NCBI GenBank assembly: GCA_044892505.1
Contig: CM097883.1
Location: 422,344,001-422,408,000, forward strand
DNA: 64,000 bases
Direction of reading: 5' to 3'
DNA from: Schmidtea nova
Taxonomy: Eukaryota
The notes under the pieces are model-generated. The model saw only the letters and a list, made by a program, of their open reading frames with translations. It made no database searches and was not told where the DNA came from. The position numbers were made by a program, and so were the translations under genes. Below are positions 1 through 64,000 of the stretch, piece by piece; positions within the stretch are counted from its first letter, which is position 1, and every line of letters begins with the position of its first letter.

Positions 1-1159
1 TCTTTTTCTAGGATCGGTCTCTCTTGGGATTTTTTGTGATTGATCCGGCAAGTCTCCGTTTGATCTGTGATTGCTCATCGGGTTCTTCTTTTGATATTGT
101 CACCATTATTTTTATATTCAGGATTGTTGGGATAAAGAGTCGATTCTTCATGATTCTCTTTGATGCATATACATTGATACACTGTCCGTTTATTCACCAT
201 TACGGTGTTATTTTCACAAGCAAATTTCTCATTTTTTACACCAATATTCTTGCACCCAGTTTTCTCTCTGCATTCTATTCGTTGACTACTAGTTTCACCT
301 TCTTACTTTAATTTTCCAGTTTTGTTCTCTGACGAATTTCTGTCTATTCTTATCCCATTTCTTGACTAAAGCTTGTTGTCAGTTCTTTCTTCTCTTCGTT
401 TTCTTTTCCCAATTTCCGTAATGTTCCCCTGGTTCTTGTAGTTTGCGTAAATTTCTGGTCTCCTGCTGTACTTCATACTGTCTTTCTTTGTATTTTAAAG
501 TTCTATAATATACATACCCCTGGATTTAATAATATGGTTATACATTTGATTTACACTATCTGTATATAGTCATATCCCGACCTCTATATCACGACTGTTC
601 TTTTCACTTCGTATTGTCTTGCATTTACTAATTCCTTTCATTTCCTTTTGTATCAAATTTTGTTTTGGCTTCATTTCTTTTCCTACCATTTCTAATACTT
701 TCGTTTCATTTGTCATAATAGATTTTCACTTTGTATCCCATTGTGGGTATTTTCATTAATTTGAAATCTTTGTATTGCTTGATTTGATACAATTAGCTTC
801 ATGTTATCTTTTCCGGATCTCCTCTCTGGCTTGATTTCCAATTCCATTTCCATTTTCTGTTCCGTCTTTCTTTGTGATGTGGTTCCATTTCTTGTGTTCT
901 GGGTTTCACAGTGGACGAGCTTGATGATTTCTTGATTTTTTCTAGTTTCTGTTTTTGAAATACATATACATTGGGTTTACATATAATTGTTTTATTATTG
1001 ACATACATTTCTTTAATTTCTACAAATATTAATACCATATTGATACATATACATTGAATTTACTATTTACAATTTATCCACTTTGTTTCTTTCTACACTT
1101 CACTCTTCATCACCTCATTGTTTGTGGTGAGCTTTTACGGTTTATACATTGTTTCCAAT

Positions 1160-3750
1160 CTCTACGTATTCTGATGTCGATTCTTCATACTTTTCATTTT
1201 CTTTTCCTTCAATCGTGCTATTTCTTGTAGTGCTAATATTAGTTGAGTTTGAAATCTGGTTATTATTTCTCTTTGTATAATGATTTCTTGTTGATAGTGT
1301 GAATAAACCGATTCATTTTGGTTAATTGTATCTCTGCTTTTACTTTCCTCCATCAAAATTTTCCGTATTTTCTTGAGATTGTTTACTTGACTTTCCAGCT
1401 AAATGATTTTGTCATCTTTCCAATCCATTCACGTTCCTTACTTGGTTTTGGTTTCCTTTACTTGCGTATTCCTTGTTGCTTTGATCAATTGTCACCTGAT
1501 TTCTTGTTGTGGTACACTGGAACGGTAAATGTCCTCCTTTTCCGCATTGGTAACACACTTGTTAACACACTCTTGCTAATCGTTTTGAATAATTCGAATA
1601 ATTTGAATAATTCGAATCGTTTTGAATAATTCAATTTTCGTAATGCCTTTCCGTTTGTTGGTTATTATTATCTTTGCATTCGAATTGTTTTATCTCTTTG
1701 GTTGTCTTTGGTTTAATTTCGTTACTGATTTTGTCCAGCTGATTTCGGTTTTCCTGTTGTTTCTTGCGATTCCAACAATTTCCTGTCATGTGCCCTTTTT
1801 TCCCACAGTTGTAACATCCTTGAATTCCACAAACTTTCTTTCCATGTCCTTTTCTTCCACATTTGGTACATATTTTATTTATAGATTATTCTTTGGCAAC
1901 ATTTACACCATTTGTCCTTTTTATATATATACTCTTCTTTTATTTCTTGTTGGCCTTTCTTTTCTTTCCTTCTTCTTCGTTTCTGGTTTGTTCTTTTATC
2001 TTCTAGACTTCTGTCGTATCGTTTATTATACTGACTGCTCGTTGTCTTTATTTCCCCTGACAAGTTGATTTATCGTTATATTCTCAATTTCTTCAATTAT
2101 TTCGCTTTCAATTATTACTTTTTTGTTTTGTTCTGTTTGATTGTCAATTTCCATTTTTCTTAGCATATTGATCCTTGGTTTATTCTTTTCGTGTTGTTTC
2201 AATAGTTCTATCTTTTGTATACACTTACTCCCATTCGCCAGTTTCTGCCTTTAGTAATTCTTCTTTTATCTTTCTCCAATGTTCCACGTTGGTAGGGGCC
2301 TGCCATTCTCCCAATTTGCTCCATTTGAATTCTTCCTGACGAGATTCTCTGATTGTAAAATTTTGTGGTTCTAATTGGCAACTTGTCATCATATTGATTC
2401 TCCCTGAGTCTCTCGTTAGTTGCTTTTCACTTTCGGTTAATTTTACGATCTTGTATTTTTTGCTTTTAATTGTTATCTGCTTGAGTACTCTCAAATTGCT
2501 CTTTCTTTCTTGGAATCTTCCTTATAATATACGAGCTTCATCCCCTTTTAGTTTGCTACTACGTTTGTCTCCTATTCTCGCTTCTTCTAATTGCAGCTCT
2601 AACCATTCTCGACGTTGTTTCTCTTACAATGTTTCTTCTGTTGATTTTGTTTCTATGGATGTCAATTTGTTTTCTTGGCTATTGTTGACCTCTCTTTAGT
2701 TGCAATATCGTTTTTGTTATGGTAGTAAATGCCTTTTGTATTTCCTCCACAACCATTCAAGGTAGTTCTATTCCCGAGGTTTTGGTATTCCTTTGACAGT
2801 CTCTATTTATATGCCCTTCTTGCTGCAGTCTTGTCCTTCTTTGTACATAACTTTGTTTGTTTTTTGATCGCCTTGGTAGTTTTCGGTTTCTATTTTATGC
2901 ATCACGCTAATTTTCTGTTGATTTGATTGCTGCGTTACCTTTGTCATCCCTTTGATTACCTCATTTAGTCTTGAGATTTCTTGCATTATTTCTATTTTTC
3001 TGTTATTCAGGTTGTTGCTCATAACGTTATTTTGATTATAACTGTTTATTCTGTTTCTATTGATCTGTTGCTTTCCTTGTAGATTGTTTTTGGTCCAATA
3101 TTGTCGTAATACATGTCCTAGTTCACTACAACTATAGCATCCACGTACTCCACATACTTTGTCAGAGTGTACCCACAACTCGCACTTCCCGCAATATTGG
3201 TTTTTATATCACTCACTCTTCGTATTTCCAGATTTCCCAGGTTTTCGGCATTGTTTGGTGTTGTTATGAATGTTATTGTTTCTGGATTTATTCCCGTTGT
3301 TGCCCATATCGTCGTTATTATCATTCCTCGTTTGTCTGTTTACAGTCCCTTGGTTTGTAGTCGTTGGATTAATTTGATTATTTTCGTCTTCTGATTTATT
3401 TGGTGTTGCTGTTACGGTTCTGATGTCGTTTTCCCCTATTTGCAATTTCTAGCGCGTCAGCCATTGTTTTACATCCTTTACAGCCCAGTTGACCTCGAAT
3501 TGAGCTCGTACTAATATTGCAGTCATTAATTCTTCGATCAAAGGATTCTCTTTGTTGAATGCTAGTTTGGCTAATTTTCTTAATTCACTCGCATATACTG
3601 CATTGGACTCGTTTTTCTTTTGTTTTCTTGCTGAAAATTCATCAAATGCTTGATTCAACACTTAATTTATTCCGAATATTTGTAAGAAAAAACTTTTGGA
3701 TATCTTCCCACGTCTCTGGTGCTTCTTTCTCCCCTTTTCACCTCCATATA
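1160..3750 (-). pseudogene. Decayed LTR-retrotransposon (Ty3/gypsy-like) gag region containing two gag-like units
   Basis: Minus-strand translation gives PETWEDIQKFF..AFDEFSARKQKKNES..YASELRKLA (Retrotrans_gag-like, about 3450-3720). Twin zinc knuckles occur at about 3110-3200 (CGKCELWVHSDKVC / CYSCSELGHVLRQY) and again at about 1765-1875 (CTKCGRKGHGKKVC / CYNCGKKGHMTGNC). Stops and frameshifts throughout. Confidence 0.7.
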
Positions 3751-4052
3751 CAAGACTAGTATACTAAGTCATTTTTAGATCAATTCAAACATTTCAAGGT
3801 GTTCCAGCGAGTGTTCCTATTTTTGATTATCTAAGCTTGAATTCAAGTTGGGTATCAATCAAGGTGATCAGCAAAGCTTTCAAATGAATTTTCCCCGATT
3901 TTTCCCGATCAAATTACATATATTATCCAAAACATAAAAATTTTCACGCATTTATTTTATTCGCAAGCCCGTATTCAAACATATCATCGCAACTCAATTC
4001 GGGGATCAATTATTCTTATGTAAATATATAAATCTAAAACTTTCTTTACATC

Positions 4053-4685
4053 TGTAAAGGTTATATCTTGTTATTAATTTTTATGATTATTATTGTCATT
4101 ACCATTATTATTATTGTTGACGTAGTCATTATTATGGTAGGTGTCCTTACGGACACCGGATGACTCCCCCTTTATTTATTTGGTATCTGTAAAAAAATTT
4201 ACAAAAAATAATTAAAAATTCAAATTCAAATGAAATAATAATAAGTATAAAAAATCCAATAAGTCAATAAAAAACGAAATCGATTGAAATTCTAAAACTA
4301 TAAGAATTCAAAAACTACAAAGATTCGAAAACTAAAGAAAATCTAAAGCTAAGAAAATCCAGAAACAAAACATAAAAGGATAAAAGAAAAACCAAGGAAG
4401 AATAAAATAAACAAAATTAAACGAGAAATATTATTGAAAAATCAAATAAGTCAAAAACATTAACAGATTTGGAATTTCGAGCAATAACCTACTTCGCGAA
4501 TATCGTGTTATGCTTTTTGTTTATTTTAAAAATAATAAAATATGTTATTATATTCATTTATATCTTGTTAAATTTTACTGATATTGTAATAACATACACA
4601 ATCACACATACACCACAATTACATAGCACGCACCCCAGCTGTCCCAAGACAGTTTCTTTTACCAGTGACTAGGCTGAGCTCTACA
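4053..4685 (-). repeat. Copy E1 of the stem-loop/G-tract repeat family (LTR-like, TGTA...TACA)
   Basis: Reverse complement starts TGTAGAGCTCAGCCTAGTCACTGG...TTGGGACAGCTGGGGTG and ends with AAAGGGGG plus an (AAT)n-like tail. Homologous to 40446, 56438, 60465, 62335 and 62915. Confidence 0.65.
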
Positions 4686-5229
4686 GATTTCATATAATCT
4701 TTATATATAATTATCCCTCAACATAATTGCAAATAACAAAATACTAAGTACAAAAAACCCTCCTAACTCTATTATCTAACTTGCTCTTTAAATTATGCTA
4801 AATTTTTTATTAAAATTCAACATTTAGAGTTTAAAATTTTTCCAAGGCCTTAGAAACGGCTTTGATTCAGTAAAACTTTCCTCTCATAATTTATAGTCGT
4901 CAAATTTCGATTTTTTAAAATTAGTTAATAATTTAATTCTTGCTTAAAATTTCTCTGTAAATTTAAATTAAACTTGAAGAAAAAAAACATTTAATTACTA
5001 ATAAAATTTGGTGTTTTAGTCCTTGTTTAAAATAACTAAAAGATTTCTTAGGCTCTTGTCTATTTATAAATAGTCGCAACCTGATTGGTTGCTCCTGATA
5101 TGGTAATTTATTATATAATATAATATGGATTTTCTAAATTTTCTTTTCAGTCATTCAGCGATTCTTGGATGGATTTTCCGATGTTTCCATACTAGGTTTG
5201 TCAATAAAGTATTGTTTATGTTTTCCAAG

Positions 5230-5420
5230 TTTTATTTGACTATTACTTCTAGTAACATTTAGCTATGTCAGAAAATGCATTCCCATTATCGCAATCTTAT
5301 CTTATCAAATTCTGGGCACATTTGATGGGATCTCTTCACGATCAAATTGGAATTTTTCCCTTTACAACATCGGATCGGCTACCAGAAAACAACTGTCAAG
5401 CTGTCGATGACCCGTGCTTA
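5230..5420 (-). pseudogene. Possible retroelement integrase remnant
   Basis: Across frames the minus strand reads VIDSLT ... DNGNAFS, resembling the first two acidic motifs of a DDE integrase. Heavily decayed. Confidence 0.3.
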
Positions 5421-6084
5421 ATTTCATGATTTTTTTTCTCGCGTGCAACTTGGATTATTTTAATTCTAGAGGTTTATGTGTTAATTAACTTCGCTGGCGA
5501 CTCAATCACACACTTGTGGAGTTTGAATTATACTCCTATATCTAAATCCATCAATCGAAAGAATTATTGTGAGAGTCATTTGAAAACTTCAGTGCTCCGG
5601 TTAAAATCTTTTGGAAATAAATGATTTGTTCTATTTTTCTTTTTAATCAATGATCAGGGAATTCATATGGATGTTTGGATAGATAATAAATAAAATTTGA
5701 TTATAATCAGTTTAGTTGGTAGTGGTACTAGTTTCAATAAAAAAGATTGAGTTTTTAAATTTAACGCTGTAATTCTCAGCTACTGTACACCAATAAGCTT
5801 TGTAGCGTGCCATCGGATTTTGTGAATGAATGAGTTATTACCGTATGTATGACGTTTGCTATAGATGTTGGTTGCTGGATGAGTTGATTGTTCATGGAAT
5901 TATGGATGTATTATGCTGTAATAAGCGAGATGGGTTAACTTGTGTGGATGTAGATTGTTAATTATGCTACTTGGATAGATTTGTGGGTTACGATGTTTGG
6001 ATGAACGAGTTTTCATAGTTTTATTGCAAATTTTCTCTGTAGTGTTTGTGTGTAGGAAATGAGATTTTGATACAATAGGCAATT

Positions 6085-6300
6085 TACAATGGATGTGATT
6101 ATGCGAGTGCTTGTGGAGATTATCTGGATGTGTGATGCTGATTATATGTGGCTGTATGACAAATATAATGTTATGTGAAATAGGTAATTCATTGATGGGT
6201 GAGATTGAAATGATTGCTTGTGAGAATTTTCTGGATGTGTGATGCTGATGTATGCTATTGAATGAAACAATGTAGTATGTGTTGGTAAATGAATAGATTG
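6085..6300. repeat. Degenerate tandem duplication (about 110 bp) in a G/T-skewed tract
   Basis: TGCTTGTG..A.TTTCTGGATGTGTGATGCTGAT-like sequence occurs twice (about 6110-6145 and 6215-6250). Confidence 0.55.
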
Positions 6301-8708
6301 TCTGGTGTGGTGTTAAGTATAGATAGTGCTAATGAATGATATGGATGCAATATATTGCAAAGAGGGTTTTATTGATAGTTTTGGGTTTGTATGTTGGGAA
6401 TTCATAAACTTGTGGCACTTTAGTTTATCATTTTGTTTTCCTTATTGGCATTCCATATTTTCTTTTCAGTTTTGCGCTACCTCTGAGAGTTGTCAGACAT
6501 GCGATGTTTTTCTCTTTTTCCTCTTCGCTTTTTCACATCGCACTCTGTTATCTCTAACAGGCTGTCGAGATAAGAATTTGTTGTTTTCATGATTTCGAAT
6601 TCCTTTTCCCGTTCTGTACTTTTTAATTAACTTTGACCTTTATTTCTTTTGTTTGGCTATTGTTTTCTCATTTTTCGATTTTTTGCTCTTCCTTCTTTTT
6701 TTTGCTGCCCCCATTGTCGTCTCTACTGTATAAATTTTCCCCCAGGTAATTTATATATTTATTTCATAATTTGTTTTTCAGGTATCCTCAACACTAATAA
6801 TATTTTATGTCAAAAATATTGTCCTAATCAAGATCCACATGAATGTGCTTATAAAAACAGTCTATTGAGTGCATTGGATTATTTAAAGATTTAATAAATT
6901 TTATGATATGTTGACTTCAATTTATTCTTTTAATTAAAAAGTTTACATTTACAAAATGGAACTTTTAACTATTAAACAATGTCTTTATTTTTATTGTATT
7001 GGAGAGTATCTTAAAACAGACAATATTTGTGCATATTTAATTCAAATTTTATTTTTCTTTGACTAAAGAAATATTTCCTGTCTATGGGGTGTATTCGTTA
7101 ATTAACAAAAGTGTAAATACATTCAAAAACTGTATTTATTTTTAACGTAATGGGTTTATCTTTTCAATGGTCTATTGGTATTCATTTGTTGAATTAATGA
7201 GTCCAGGTTAAATTGGGTCTATTACTCTTTTTTCTTCTTGGGTTTATTTCATTCATTTATTCCTTTTTTATTAGGGTGATCTGCGTAGGAATCCTTTGGA
7301 GAAATTTTATTAATTAATTCTTTTTAAAGTTAATAAATTTATGAGTTTTTTTTCTTAGTGATTTTCCATTTACAATGTTTGAATTCTAAATTGACATTAG
7401 TAAAATCTTTTCTAAATAAAACATGTGGAAATTTACAAAAATGGTGTCCATTGAAATAGATTAATTATATGAAAAAGGTGTGTTAATTCAATCGAAAAGG
7501 TTATCCACTAAAATGGGTAAAATCAATTAACAAAGAGTTAATTCTTAAACAAAGTGAATTCATTTAAAAGTGTGATTATATTATCAAAGGTAATCTATCA
7601 AACTTTTCAATCATCAAAAATCAATGGATATATATTATTCAAATGGAGATACATAATACAAATAGGGTAAATTATTAGTTATTACTTAATTTTTTCATTG
7701 AAAAATATCATTCAAATGAGGCTAAAAGGGTAAATAACACTTAAATGATGTATTATTCCAAAAATAATTAAAATTCATTTAAAAAGAGTACAATTAAAAT
7801 TAGTTTAATTCTTTAAATGTAGGTAATTCACCTGAAAGGTAATTTATTAGTAAATTTGCCCATTGGGAAATATCTTGAAAATGGATGAACTTATCAATGA
7901 AGGGGAATAATGAGCATAAAACAAATAACGGGAAATTCAATTTAAAAGGGTGAAACCAAAGAGTAAATAATAAGAATGAATTAGTATTTGTAAGGGGGAA
8001 ATGCGTTCAGTGGGAAAATATAAGTGATGTAAGTGATAAAATATTATTCAAGTGGTATATATTGATTTAGAGAAATTTACATTGAATAATTGAAAGAAAA
8101 TCATCAAAAGAAAATTTAATGGAAAATAGTGTGTTAAAATATTCAAATTTTTGTTGCTAGGTAACGGGAATACTTTGGCGATAATTTAAATCCCAAGTTG
8201 AATTTAGATGAAAGAGATTAACAAATGTCAAACTTTTACTATTAATTTCAAATACTAATAAATTAAGGAGTTTTATGAAAATTTAATAGCAATGAGAATT
8301 TAAGGAAGGATTTAATGATGGTAAAGTATTTTCAAATTTAGATACTTAATGATTTTTATTTCAATTAATTATTATAGATTTCTTTGTGAATTGTATGTCA
8401 TAACTTTGAATTGACTAAGAATATCCTTTAAATTAACGGAGTGAATATTTACCAGAATCAATTTGAACATTTAATAAGAAGTATCAAGTATTTTAATTAG
8501 AAATCAATAAAAATTTTATTAGTTGCTTATCTTATCATTTTAATAGATTTACCTTTTTATAATGATTTATAATGATTTTTAAAATATACATGTCAATTAT
8601 CAAGTGAAGAATTAGATGGACAATGATTTCAATAGAGCTTTGTTTAAAAGTCATTTGTATTTTATTCTGATTGTTAACAACATTATTTAATAAAAGATTT
8701 CATTTTAA

Positions 8709-8917
8709 CCCTTTGAACCCTAAAGGCCGGTAAACCGGCCTGCTTTGGCGAGGCATATACCCTAATGGCCGATTTACCGGCCTTGGCATCTATCTTTATT
8801 TTTCATACTGACAATCGATTTTTGATCGAAATTGCATTTTAAGTCAAATACTATTTTTGGTCAAAAATTGCTCAGGGATATAGTGCTAATACAAATAACG
8901 CCTCAGGGTTCAAAGGA
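8709..8917. mobile_element. piggyBac-type MITE (209 bp)
   Basis: TTAA at 8705-8708 and 8918-8921. TIRs CCCTTTGAACCCT / AGGGTTCAAAGGA (12/13). Confidence 0.85.
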
Positions 8918-9149
8918 TTAACAACGTGGTTATTTGTATACTTTTTTAAAATAATAATCAACTAAAGATGAACTCAATTATTTTATTCTAAGTAATAAAT
9001 TAAATTTTATGACACGATATTTAAGATCAGTTAGTTTTATGCAAAATTTACTTTAAATTAACATTGATTAAAATTTCGACTTTACCAGATCTTTAAAGTA
9101 ATAATATCTACACTACTGTAATTCCAGAGAATATAGGGTTGATTCATTG

Positions 9150-9560
9150 ACAATAAATTGGTTAATACATAGAGCCAGTTTCTGGACTGACTTAGTCGAT
9201 ATCTAGTTAATAGGAAGAGATAATTGACTGACACGTGGAACAATTTTCTTAGTTGGTTGGTTAATGCATAGAGTTAGTTGGTATCTGATTAGTTGATTTA
9301 ACTAGTTGATTGTGGGTAGAATCAGTTGGTATTTGATCCGTAACTAGTTAGTTGTTGATTTGTGTGTAGAGATATATAGATAGTTGATCGCTTTATTGGT
9401 TGGTATAGGATTAAGGATTATAACTAGTTGGTGTGTAAGGAATTAGTTGCTGACTGGTTAGTGTGTAGAGTGGGTAGTTGGTTGATGTTTAGAACTAGTT
9501 AGTTAATCTGTAGAAGTAGTTAATCGATGTAAAGAAATTGTTGGTAAGTACTTGATTTGT
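9150..9560. repeat. Degenerate GT-rich minisatellite-like tract
   Basis: Recurrent AACTAGTT(A)GTTG / GGTTAAT.CATAGAG motifs with strong G-over-C skew. Confidence 0.4.
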
Positions 9561-10079
9561 TCTTTAACTGAGTGAATATGAGTTTGTTGTTTGAATTAGG
9601 CAGTTGTTTTTTATTTACTGAGTTTATAACTTTTAGATTAATATGTTAGGAAGCTATTAGTATTTTAGTTTTTGTAATCTAATTGTTATTTTTATTACTA
9701 TTAATTTATTTGATTTTGTTAAAAAAATATTTAATAACTATTAACATTGTATTTTGAAAACTTAAGTTAAAAATTTTATTTCATAATTTTTTTATTTTAA
9801 AATAATTTAAATTTTACAAACTCTCAGATTTCCCAAAGAATTTAGAACTTATTTTTAAATTTTTCAATTCAGAATTACCCGATTTTTACCCTTTTTATTA
9901 AATTTTAAATATTATGTAATTTCAACTCAGAACTTACCCTATTTTTAATCTTTTAATTAAGTTTTAAAATATTATGTCATTCTTTTGTCTTTGTAAAATT
10001 CTCCATGTTTTATTGAGTATTTTAATTTAACCACATGTTTAAAACCCTTTTCTTAAATCTTTATTTAAAATTTTTGTTA

Positions 10080-10455
10080 AAAAATTCCAGAGCTTCTTTT
10101 TGCCCTAGAAAGATCTGGGAGTTGAAAATTCTAATCAAAATATCAGACGGAAATTCCCTATAAAAATAATGAGACCAAAAAATTCTATTCAAAATATCAG
10201 ACTAAAAATCATTGTATAAATTACCAGAGTCCTTTTTTGCCCTTTTTTGGAGAAAACTCTGAATTGAAAATCCTGTACAGAAATCCCATTTCCAAAACCC
10301 TTGTTCAAAATACTGAGACCAAAATTCTCTATAAAAAATACTAAGACCAAAAAAAACTTTTTTGTCCGAGAAAAAGTCTGGGAGTAGAAAATCCTATAGA
10401 AAATATCACGACAAAAGTTCCCTTTACAAAATATCGACCGAAATTTTCATAAAAT
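10080..10455. repeat. Degenerate tandem repeat (about 25-30 bp units)
   Basis: Repeated AAAATA(T/C)(C/T)(A/G)GACC/GAAAATTC-like units. Confidence 0.45.
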
Positions 10456-10456
10456 A

Positions 10457-10524
10457 TAGTGGCCCGCTAACTCAGTGGCGCTCTAACTCACTTTTTCTAA
10501 GAGGTGAGTTAGAGGGCCAGTAGT
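10457..10524. mobile_element. Tiny Tc1/pogo-like inverted-repeat remnant
   Basis: TAGTGGCCCGCTAACTCA / CAGTGGCGCTCTAACTCAC faces GTGAGTTAGAGGGCCAGT across a 12-nt spacer. Confidence 0.4.
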
Positions 10525-10807
10525 AGGATGTGCCCCCACGATCGTTACGCAATAATTGGTCTTTGGCCTCAATACTACAATAAATTACGTAACATGAGGA
10601 TATAACGACAAAATTTGTTTTTTATATTATATTGAAAAAGGTATTAAGCCAACCAAATCATTTACTAAAATAATATTCTTTCAGTATGCAAAAATTACAC
10701 ACAACAAAAGAAATTTCTATCATTTTACTGGTAAACATATTGATGTTGCATGTTGCAAATGTAATTAATTGATAAAAATAATTAAAAAAGTGCTTATTGT
10801 TTTACAT

Positions 10808-13016
10808 CAAAGATGTACAAAGTGCGGCCCGCAGGCCACATGCGGCCCTTTTGAACAATTTGTGCGGCCCTCGTGTATATTTATTTAATATATTTATTTT
10901 TAAAAATGCCTACATTTTCAGAAATTGCAGCACTAAAAATACATTTTCAGTTTTTAGAACTTGCAAGTGCCCTAAAAAATCAGAAGTGGCAGCACTTTTT
11001 TATTACACTAAAGATTATTCTGCTGGGTGATTTCAATACATATAACGATTTTTTGTTTGATTATCTTCAAGACACTTTTCGAAAATGTTGTGTTTTGCAA
11101 TATTACAGATTTAATATAAATTGCACAGATTTAATAAAAATTGCACAGATTTAATAAAAGTTCCAGCTACAAAGTTTTTATTTTGTATATATTTGTTTGT
11201 ACCAAGCTAGAATTCAAAAAATCTTCGCAGCATAAACAGCTAGTTATAAATGTTATAATATAAAATTAAAAAATAACGCCTAATTTTCTGTGGGGTGGTA
11301 ATTACAATAAGTATGTAAGTTTTTATTTTATATATTTTATAATTAACTAAGTTTTATAAATGCTAATTACTATTAGCCCTGCAAGAGAATGATTGCAATC
11401 AAACGAAAATTGGAATCCGAAAACAGGAAATTTAATAATTGTTGGACTGATAAATATTTTGTGTTCGAACACAATAATAAAATTATGCTTGATTTGTCAA
11501 ATAAAGATAAATTGTATGAAGAAGTTTAACATAAAGAGGCACCATATTACAACACATCCGGAATATGAGAAGAAAAGATCAATTACTTTACTGCTCAGCA
11601 ACAGATTTTTAAAAAATTACATAAAGAATCAGAAGTCGTTTCTGAAATTAGCTACGATTTGTCATTGTTGATCACTAAAACAAGTCGACCTTTCACTGAA
11701 GGAGAATTTTATAAACAGTGTTTATTAACAGTGGGAAAAAAATTCTCCTGAAAAAACAAAAAAGGTTGAAAATATATCTTTGAGCAGGACAACAGTTCAG
11801 CGTCATGTGGTTGAAATGACTGATGACATCTTTGATCAGTTCAAAGAAAAAACTGAAGATATTAGATATTTTTCTCTGGCTATTGATGAGTCAACCGATA
11901 TTTCTTCAACGGCACAATTGATGATATTTTTCCGTGTTGTAACTAATAATTTTGAAATTTATGAAGAATTATTGGCGGTAAGTTCATTAAAAGACCGTAC
12001 GACTGGAAGTGATTTGCTGACGAGTTTACTAATGTTTGTGAAAAGGCTGGCCTTAATATAAAAAAACTTGCTGGTATTACTACAAATGGTGCACCTTCCA
12101 TGATTGGTGCAAACAATGGTATGGTATCATTGCTGAAGAATAGTCTTGGTAATCGAAACTTAGAATTATTTCGGTTCCATTGCATTATACATCAACAAAA
12201 TCTTTGTGGAAACGTCTTAGGATTCGATCATGTAATGAAGGTAGTCGTATCAGTAGTAAATTTCATAAAATATAGAGGTCTCAACCACTGACAGTTCAAA
12301 TCTTTTCTTGAAGAAATAGAAGCTGAGTACCATGACCTCATTTATTATTGTGAAATCAGATGGTTAAGCCGCGGAAAAACATTACAAAGATTTTCTGATT
12401 TGTTGGAAGAAATTCAGTTACTGAAAAATGTTTTTGAATAGAGATTTGCTGATTTCAAAAAAATGAAAAGTGATTTCCAGTTATTTGCTGATCCGTTTTC
12501 AGTTAATATCGATGAAGTTAATCAAGATATCCAATTAGAACTCATCGATTTGCAGTCATCTGATCACCTTCGTAATAAATTTAAGGAAAGCGATTTTCAA
12601 AATTTCTATAAATGTTTACAAAAAGTGTCATATCCTAATTTAATTCAAAAGGTAGCATACATTGCATCTTTATTTGGTTCAACATACGTATGCGAACAAA
12701 CGTTCTCTGTTATGAACATGAACAAGTCGAAGCAACGTAACCGCCTTTCAAATGATAATTTACATTCAATTCTATGTTTGGCAACAACAAACTTGACACC
12801 AAATATTTTAAAAATTGTTAATAAAAAACAATGTTATATTGCTCCAAATAAAAAATAAAATTAATTATTTCAACTAAATTAAAATGCATTTTTTGTATAT
12901 AGAAACCGTGTTATAATTTAAAATTTTACAGATTAGGTGTTTTTTCCAAATGTGGCCCTCATAGAATGTATTATTACAAAATGTGGCACACATACTGAAA
13001 AGTCTGTGCATCCCTG
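10808..13016 (+). mobile_element. hAT transposon, SPIN/GTF2IRD2-like (Buster clade), decayed
   Basis: Perfect 8-bp TSD TTTTACAT (10800-10807, 13017-13024). Imperfect TIRs CAAAGATGTACAAAG / GTCTGTGCATCCCTG. GCGGCC subterminal repeats. Confidence 0.9.
11393..12858 (+). pseudogene. Fragmented hAT transposase (GTF2IRD2/SPIN-like)
   Basis: Motifs FSLAIDESTDISSTAQL, TTNGAPSMIG, HCIIHQQNLC, IRWLSRG and FGSTYVCEQTFS, spread over several frames with stops. Confidence 0.9.
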
Positions 13017-14053
13017 TTTTACATAATAAGGAGAAATGGAAGATGTGATCCAATTAGCAGTGAAAACCGTTATCTCTTATGGTAACGTTGGTCGCATTAC
13101 AATACGGTTAATTAGAGCTTCGTTATCAAAATATTCTCAGACATTGATCAGTTTACTCATCACACAATCCTTATTTAATGGATATATAGTTGATACAAAA
13201 GGAATATTTTCTTATAATTTTACAAATCAAGAAGTTTTAGAAAATATATACGAATTTTCATCAATTTAAAAATAATTTACTCAAAATGAATATCAAAAGA
13301 AACATTAAAGAATGATTATTTGTTAGATTTTGGTTTTAAACATTTCAGAATCAAATGAACAGATCATTGAAACTAAAATTTAAAGGGATATCATGTGTAT
13401 CTAGATAATAGTGAAACCTATAGAACTAAAACAAGAAATTGACTCGAGAAATAAAGTCGGATTTGGAATAGATCGGACAATACGGATAAACCATTTGAAA
13501 AATGCATATTTCGACTTACGTATTTAATATTATTTTATTCATTTTACTCAAAAACTTTTTTTCAAAATAAAGTAATAAATTAATTCTATATTCAAAATAA
13601 ATTTTTAAATAAATATCAAATTTTTATCTTCAGGTAAGGTAAATTCTAATTGACTTGCTTGATGCTTTTNNNNNNNNNNNNNNNNNNNNNNNNNNNNNNN
13701 NNNNNNNNNNNNNNNNNNNNNNNNNNNNNNNNNNNNNNNNNNNNNNNNNNNNNNNNNNNNNNNNNNNNNNNNNNNNNNNNNNNNNNNNNNNNNNNNNNNN
13801 NNNNNNNNNNNNNNNNNNNNNAGATAGGAAAAACACAATTTGCATTTTTATGACAATTCATCAATTTCGTAGGTTGTCTACTGATGTATAATGATATTTT
13901 TCATTATCTCATAGATAGATTTCACTCTAGTGAAGTGTTTGATAACTTTTTTGAATGCTTCACTACAATATTATTAATATCTAATTTATTTATTGGAAAT
14001 AATTATATTAAAAATATATTCTTGTTGTTTCATTATTATTTAGTAGAATTTAT

Positions 14054-15301
14054 GGATCAAGTATTTTATACCCCCCGCCGGGGGGTATAAAATATTTGAT
14101 ATTAACCCTTTAACTTTATATAATGCATATATGCATTATGGCTAAAAATAATATATAAATAATTTTTCAAATTTCAAATTATACTATTATCTTATACTAT
14201 TGACACTTGTTTAAGGGTTAATTATAAAAAATTTAATTTAAATTATGAATTTCAAAAAACCCATGCATTTAGATACTTTACAGACGATGTTGATTCGAAT
14301 GACGGAAGAACAACTATTACACTGGATGTTTTCAAAAGGAGTGTATCATTCTGCCTGCATTTGCGACAGTTGTGGACAGGCTATGCAATTGAAACATTGC
14401 AAGGATTACATTGATTGTTATCAGTGGCGGTGTATGGTAACCTCATGCCTCAAATACCAAAACACCAAAAGTGTGCGGCAGGGAAGCTTTTTCGAGAATA
14501 ACCTCCTGCCAAGTCTTACTAACTTGAAAGCTCTGATTCAATGGTCAATAGGAAACACGCAGGTGACTGTATTGAAAAACGTCAAAATTTCCAAAACCGC
14601 GTATTCTAGAATGAGGAAAAAGATTACGCGATTGATTGAATACGAATTTCTTACGCATCCAATCAAGCTTGGTGGACCCTTTTCAGTAGTTCACATCGAC
14701 GAAACTAAACTTGACTATAATGTCAAAAATCATCGCGGGAGAGGTCCAGGTACCCCTTGCTGGTGTATTTGCTTCGTGGACACTTCTTTTACCCCCTCAC
14801 TGGGATATAATTTAATTGTTAAAGATCGTTCTGCCAACACATTGATTCCAATAATCAATGACGTAGTACTACCCGGATCTACGATTTTTACTGATGAATG
14901 GGCTGCTTACAGGTCTTTGGCAAAAGATCCTAACTTTGATTTTGGTACAGTTTGTCACAAATACCATTTTGTGTGTCCAATTATTGTTTTACACACACAA
15001 AATGTCGAAAGTTATAATGGGAAGTTGAAGTACGCAATCAAAATGATGAAAGGGTTGACTTTAGAAGCGAGGAAACGATTTTTGGTTGATTTTATGTGGA
15101 GAGAACGGCATACTGAAAATTGTTTTGATGATTTGCTTACGTTAATTAAAGTATGACGAGTTGTTAACATAAATATAATTATTTTTATCTCTTTAATTGC
15201 ATGCCTTTAATCATTACATTTAATTTGTGTTTATTAATTACAATTTAATCATGGGGTATAAAATACTTGATCCTTAATTGGGGGTATAAAATACTTGATC
15301 C
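14054..15301 (+). mobile_element. Merlin (IS1016/IS1595-like) DNA transposon, apparently intact
   Basis: Perfect 21-bp TIR GGATCAAGTATTTTATACCCC and perfect 8-bp TSD GAATTTAT (14046-14053, 15302-15309). Extra internal TIR copies at both ends. Confidence 0.95.
14245..15156 (+). CDS. Merlin DDE transposase, 303 aa
   Basis: Open ORF with N-terminal CxxC..C..C zinc-binding region and catalytic motifs VHIDET, IFTDEW and HTQNVES typical of ISXO2/Merlin transposases. Confidence 0.92.
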   Translation: MNFKKPMHLDTLQTMLIRMTEEQLLHWMFSKGVYHSACICDSCGQAMQLKHCKDYIDCYQWRCMVTSCLKYQNTKSVRQGSFFENNLLPSLTNLKALIQWSIGNTQVTVLKNVKISKTAYSRMRKKITRLIEYEFLTHPIKLGGPFSVVHIDETKLDYNVKNHRGRGPGTPCWCICFVDTSFTPSLGYNLIVKDRSANTLIPIINDVVLPGSTIFTDEWAAYRSLAKDPNFDFGTVCHKYHFVCPIIVLHTQNVESYNGKLKYAIKMMKGLTLEARKRFLVDFMWRERHTENCFDDLLTLIKV

Positions 15302-16389
15302 GAATTTATTTGAAATATTTTAAAAAAATTAGTAATACTAATTTTTTCACAAAATATAAATTATCAGAACTTTAATTCTACATTGAAAATTAAATTCAGT
15401 AATCATCATTCAAATAAAGTAATCAATTGATTCTAAATTGAAATTGAAATCATAATATTATAATTAAATTTAGTTATGACTTTTTATTTGGCAACAATTC
15501 AAATAAAATAATTTTTGCTAAAATCAAATACAATTTATTGTAACTAAATTTTAACACAATTAATATTTTATAAATACACGTTGATTCCATTTTAAAATTT
15601 TCAACTTATTTTTCTCATTTAATATTTTATTCAAATTATTGATTTCAGTAAATATTTTAAAGTAAATATATTTAAGATTAAAATTAGTGTCAATTTAATC
15701 TAAGTTTATTACTAAAATTTAGATTATTACAGTGATTATAATAATTTTTGGGCAAACTAATAAAAATTCTAATAACTTCCAAAGGAATTTCATTACAATT
15801 TTAAAGTAAACTAGGGAAAATTTATTGATTTATGATAATTGAAAGAATTTTGATGTCAAATAAAATTTAACAAGTATTTTATGTATTTAATTGGTTTTAG
15901 AAAATTAAATGAAGTTCAGGATTAATATCAAATAATGTTAGTAATTTGAAAAGTCCTTTACAGTAAATAATTATGTGTTAATTCAATATTTTTAGCTAAT
16001 TTAATGGTCAAAACTTTAAATTAAGATTATATCATATTTTAGGATGATTTATTGATTACTTTAGGGTAAAATATGAAAATCAAAGTCACTAAGCATGGTC
16101 AGTATAAGTTATAATGACTTGAATATTGGGTTTTGAATGATTTTTTGTCATTTAGGGTAATTTTTATGTGATTTTAAATCACGAATACATAGCTTTTTGT
16201 CATGATTTGTGGTCATTTAGGGTAATTGGTGATTCCATCAAAACGCAAAGCATTATTAAGAATTTTATTGTCAAATGATTCGAGCAAAATGTTTCGATAT
16301 TGGAGACAATAGAGCGATTTGACCAAGATTGTGTGTCGACAGAACTGAAGGCTCATCGTCATGAAATAATAAAGTTTCGAAAATAGAAA

Positions 16390-16850
16390 GGTCACAATTA
16401 AATTTATCTAATTTTACAATATCATCGATTCTTAGAATTATGATGGCAGCCTCAGTTGCAAATTTCAATGATTTAATTTTTGACATTGAAGGTTCGAAAA
16501 TTCCAGCTTCTTTGTTATTTGATACCTTGAAGTTAGTCAAATCTAATCCATACCATTTGAAACATGCTAGATCCGGAAATTGTTGGCTAGAATGATGCAA
16601 ATCACGCAATTTAGAAACCATTTCAGTAGAATCCAAGGCAGCATTGACAGCCAACTGCTTGGGAATAACCAACAAGGCTTTAGCGAATCCAGCAATTGCA
16701 ATTTGTTCTCTGGAACTAATCGTCATAGCATGTTTCTCAAGATATACATGCAAAGCGGCTTCACCACCAGGAACAACAGATTTACTTTCCAGTTCCCTTT
16801 TAACGACACAAAACGAATCATGCAATGAACGTTCCATTTCATCCACATAG
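16390..16850 (-). pseudogene. TCP1: Isolated 3' fragment (exon) of T-complex protein 1 alpha (CCT1)
   Basis: Reads DEMERSLHDSFCVVKRELESKSVVPGG---EAAL...SSREQIAIA.FAKALLVIPKQLAVNAA.DS...KWYGLDL...KSLKFATEAAIIILRIDD, matching the CCT-alpha C-terminus. Preceded by a TTTAG acceptor-like site. No upstream exons recognised. Three residues are missing from the conserved PGGGAVEA motif. Confidence 0.85.
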
Positions 16851-18150
16851 ACTAAACCGAAACCAAAAATACTTCCACTAAAAAACTTGGAATATTTAAA
16901 CAACAGACTTTTAAAAAATTCTCCCATTAACTCTAAAAAAACATAAAATAACCAAAATCAATCAAAAATTCTCTCACCACCTCCAATGCACACACATACG
17001 CACACGGACGCGATACAAATCTCCAGTACCAACAAAAACACAAATTGCGCACACAGACTACAAAGTCTGGTGCAACATTGACGAATCTTTATTGGTAATC
17101 TTTAAGTGATTTTAAAAAATATATATCACAACAGCTTTTTATTAACAATTTAATTAATTTTCTGATATTTTTTAATTTACCAGAAATTTAATGTAATGTC
17201 AATGATGAATTATGTGATATTTTAGTAAAGATATTTATAATATCAAGATTAATGAGAATTGATAAAATTTTGACTTTTTAATTAGGTATTTCATGTGGTT
17301 TATTAAGAGTTATTTTAAAATTAACGATATATTTGAGTAAGTTTTATTGAACTAAGAAGTTTGTATATTTATTATTTAAAATTTATCAATACTTTTATTA
17401 AATATATACTGATTTTATATAATTACGTGACAAATTGTCTTATAATTTTGAGAATACTAGGAAATATGAAGGTATAATACATTATAACGGTTAAATTGAT
17501 GATTTTATAGGTTTATTAACAGAATCTCTATTTGAGTTATATCATTTTGATATCGAACTTTAGTGATTTTTATTTTGAACAATGTATAGTAATTGTATTG
17601 AAGCATCAAGTCAATATGAAAATACTACATGCTTCGCAAATAATATAAATAGTGGAACGAATCGGGATAATTGAATTGATTGAATTTTAGTTTTTATTAC
17701 ATGTATTATTCAAACAATACATGAAAACAATATTCTCTAATGGTTTTACAACCTAGTGTTATTAAATACAATGACAAAGCATCTGTTTATACAAATGAGT
17801 TGGTTCTCAATGGTTGTCAATTTTTAACTAGTTGTCAAGAAATCACAACAAAATACTTTACTAATATCATATTGTATAACCAACTCTGCTATGTATGAAA
17901 AATTTGAAAGATTTAATAAATCAAATTTTTTTTAAAAATTGTCTATTTTATTTGTGTATTTTTNNNNNNNNNNNNNNNNNNNNNNNNNNNNNNNNNNNNN
18001 NNNNNNNNNNNNNNNNNNNNNNNNNNNNNNNNNNNNNNNNNNNNNNNNNNNNNNNNNNNNNNNNNNNNNNNNNNNNNNNNNNNNNNNNNNNNNNNNNNNN
18101 NNNNNNNNNACAAAAATCAAATAGATGTTAAAATTTTGATTATGAAAAGT

Positions 18151-18221
18151 GTCGGTTGTAGCTCAGTGGTCGAGGGTCTCCGATGTAACTCAGTAGTCGA
18201 AAGTTCAACTCCCAAGTTGGA
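18151..18221 (+). pseudogene. tRNA-like Pol III cassette (decayed tRNA or SINE head)
   Basis: A box TAGCTCAGTGG (18159-18169), B-box-like AGTTCAACTCC (18202-18212), TGT at the anticodon position and a following T-run. Acceptor and anticodon stems do not pair. Confidence 0.55.
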
Positions 18222-18539
18222 ATATTTTTTTTTCCTTTTAATGAAAATTTTATGACGGAATTGGATTCAGCATATTTTATTTCATAGAAATAGAAATTTT
18301 GGTTTTTTTGTGGAGAATTTAAAATTTTTATGTGAGAAGCCCAGGTTAAAATAAGTTAAAATAATTTTTTATTTTCTTTTTTATGAAAAAATCTTTACGG
18401 AGTTGGATTTTTAATATATTTAAATGTATACTAAAATTTTTATTTAATATTTTATGAAAAAATATTTAATTTAACATTCTTTTTCATTTATTAATCTTTT
18501 TTTATAAATCTTTTTTTTATAAATTATTTATTTACAAAA

Positions 18540-18609
18540 AGTTTGCGGAACCCCTGCTATCAGTCCACAGAACCCCAGGGTTCCGCGCAACCCACTTTGG
18601 GAAACGCTG
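18540..18609. mobile_element. Single hAT (Charlie/SPIN-like) terminus
   Basis: Reverse complement reads CAGCGTTTCCCAAAGTGGGTTGCGCGGAACCCTGGGGTTC. The partner end was not found and may lie in the 17964-18109 gap. Confidence 0.6.
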
Positions 18610-18705
18610 AATTAAACTATCCAATTTATATTCAATAACAGGTCATAAAAAATAGTTATAAAAATAGTGATAATCAAAAATGGTTGATCGAAAAACTGGT
18701 AAATA

Positions 18706-19662
18706 CAGTCGATTCAGCTTAATTTGGACACCGCTTAATTGGGGCAGCCGCTTATTTGGGACAGATCTCAAAGACCCGAAACCAAACCCTATAAACAATA
18801 GTAAAATTATATCTTTAATAGGGACAACATTCCGCTTAATTGGGACAGTAAATTTAAGATATGTGCACATACATTTTTTAAGTTTAGTTCTTTATTAACA
18901 AAAAAATTTATGTTAATTTATTTTAACGACTAATCAACATAATAGAAAGTATTGAGGCTTACCGGTTAAAGTAATTATGATAATAAAGTAATTTAGATGA
19001 TGATAAAGTAATTTTAATTTTTTAAAAGTAAAATAAAATAATTATAAAGATTTATTCCATTGTTTAAATATTCTCAAGAAAAGAATTTGTACAAAAAATT
19101 TTATATTTGCGATTTAATAAAACTAGACACCGATGGCGAGGATGACGAGGAATCACCTATTCCTGTGACTAACCAGGAGGCTAAAAAATGTATGGTCGCG
19201 TTACAGCGTTATTTTATGCAGGAAGGAAATGAAGGGAGTCCTACGGGCGCACTAACAATCTGTGCTGATTTTATAGAAGTGAAATGTTACAAAAACAAAA
19301 GACAGGTCACACTTGACTCATTTTTGTGATTGAATTAAATTTAGTGAGCACTCATTTATTTTTTTTCCTCAAAGGTTTATTTGCAGTAATTTTTTTTATT
19401 TATAAGATAATTTATATGAATAAATACCCCTAATTTATATTACCCAAATGTAATTTGAGCAAAGGGGATATAAAATAAAACCAAAAAATATATATGGTGT
19501 TCCATTATATTTGTAGTACTGGTTTATCGACTTTGTTGCCAAAACCAAATTAAATAAAGAAAAAAAATTCGCTCAATTGGGACAATAGCTTAATTGGAGC
19601 AGCCGCTTAATTGGGGCAAAATGCATAAGTCCCGACGTGTCACAATTAAGCGGAATCGACTG
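18706..19662 (+). mobile_element. Internally deleted Tigger/pogo-like element
   Basis: TA TSD. TIR CAGTCGATTC(A/C)GCTTAATT. Repeated CCGCTTAATTGGG subterminal motifs. C-terminal remnant EAKKCM..LQRYF...KRQVTLDSF at 19060-19329. Confidence 0.85.
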
Positions 19663-22137
19663 TATATGGTTCTAGTTAATCTAAAATAATGGTTAACGGT
19701 TTTACCTAACTTATTTGTTTATATACTTTTTCCGGTTGGGTAAATCAATCAATCAACGTTAATCACCCCACTCAAAATTTCTATTTTATTACATAAAAAT
19801 ATTTTATCACTGATTTGTTTTTTACTAAATCAGTTTATTTGATTTTATAGGGAATTTTATTTCCTGCTGGATTCTTTAAATTATATTTTTTTAGTAAGGT
19901 TGTTATAACTGTTTTTATTTGATTTTTCTTATTTGTTTCTTTTTGGGTTTATAATTATTTATATTTCGTATATTTAATTGTAATTTCATATTTAAAATTT
20001 ACTTTATATTTTTTATTTCTGTTTATTTCCTCATTTTTTGAATTTCGCACATTTCGACTAAATTCAATTAAACCTCTAGCAAATTTGTTATGATTTTAAA
20101 CGGTTAACATTTCTGATATTCAATTAATAAATGAAATTCAGACATTATTGTGATGCGGTGATTTGATTTTAGTGTATAATTACTAACTGTTGCTATTTAT
20201 CCATTTGTGAATCATTATATATTTGCTTTTAATTTTTTGTAATAATCACTAAGATTTGACTAGCTGCATGTTGTGTCCATACCATACATAATATTTATCT
20301 TATGCTTTATTCGTTGTTGCGAATGTTTTTCCATTTTGATTTTCATGGCGAAAATCTTGTTAGGATTTTACCATAGGAGTTTTAGGAAAATTTAAGAAAA
20401 TATAAATAGTTATGGAAAATTACTAATAATAATAGGAGCAATAATAGTAATAAATAAATGAGCCGTTAATTCTAAACTTAATTTCTTTCGAAATAAAATA
20501 TGAAAAAAACCATACATATTTGGAATCATAAAGAGCTCTATCTCATTTTTCGAAAATAATGACTTGTGCTAAAATAAACGGCTCAAATACAAAAAAATAA
20601 AATTATAATTAATATAGTAATTATTAAACAAAATTTATAATAATTATATATTAAAGTACATTTTAGTTAAACGGGGGGAGAATAAGTTAACTACCGTTGC
20701 GAATAAACAATTGAAATTAAGAACCGAATAGACTAAACATAAATCGCATGTTTTTTAATATAAATATCGATTGCTAAAATCTCAATTGAAGAGTAAAATG
20801 TTTAGACGATTATAGAATTAAATTGGAATATAAAAATTCTTTTACATAAAGAGTAAAATATCATTTGGAGGACCATGAAATTACTTGAAATGCTCGAATC
20901 ATTTCTTGAAAATTAAAAGTTGGAAATTAAAAGAAAATAATTCTTCGTACGAGGAAGATAATACCAATTTCGTTTAATTTATTTGCTATTTTATCACCTA
21001 ATTGTTTGTCTAGTGTTACCTTTTGACACTATTTAATTCTTGCATTTTATTTAAAATCTAAATTTCAAGGAAATCATTTTAAGACACGTATCAAACAATT
21101 TGTGGGTTGACAAGATTGTGCTAATAGCCCCCCACTCTTGAATCGTTCACCATAGATCATAGCTACTGGATTTCCGAAATTTCGATTACCTAAAGACTGT
21201 TTGAAAAGAACCGATATATTTCTTCAGTTCAGCAGTGTTTTTTTTATTTTTTGTTATCTGTAAAACTCTTGTAAAGAAAAAATAAATATTTGAAAAATCA
21301 TATTATTTATTTAATTGATAATTATAATTTAAGCAACATACAATGATTTTTATTAGGGATATATCGTTGGAGTCCGATATAGACTTTTGTTAGTTCTTAA
21401 CCCCACTGAGTGAACATAATAATTTCGTAGTTCAAATTCTTCAAAGAATGTCAAACAAATCAAACAGTCGGGGCAATTTGTCAACAAATGAATAGCAATA
21501 AACAATCTAATATTTACGAACCACTACCATTCAGGCCCACTGAAATATAACTATTGAAACAAGCAATAACATATAGGATGAAAAATATGCTACAAAATAC
21601 CATTCAAAATCATTTATATGTAAAACTTCCGACAGCTAACGCTAATGTCAGCTTTACTACAAAAATTCGTCGAGTTAAAAACTTACGTTGAGGTGTTTTA
21701 AAAATTTCTTATCAAAATTAAAAAAATATGTGATTAAAATATTTTAAATACATAAACAAAGTATTGATATGATAAATTATTGAATTTTAAAATGTCTGAA
21801 ATTATCGAAAAAGGTAATGATTATTAAAAATATCATTTTTAATTTTAAAATAGAGTATATTTTTAAAGTTTTAATTGAAAATATTGAAAAAATAATGGAT
21901 TTTATATATGGATTGAAGAAATCTATGAATCAAGAAAATGAAGAAAAAAGTTCAGAGATATGGTTATTCGGAAATGGTGATAAGAAATTTTAGAGTTTGT
22001 AGAATTTTTGACTTTGACAAATATTCCTCAAATTACTAAAAGTCATTTGGAAAAAACAAAAAGAAAGTTTGATAATTAAGGATATTTAACATTTTATGGT
22101 ATTCTAAAATAAAATTTCTTTTAATTTTTTATTATTA

Positions 22138-22325
22138 TAGACAACCCTTGTTTAACGCGGTTTACTGGTTCCGTGTTATCTAAACCCGGGTTAAATAAAA
22201 CTAAAAATTTACATATAATAAAAAAATTATAATAAGAAAAAAGTTAAAAATTTAATTATATTTTGAAAAAAAATATCTAACATTTAAAATCCGTGTTCTC
22301 AAATTACCGCGTTAAACGATGTTTA
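22138..22325. mobile_element. Degenerate Tigger-like MITE
   Basis: TAGACAACCCTTGTTTAACGCGG on the left and partial inverse CCGCGTTAAACGA near 22307. Confidence 0.4.
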
Positions 22326-22394
22326 ATTCCCCAAAAGAAGCTTCTTCATTTCAAATAAAAGAAATTATTGATAGCTTCAAAATAATTGAAAGAT

Positions 22395-22600
22395 CACTGC
22401 AAGATGGTATGACAATCCCGAAATCTACTAAGGAGTGTGAATTTGTGTATATGAGAAAAGATGTACGGAAATAATTAGAATCTCCATATACAGGTTCGTT
22501 TCGTGTATTAGAAAAGCAGCCAAAATATTTCAAGCTATTGAATGTAGAGAATATACGAGTTGATTGTCTAAAACCCGCATGGCAATCAATTTAGGAGGGC
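22395..22600 (+). pseudogene. Ty3/gypsy integrase C-terminal GPY/F module remnant plus PPT-like tract
   Basis: Plus strand reads IPKSTKECEFVYMRKDVRK*LESPYTGSFRVLEKQPKYFKL...RVDCLKPAW, followed by purine-rich AGGAGGGCAGAA then TTGTTG. Confidence 0.6.
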
Positions 22601-24881
22601 AGAATTGTTGTGATTAAATTATTAATCACACATCAATTTAACAAAATATTAATTTTGTTTAGATAACTAAATATTGTAGTAAAAATATTTTGAATTTTAT
22701 CTGATTATGTCAAATCATAACAATTCATAATAAATATTATTTAGTATAAATTTTTTAATATTTATAGTAGGCCATCAATAATGGAAACAGATGGCCATCA
22801 ATAATGGAAACAGACATATATTGAACCACAGACGAATTATATGAGGAAATGCGAAATTTATACTTAGGACCCCAGGAAACGTTGGTGTAACAAACACAAC
22901 ATGAAATATAAATAATGTATAAATTTTATAGTATTGTAGAAGTATGACAAAAATAAATTGATTATAATGTAAAATTCTTAAAAATAAAAAAATTGTGTAA
23001 CTCAAATCTGGTCGACTAAATGAAAGAAATTTGTTAAATCCAAAGCCTGTCAGCAGAAATTTTTCAATTAGAAGACGAAGTGTTCAGAGCCAGAAGAAAC
23101 GTTTGTGTAAATAATATAATAAAACGTAATATTTAAAAGAAAAATCTATAAAGAAAAAATGTAAAAAGAAACTGTAAAAAAAGTAAAAAGGCATAAATAA
23201 AAATAAAAAAGATTAATTCAAAAACCAATAAAAATTTAAAAATCAATAAAAATCAATATTATTTAGTATATATCCAGATATATCAAGGAAAATCAAGAAA
23301 AATTAGAAAATTTAAAAACAAAATCAGAAAAAGAGAAAAGAAAAGAATTGCGAGAAATTAAAAATGAAGCAGAAATCCGAGATAAATCAACAGAGAATTC
23401 AAAGAATGCGAAACGATCGAGATAATTAAAAGAGAAAATTACTTAATTGGGACAGTCAATGCATATATACTGTAATAGACGGAAGCAAAAGATGGGAAAA
23501 TTCAAAAGGATAAGAAACAGTGACTAGAACATTAACAACAAAAGGAGAGTTAAATCATCACAACGATCGATTAAAGACAATCAGAGAAAGATCATTAAAA
23601 AGAGAACAAATATCAAAAAAATGAAATCAGGAAACGACAGAAAGTTTTCTAAGCATATTATTCGAAGGCCCAGTTCATAATGAACCCAATCCCGAAATAT
23701 CCACAGCATCTGCACAGACAAATAGTTTCTACAAGCAATAACATCGAAATCTAATCTTTATGCATGTCAATGTTGAATATCTTTTTCATCGAACATTTTA
23801 TGTTCGTCATGACAGTTAATTCCTCATCAAATATAATTGACCGAATTATTATAAAATCTAAGTAAATGTAACACCCTTGTAAAGAGAGAAATATCATTTA
23901 ATTATTATTTATTTTAATTCGAACTCTCCTAATAATAAAACACGAAAACTCAATCCAAAAATGAATCATAATTGCAATAATGTGCTGTCAACTGGAAATA
24001 TCCCAGAAATCAATCCAATCAAGTCTAAATCAACAATTCAGTAATAACCCAGTCGAAAACCTTTTCAACAAACAAATGGCCAAACAAATCAAGCAAACCA
24101 AAATGAAATTCAAACCACCATTGATAATCAAATTATTTACTTTCAGAGCTAAGAAAGAGACAAATATAAGAAGAGAAAATAGAAAAAGAACTAGAAATTA
24201 AAGGTATATGAGGCCATTTACGAAAATGATCAAGAAACCCAAGACGTGATAAGAAGCTTCACAATAAAATTCAAAAAACATGCCGAAAATTAACTTATCC
24301 ATTAACCCAAATCATTCAATATAGAACAACAAACTCAACAGATTTCAAAACCCTAAGAAAATATTTCAGTTCCATTAAAACCTGTCTTGAAAAATTTCCG
24401 AAATAGATATACGAGCTCACAGCAACTAAAGAAAGCTTACAAAGAAAGCATCTTATTAAGAAATAAAATTTTCTAGGACCACGAAAGAGTTTGACAAAAC
24501 CCCGAAATCAATGACGATGACAGAAAATCCCTTTTACCACCCAGCTCAATCCTTAAAATTGGGATAATAATTGGAACCTGCTATATCATATTAAAATTGC
24601 TCTGCCAAATTTATTGAACGAATTGAAAATCTTCTAAATCGAAACCAAACAATCACTAAACAATCTAGAAATGGAAAGTGGAGCAGACAATCAATCAACT
24701 GGAATATATTTATTTGGACATAATTCTTGAATAATATGCAGAGTTGCTGATATTTCGTTGTTCATAGTAATTGATTTTGATATTCTAATAAATTTGTATT
24801 GATATGATTATTTGGTTTGCCGGTTAAAAACCTTACTGAAATTTTATAGATTATTTAACTAGGATGTGAAAAATAGACAAA

Positions 24882-25084
24882 GAACCTTTCATCGGTCGCC
24901 CTTGAACCCACAGTGATGTTTGGTCGTTCATAGTTTCGAGTATTTAGATGCTCATTGTTTGCGAACATCCATCTATTTGTTGCATTATCAACGTTACTCT
25001 GTAACCGACAACAAGATGGTTAACTAATGTTTTATGTGTTGAGTTGTTGATGATGAGCAATGGCAACGTCAAGGTCATATTGAC
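24882..25084 (+). repeat. Dispersed repeat W, copy 1
   Basis: Clearly alignable with the reverse complement of 33925-34130 (shared TTGAACCCAC.GTGATGTT.GGTC.TTCATAGTTTC, CAACAAGATGGTT, ACTAATGTTTTATGTGTTGAGTTGTTGATG). Confidence 0.85.
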
Positions 25085-25791
25085 GGTCAACAACCCACCA
25101 ATTACATCATACTATTGTTCTATAAAAGCAATAATTTGTTAGATTAAATGGATGTTGAGAGTTTTTCGATTTTTCAAAACAAAAAATAAACATATTTGGC
25201 AGACTACAGAAAGAATTCTTAAATTTAGAGTATTGAGTATTGGTTCCTTTTTCTTACTGCAATCATTCAGTTTTAGTCTTAAACAAAAATTTAATTTATA
25301 ATTTAAAAAACTTTTAGATGAAAATCATCACAATCACTCCTAAAACAAAATTAACATCAATCCAAATTTTAGTTGGCTCCTTTTATGGGTGAAAGTGTTA
25401 CCTCCTTACCTACTACCACCCAACTATGTACATTTGTCGAAGGACTCAGATTTTACCTTAGGGTTTTAAACACTTTTGTTAAAGGTATGTTTAATTTTAT
25501 ATTAACAATCAATAACGCTATGCAGTTGGTCGTAACTGATACGATTAAATCTTGATTGAATGCTATGCTTGAGTGAGTTTATTGTAACTTATTTAACGTT
25601 TTGGCTAATTTATTGATTTATTTTAGTTTTTTTAACTCGCCTTTCGTCAGGATACCACCTTCTTTTCATCTCATATTATAATATAGTATGAGGCCAGACA
25701 TAGGTTCCACATGGAGATCATGAGGCCAGACTGTTCAGGAGAATTCACTTCAAACTTATGTTGATGTTCGTTTGGTATTTATTAAGATTAT

Positions 25792-25981
25792 CTAGGGGCT
25801 GATGGTGAACACCTCCATAAAATGATTAGTTATCGACTATGTACCGACGAAAATTCCTAGTCTCTTCGCGTTGGTAATGTACATATCGGCGCAGGTAGAG
25901 CGGACAGGTTAGCTGCTAACTTAGCAACTTATCCTTACTTGAACCCAATCGGTTCTCGGACCAATAGAAAGTTTTGCTTTC
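25792..25981 (+). repeat. Dispersed repeat Z, copy 1
   Basis: Collinear conserved blocks shared with 41061-41240. Confidence 0.6.
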
Positions 25982-26230
25982 CAACGTCTATACCCTTCTG
26001 TAACTTTCTTAACATGATGATCAGATTTATATAGAACTTAATACCAGATGACAATTTACAAAGACACGTAGACACAATTTTAATTAACAAGAACATGGAC
26101 TTCAGGTTTGTTACAGCGGAATGACCTCAGCCAGTGAGTCAAAAAATATCTCTTTTCCTCCGAGGGGTTAACAGGGAAATGGGGCTCCCTTCACCAAGTT
26201 CCTTTAAATGGATTATACACTGGTCATAAA

Positions 26231-27014
26231 TAAAACCTGCTAATCGCAAAAAGAAATCGACTGAACCTTCCAAAGATGATTTGTATGTGCCACATGTACA
26301 TCCCCCTTCCCTTACCACTTCAATTAACTTCGAATTTGCTTAATACTCGCCTAACCGTAGAGCTAAATAAGCTCCACTGGTACGGCTACCATCTTCGCAG
26401 CATTATATCACATAGGGCGCATCTACTAAAATTTATAAAAACAAATATAAGGGTAGGAAAAATAATATGAGGGTTTAACCAACAATAATAATAATAAGGC
26501 AATAAACAACGACTAAATTACTTTATTTAAATTCCAGAGGTGTCGGAAGGTTTGTGTGAATGGTTTGCTACAAAAATCATCGAAGTCCAATTTTAAAACT
26601 TATGTCCTCCATAATGATTTAGTGTCAGTATATATACTATTTTGATTCATGAATCAACTAATCAAAATTGGCCTACCACCAAATCCTACAGTAATTTACT
26701 GTTTATTTATTTTAATTTTATAATTTACATTTTAGATTTTTGCTCTCTGGGGCAAGGTTCAATTAATAAATCAATTACAATTACTATTATTTTCATTTGT
26801 AATAATCTTAATTTATTTATTCATGTAGAGCCTTGTCATTACCTTCTATCTCAGGCTTTCTCCTATTTTTCCAGCTTTTATAGCTTCATGGTTTGGCGAT
26901 TATTAAGTAAATTCGAAGTTAATTGAAGTGGGAAGGGAAGGGGATGTACATGTGACACATAAAAATAATTTTTTGAAGGTTTGGTCAATTTCTTTTTGCG
27001 ATTAGCAGGTTTTA
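26231..27014. mobile_element. Long-TIR non-autonomous element of unknown superfamily
   Basis: About 140-bp imperfect inverted repeats (26231-26372 vs about 26876-27014) starting TAAAACCTGCTAATCGCAAAAAGAAAT, with an AT-rich spacer of about 500 bp. Confidence 0.8.
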
Positions 27015-27850
27015 TAAAATCTATTTATTGTAGGTTCCTTATTTGGTGGATTATTTTAATTCATAGTATTTTGTTATATTTTTATTTATTTGTTTTAAGC
27101 AACTTTGGTCGACCCAACACTTATTAGCCCACACTGATTACCTGCATCGCAGCAAACTGGGATACCACAGCGAGTTAGCGACTCGGTAGGTCGGAAGGAT
27201 AAACAAAAACAAAAAATTTGATCAATTTATGCCTTCAACATTTTAGTGGCACATTGAGAATCAATTGAATTATTTATTTTCATCAATGAAGCAATAATAT
27301 AAAATAGACACCTGGGCAAGGACCGGTGCCAAAAAATAAATTAGAATAGGCAAAATATAAAACTGACGTACTCGGTATTGCTGATTTCATAAAATGATGG
27401 TCTATTTTGGTCAATTCGTAGGGCGTTTGTTATGAACATCTTCATAAATTGCTTTCACATGACGTCAAATGAAATTCTCCTCGGAATTATTTATTGGTTG
27501 ATGTGTAAATTTATAGTAACATTGTCGTGATTTTGGGAACTTGTTACATTTATGGACGCTTCTCCTGTGATTAGGAATCGATTTATCCTCCAAACTTGAG
27601 ACTTTATAAAATTTATTTCCGACGATCGAAATATCCGATGTATGATTGCTAGTTCTTCCGGAATACTCTCAGTGTGATTATTTAAATAGTAACTGATTGC
27701 AATCTCAAATTGACCCTGCATTCACTATTTATGCTTTTATTTTACAGGTTTGGTTTCTAATTTTGTTATTGATTGTGATTTACTATCGTCTCAATGTTTG
27801 GAATTTATTGTGATACTCCCGTGTAGCGATTCGTCTATATTCTTTACTGT

Positions 27851-28420
27851 GTGGATTACAAAGACATAGATAAGGAAAACATAGAGGAGTGGCTCAATCA
27901 TTATTTAAATGATCCAGGCTTTGAGCGCATGGACGATCCTGATATCGTTTCTCTTGTTACTCAAAAGGAAGAAAATGATAGTAATACTACAAGCGAAGAA
28001 GATACCAGTGGCTACATTAGTCATGAAACGGCATCGAATTGCATTGAAACATTGCTAGATTATGTTGAACAAAGGGGAACTGAATATAATAATGTAATAG
28101 CTTTAAGAATATTTCGAAGTGAAATAAGAAATTCGTTTAAAAAATCTCAAAAACAAATGAAAATAACAGATTTTTTTTTAATTTGTGTACATATAAAAGT
28201 ATAATGTGTGTTTATGTTCGTATATATGATAAAATATTATATTTTTACTTATTTGTTTGTGTTTTCTTGATAAATAATGAATATAAAAATAGTGTGTTAA
28301 AAATTTGTGTTGTGTATATGACATTATTTTCGAATATAAAATAAATTCTGATTATCCGTGTTTTTCAATAATCCGTGACCATCCTCTTTAGCATTACCCC
28401 GGATAATCGAGATTGCACTG
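27851..28420 (+). mobile_element. 3' remnant of a Tigger/jerky-like pogo element
   Basis: C-terminal remnant ENIEEWL..D...ISHETASNCIETLLDYVEQ...KQMKITDFF. Right terminus GGATAATCGAGATTGCACTG followed by TA. Left TIR not seen. Confidence 0.75.
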
Positions 28421-31254
28421 TATCCCATTCAATTGGTATGCGTTATATCACACAAATACGCAAATATCGTTCATATATTCATTTTATTCGCAAGATCATA
28501 CTCAAACCAATTATCACAACTCAATTAGGGGCACATTGCCACTGAAAAACACTCGCTATTTAACGATACTCGAAATTAATTCATCTACCCTAAGCGGAAA
28601 TTTCCCCCTAGGTATGGGTCTCACTGTACTAAAACGGTAAAATTTACTTTAATAAAAATTAATTTAAATTATGAAAGGTAAAATAAAATTTTAGATTTTA
28701 AGATTTTAAGATTTTGCCAAGTCGGTAGTCATTTACAATGGATTGTGATTTATAAATTTTGATGATTGGTTGATATCAGTATTTTCCTCCCCATCTAAAT
28801 TTTTATTATCAAAATATGGTATTTTTTGGAATGCTTTTACTAGATTTAATTATTCAACTCTGATTTAATTATCGTATTTAGAGTTTATTATTATCGATTC
28901 TTCTCCTAAATCTCTATTTTAGAATTTCTGGAATTTATATTCCCATGTCAATATTTTGAGTAAGCGTTTTTTTCTTTTTAATTCTATTTTATTCTCTCGA
29001 TTTATTTAGATGGTTATGATTTCTTGGCTCGGTCATAGTAATTCCAAGAGATTATGAAGGCGTTTTTTCAAACAGTCGGAATTCTTCAATTCAGTCACTT
29101 TTCTTTGAAGTGACAAATATCTCTTCATCAATGGATCACAAATTCAACACTGCGAGCAAAAATGATGCAACGAATGACACCGCTGTCACTTTTGGGATCT
29201 TCCCCTGTTGAGGAAAATTTCTCTTTATTGGATTTACAAATTTCCAGTCGTGAATTTCATTTTTATCTAACCTGTACAATTTTGAATTAGAAAAAAATTG
29301 ATTGGTGGTGAATGGGTGTTTTTTTGCGTAATTCGGCTTCCTATCCTGATTTCAAGGTTCAGCCTATTATGGGATTTTATTTAAGAACAAGTCTGACGTT
29401 CGAACTCGGGTTTGATGCTGTGCAATTGTAGTTAAATAAATTCAGCTTCGTGTCGCCCTTTTGGTGGTATCTTATTATTTTAATGATTTATACATATATT
29501 CGTATTGTAACTCTTGTACGTGAAATTTTCCAATTGATATTTCTAAATATGCTATAATATAAAAAAATTATGAAGGTAAACTAAATATAAATTGGTTAAA
29601 TTTTATGTTGGGGCAAAAAAGGTTTAAACGCTTAATAAACCTCCTTTCACTAAATACTAATAATAACTTCTATATTATGAAGGGTTTTGGAAAAAATTGA
29701 ATTGTATGATGATACGGATCACAATCTGAATGGTTTTTAAGAGTTATGCTAGGTTGGAGAATTTTGAATGTGATAAGCTAAAGTATGGGATGTTATTTGC
29801 TGATGTTATTTATATGAATGGATGAATATTTATGGGAATTTACTGAGTGAGGTGATTGATGAATAGATTTTTGTATAGATACTCTGGATGTAGTATTCTG
29901 TCAAAAAAAATGTAAGACTTTGAATTGTATAATATGTATATCATTTTTAGTATTAAAATAAAATATAAATATTATTATTTATATTTTATTGAAAAAATTA
30001 AAAATCCAGGCATCAAAACCTTTCAGAAGCATAAAGACAGTCATAAAGAACAGTCATGCCCTCAAGAAGGAATGATTGTCATCGAATGAAAAGAAAATCA
30101 TGGAAATATTAAGAAATTAAAACAACAAGAGGTATAAATTCAACAATCAAAATCTGTAATATGGAAAAAGAAATATCTACAGACCTTTAGATATTCAAAA
30201 AGATATTTCGTTAACATCCTTAACATTGACAAAGTGATATTCAACATATCTCTACTGTATATTGAGAATACATTTAAATAATCGACTAATTGCAATTGGA
30301 TTACGATTTCAGTATGTCACATTTCACTGGGAATGTTGACGTACCCAAAGAGTTGGCTATATCAATACATAACCTTGCAAAGAAACCTAAGGTGAGGGAA
30401 TTTGACAGAAACCTTTGAATATCCTTACGACTCCGACAAACAAATATTCATTCACGAACTAGGATATCCAAACGCTTTTCAACTGATTTCAGTTATTTTT
30501 CGAAAAAGACGATAATTAAGTTTGGAAATGGCTACAAATTTCATGGAAATTAATGAAACTAAAGATAACAAATATTAATGTTAATGAAGCAAAAGACTCA
30601 ATTAACTATAATCGTTTGAAATTCAAATGGCTAGCCATCGGATTCAGATTAATAATGAATACATGTCTAGGTGCACGCCCAATTATTCACATAGCCCAAA
30701 ATAAAAAAACATAAATAATCACTTAAGAAAATAATGTAATTAAAAATATCAGAAATCATAAATATTATAGAAATATACCGCTAAAAAGAACAACCCTTTG
30801 ATCTCAGTAATATTACATACGAATATAATTATATTTCAAACAACATGTTAAATTGTTATTAGATAATAAGAACATAATATAGCTAGCTTACTTTCAAAAG
30901 ACTGTATGCTGTGAAATTGCAACAAATTATAATATTAAATTGAATATCTAATCTGAACATGCCGGAAATAATAAATAATAACAAAATTCTATCTCACGCT
31001 GTTAATTATATTATGTGATAAATATTAATGAAATTGCATTAATGTTACCCCTGTAGTTAGTAAAATACTTTCGAAAATCCTAGATGAGAAAATAAATATC
31101 AATATTAATACAAATGCAAATATTATTTCGAAGAAAGAAATTTTAAATTATAAGATTAATAAAACAAATACAAATAGTATTAGTATTATTTCGACAATTT
31201 TAAATGATGATAATAATAATAAATGATAATATAAATATAAATGATAGTATAAAT

Positions 31255-33590
31255 GATAATATAAATAATGATTGAAGTGTTGGCAAAAATAATATATTGC
31301 CAGCAGCTCTTTTCTTGTTATGCAATATCCCTTTTCATGATTGTTCATTGCATGAGAGCCGTATGCTATTACCTTTTCATAACCGTTGCCATTTTTCTGT
31401 GATAATACAGCTCCAATCGTGTCAAAATTAGCATCTGTATCTAGAATGAATTCTCTTTTAAAATCCGGGAATCTTAGGACAGGTGAGGACATTAAAGTAT
31501 CTTTCATATTTTCAAAAGCGACGCTGCAAGCATCAGTCCAAATCAGATTTTTGTTGTTAAACCCACATAATTCTTCTAAAACCCTAGCCTTTTTTTGCAT
31601 ATTCCTTTAAAAATCTTCTAAAGTAATTACATATTCCTAAGAAGCTTCTCAGACTTTTTAGTCTTTCAAATGATTTGATAGCATCCAGCTTTGATGGGTC
31701 CATCGGTATGCCATCTTTATTAATGATGTGGCTTAAATATTTGACTTCCTTTTTCAGAATTTGATACTTTTCGGGGTTTATCCGCAGACCTGCTTTTCCA
31801 ATCTTGTTCAAAACCTCATTTAAGACTTCATAGTGCTGATTAATTGTCTCTGTAAATACCAAAATATCGTCTAGATATACTGCAGCACATCGCATACTCA
31901 TTAATACTTTTCTCATTAGATTTAGAACGTAATGGCGATGCTGCTGTTCCAAATGGCATTTTGTTTAAATCAGTATTGGTCTGACTTTGTTGAAAATGCT
32001 GTTTTTAACTTTTATTCGTCTTCTAGTTCTACCTGATAATATGAATTTTCAAGATCTACTAAACTAAATTACTTTGCTCCACCCAATTTAATTAACATCT
32101 CTGCTATATTCGGTATAGGAAATGCCTGTTTCTCTGTTACAAGGTTTAATTTCCTGAAGTCAAAGCATAATCTGATATCTTGGTTTACTTTATTCCAAAT
32201 ACATATTAATGATGTATTCCATGGCGAATTACATTTTTTGATGATCTTGTTCTCCCAGAAATTTTACATTGCTTCATCTATTTTTCTTCCAAGTTGACAG
32301 GCTGTCTCCATGGTTTAATATTAATCGGGCTTCCTTTCGTTTCTATTTTATGCTTCAACAACTTTGTGCAGTCGATGTCCCATTTGTCAGCCATGAAAAC
32401 ATTTTGGTTCTTCTTTATAATGTTTAATAATATTAGATTATCAATATTTAACTTATTTTTTGCTCTTTGAAATCGCTCAGTCCTTGCTATAGTCTTCCCG
32501 AATTTCGCTTCAATATTGCATATATAATGTTCTTTCATTATTTCAGCATATTTTATTGGCCACTTGAGCTGTATACCAAATTACTTTTGCAACTCTATAT
32601 CCATTTTTTATGAATCTGTTTACTTTACACATCACATTCTTATCATATTTAATTACATCTGTCTCCTTCACATCTTTATCTATAATACAAGATATTCTAC
32701 TTTATTTATAATAATCAATTATTTGGGAGTCCACGTCCAACTCATCTTCTGTCGGGACGTTAACTTTTTGGTATTCTCGATAATTGTCTTCTATTCTTTC
32801 GTCAACTGGTTCTTCTAAGTATGCTATGTATCTCGTGTTTGCTTGTCTCATCTCATCTTTCGTTTCTTGATAACCATTAAATATTTTGTATCGCCCTTGT
32901 TGCCTGCTAAAGTTCTCATTGATTCTCCTATATCTCATTCTCTCCAAATTTGTGTAACAATCTGCTTCTTTATTACCCCGAAAGCTACATCTCTTGCTCC
33001 TTATTTTTTGACAATCTCTTCTAAAGTGCCCTGGAGTGTCACCTGCATAACATATGACTACCTTTTTTTAGCACCTGTGGACACTGAATTTTTACATGCC
33101 CATGTCTTCCGCATGCAAAACATGTAACTACCTTCCTTGATGTGCAATCTCTGCCTAAATGTCCTACCTTGTGACATGTCTCATATTAGGACTTACTTTT
33201 CTATATTCTTTCAGCTCGTTATTATATCTTGTTGAACCCAGATTTATTAGTTGGTTTGTAACCACATTACTACCGTCCTCTACCAAAGTTGTTTTTTTGA
33301 TAAATTCCATCCGCAATCTTTCTTTATAGCATTTAATGCTCGGGTCAACTCCTGTGTATAGGTTTCTTATCTCTTTGTCTATCAATAATTCGACCATCAC
33401 TTCTTGTCTTGACACGGGCATCTACACTACTTTCAAAATAGTTTTCACATTCTTTGATGAATGCCTCGACATTATCCCTTCTATGAAAATCTCCCGTCAT
33501 ATTAGATGTTACGAAAACATCTTCTAAGTTGTTTGAACAAACATTTTCATTAACTGAATTCATATTCCAAAATTTATTAAATATCACAGT
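31255..33590 (-). pseudogene. Ty3/gypsy gag-pol remnant (gag, zinc knuckles, RT, RNase H; truncated)
   Basis: gag AFIKECENYF. CCHC knuckles (CFACGRHGHVKIQC and neighbours, about 32985-33165). KGSPINIKPWRQP, YLDDILVF (RT) and FILDTDAN..IGAVLSQ..IAYGS..ELLAI (RNase H). Many frameshifts. Confidence 0.92.
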
Positions 33591-33924
33591 ATTGTTTAAT
33601 ATTTAAACAAATTTTCGGCATTGAATCAAACAATCTCAAAACAATTTGTCAGAAGAATTCAATATCAAAAATACAAATTGAATTAATCTTTTTAAATTAT
33701 ATTTTAAAATTTCAAACTTATTTATAATTACCATTATTTATCTAACTTTAAAATATTTATCCAAGGATTTAATAATTAAAATTTAAAAAGATTAATTATT
33801 CTTTTAATTGCTTTATAATAAAAACTTATTTTTATTTTTAATTTTAATTTCAAGTTCAAATTCTTTTTTAACTATTCTGACAAATTATCCGAAATATTTA
33901 ACTCTCTGCAGAAAACACTTCAAA

Positions 33925-34130
33925 GTCAATATGACCTTTACGTTGCTATGGCTCACATCAACAACTCAACACATAAAACATTAGTCAAAACCATCTTGTT
34001 GACCGTCACATTGTAACGTTGGTAATGCAAAAAATTGGTAGAGGTCCACAAACAGTGAGCGTCGAATAATTGAAACTATGAATGACCGAACATCACAGTG
34101 GGTTCAATGGCGAACGATAGAAGGTTCAAT
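33925..34130 (-). repeat. Dispersed repeat W, copy 2
   Basis: Reverse complement aligns with 24882-25084. Confidence 0.85.
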
Positions 34131-35631
34131 GTCCGTTTTCCGTCCCTTACTTTAATTATTATGCCTAAATTGTAATGTGTTTAGAAATAAATTAATCTCA
34201 ACGGTCCATTGGAATATATTATGAATATAAGTGCAAACAAATATTTATATTATATTAAAATATGATAAATGAAAACAATTTGTACACAAAGCTTTACATT
34301 TACATTATAGTGATATTTACATAGGTTAAAACACAATTGTTGCAGTTCACAGGATTGTTAGATTCAGTTCTTACGTAGACGACTTCCGGATATGCACCAG
34401 CACGCGGGTTTCTTGTCGTCATTTGCACCGAGCTCGGACTCCTTTGCTTGGCTTCCATTTTTTGACTTGTCCAATACTGTGACTGTTGCATTTTCTTCTC
34501 TCGCTCGAACCGGAAACAATTCAAGCGATGGGAGGGTTGTCTTTGGCAACATGGCCGATATAATCCCTGTGTCGGTCTGCATCTGTGCGATCTCCGCCTC
34601 CCTTTCCTTGATTAAGCAATGTTTAAAATAATAATTTTTTAATTACTAAACAAAGACTTTGAGTATTTGAGATTTGAGTATGTAAACCCAAGTAAAACAA
34701 AGAAGAAGACGACAATTTGAAGTCCAGAATTTGACTTGTAACAAGTGCGCAAAAGATTGAGAAGTAAAATAAAGTGGACGATACACTATTGAACGAAAAC
34801 TAGACAAGAATTATATTTTATTTGACGATAATTTGAAGTGAAGAAAACTGAGTTGTGATAAAAGATTATCACTTGAGAAAATAGAAATCATTGCAGAAAT
34901 GACGACATAAGAGGATTATTATTCACAGCAAGTTTTATTTGGATCTATCGAAAGATAAACTATTTAGTGTTCGTGGAAATAACGATTATTCTAAAATCGT
35001 CTGATACAGAGTAATTTTTTTTGAAAAAAGAAAAGTAAAAAGGGATTTATCTAAAGTGACGGTTAATTACTTCTAAAGTATTATGCGTTTTCTCAGTAAA
35101 TAAACTAAATAATTAATAGTTTCAATTTTAAGAAGTAGAGGGAAACAATTACCGTTTCACCACTACTCGGGTAGCTCCAAAATCACATTCTTGTTTGCCC
35201 TAATTCTCTATTTACGATAGTTGTGCTACTCAGGTGCTAACTATTTCTTGCAGACTAGTAAAAACAGCAGGGATCAGTGTATCCATATCTTTGAATCTTT
35301 TTAAATAGGAAACACAATTGAAGATTTTGTAAATTTGATTATTCATTAAAAATTAGAAAAAGTAATTGTCTTTGTGTTCATTTATTTATAAGAACTAGCA
35401 ACCGACTAAATATAAATTATAATAATACATATTATTATTATTTATAAAAAACAGTTTTATTTATAATTGGAGTCAGCTGTGTTAAAATTATCAATCCCCA
35501 CTTTTGATCTTAACATATATAGTTTTTCCTTTTTTAGACACAACTATAAAATGTTATTTTAAATCAACGAAAATTATTTTGCTTTATTAAAATATAATTT
35601 TTTTAGTCATACTACTATATATCAGGTGCTT

Positions 35632-35844
35632 GTCAGAAATTAATGGGACGATGTCATAAAATGATGAGATGTTGTCAGAAATTGATGGAACGATGTCAAA
35701 AATTGATGAGACGATGTCAGATTGGGATGAGACGATGTCAGATTGGGATGAGACGATGTCAGATTGGGATGAGACGATGTCAGATTGGGATGAGACGATG
35801 TCAGATTCGGATGAAACGATGTCAGATTGGAGTGGGAAACCCTG
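35632..35844. repeat. 21-bp minisatellite ending in a hAT-like terminus
   Basis: About 9 units of GATGAGACGATGTCAGATTGG, with the core units identical. Ends GGAGTGGGAAACCCTG (CAGGGTTTCCC on the minus strand). Confidence 0.85.
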
Positions 35845-36185
35845 TAATTTTATAACAGTTTAAAATAATAAATACATTATTTATATTATTCTTTATTTCA
35901 ATTTGTAATATTAAATTTGTTTAATTATTATCATATAAATTTGTTTTATCAATATTATAATTTAAAATTTGTTTTTTATAATATTATTTGCCCTTGCCTT
36001 TGTATTAATATTTGTAATTGTTTTTCATCTAATATTTTAGAAAGTTTTTCGCCTATTGCAGCAATAGAATAGCAGAGGTAAGGTTTAAAATATTTGTCCT
36101 TTAACTAACAGTTAAAGTAAGAATTTTGTTAATTATTAATATATATATATATTTATACACACGTTCGTATCTATAAAGAACTACT

Positions 36186-36374
36186 TCCTTGCATGACGAC
36201 GACGAGGTCAAGGAGCTGGGTCTTTTTTTCTATCTGATATCTGGGGTTGCTGTCAAGCTGACTTGGACAATACGATTTTTGGACGAAATCATTTTGTCCA
36301 AAAGTCAACTTGATAGCAATCCCAGATATCAGATAGAAAAAAAGACCCAGATCCTCGTCGTCGTCTTGCAAGGA
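36186..36374. repeat. Near-perfect 189-bp inverted repeat (hairpin) of MULE-derived sequence
   Basis: Arms 36186-36270 and 36294-36374 match at 74 of 79 aligned bases, with one 6-nt and one 2-nt indel and a 23-nt loop. Confidence 0.95.
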
Positions 36375-36437
36375 TACGGACCTTATCGTTGGTTGGAACG
36401 TAGATTAGAGCGACTAGCACCAGGATGTGCATAGCAT

Positions 36438-38095
36438 GGCTGTAAGTTTTCTTCACCGATGGTGAAGAAAAAGTAATCTTCACCGAAACATTATTAAAAT
36501 AAAAATGTAAATAAAAATTAAACAAAAATCAGATTTAAATATTCTTCACCGATTTTTTGTGTAAAAATATAAACAATAAACAATATTAATTATTTAATGG
36601 AAATCTAAAGCTAAGTACTATGTCCTTTAAATATTCAACGTCATAATATTCCGAAAAAAATTCCATGACATATGAAAGTTCTGTTTTTGTTTCGTTTCTT
36701 TATTGGCATATTTCTTAGTCCAATATTCTTTCATAGAATCACTTATTTTTTTTGAATTAAATTGATGCTCAATAATCAAGTTTTTACCAAAATCTTCTAA
36801 ATTTGAATTTATGGTATTACATACAGAATTAAGGTGTCTGGTAGCCTTCCAAACTATTAGTTGTTCTTGGTAAATTATCCAAACTTCTTTCATAGACAGA
36901 CCAAAATCTAGGATTATGGTTTGTATTTACAATAACATCAACAAAACAACGTTCAAACCATTCCAAAATGAAGTGTGTATTTTTGAATGCATTCTCTCTT
37001 TGAAAGTATGATTTTAATTTCAGCATATAATTTGATTTTTTCTGCCGGAACAAAAGCCATAAAAATAGCTGATTATCCATGTAAAGGTTTTTCAATTCAC
37101 AGGATAATAATTTCCTCCAAACAATTTGGCTTAAGTGAAATAAACATCCTCTTAAAAAGGATGTAGTAAATATTGATTTCAACGAACTATATAATCCAGC
37201 CTCAAAGTCTATAATTATCCATTTTGGATATCTTAATTGAAATTGATCCATTAATATTTTAAAACATCTAGAATATTCGATGACGTCTTTTCTTGATAAT
37301 AAAACTGTTATAAGTGGTACGAAAGTATCTTTTATCATGTAATGACCCAAACCAAACTATTGTCGGACTCAGTTGTAAATATAATAAGCCTTCTTTCATC
37401 TTGATGACCCGAAATATACTGTAAAAACTTGACACCTTTATTTGTATATTTGATATTCTCGGATATACCATGTTCATCTTTATTTGTAAAATTATTGATC
37501 TTTCTCTGTTTTCGAATTCTTTCTGCCATGTATGTAGAAGAATACGAAAAATCTTCCGCAGTTTTATTTTCTCTCATTATAATCCCGCTTATGTCTCTTG
37601 GTTTTTCAGCGGTCTTTAATGATCTTTCAATCATTGAATCCAAAATTTGTTTGTTTTGAATTGCTTTGGTATTGCTCAGGTGATCTTTATGTTTCGGTTC
37701 CGTTATCAAGATATAGTTGACGGTCGTTTTAAGATTGGCATTGCACCCGCGTTTGTTACATCTCCAAACGAAAACGTCTGAATAGAGTTCTTTGAAATTG
37801 TACTCAAATCCATTATATACTAGTTTTTTGCCTCTTTGGCTCAGCGTTATATTACGTTTTAGATCCATTTGGACTTTGTCACTTACTGTCTTGTCAGTCT
37901 TGTTCTCGTTTTCGTTTTCGGAATTCATTAATGGGTCAATCTAAAATTACAAAGAAATGGTAGTTTTCGTAATTTTAAGTATTTTTAGTACCAACATTGT
38001 GGTTAATAACACTTTAGAATAATTTTAAACAATACTACTTAATTATTTATTGATTTATTATTTAAATAATTTTTTGGTGAAGAAAATTTCTAACG
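36438..38095 (-). mobile_element. MULE-A: Mutator-like element with frameshifted transposase
   Basis: Perfect 9-bp TSD GCATAGCAT (36429-36437, 38096-38104). 20-bp imperfect TIRs ending TTTTCTTCACC. FLYWCH-like SQRGKKLVYNGFEY..WRC...C, IIIDFEAG, GCLFHLSQ and PRTTNSLEGY in three ORF pieces. Confidence 0.9.
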
Positions 38096-38533
38096 GCATA
38101 GCATATTTAGGATAGGTGTTGTATCGTCCAACGTATCCATACACTTGAACCTTGCACCAAATGTACTGTCCGTAGTGAAATGGCAGCGTAAATTTGTGGA
38201 TTGAAGATACTGGTGAACGCATAAATTGAAGCATGTTCGAAATCATTGATGACGGTTTGTGGTTGCAATCTCGGTTTGATCTCTGTTAACTTCGTTGACA
38301 GTGCAGTGTAGGTTGCTTCCAATTTATTCGATTGTAAATCAAAGACACATGTAACTTTGACTTCATTACGGGTTCCATAAATGGTATAAAGTTGAGTATA
38401 TTCAGCTGCATTGACCTTTAAAGTTCCGTCGACAAACCATACTCTGCAACTGCTAAGGAATTGAAGATCTTCGTCGACTGCGAACAGTAGGAAGTTGATA
38501 TCATGACGTAGGAAAGGTTGACTATTCAATGTA

Positions 38534-39868
38534 CTTAGGCTGTCTAATAAGTTCCCGGAATATGTCATGCACACACACATGCATACATATATACACGTAA
38601 ATATTGTATTAGAATGAAGCCACCAATCAACTGCTTTGGCCAATCATACAGTCAAACTTTTATCCACTGTCTTCTCACTGTGACAGCCCATTATTTCTGC
38701 TAACACAGAGTACTGTGCACCGTTGACTCATTATGGATTTACAGAAAGAACATTTTCGTGCATACATTTACTTAGAAATGCAACGCGGACGTAAAGCATG
38801 TGAAATATATCAGCAACTACAAGATACTCATCTGCATGTTCCTTCACAGACAACTGTATTCGAGTGATACAAACGATTTAAAGAGGGAAGGCAATCTCTT
38901 GATGATGATCCAAGATGCGGGCGCCCAACCACGTCTTCAACCGCTGAAAATGTGCAGACTATCAAAGCTATTCTGGATGAAGAACCAAGGATATCTCTTA
39001 AAGCAGTGAGTGAATCGATTGGCTTGTCTAAAGATACTGTTAGACACATTTTTACAAATCAGCTTGGATTGCGAAAGATCTGTTCCACATGGATTCCACA
39101 TCACCTATCAGAAGCGAACAAACGTGACAGGATTTTGTGTGCACAAAGCATCATCACCATATTTGAAAACCAGTCCATTGATTATTTGTTACACCATTGG
39201 GCGACAGAGGATGAGAGTTGGTTTCTGTATGAAACAGCACTGACGAAACAGCAAAATCAGGCATGGCGTCATCCCACAGAACCAAAACTCACTGTTGTCC
39301 GCCCAAAGCTCACAAACAAGAAAACTCTTCTCTTGCTGGCATTCACTGGTGATCAGAAGATAAGTGCAGACATTTGCTCTCCTGGACAGACTCTGAACTC
39401 AGAGCGTTATGTGGAATTTGTTCGTTCAACTGGGGAAAAATGGCGACATGTTCGCAGACATCCTAAAAAACTCACTGAATTGTTGTGGCAACACGACAAC
39501 GCACGCCCTCACACATCAAAAGAAACAATGGAATTCTTTCAGCATCGTGGAGTGACACTCATCAAACAAAGCCCCTATAGCCCTGACATGAATCAGTGTG
39601 ATCGTTGGGTTTTCAAACACCTTAAACATTCATTTCGAGGGCAGAAATTCGTGGATGGTGATGAGGTGAAAGGAAGAGCGGTGCAGCTGCTCCGCGGTCT
39701 CACTGAAGAGAAGTTCCGTCAAGAATTGTTATCATTGTATGAACATTGTAAACTCGTTGTAATTAATCATGGTAATTATGTAGTTTAAATGTAATATAGA
39801 AATGATTGAAATTTTTCATACAAGTCAGTTTTTTTTAACAATTCCGGGAACTTATTAGACAGCCCAAG
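38534..39868 (+). mobile_element. mariner (DD34D) transposon, full length
   Basis: TA TSD. 28-bp TIR CTT(A/G)GGCTGTCTAATAAGTTCCCGGAAT (27/28). Confidence 0.95.
38733..39788 (+). pseudogene. mariner transposase with one premature stop
   Basis: In-frame from ATG 38733 (MDLQKEHFRAYIY...). TGA at 38865-38867 in place of a conserved W (VFE*YKRFKEG). Motifs TEDESW, QHDNARPH and YSPDMNQCD. Confidence 0.92.
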
Positions 39869-40445
39869 TATTTTGAATCTCTACTGGAAGATTATCACCG
39901 ACCTGAAGTGGAAGCTGACAATATCTTCTGATATTGTGTTTGGATGTTTCTGTTTTCGATACAGTTGCCAGAGCTTCTAGATTCTAATTCGCCAAAGCTG
40001 CTTGTATGATCACTCTTGCTGGCTCTTCCGTTTCTTCCGCATGCCGTTTGATGGTTGATCGAATTCGAGCCTTCTCCACTTGACCAGTAGTTGAGGTTTG
40101 TGAATGTTGACATGGCGGCTTGATCATCACTCCATTTGCAGTATGACAATGACCTTAAAAGGAACGATCACAGCATCTCTATATTTCCTTTTGTTCAGTT
40201 TTTCTTTCCATGTTGTAAAGATAAACATCGTAGGCCAGCTTTCTTTTTCCTTTAGATTCCAAAAACTCCAGAGCCATATTCAGATATTTTGTATTCTTTA
40301 AATAAATATAGTGTTGCGACGTGTTGGAAAAAAAATTATATGGTAAGTATTGTGTGTAGTTTACGATGTTTGTTCCTATCACTATTGAAATGTTTTTTTC
40401 GTTATGTGTAATGTTATGTTGGTATTGATAGTTATTGTAGAAGGT

Positions 40446-41001
40446 TGTAGAACCCAGCAGAGTCTCCGGTAAAAATCTGTCTCGGGACAACTGGAGTTTA
40501 TGCTATATAAATGTATGTATTCGTGCGTGCGTATGTGATTGAATGCTTTAATCAAATTAACTAACAAATGATTATAATAAACAAAAGCAACTTTACAGAA
40601 CGATTTTTATTTAATCAACTAATAAAAAATACTACTCACGGTGAATGGAGTTAATAACAAATATCTTCTTTTTAATTTAATATTCTTTTGTAATTTTTCT
40701 TTTCTCTTGCTCGAACAATATTTTTTTGATTCTTCAATTTCCTTTTTTCGATCGTTAATTTTTCTTTTTGGCAACGTTTCTATGCTTCTTTTGGTTATCG
40801 ATTTCTTTTCGTATTTTTCAAATTCCTATAGTAATTTAATTACTAAAGAAATTTATTTTTTTAAATTTTATATTTAATGAAAAATAATAAGTAAATATAT
40901 AACAAGGGGGGTTATCATGTGTCCTACCGGACGCCCACAAAACTCACAGCGATAACAACAACAATTACCATAATAAAAATAATAATGATAATAACAGTAC
41001 A
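40446..41001 (+). repeat. Copy E2 of the stem-loop/G-tract family
   Basis: TGTAGAACCCAGCAGAGTCTCCGG...CGGGACAACTGGAG start, degenerate palindrome at 40820-40854, AAGGGGGG at about 40904, ends GTACA. Confidence 0.65.
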
Positions 41002-41060
41002 ACCTTTATAGTAAGCATTCCGATTCCAAGGTGTACACTAATCTCTGGTTTGCGCCCGTA

Positions 41061-41240
41061 CTAGGGTCCAACACGCTCATAACAAACCTTACTGCCTATG
41101 TACCCGTAAATACCCTATCTATCTACGTTGGTACTGTACATGACAGCCGATTGAATCAACAGGTGAGCTCCCTTACAAGAACTACTCTCGATTTGTCACT
41201 CCTACTGGTTCTACTAAACCGATAGAAGGTCGCATTTTCT
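41061..41240 (+). repeat. Dispersed repeat Z, copy 2
   Basis: Collinear conserved blocks shared with 25792-25981. Confidence 0.6.
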
Positions 41241-42989
41241 TCCCCTCACCCTTTCACTGGTCACTAATTTTGGGTGTGTTTTACCAATCCGCTATGTATA
41301 CTCTATTTATCTATTCGCCGCAAAATTACTTTTCCATTATTAATTTAAGTTAAGTACAATACAAGTTTCTATTATTGATACCAAAACAACAATGACGTTC
41401 TTTCTCCGTTGTTGCTTTCTTCATTGCTGCTGTCTGTTGAGTTCGTTGACTGCTGGTTGTGGTAGTCTTTCTTGATTCTCTTTTATCTTGTTGCCTTCTT
41501 ATTTCTATTTTCATTGTTCCGTTGATTTTCTCTGACGTCTTGTACAATCTACATTTCAAACTTCTTTGTATCATTTCCTTTCTTCCTCTGATTACGCAAA
41601 TTTTGTATGTTTGTTCAATTTCGAATCCATCTAGTTGAAATGGAATTCCTTTTTCTTTTATTTTGCACTGTAAAGGTACGTTTTTAGTTGATATTACGAT
41701 ATATTTTCTCCAGCAAATTCCTCTCACCCTTAGAATGATGTTTTTTATTTCCACTGTCACTTTCTCGTGGTATCGTATGATTTGTATAGAGATAACTTGT
41801 GGATATCACGACCTTAACACAGGTCTGACTCCAATATAAAAGATATGTAAATAAATGAATATAAGTAAATAACAAAAAATGGAAGTGTTCTATTAATATT
41901 TATATTTCAATTTATACTATGTACAAAAATAACTATTTTAAAAGTGATTACAACAAATGATATTGAATACCGCAAAAGTATTAACAAGAAATGGACTGGT
42001 GGTGCTAAATGCATACACCGTTCTAATAAATCAAAGAGGGGCAAGTAAGTTTGAATTTGCCGCAACCCTGGTGAATACAACTAATCAAACAGTTGATTCA
42101 CGATTATTTACAAAAATTATTATTTCAAAAGGTTAGAAAAGCAATCAATTCCGACTGTTTTAATTGCTATGAGGAGCAGTGAGTATCTTCTTAAATGCTT
42201 TACAAAGCAATGGAATCGACATGATTTAACTAGTTTTCTTCTTTACTGGTTCTGATCGACAAATAAAATCCGCCATAAGTAATTTACATTTGGTTGGATT
42301 GCAAAATAATTTCATCACTGTCTTAATTTTCTTATTCTGATCGAATCTCGTTTTCTTTTTAGACAAGTATACTGGATTATTTAAATGTCAAATGAGTTTC
42401 TCTCTCCTATTCTGACTATATCTTATCTGGTATTATAACACAAGCAGTTACACTTGGTTTTATTTAAATGTCAACCTAATTTTTCTCCTCCCCTTAACTG
42501 GTCTTGCTGACCTATTTATATTATTACTTTTATTTTTAATCAATATTTTTAAATTACTAAATTAGTAACTATTATTGTAGTTTTCTATTTTTAGTCACCC
42601 TAAAATACTATTAATATTATATTTTATTTATTTAAACACTTTTTCTATTTTTAGTATATTTTATTTCTATTTTTATTCTAAAATTCAATTATAATTAGGA
42701 CATAAAATCCATCCGTAACATGATGGAAGTTTATTTGAAAAATTTTTTTAATCAAATTCTTTAAATTTCTTTTTGTTTAAGGTTTGACATTTATTTTTAG
42801 AAACAACATTAGTATTATTTATATTTGATCAACTTAGTTTATATACTGTTGATCCGTTTTTGTTAAAAATAAATGTACGAACTCGTAAATCGACTGAACA
42901 ACTGTGAATCGGGCCCCCATAACTTGATACAACAGAAATCCTAGAAAAACCTCAATAACATGGTAAAAAAACTCTGATTTGAAGACATA

Positions 42990-43191
42990 AAAAGTTTCTG
43001 TACTTTTTAGCACTTTGAAATTGATAATAGCACTTTAAAATCAACAGTAGCACTTTTTAAAATGTATCAGTACTTGAAAATCATTAGCAGCACCTAAATT
43101 TTTAAAAAAACGCGTAATAAATCAAATAAAAAACGCACGATAATTTGTCGACCAACCACACGGAAAGTCATTTCTCGAGATCGCAACACTG
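42990..43191. mobile_element. Possible single hAT terminus with TAGCACT subterminal repeats
   Basis: Ends CGCAACACTG (CAGTGTTG on the minus strand), with several TAGCACT/AGCAC repeats internal to it. Confidence 0.4.
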
Positions 43192-43689
43192 GTGCTATTT
43201 TCAAGGAGGGTGGGGGTATATGCGTAATAACTCATAGTGGCCCATGAGGCTTATATCTACCTACTGACATCAATACAAAATCTCGTGTATATTACATTCA
43301 AAAACATGATTTTCATTTAGGTATATGTGGGGCTGAATTATTAAGTATATGTATGTTAAAAGGGGTTAAAACTTTATATGGTGGTGTTTAAAATTAATAA
43401 AACAGGTTTTTTCTAAAAATTTATTTTCTATTTTGACTATAAATCTAATGCATCGATTTTATGAAATCAAATTTACGTTTATCAAATTTTCTTTTAATTT
43501 ATGAAGGTAGAGAAACCAGAAAATTTGAATCATCATCCTGCCATCGTCTAAAAATCATTTTCGTGATAAATTCTAAAAAATTCTGAACCGTAAAATTAAG
43601 TATTAGTGATACAAAGAAAATATTACTTCAACTCAAATTATGCAGATATTTTAAGAAACATTCATTTGAGAATCCAGAATATCTAAAAA

Positions 43690-44250
43690 TAAATATATGA
43701 AATCGGTAATTTGCCAGTACTTTGCTCAATTGATTTCACTGCCATTCTACTTCGCTTTGAAGGATGAATTGTTGATACAGATGCCAATTTCAAGGTTGTA
43801 TATCCAATGCTACCCTTGTATTCAATCATTGTTAAATGCAGCTGTTTGTCTTCAGAACTCAACCAATACCCTTTTTTTGTTATGTCAAAAAGCCAACCAA
43901 ATCCTTCTCGAATTTTTCATTTCATTTCTTACGATAATTAAGATACAAATCAATCGAATTACTTATTTTAGCTGAAACATGTTGTTTTCATACGACGGGA
44001 AAATTAAATTTCATCCAAACACATCATTTCTTCTGTAATTTTGTCTATCCTCGCCTTCCTTTCCCTGATGGATTGATACAATCCCAAGTAACGTTCAATA
44101 ATGTTACTCGTACCAGGCATTTTACAAAGTTCCGTCAATTCTGTTAATTGTAAAGGTATTTCTGAATGCCTTGCGATTCTTTTCTTTAAATTATGTTTCC
44201 ATATATCTGAATTGTCATCGACAACTTGTTTCGCTAACTTAGATAACATT
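43690..44250 (-). pseudogene. N-terminal fragment of a divergent hAT-group (hATm/hATw-like) transposase
   Basis: Reads FDITKKGYWLSSEDKQLHLTMIEYKGSIGYTTLKLA..TIHPSKR. The FDI..ED..L...G layout parallels LFDIAHVDALTLMTIPEDRAFLLSQMQKGRLG at 55576-55785. Family assignment is from memory. Confidence 0.4.
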
Positions 44251-45185
44251 ATAAATCCTAAATTATTTATTACAAACGGCGATAAATATTAACAAATCAT
44301 GTAATACCCTATTACGTATTTGAAAATGATTGAAATGATTGAAAATAATTGACTGTTATATTTTAAAGTATAAATAAACTAAATGTTATTTCATGAATAT
44401 AATTCTATAAATCTTTGGCTAAGATCCGAATGAAGTGCCGTTAAGTGTGACAATAAAAAAACAAATCTTCATCTCTATTTTGCAATTTTGAAAGATTTGG
44501 AAACATTTCTTCCTAAGTTTTGTTTGTATAGCAAAAGTTTTGCAACGGAGGCAGATATTACACTTTTAGTTTTAATTAAATTTAATGTGTCACCTTATAA
44601 TTTCAAATTAGTCTCGTTAAATCTGGCAAATAAATCAGTATTATAAGCGATGTCATTTTTCTAGATAATTAAATTGTGCCGCAAATCATTGTCTTTACTT
44701 TCCAGGAATTCCAACACTGAATCAAAAAGTGAATAGGAGCAATCCAAACATGAACTTTTAGATAACCAACGTACTTCTGTGTTAAGTAGTAAACGATTAT
44801 AGTCATCATTTTCCAAACAAAGTTGAGCAAATAATCTCTCATTTAAGGCATTCCTTTTGATTTTATCAACTGCTCTAATGACATAATTTACTGATTCATG
44901 CAAACGTTCACTAATGTTTTTTGTGACCAAATGATGTGTATGAATGACACAATGTACCGATAACACATTCGGTATAACTTGTTTTAAGTATGCCATAAAG
45001 CCTCTGTGTCGTTCTACCATTACCGGAGCACCATCAGTAGCAACGGAAATGATATTAGTCAAGGGTATAGCTTTTACATCAAAAAATCTTTTTAATTCAG
45101 TAAATAAAGTTTCACCTTTCGTATCAGTTTCCAAACATTTAGCAAATAACAATTCTTGGGAAATTTTTTCTTTTACAAATCTCAC

Positions 45186-48080
45186 CAGTGGTGGGATTCA
45201 AAATATTTAACAACCGGTTCGCATCCGGAAAACAATTGAAAACCAGTTCGGCCGTAAAAAAAATCAAAAATTTGTTATCGTTTTTATTTCAATTCATTAT
45301 TTAATTTCATATATTATTTAAAATTAAAACAGTTAAAAAAAGGTAATAGAAACAGGATAGTTATTATTTATATATAAAGTGTTTAAAATTATTTAAAATA
45401 TTTCCAAATTGAAATTTGATTATCATTATAGTTCATTGGTGCAGGTTCTTTTACTCTGTTGTCATCTGCAGAGTGATTCTTCCTCAACCAAGTTTTAACA
45501 AATCGTTCAGGGTTCCATATGTCCAAAGGAAGACCAATTAAATTTATTACCATGAGATTAGCAACATTTTGAACAATTAAACGGTTTCTTTTTTCGGAAT
45601 ATATTAGATTCATTGTAGAAAACCCTCTTTCTGCTTCCGCAGAACTAATCGCTACAGTATTGATAATGTTTTTTGCTCTTTGTATTGATTTTGGAATGAC
45701 AAAAATTTCGCGATTGCTTATAACATTTTCCAAAAAGTCACGGAAGTCATTTACGTCGATGTTGTATTTAAAAATATCTGTGAATCCGACCAATTTCTCT
45801 TCTGCGGCTATCCATGGAACCACAATCTCATCGATGTTCCAAGAATCATGCTCCAGAACGTTAATAACTTCAAAAAGTTTATTGGTATCATTTTTCGTAC
45901 TTTTTGTTGCCAATAAATGGTCATCATCATCCATTAGTCTTGTTCTCATATTAGCAATTACTGCGTCCAATAGTTTTTGGCGAGGGAGTCTACTGTAAAT
46001 TGTATGCTCTATAAAATTAATATCTTTAAAAGCATCTGAATTGATGACTTTATTCACTTTCTTTTCATATATACCTTTATTTTCTTTAATCATTTTAATG
46101 GCCAACATGGATCTTCTTATTAAATTTTGGGCTCGTAAAATATTTAAATTTCTGGCTTGAAGCGCGTTTGAAACATATGAAATTTCTTGCAAAATATCAA
46201 TCATTATTGCTAAATCTTGTAAAAAGAATTTATTGCGAAGTCGATTAGCCATTCCTGAATATTTCGTATTAGAAACAAAATATTTATATAAAGCTGGATA
46301 AGCCCTCCATACAGCAACTGTTGCTCTTAAGCTGCAAGCGGCCCATCTAGGTCCTAAAACTCTGACAATCTTTATAATTTCTAGCTCAAGTTCTTCAGAA
46401 ATATTCTTAAGTTCTAACTGATTTTTATTTGATTTATGAAAAATCACGTATATTTTATCAATAAATATCTTGAAATGATTTATTTGTTTTATTGTGTCAA
46501 TAGAATCATCTAAAACCAATTGCAGACGATGGCTTAAACAATGCCAAATAATTGTGCCAGGGAAATCTTTTGAAAGTCTTGAGCTGACACCTGATTTACG
46601 ACCAAGCATTACACTTGCACCATCAGAACAAAATGCAATCAAATTTGATTTCAAATAATTTATATCGAATCCAACTTTATATATACTCTGTAACATGGTC
46701 GTGTATTTGGTTTCAGCATCTTGTGCTTCCAATTCAACTAAATCTAGAAATATTGTTGGTGGCACATCAGAATCTTCAACTTTTAAATAAATTATTAGTA
46801 CAGATTTACTAGATATAGTCGAGGCTTCATCGATTATGATGCAAATTTTCAAATCCTTTGCGATTATCTTGCAAAATATTTCCTTTTTTATTTCTGATGC
46901 AATGTGATCAATAATTTTAACTGCAGTTTTGCGAGAATGGAGTCCCACTCCCATGCTCAATCCATTTTTAACTTGTAGTTCAATCTCATTTTGAATATCA
47001 GAAAATGGTCTGCATCTTTTTGCTATACTGTAAACAGTATTAAAGATTTTGCATGTAGAATCGACGTATTTTTCATTACCTTTATCGAAACATTGCAAAA
47101 TTACGTCTTGTGAACGATCTTTTAACTGCTGTACACTAACTTGGTGAGCCTTAGATGAAAAGTGTTTATTCATTTTTTTTCGGAGAGATGCTTGTTGAAT
47201 GGTTTTATTTTTTCCAGATGCTTCAATATTGCAGCTTTTCCATTCAACTGATACATGAATTCCCTTCGCTTTTATTGAATCTATTTGCGCGCAATAATTA
47301 CAACCCAATTTTTTATTTCGAACTAATAAGCCATCATATTTCTTCTGAAAATCTTGAAATTGCAAGGGCTTCCAGCAATCTGGGAGATTGTGTTTTACTT
47401 CGTCATTGATTTGCACAGTATTAGCTGAATGTGGCGATTCTGCTTCTACTGTTTGTATAATATTACTTAATTCCCCGTTTGTTATTGACGTCATATCTTG
47501 ACCAGGCTTCACCTTTAGAAAAAAATCAGACAAAACTGGTTGTCTACCGCGCTTCATGATGGCTAAAATAATACCGAGAAATTTAACATATAATTAAGTA
47601 AAACTAACACAATTTAAGTTAAATTTATGTTAAATTATTTAACATAAATTTAACGTCAATTGTTTTCTCATAAAATCAATTTAACAATAACTATTTATTA
47701 ATATATACTTATAATTTTAATACAATTTGTTGTCACAAACACTACCTAAAGAAAACTGGACAAATATAAAACAAATTTAAACCACACTCACGAAAACTTT
47801 TTAAAACCATAAATTCAAATCATAAATTTTTGGTAAAGCATACTTCGGTAAATTTTTTGAATTTCGTATTCGATTGTTTACTTTTCTTTTTGAAAATTTT
47901 TGAATTTCCTATGCAATTGTTTATTTTTTATTTTTTTTGATAGTTTTTGAATTTCATATGCGATTATTTACTTTTTGTTTCATGCTAAATTGTTGGTAAA
48001 CACTGCCGGTTCTGCGAACCCAAAAACTTTTAGGAAACGGTTCGCACGAACCGGTGCGAACCGGCTGAATCCCACCACTG
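45186..48080 (-). mobile_element. hAT Tip100-like transposon, apparently intact (2895 bp)
   Basis: Perfect 15-bp TIR CAGTGGTGGGATTCA and perfect 8-bp TSD AATCTCAC (45178-45185, 48081-48088). AACCGGT/GGTTCGC subterminal repeats. Confidence 0.95.
45389..47557 (-). CDS. hAT transposase, ZNF862/KIAA1586-like, 722 aa
   Basis: Uninterrupted ORF with CNYC..H zinc-finger region, IIIDEAST, FCSDGASVMLG, WHCLSHRLQL, PRWAACS and dimerisation motif ISSAEAERGFS. Confidence 0.93.
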   Translation of the reverse strand: MKRGRQPVLSDFFLKVKPGQDMTSITNGELSNIIQTVEAESPHSANTVQINDEVKHNLPDCWKPLQFQDFQKKYDGLLVRNKKLGCNYCAQIDSIKAKGIHVSVEWKSCNIEASGKNKTIQQASLRKKMNKHFSSKAHQVSVQQLKDRSQDVILQCFDKGNEKYVDSTCKIFNTVYSIAKRCRPFSDIQNEIELQVKNGLSMGVGLHSRKTAVKIIDHIASEIKKEIFCKIIAKDLKICIIIDEASTISSKSVLIIYLKVEDSDVPPTIFLDLVELEAQDAETKYTTMLQSIYKVGFDINYLKSNLIAFCSDGASVMLGRKSGVSSRLSKDFPGTIIWHCLSHRLQLVLDDSIDTIKQINHFKIFIDKIYVIFHKSNKNQLELKNISEELELEIIKIVRVLGPRWAACSLRATVAVWRAYPALYKYFVSNTKYSGMANRLRNKFFLQDLAIMIDILQEISYVSNALQARNLNILRAQNLIRRSMLAIKMIKENKGIYEKKVNKVINSDAFKDINFIEHTIYSRLPRQKLLDAVIANMRTRLMDDDDHLLATKSTKNDTNKLFEVINVLEHDSWNIDEIVVPWIAAEEKLVGFTDIFKYNIDVNDFRDFLENVISNREIFVIPKSIQRAKNIINTVAISSAEAERGFSTMNLIYSEKRNRLIVQNVANLMVINLIGLPLDIWNPERFVKTWLRKNHSADDNRVKEPAPMNYNDNQISIWKYFK

Positions 48081-48627
48081 AATCTCACAAAAAGTAAAGT
48101 TTCGTTTCCTGGTAATGTTGACTCGTCAAGCTGTATAGAGAATTCAGATGTTTTAAGTAGTCACATAAAGAGTTTTCTACACTCTGAGCCATTTCGTCGA
48201 TCCTTCTTCGTACAGTATTATGACTCAGTGGAATTCTTTTTATAATATCGAAAGCTGGTTTGTGCATTACCTCACTTACAGCTGGTAGGATAAGTTCTTC
48301 GCGATCAATAAAGAAATATTATAAAAAGCACGCAGTCCATCTTCATCTCTCTTAGATGTTGCCCCTATGATTTCTTGCAATGTCGGTGTTTTCAAATCTT
48401 CTTCTTTGATTGTTTGAAAAAACGTTAAATCCTTATATTTTTTTGTCGCTGAATTTTTATTAAATGTTCCTTAAGCTTAGTTTTATTACATGTAAGACAG
48501 AAAGGTAAAGTACTATATCCTGGTGACATAATAAAAGTCATATTTCATATATTCAACACTGAATTGTCTGCATTTTTTCTTCGTCTCACGTATACTGTTA
48601 TCTGAAAAAGGGGATCAAAAAATATAA

Positions 48628-48630
<3 letters not shown>

Positions 48631-48660
<30 letters not shown>
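48631..48660. repeat. (TA)n microsatellite
   Basis: 15 TA units directly upstream of the hATm-like left end. Confidence 0.95.
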
Positions 48661-48665
<5 letters not shown>

Positions 48666-50339
48666 TAGAGTGGCCCTCAGTACATAGCAAAAAAAATGAA
48701 AGTCTTAATTTCAACTCTGGCACCAATCCAATCTGTGCCAATTATATAAATAATGAATTGTTCTAAAAATCATTACGATTGGACAATATTTAGAGGTGGC
48801 CCTCGAGTGTTTAAGTTTTGTAAGTATCACTACTTCGAGCTTGAAATTTGAAATTGCCACAGTTTTCTTGCGTGTTTAATTCACATTTATTTCACACACA
48901 ACAGCCTGTAAAAGTCACTGATTCAGAAATAACTCCACATACACATGTTAAGAATTATGTCTCTGCCAGACTGCCAACTGGTTAATGTTCATCCGTGTTA
49001 CTGTTATTTCGCAGTTTCCAATTGATCACTAGGATTCGATAGGATTCGTTTGGTACAGTCAGGGAACTGACGCCTGTTTTCATTCACAATTTGAAGAAGA
49101 AACTGGAGTTGATCTTCATTCTTGGTCAATTTCTTATTATAGTCTTGAATGAGAGCTATTCACCGCTCAGCTCTGTCGTTGACAACTGCCAAGCTCTTGA
49201 CGATGCCCAGTGCTAGTGTGCACGACTCATCCCGTTCCCAGCCTGATGGATCCTTGTAGAGCAGTGCTTCGGGTAGATCAAGCAACTGGAACAGTTTATT
49301 ATAGTTTGATGTACAGAACTTCTCCAAACCGAGTTTTCCCAGGAATGCATCAGACATTATGCTGGGTCTCTACGATGGATGATCCGAAGCTTCTTCGTCC
49401 ATCGCGGAAATCATGAGTCTCTTTGAGTCATGCGATAATCTGGAAAACAAACAGGGCCAGAACAATGACAGATAACACAAATATAGACCAAGCTTCTAGC
49501 TGGTTGCAGCAGAAATAGCCGCATGCGGATAGTGCATAAGTTGTCCCATAAGCTTGAAGTCATTCAGAGGTGCTTCTACAGCCAGTGATGTAGTCATCCA
49601 GGCGTTGAGGTGGATGATAATGGAAAAAATGGCTACATCACAAATACCACGCTCTTCTAAAACAGTCATCTTGAACTGACTGCGAAAAAGCCACATTTTG
49701 ATGGAGTAGAGGACTTTGGGCATCCATCGTGCCCTATGCATTGCACCAGGCATTTGAAAGTAAATTCTGCGATCAGAAACAGCGCCAAGAAATATGACTG
49801 AAAACTCAAGGAATTCTCTGTAATCACCTCTTGGCTGTTCAGCTTGCAAATATGTTGTGGCAAAACTCAGGATATCAGAACGATATGAAGCAACTAGTAA
49901 CTCAACAAATGGGTCTGGTGAAGCAACCTGAAAGCCGTCATGGTTTATAAATGACCAATGATCATGGAACCGCTTGAATAATAGAATGTCTGGTCCTGTT
50001 GAAGTGCCAACTAGGGATTGTAAATTTACCGATTTTTTCATTTACCGGTAAATCGGTAAATGAAAATAAAATTTCCGGGAAATTTTTTTTTATAAAAGAT
50101 AAAATAAAGTTGACAAAAAACAAGTTTAAATTTCCATTTCACGATTTTTATTTCAAAAATATAAAATATGAAAAATAAAGATTAATGTATTATTATAAAT
50201 CTAAACAAACTATAATAATATTTTAGAAAAAAATAAAAATAAAGCAAAAAAAAATAATAATGACACAGAAATAGCTTTATTAACTAATAGTTTTCTATTT
50301 ATTAACATTTTTAAAAAAATAACTCCTCAAAAAACCTAA

Positions 50340-52712
50340 ATTATTTAAAGTGCTATCCCATAATTTTGTTCTTATTTTTGTACAAAATAATCCAGAGCCC
50401 GAAAATACCCTTTCTGAATCAACACTTGTTGGACGAATTGTCTTTAAATAATCATATACCATTTGAATATACTTTCCTCGTATTTTCTCTTTATTTTCTC
50501 TTTATTTTTTAATTTATTTATCAAAAACTCGATAACTCATATCTTTTATTTATTCTGCGGTATCCGCTAACCTTTTATAAACAAACAATTCTGATTTTCT
50601 AACAAACAATTCCAATTCTTTTTTTCACAATATATTGCCAATTTATTTTGTTGTTATGTTGTGGAACCGATCCTTCCTGGCATTCTGTTTTTTGTTTTAT
50701 CAGATCGTATAATTTATGCTTCATAGGCATTCCTACATTAACTGTAGAAGTGTCGATATTTTTATTATCTGAGTCTAAACTGGTATCAAAATCAGGATGA
50801 TTTAACTGAATCTGACTATCAACAACAATAATCGAAAGTATTTCCACAATACTTTTGATTATTGTTGCTTTATTGGTGATATGAAAAATATCGTAGATTT
50901 CCTGATTCGAAAAAACCAAATTAGGGTCTGTCAAATATGGCAGAATATCTGAATAGATAGTCCTACTCTCCTTTATGCTGCATATTAAGGCTTTTTTAAT
51001 TCAGTGCTTAAAAAATTATTTTATTTAGACAATTCATCCAACATAGATTTTAACGTTACATCGGCCACATACAAATTTGTATTTTCTTTAGATAGGGTTT
51101 CTACAGCTAGTTTGATGGGTTGCGAACTTGTGATTATATGTGACAGTAATTTTAATTCTCTGTCATTGAAATCAAACTCCAATTTTAAATCAATCAAACT
51201 TTTTCGGACATCATCTTTAAGTAATAAAAATCTCTCCAATATATTTAATAAACTATTCCACCTGGTTTTACAATTTAAAATTAAACAAAGCTCTTTCCCA
51301 ATGATTTCTTTACATATTTTTGTAATAAATTTTTTTTGATTGGCGATTTTCTATAAATTTTTACTATCTGCCGTATTTTTGTTATTAAACAATTTATTTC
51401 AGCATTTTGAAGAACAAGTTGAAAAGATTCGGTTGCTTCTTGATATATATATATATATATATATTTATATGTATATAATCATAATTATCTTTTTAAACCT
51501 TTGATCTTTTTTTCCATGCTTTATATAAGGTTGCTTTCTATATATATGTGTGTGCTACAAAATTACAAATCAATTTTTTAGTGCTTTTCTCTCAACCGAT
51601 TCACTTCAAATTTTGCACACTTGCTCACTTCCGGTGACAATACATGGAAATGAAAAAAAATTTGAAAAAAAATTTTTTTTTAAAAATTTTTTTTGAGGAC
51701 ACACGAAAAATGTAATATAATTTTCCCTTCTACAAAATATAACAAAAAAAAATTTCTCAGCCAAGTGGAGTTCTGCTCGCATAAAGCATGGATTTGAAAA
51801 AAGAATTTTTTTTTGATTTACTAGTTATTATTATTATCAGTAATTCCCATCATTATGGTGGTAAATTTGGAACCTTGGAGTGGAATAATTAGAATAATAA
51901 TTGGAAAATTAGTTTCATTATCATCATCTTGTACATATGGTGTGTTCATATTATAGAGTACTTTTACGATTTCCAATTGCAATCCGTGTACAAGGCATAG
52001 CTAATGGTTTTAATTCAGCAATTTCATTGTTTTTTTCATGACGGTAGCTCCGTCCAATGTAATGAAAACGATATGGTCCAACGAAATTTTAAATTCTTGT
52101 AATTTGCTTTTAATTAATTCTGCGCATCACTCAGCAGACGCAGGTCCATGAATTGGATTCAATCCAAGGTTCCAAAATTTACTATCATTTCCATGGATAT
52201 TAACATTAATGAATCTGTGGTTTTTAAATGATGGCCACTCATCTGTGGTAAGGCTATACATTTTTTTGTTCCTTGTGACTCGTAAATTTCCTTCGATACT
52301 TGTTCCTTAATGTTTTCTGCACATTGCATAACTATTTTTTGAATGGTTTTTGGTGACTTCGGTATATCTTGATAATCTCTTGCGTTTAATAGTTTCCTTA
52401 AATCTTCAGATGTATAGAACTTGTTGAAAGGAATGCCATCTTTTGCAATCATTCTAGCGAGTATAGCTTCAAGAGATTCGTCATTTTTTTAAATAAGAAG
52501 TGATTTTTGCTCTTTTATCATTCGCTGGTTCTATTATGCATTCTTCATTAGTTCTTTTTAATACACTGATTTTATGTTGACTCTTTAGATGGCTATGTAA
52601 ACCACTAGTACTTCCACCTCCAATTTGTATTCTTTTATTGCACTGTTTACATAAAGCTACATCTTTTGTTTCTGTCTGATTAAAATAGCACCAAATTGAA
52701 TTTTTATCCATG
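50340..52712 (-). pseudogene. Fragmented BED-hAT transposase
   Basis: BED finger IWCYF...CKQC...GSTSGLHSHLKSQH, plus DEW, CLVHGLQL, KTRWNSLL and PTSVDSERVFS. Confidence 0.88.
51440..51825. mobile_element. Possible non-autonomous Helitron/Helentron-like (HINE/DINE-1-like) insert
   Basis: Interrupts the Ac-like transposase. 12-bp subterminal inverted repeats TCCATGCTTTAT / ATAAAGCATGGA. Internal CAACCGATTCACTTCAAATTTTGCACA motif, TCTATATATATGTGTG and CTAG near the end. Confidence 0.4.
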
Positions 52713-53628
52713 GTGTCTACAAAAAAATAATAATAAGACATTATGTAGATTTTAAACAAAATAAACAATATTCTAAAATTCGAACTCGTATATTTATGAG
52801 AATATAATATTAAGATGTATTAATAAGGATTTTGGTGGATAATCAATCTCGTATTAAATTCAATTAGGCTAACAAGAAATTCTGATTGATAATATTAGAC
52901 TCTCGTAATTATTACTTCTAATTATTTTAAACAGTTTTTAGAAGTAAAAAACTGCGGTGTTAATGCTTATTATTAAAGAAATTTAGTTTGATTTTATACA
53001 ATTTGGAAGCTAATCAAATCCTTTAAAATATTTTAAAATATATTAAAAATATTTTAAAAAAAGGAGTTACTCAATTTGGTAAGTGGCACGTTAATATCAA
53101 ATGTAATAGCATAATAGTAAAATAAAAACTTACCTTAGCTTTCAAAACTCGCACAAAATACAAAAAAAATAAACTTAGAAAATATATAATATAAAATTAT
53201 TTATTTATAAAAATTATAACTTTTTGTAAATCGTGTAAAGGATTTGTAACTCTTTCACTGCGAAATTGCATGTGAGTGTTTTTTAAACCTTTACAACATT
53301 TTTTGAGCTGTTAGGGCATTTTGTATTATTTGTACACAAAATTCTCTTATCATAAAAAAATAAATTTTCGATTGGTTGCATTTTTAGATAATTTTGCGGG
53401 CTATTTTATGGAAACTTAGCGATATTATATTCATTTAGTCACGCCCACAACAGATGAGAGTAATAAATAAAAGTATTCATTTTGTATTTATCTTCCTTTC
53501 AAGTAGCCACAAGCTGAGATGTCAAGTGAAGTGAAACTTTTTTCCCTCTTTCATGCTCAAACATGTAATAAAACACCAGATTCCAACTGTGAATTTGAAA
53601 TATTTACTGTAACTTTGTCCCATTAGAC

Positions 53629-54644
53629 CAGTGGTTTCCAACCTTTTTGTACCGGTGCCCCCCTTTTTAAAAAAAAGTTGGCACGCCCCCCTTTAAAAAA
53701 CAAATTGTTGCGTCCCGTTAATTTATCTAAAAATCAAATTTCATAAATACTCAACTGGTATTATAATTTATTTAATGGGCTACAAAATAATATACAATAT
53801 TATGTTAAAATATAATATATTTATTATAAGAAATATAATAACAAAACAAAAAAAGAATATATAATTAATACTACTACAACATAAAAATTTAATGCGACGG
53901 TTGAGCTTGTTTTTCAGCATAAATTTTCTCAAACCGTGGTATTATTGAAGAAATCGCAGTTCTCAGTTCCTTTTCAATCATTAAGCGAGATCGATACTTT
54001 GTTTTTAAGACAGCTACTTTAGAAAAATTAGTTTCACATAGGTAAGATGTTACAAATGGCAATAAAATTTCTAAAGCTTTGTTTGTCAAAGTAGGAAAAT
54101 CGTCCTTTACTCGTAGCCAAAACGTAACAATATTATTTACATCTAGAAACATCTGCTTTAATGTGCTATCACTAGATAAGTCGATTATCATTTCCTGCTC
54201 TGCTGTCGTAAGGCCAAAATCATCATATTTTTCAATCACAAATGGGGTTCTAATCCATTCATATTTGGACATGTCAAGATCTTTAAAGTACAACGAGAAT
54301 TGATTCCATAGACTGGTCAAATGATTATTAATAAGAACTTTACTTTCTTCTATTTCATCAGCAAGACAGGTAATTTTAAAAGTGGGAAACATGTCAAAGT
54401 TATTATTTTTCAAACTTATTATCCACAGTTCCAATTTTTTCATAAATGCAGTAATCTTGTCTTTCTGCGTAAATTTCGCGGCGATGATTGTGGATTACAT
54501 AAACCGCTGATTCATTTTTTTGACACCTATTCGACTTTTTTGGTTTGTATTCGAAAATGATATTTTGGAAACAGCTGCATGCCCCCTTGCAACAGTCTCG
54601 CCCCCCCCCCCGAGGGGGCGCGCCCCACAGGTTGGAAACCACTG
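53629..54644 (-). mobile_element. Internally deleted Buster/Charlie-like hAT (1016 bp)
   Basis: Perfect 16-bp TIR CAGTGGTTTCCAACCT and perfect 8-bp TSD CATTAGAC. Retains the transposase C-terminus (LPFVTSYLCETNFS..KTKYRSRL, 53889-54443). Confidence 0.93.
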
Positions 54645-56437
54645 CATTAGACCTTTTAGGTATTTATAAATACGATATTTTACACATAAAAATTTCTATC
54701 AAGGATTTTTAATTTACCGCTAAATTTACCGAGAGTTTTTTGCCAATTTACCGGTAAATCGGTATACAATCCCTAGTGCGAACTGAAGTCTTATCAAATG
54801 CTGCCCCCCACCCAATTAGTTCTATAACGTGGTGACGACAGGCCAGGAATAGAAGATCTTTGTTTAGTTTGTGCTCAATCAGAGAACATGCTCCCGAACG
54901 ATGACCAGTATTAGATGCTGTCATATCCAAAGAAAGAGCAGCGACCTGAACTTCAACACTCCACTCTTCCAAACATTGAACAACTGCAGATGCTTGGGCT
55001 TCACCTGTCCCAGCTGACAGCTTTGGGTCGCAAAGTAACTGTTCGACTCCAACACCTGAGATAAGGACTGGAAGACGATCTACATGTCCATGTGTCGATA
55101 AATCTTCTATCAGCTTTCCGTCTCAGTGAACCGTTAAAGGGACAGTTAATGAAAACTCTGATCGCAAACCGGTAGATCTGGCAGCCGATTACTTGCTCTA
55201 ACACGATGTATTGAGCTTCGGTTGATGTTTAAAGGATTAACATCATGGCCAAGCTGGAAGCTACTTCATTTAGGACGAATGTAGCATACCGTGATGAAAT
55301 CTTAGTTCTGTCCAAAGCTGATGTTAAACCAGGAGAAAGTACATTAATTTTTACTCCCTTGGACTTGGGTTCACCTGGTTGACTGCAAGTTTCGCTCTTA
55401 TCAGCGAACTCTTCTTCGTCAACCTCATCATCTGAAGATGTAGTGTCAAGTGCAGCCTGGGTGGAATATACTTCAATTTCCTCTTTTAGTTCTGCTTGAT
55501 AAATATCGCTTTAGTTCTGCCTCCTTCCGATCCTGATAACATTGTCTCTTTTATTCTTCAACCTTGCCAAGAGCCTCAATTTAAGCCTAATCGACCTTTT
55601 TGCATCTGAGAGAGGAGGAATGCTCTATCTTCAGGAATAGTCATCAAAGTGAGGGCATCCACATGAGCAATGTCAAATAGATTGTCAAGGCGTGCGATGA
55701 ATTCATCCTCCTTCGTCTTGTGTCCACTGGTTTCCCGATTCTTAAGTTTTTGTAGACCTTTCCATTCAACAAAAAATACTTCCAAGTTGTCGATGTTTGA
55801 CTACCCGAACCGGAATACCTGCCTTATTCCAAAATCCAAACATCTTTTCGATGGTTTGTCGACTAGAATCACGTACTGCTAGATTGTCAACTTTGTGAAG
55901 ATGCAGGAAATAACCAAAAGCTTGGTGATGTAGTGCACTTGTAGTATTGTAATTAAAGCTTAACAGACAGTGAGACACTGATACAGGTAAGTATTGCCTG
56001 GGCAATTCAACTGTAGCAACTAGAAATCACATGTGCTTTATTATAATATTTATTATATAAGCTTTTTGCGAATTTGCAGACACCAAATATTCTTTGCAAA
56101 GAATATTTATTATTAGGTGTCTAACTCAAGTTATTGTTAATACACGCATAGCTACATTACAGCATATTAAACAACATGCGAAACAAGTTTCATAACTTTA
56201 TTTAAATTTAACGGATTTGGTAAAACTTCAAAGCTCGAGGGGCACTTGTAAATATTGTCTAATTTACATGATTTTTAGCACATAATTTTATTTCTGTAAG
56301 TGAAATACATTGGAGGGGTGTCAGAAGATGATTTCAAACCTTCATTTTTAAGTTCCACCCTTTTATGTTTGATATGTTGTGATTTATTTATTGTGTTTAT
56401 TATTATGTCGAGAATGAAGGTGTGTTGAGGGAGACGT

Positions 56438-57121
56438 TGTAGAGCCCGATAGAGTCTTACAATATCGGTGTGCAGACACTCGGGGTGTATGCTGTGTAAT
56501 TAGGTGCCTGTATGTGTGCTTACAAAGACTTGAATAAAAAATATATAAACAACAAATTATAATGAAACTTTTATTATGTTAATAAACAAAAAGCTAAAAC
56601 CACGAAAAGTTACTTATAATTTTTAATTGGATTTGTCCTTGCCAAAATTTTCTTGTCAAGATTCTCAGTCTTTTTCTGTAGTATTATCTTTATTTCGGCT
56701 TGAAATATTCGACTTGAAATATTCGACTTGAAATGTTTGACTTTAATCCTCTTTTAATTTCTCCACCAACTGTTTCCACCAATATTCAGTTTTTAATTTT
56801 ATTAATCGATTTCCTTTTATTTGTCTGCTTCAGTTATACTCAGCTTCAGAAAAACTCATTTTTATATTTTTTAATTTCATAAAAAAAATCTATAGTATTT
56901 ATTTGTGATTTGGCTTACTATAGAATTTGCTAAAGTAAGCCAAATTCAAATTTTGAATTATAAATAATTATAATAATTACATTCTAAAATAAGTATGATC
57001 TTAACTCAAGCCATTATAATTAACACAGCGACCACACGAATAATTGAAGGGGGTTTCCGTACCCAAAATACTACCAATATTAGTAACGCAACAACAATTT
57101 CAAAGATTTCTGTACACTACA
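56438..57121 (+). repeat. Copy E3 of the stem-loop/G-tract family
   Basis: TGTAGAGCCCGATAGAGTC...GACACTCGGGGTG start, palindrome at 56911-56942, GGGGG at about 57049, ends CTACA. Confidence 0.7.
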
Positions 57122-57125
57122 CACC

Positions 57126-57161
<36 letters not shown>

Positions 57162-57163
<2 letters not shown>

Positions 57164-60100
57164 ACGGTGTAGCGTGGTCAAAAAATTCGGGGAGCCCCAA
57201 CCGAAAATTGTAACAAAAGTAAGATTCATGAATCAGTACATAAACTATTAAAAAACCTTTTAACGACGTTCAGTAGTAGGCATATTCCAAAAATGTGTCA
57301 ATGCTTCAGACAATGACAACTTTCCAGAGCGTTCACTCTCCACAGCGATTATCATCAGATCTCGTAACCTTTCCTGTGTCATTACCGTTCTTAGTCTGCT
57401 TTTAATAAATTTCAGAGCTGAAAAAGAGCGTTCACAGGCTGCCGAGGTGACAGGTAATGTGAGCAATAGCCGATACAGGAGTGATAAATTTGGATAAATC
57501 GCATGACTGTCAACTTCTAGCATTTGCAAGTAAACTGAATGAAGATATGAATGTTCATTTCCAGAAGAAGACCTCAATGAAGTGCGACAAAATAATCGGT
57601 ATTCTGATATTAGGTCATTTTCGTTAACGTCACCGTTATAAAAACTGCACAGAGTGCGGAGTGATAAGAGTTTCGTCACGTCCGGTTTTATAAGACAATC
57701 AATGGATTTTAGCATAGGTAGTATCTCAGTACTGAACCTGTTCCGGAGATCGTTGAATATAACGTCTAACGTTGAGAAGAAGAAGTTATATTTCAGTTAA
57801 TCCTTTCCGGACATAACCACTTAATTTCTCCAATTTTCATCAAGGCGACGGGACACTTTCCTTCGTATTGGTTCAGAAAACTCTTGGTCAATTGTGTCAG
57901 CCAGTTTCTCTGCTTTCATCCAGTATTCATCGAAGTGAGAGTTACTTCTTAGCTCCTGCAATTCCATTATCAATGATTCCACTTGCTGAGTGGCTACAGA
58001 GATATTTGTTGATGTTTTTTGCAAGACCTTGGAGACAACATTGCATAAACGCAGGATATCACTAAATACTGTTAGGCAAAAGCAAAACTGGAAGTCTATG
58101 GCTTTCAAGAGTGCATAGGCATCACTCACTGTAGCTCGGTCAAAATTACTCTCTTCAGTCATGCGCTCCAATGTCGTATTGACTGCGGGCAAAGTTTTTT
58201 CTAAGACAACACAGTTATCTAATCGCGTTGATCACCGAGTAGCACTTAAAGGACACAGTGTTCACTCTCCAGACTCCTCTCGGATGCCATTTCCTCTTGC
58301 ACTTCTTTAAAAAGACCGTGTCTCTTAGCTGAACCCTCCATCAATGAATAGAGGCGCTCCACTATACCGAAGAAGTTACGACCAACTGGGATAGTAGTGC
58401 ACATCTCCACAACAACTAAATTAAGACGATGGGCGAAGCAATGGACAAAATAAGCTTTCGGGGACATTTGCTTCACTCTGGCTTGCACGCCACAATACAT
58501 CCCTGCCACAGATGGGCAGCCATCATAACCTTGTCCACGTATATCTTCGAACTTCAAGTCATTCTTCTTTAGAACAGTTTCTAGCTCTGTAAAAATACTA
58601 CTCGCATCACATTTACCCACATGGACCAAATCCAATAGTGTTTCCACAACGTTCCCTTTCTTAGTAATGTATCGAAGGATAATAGATAATTGTTCTTGCT
58701 TACTGCAGTCAGGCGTCGTATCCATGCAAATCGCAAAGAACTTTGCCTCTTTCACTTCTTCAGCAACAGATTTTCGTATGACTTGAGCTACAGAGTGAAT
58801 CATTTCATTTTGAGACTGGGGTGACGTGTAACTGAGGTATGCTTTGGGATTATTGTTTGCTTTTTGGTGATGACTTGCTAGCTTAGGATTGACAGAAGAG
58901 CCATAATTTCCAGAAAGACACACCTGTTTGAAGATGTTACTTCTTCTTCATGTCCTCGAAAAGGTAGACGTAAGCGTCCAAGAGTACTGGTAATGTCCAA
59001 AAGAACAGGCAAAATTTCAAACCGTTCCTGGCGCTCCGCGGCTTCTTTATGTAACAGTCTTTCTCTCTCCTTATCAATTTGAGTGTCGACAGGCGTACAG
59101 TAGAGGGCATTTGTCCACCTTTCCATGTTCTTTAGGTGCTCAGCACTTTGAGAATGTTTGTCAAATCCTCGTCCTTTCGCCAACGCTCTTTCCCAACTCC
59201 GAAAACCCACTGTTTGGAATGAAGGATCGTATTTCTCATTCCCGAACACGCGACATGCGAAACAATAAGCAGCGTCGTTGCATTCATTGTATTCCAGCCA
59301 CGGTCGATTGTGCTTGGAAGGAACGAAGCTTCCCTTTCATAGAGGTTTGTGGGTACACTGATTTCTTGCTGCGAATAGGCCCTCGTCTAAATAAATTTAT
59401 AAAAAAAAATAAACATCATGCTGCCTATACGTTTCCATTAGTAATGGACCTAATATAATCATCTTTAGCATGTCTGTCACTTGGAATAGCAAACAGATTA
59501 TCATCAATTTATTACTTGTGTGTCATTTGCATTGGTACTTGATTGAGTGAATACATCTTCAGAATCATTCATATGTGCACGATCTGCATTTCTTGGTGTT
59601 TTAATTACAAAGTTGTTCATTATACCTTAAAAACAAAAAAAATTTTTTGAAATATATAATGAAATGTTAAATGAAAGTAATAATTAAAATCACAAAAATA
59701 CCTCTGTTATCCAGATAAAATAAGTCTGAAGTGAAGGAAACTTGTAAATGCACGATTCTCATATATTATTAAATAGTATAGTCAAACAAATATGACATTA
59801 GGTACCATTAAACACATTAGATGTGACTGTTAGTTTTCAATAAAATGATTTAAAGGAAGAATGAAAATACAAGTAAATAAAAATTGCAGAAATTATTTCT
59901 ACACTTAAACTGATACTAAAGCCAACGTTCATTTTATGATAAATTTCTTATTCAAAGCATAACATTCCTATTCCTATGACTTAGAAAACTACACAAAGAT
60001 GATATAAAAATGACTTCCAATTGAGCAAACCATTTAAACTGATGTTTCAAAAAATTTGAGAAAATAGAAATGAAAAAAAGTTTCTACTCAATGTGCTTAT

Positions 60101-60412
60101 TAACTGATTTTAAAAGTCTATGTAAATACAGCTCTGTCTTTGTTTCACTTGTTATGTATCAAATGTGATTTAATGGCATAGTAATTTAGTGTGGTCTGTG
60201 GGTTACATAAAACATTTTATTTGCTAAAACTTATGGCTTATAATAGTTAGTACATTTGGTCACAAAGAGAGCACTATTTTATTTAAAAGATGAAAACAGT
60301 CTTCTTTTATAAGCGAGTAAATGATTTCATAAATGTATATTTTTATACCCTCATATGAGGAAAATTTGGGGGAGCCCTGGCTCCCCCGGGCTCCTGTGGC
60401 AAGACGCCATTG
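57162..60412 (-). mobile_element. hAT Tip100/ZMYM1-like element, frameshifted, inserted in a (TA)n tract
   Basis: Imperfect TIRs CAACGGTGTAG / AGACGCCATTG with GGAGCCC subterminal repeats. TSD is obscured by the TA repeat. Confidence 0.8.
57260..59330 (-). pseudogene. ZMYM1-like hAT transposase fragments
   Basis: TTF-type finger RPWLEY...AYCFACRVF, FFAICMDTTPDCSKQEQLS, RGQGYDG, VHCFAHRLNL and LPVTSAACERSFSALK across four frameshifted ORFs. Confidence 0.92.
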
Positions 60413-60464
60413 TATGTATTTATATGTATGTACGACGCTGTATCTTGTGTGTGTAAAGAAATGT

Positions 60465-61553
60465 TGTAGTGCCTGAGAGAGTCACCTTTTAATTGTTGGG
60501 ACACTCGGGGTGTTTGCTGTGTAAGTGATTGTGGTGTGGTAAACTTTACAGTGACTGAATTTAAAATATAAATAACAACCGAATATCACAAACAATTGAT
60601 GACTTTAACAAATTTTATTAAGGAAAAATAAACTGAAAAACCACGAAATGTTACTTTATTATAATCTGTATATAGATAGTTCGACCCTGGACCTTCCGGA
60701 GATATTATGATATTAACCCGTTAACGCCCAATTTAAAAATTTTCCGATAATTAAATAAAATAAATAATAATTAAATAATTTTTTTCTCAAAATCTATTTT
60801 AAGAACTGAGATAAAAAAAATCATCCTTAGTTCAGTGTAGACTAAAGGACAAAATAATATTTTTTATATTGAATTTGAACATTATTTAATTGCTTAAATA
60901 AAAATAAAATCCTGGCGTCTTATAAATAGGACACTGGGATGTAACGGGTTAAATGGACAATTGGACCTGTTCAATATTTTGAGTTTGACTAATGGTATGG
61001 AATCAAAGGACTGTTGATATATTGGTGTTATTGCTGAGAGAGCTTGACTTTAAACAATAAGGATATTATACGTATAAATGGTTGTTGACGTTTCTTTTAG
61101 AATTTTCTAGATATATACTTTTCAGTTCTTGTCGGCTGTTTAATATTTTGTGTTGGGCTAATTATCTGGAATTGTTTGTCTGTTGATATCTTTATATTAT
61201 AATTGAGAGGACTTGACTCAAGAACAATAATCTTATAATTCAGATAATTGTTGCTTCATTTTTCCTTTAGATTAATTTTTCTTTAGTCTTCCTTTAGTTT
61301 AATTCTTCTAGTAGGTAAATTTTATCTATTTAAAATAATCAATTTCAATTTTCTTTTTCATTAGCTTACTATAGTATATTACTATAGTAAGCTATTTAAT
61401 TCAAATTAAAAATTTGGATTTTGTTAATTATAAATAATAATAATAAAAATAATCCCCTGACATAATGCTCCTAAATAATGATAAGGGGGGTTCCGATATA
61501 CACAATACCATCCACAATAATAATAATGAATAATTCCAATTATTCCTATACAC

Positions 61554-61556
<3 letters not shown>
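60465..61556 (+). repeat. Copy E4 of the stem-loop/G-tract family (contains a piggyBac MITE)
   Basis: TGTAGTGCCTGAGAGAGTCACC...GGGACACTCGGGGTG start, perfect palindrome at 61362-61394, GGGGGG at about 61485. Confidence 0.7.
60717..60948. mobile_element. piggyBac-type MITE (232 bp)
   Basis: TTAA at 60713-60716 and 60949-60952. TIRs CCCGTTAACGCCCA / TGGGATGTAACGGG. Confidence 0.8.

Positions 61557-61621
<65 letters not shown>
61556..61621. repeat. (TA)n microsatellite
   Basis: About 33 AT units. Confidence 0.95.
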
Positions 61622-61624
<3 letters not shown>

Positions 61625-62234
61625 AATAATTCAAAATTGATTAATAACAGAGTATAATAATACAGTAATATACAGTAATTCCAAACATTCACGGAAGTAA
61701 ACAAGATAAACAAAAATATCAAATAGTAAGCTATAACTTTTATGGTGCATTATATTGAATTATTAAACCTTATATGTCTAACTTCTATTACAGAATCATT
61801 AATAATATATTCTTCAGAAACATCTCTGTTAGAAAAAATTGCAATCCCTTCAAAAGTTGTAATAAAAAAGAAATCGTTAGTTAATGTTACTGTAGTGATA
61901 ACTCTGATATATAATTTTTTAAATCAACTTAAACAAGAGTATAACTTGGCTTAAATAAATTTAAATTTTTTTCAAATATACTTAGGTAACGAAAATACGC
62001 TATCTGTGTAACAATACAAAAATTATACTTCTTTTTGTCCAAGACTCGTAAAATTTGTTGTACGCAGTTCACATCACACATAAGACAGAACTAAATTGTA
62101 GATTATATGCGCCACTCTTTTATAGTTCATATTATAGACTAGTAACTAGTCTAGATGGTGCAAGTATCGACTCTATTTATTTTAACTTCCATATTAATAA
62201 AAATGTGTCACAATTTTTCAATTTTATATTAAAC

Positions 62235-62282
62235 TTTGCGTGGACCCTCTGGGGTCCGTAGGGACCACTTTGGGAACCACTG
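62235..62282. mobile_element. Single Charlie-like hAT terminus
   Basis: Reverse complement reads CAGTGGTTCCCAAAGTGGTCCCTACGGACCCC. Confidence 0.6.
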
Positions 62283-62334
62283 TGTAAAGTAATTATACGA
62301 TTATATTGTAGTATTAAATTTGTATAAATGAAAC

Positions 62335-62729
62335 TGTTGAGCCCAGCCGGGTCACTAGTAAAAATGTATCTTGGGAAGGCTGGGGTGAATGTTATGTTTT
62401 TAATGTGGGTGTTCTTGAGTGCGTGTGTATGTAGTGCAAACCTGTAGTAACAAATAACAAATTATTGAACATTAACTTTTAAAAATTGTATTTTTGCTAC
62501 AACAAAACGAAATGTAAAAATGTCTACTCACTAATTGTGGTAGAATAAGAATAAGGGATTTCTTTGAGTTTATTTTGATTGTCGAATTTGACTACTGTCT
62601 TCCCTCGAATATAAGAACCGATCCATCTATTCCGTGGTACCGTTATTTTGGTTTTAAGGAATTTTTTGCAAAAATTTCGAATAAAACAGCTTTCGAATAC
62701 AAGGACCATTCCCTGTATTCGAAAGCATG
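62335..62729 (+). repeat. Copy E5 of the stem-loop family (runs into a gap)
   Basis: TGTTGAGCCCAGCCGGGTCACTAG...TTGGGAAGGCTGGGGTG start. Confidence 0.6.
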
Positions 62730-62914
62730 NNNNNNNNNNNNNNNNNNNNNNNNNNNNNNNNNNNNNNNNNNNNNNNNNNNNNNNNNNNNNNNNNNNNNNN
62801 NNNNNNNNNNNNNNNNNNNNNNNNNNNNNNNNNNNNNNNNNNNNNNNNNNNNNNNNNNNNNNNNNNNNTTGGGTTAACTTGTTTTGACTTAGACTAATTG
62901 AGTGTTTAGAGATT

Positions 62915-63663
62915 TGTAAGTGCCCAAAAGAGTCTCCCAAAGAAATGAATTGTGGGGACAATTGGGGTGCAGGTTATATGTCTATTGTGTGCGTGTAATT
63001 ACAATAAATAACAACGATAAAATGAAATATGATATTATAAAAGTTTTATTACTTAAACTTATTTAAATCAAAAACCAACAACCACAATACAATTACTTTA
63101 TAATGAACTTAACAATTTCCTTTGTAGTTATTATTTTCTGGAACAGGATTTTCTCTAATATCAGTTAATTGTTTTGAGAGCTAACAGTTTCGGTAGTTAA
63201 ATGTGATTTGAAATAAATGGGATTTGAAATAAATGGGTGATTTGAAATAAATGATTTGAAATAAATGGGTGATTTGAAATAAATGTGATTTGAAATAAAT
63301 GGGTGATTTGAAATAAATGATAAATTTGATTGTTCAATGAGAAATTATCCAAATTGTTTCTGCTATCCTATAAAAGCTTTTATAGGCTTGTTGTTTGATC
63401 TTTTGCAAAATCTTTGATATTATAATAAATCTAATTCTTATTTAAACTTCTTTATTTGTTTCAATTATTTGTTTTTTTAAGCTTACTATAGTTTATTACT
63501 ATAGTAAGCTTAATTATTTTTAAATTTTAAATTTAAAAAATAATAATAAAAATAATAAATGTTTCTTTGCCCTTAATATGTAGGGATAGGGGGGTCCAAC
63601 TCCAATAATAACAATAAAAAATAAAAATAAAACGCCCCATGTGAAACAAAATCAACATACCCA
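62915..63663 (+). repeat. Copy E6 of the stem-loop/G-tract family (runs into a gap)
   Basis: TGTAAGTGCCCAAAAGAGTCTCCCA...TGGGGACAATTGGGGTG start, perfect palindrome at 63477-63513, G-tract at about 63589. Confidence 0.68.
63200..63319. repeat. Short minisatellite
   Basis: About 7 units of GATTTGAAATAAAT(G)(GGT), 14-18 bp each. Confidence 0.9.
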
Positions 63664-64000
63664 NNNNNNNNNNNNNNNNNNNNNNNNNNNNNNNNNNNNN
63701 NNNNNNNNNNNNNNNNNNNNNNNNNNNNNNNNNNNNNNNNNNNNNNNNNNNNNNNNNNNNNNNNNNNNNNNNNNNNNNNNNNNNNNNNNNNNNNNNNNNN
63801 NNNNNNNNNNNNNNNNNNNCCTAAAAAATATAGTATTTCAGTTTCTAACAATATAAAAAATTAAGAAACAAAATAGAAATTCATGTTACTGGAATGGGGT
63901 TATCTCTATATCCCACTTTGGACAATATAAACAAAAATTTATCAATCAATCTAGATAACCAATTAGAGTTCTAGCCTTTAATTGGTGCATAGTTCTCCTT

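Follow-up and report, generated by a model that had tools for sequence, protein, structure and literature searches.

A covarying stem-loop in the long terminal repeats of an abundant Ty3/Gypsy retrotransposon clade of Schmidtea nova

Six hairpin copies and the repeats that carry them

The window, meaning the whole stretch of 64,000 nt of Schmidtea nova DNA that was analysed, consists of decayed transposons in AT-rich sequence and lies on a contig of 456 Mb, the genome being AT-rich as well and 1.25 Gb in size. It contains six copies of a short hairpin, E1 to E6, and all six stems written out in an earlier sequence-only reading were found at the sequence given there. That reading missed the setting of the copies, which is that of long terminal repeats (LTRs). 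The features concerned are as follows.

56445 to 56484, minus strand: E3 hairpin
56363 to 57123, minus strand: E3 solo LTR of ~760 nt, starting with TGTGTAG and adjoining a (TA)n run
56570 to 56575, minus strand: AATAAA, putative poly(A) signal, ~88 nt 5′ of the E3 hairpin and followed by a U-rich tract
56608 to 56614, minus strand: conserved candidate splice-donor-like motif, here AAGTAAC (GTGAGT in other families)
56910 to 56943, no strand assigned: U3 palindrome of the GCTTACTATAG...CTATAGTAAGC type
4634 to 4678, plus strand: E1 hairpin, within a solo LTR at ~4053-4765
40453 to 40495, minus strand: E2 hairpin, within an old solo LTR at ~40330-41007 (ends approximate)
60472 to 60509, minus strand: E4 hairpin, within a solo LTR at ~60413-61556
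62342 to 62384, minus strand: E5 hairpin, within a decayed LTR, with GAA replacing GAC
62923 to 62966, minus strand: E6 hairpin, within a solo LTR at ~62869-63663

The fold of E3 comprises a 6-bp outer stem, a 1x3 internal loop of the U/UCU type, GUC/GAC, a 1-nt bulge and a variable loop, with a G·U pair in the inner stem on the minus (coding) strand. E2 has a coding-strand G·U too, in its outer stem. The E3 LTR is flanked by a 5-bp repeat, mismatched at one position, that may be a target duplication. The E4 solo LTR seems to hold a later insertion. DNA searches with E3 returned a dispersed repeat of 0.7-1.1 kb, often lying between (TA)n runs, and at L016/L019/L047 a pair of E3-like LTRs flanks gag-pol. 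As no primer site, polypurine tract or internal-region homology was found in the window, E1 to E6 are taken to be solo LTRs, and the six copies are probably inert relics.

A covariance model and an Rfam search had both been proposed with the sequence-only reading. The model, when built, returned E1 to E6 and nothing else in the window, its training set having held five of the six, with E6 represented only by close relatives. It also picks up old solo LTRs whose sequence has otherwise diverged. With the Rfam covariance models the window gave no hit at gathering score, nor did any of three full-length loci at E≤1, so that no known RNA family (ribozymes, TAR, snoRNA) is matched.

The window contains other repeats and gene remnants. 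The TA run that separates E3 from E4 has a decayed hAT-type transposon (57162-60412) inserted in it, and a piece of a TCP-1 chaperonin gene (16271-16957), devoid of introns, is found amid transposons. A decayed gag at 1-3700 is 77-79% related to a group of abundant elements (L073-L088), which have a Burro-related, gag-only frame of 1,020-1,035 aa with a 56-bp tandem array upstream and showed no pol frame within the 20 kb retrieved. The genome also has a Burro-type element with a 5,087-aa frame and 3.2-kb LTRs (Burro: PMC6431247), whose presence points towards a freshwater planarian. The gag beside E1 belongs to Burro-related elements that lack the hairpin, and a link between E1 and this neighbouring CCHC gag was rejected, since no BLAST match other than the self-match spans both.

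The host retrotransposon

The hairpin is carried by an abundant Ty3/Gypsy LTR retrotransposon clade. The exact hairpin pattern has 4,628 genomic matches and a second, mutually exclusive pattern has 2,633, giving at least 7,261 copies in the genome, while reversed-pattern controls gave none. Matches on the same strand and 5.2-5.8 kb apart are numerous, and 28 regions with such pairs were retrieved for analysis of element structure. Direct repeats with the hairpin in both were present in 25 of these, one being a local duplication and not an element. The primer site TGGTGTCAGAAG directly follows the 5′ LTR in 23 of the 28 regions and a polypurine tract precedes the 3′ LTR in 20. The LTR pairs are mostly 97-100% identical, and 5-bp target duplications can be read at four loci (L127, L130, L131 and L165), those at (TA)n sites being unreadable. 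The order of pol domains is PR-RT-RH-IN, with a weak protease match (E 0.007-0.02), and a Gag motif of the form CX2HX9CX3C (CHCC) was identified in 22 of 29 loci. The gag-pol reading frames run on the CTACA strand. With LTR pairs, primer site and integrase present, identification as a Penelope/Naiad element, Helitron, DIRS or SINE was dropped; no GIY-YIG match was obtained in the ORFs scanned.

The primer site, usually only 12-13 nt long, matches a host tRNA gene with a CAA anticodon and an intron. This gene is probably tRNA-Leu(CAA), an assignment read by eye, ARAGORN not having labelled it Leu. Stretches of 30-50 nt of tRNA-Leu have been copied in at the primer site of some elements (L181:1498, L183:1498, L179, L180, L182, L184), often joined to rearranged sequence. 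The primer site and these tRNA-bearing copies argue against the self-priming envisaged in the sequence-only reading. A tandem array of ~900-nt units containing tRNA-Gly, the intron-bearing tRNA-Leu and tRNA-Gln is also present in the genome (L185, G000:C2 from 300.51 Mb); the pattern has 802 genomic matches, most of them, among the matches listed, in this array.

Shorter elements of 3.1 kb (L166, L168, L175) have LTRs 99-100% identical and a 658-aa Gag-protease frame. No match to RT, RNase H or integrase was found in the ORF of these elements, which keep the hairpin nonetheless. Among 95 LTR segments that lack a primer site on their downstream side, 49 adjoin a (TA)n run, a raw count from a partly biased sample, which suggests that a Gypsy integrase may target TA microsatellites.

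Position, fold and covariation of the hairpin

The hairpin starts ~95-185 nt 5′ of the primer site and ends ~55-140 nt inside the LTR end. It is thus subterminal, not terminal as first described, and this distance speaks against the end-recognition role that had been suggested for it; integrase acts on double-stranded ends. AATAAA is present at -125 to -60 from the hairpin in 53/112, against a shuffle mean of 10 and maximum of 20, and a tract of ~50% U also lies upstream of the hairpin. In animal Gypsy LTRs generally, AATAAA is followed by a G/T-rich stretch that opens U5, as described in the available text of PMC3601003. As AATAAA and a U-rich tract precede the hairpin here, the latter probably sits in U5. 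A(A/T)TAAA occurs also 3′ of the hairpin in 38/112, being missing there from several full-length LTRs, and TATAAA upstream in 26/112. Recombination breakpoints, sought as a guide to the R boundaries, are scattered, with most of the clustering at the edges of the hairpin and the ends of the LTRs.

A donor-like motif is found 80-160 nt upstream of the hairpin in most of 81 variants, lying inside the LTR ~35-45 nt 5′ of the putative poly(A) signal. An intron running from this LTR donor to a leader AG was rejected, as a search for spliced retro-copies joining the two gave no matches and the leader TTTAG can be put down to a stem as well. Several other structures were noted in the LTR and leader. 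The U3 palindrome is conserved with a spacer of 2-8 nt (window 56910-56943, 61363-61394 and 63480-63512), and in several families a small hairpin lies ahead of a C-run near the LTR start. Two further putative hairpins are present in the leader, 40-130 nt 3′ of the primer site (L120, L127, L175 and others), in the classical position of a packaging signal. Compared by inspection, they change in matched pairs across three families, and one is capped by a near-fixed GAACACAGUA loop.

For analysis of covariation, 81 distinct variants were taken from 158 retrieved copies. On the coding strand these fold with an outer stem of 6 bp, an internal loop of U/UCU, GUC/GAC, a 1-nt bulge, an inner stem of 2-4 bp and a free loop, and RNAalifold returned this hairpin fold unprompted. 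The internal loop has U in 77 of the variants and UCU in 71, frequencies partly imposed by the search patterns. CCC/GGG and GTC/GAC served as search anchors, so that their invariance is partly built in, and part of the sample was collected with a pattern that also fixes outer pairs and loop.

The earlier observation that substitutions preserve pairing is borne out by this larger sample. Paired cells amount to 93.3% of 972 (81 variants x 12 pairs) as against 80.4% in shuffled controls (0/500), while only 22-51% of cells pair when partners are slid. Double changes occur at six of the 12 pairs, and six of the seven pairs left free by the collection pattern exceed 2000 shuffles. Shuffles were not exceeded by two measures based on the number of pairs or of pair types (434/500 and 75/500). 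The variants fall into few lineages, with ~7 independent double changes by our own count of stem types. Differing stem types ride on one Gag lineage (19 Gag rows, with three copies lacking a usable frame). In 22 of 22 full-length copies the two LTRs have an identical hairpin, and it can still be recognised between LTRs whose flanks are non-alignable.

Folding stability of E1 to E6 on the coding strand is unremarkable (z -0.7 to -1.8), and on the opposite strand only E6 stands out (z -3.3). The evidence for structure is therefore the covariation across lineages and not the stability of single copies, and it upholds the proposal that a single-stranded structure has been selected. When 450-530 nt of leader are folded and the primer site is blocked, the outer stem reaches a probability of at least 0.6 in 17 of 19 contexts; the hairpin is not the predominant fold in the other two.

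The ACA box of an H/ACA hairpin lies ~14 nt from a two-sided guide pocket. A hairpin of this type was rejected here, as ACA occurs ≤8 nt past the stem in 58 of the 81 variants and is missing in 23, and the internal loop is just 1x3. Outside this genome, the two viral-contig hits, which by our own reading appear to sit in mitovirus-like RdRp frames, gave no score with the covariance model, and neither did any of 17 pattern hits in metagenome contigs.

Possible roles and comparison with known systems

The hairpin would fold in the genomic RNA of the element, in U5 and just 5′ of the tRNA-Leu primer site, and the element's own Gag/RT would recognise it during packaging and at the start of reverse transcription. 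We favour this proposal tentatively, at a little less than an even chance, on account of the U5 place, the pyrimidine loop on interchangeable stems and the retention in RT-less elements. A U/UCU loop that is nearly fixed, on stems that can be exchanged, suggests recognition by a protein, retention of the hairpin in elements without RT suggests a requirement in cis, and the packaging and initiation role is put forward by analogy with retroviral U5 stems. In the RNA, a U5 element would be confined to the 5′ end, adjoining the primer. A packaging or priming-related role, as first suggested, stays the best guess once self-priming is set aside. The two hairpins downstream in the leader could do the packaging instead.

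Less probable, and on the whole unlikely, is an RNA element for control of transcription or of 3′-end formation. The hairpin would then either open R and resemble TAR, provided that the AT-rich motif upstream is a TATA box, or be a structure past the poly(A) site which, together with the donor-like motif, helps to choose between the signals of the 5′ and 3′ LTRs. The 3-nt UCU bulge recalls HIV TAR, and the upstream TATAAA would suit the first variant. However, a location in R would need the downstream A(A/T)TAAA that several full-length LTRs lack. The upstream position of the donor-like motif resembles foamy-virus U1 control as described in the available part of PMC3694450. Against the account, too, are the position of the upstream signal outside the hairpin and the failure to find any spliced retro-copy.

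Folding could also take place in the minus-strand strong-stop DNA, i.e. on the TGTAG strand, where it would aid strand transfer or RT pausing, though this is improbable given the direction of the wobble pairs. The minus strand is single-stranded during reverse transcription, and predicted energy is lower on the TGTAG strand in 69 of the 81 variants with RNA parameters (-15.0 vs -13.0 kcal/mol) and in 60 with DNA parameters. At the position that closes the loop, 37 of the 81 have A·C on the coding strand, which becomes G·T on the opposite one; over the seven free pairs there are 62 A·C cells against 36 G·U cells. Inner pair 2, however, has both Watson-Crick states, in two stem families, and its genome-wide wobbles number 891 for coding-strand G·U and 14 for the opposite strand, counts inflated by amplification of few masters. 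The 891 include many LTR pairs, whereas all 14 are single. Coding-strand wobbles are the intermediates both in A-U / G·U / G-C and in C-G / U·G / U-A. Folding of the TGTAG strand had earlier been deduced from T:G pairs in E1 and E4. These pairs exist, but are private mutations found in one of the 81 variants each, that of E4 being a CpG-type change, and the coding strand is CTACA. On balance, selection appears to act on the genomic RNA, that is, on the coding strand.

Slightly less probable again is a primer switch, in which the 5′ arm would mimic the D arm of tRNA-Leu and mask the 3′ arm, the latter pairing with the D arm of the primer. The commonest hairpin type aligns with the 5′ half of tRNA-Leu at a local score of 17.5 as against 11.3 for shuffled sequence (0/100), with tRNA-Gly and tRNA-Gln controls at 9.9 and 13.7, in a comparison that was made post hoc. 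A 9-bp duplex is possible and would complement the short primer site, but its energy is not above that of shuffled tRNA (26/200). The AAT and AGC types, moreover, have no tRNA resemblance (14/100 and 20/100) and occur in copies with near-identical LTRs. If true, such a switch would license reverse transcription from a short primer site; an animal Gypsy element would then possess a switch for primer activation that can be read from natural variants in their thousands. The least probable account, in which the hairpin is either an element of duplex DNA (a core promoter or a site for a protein) or a palindrome inherited neutrally, has in its favour a TAYAYA-like motif ~10 nt upstream, a YCA initiator-like motif just 3′ and the relatedness of all copies, but is ill-fitted to the variable loop length, the double changes at six pairs, the strand-asymmetric wobble and a hairpin that outlasts alignable flanks.

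HIV-1 TAR is a ~45-nt LTR stem-loop with a UCU bulge that starts R and has a fixed loop. The hairpin preferred here as a Gag/RT handle is like TAR in being a stem-loop of ~45 nt with UCU, and differs in its free loop, its probable place in U5 and its lack of an Rfam match. No paper on it was found in the literature searched, and we regard it as a real and apparently undescribed RNA element of LTRs, its kind being already known. Good maps of cis-acting RNA structures exist for retroviruses and for the Ty elements of yeast but, to our knowledge, rarely for animal Gypsy elements.

By its Gag motif and the published description, the element appears to be CsRn1-like. As far as the available text of the sources goes, it shares with the CsRn1 clade of Ty3/Gypsy (CsRn1, PwRn1, AgCR) the CX2HX9CX3C Gag knuckle and the D(T/S)G protease motif (PMC2582038, PMC3601003), with gag and pol forming a single fusion or occupying two frames, and its LTR start, TGTG(G/A), is close to the TGTGGYG reported for CsRn1. 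Unlike that clade, which is primed by tRNA-Trp, it would use tRNA-Leu, and about half of its insertions abut (TA)n. The LTRs are 0.7-1.0 kb long, where the published training set averaged 330 nt, and a hairpin of this kind is absent from the descriptions of the clade in the same available text. RT homologues, among the matches listed, are mostly unnamed and 39-54% identical. Insertion into (TA)n microsatellites is also described for the Naiad Penelope-like elements in the available text of PMC8557442; unlike Naiad as described there, the present element has true LTRs, a primer site, a polypurine tract and a DDE integrase.

Parallels to the hairpin lie in retroviral leaders. Retroviruses initiate via U5 structure and extra primer contacts, as set out in the accessible portion of PMC3185550, and the avian U5-IR stem, the U5-TΨC pairing and the helix formed by the primer activation signal of HIV-1 resemble the present hairpin in being leader structures 5′ of a tRNA primer site (PMC3185550, PMC3601003). 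The likeness meant is one of structure and place, the hairpin being self-contained and 55-140 nt from the LTR end, unlike the retroviral U5 pairing across the primer site described in these sources. With more than 7,000 copies, the genome offers natural covariation for a U5-type hairpin, more hairpins lie further down the leader, and in a flatworm-type clade the signals for packaging and for initiation become directly testable.
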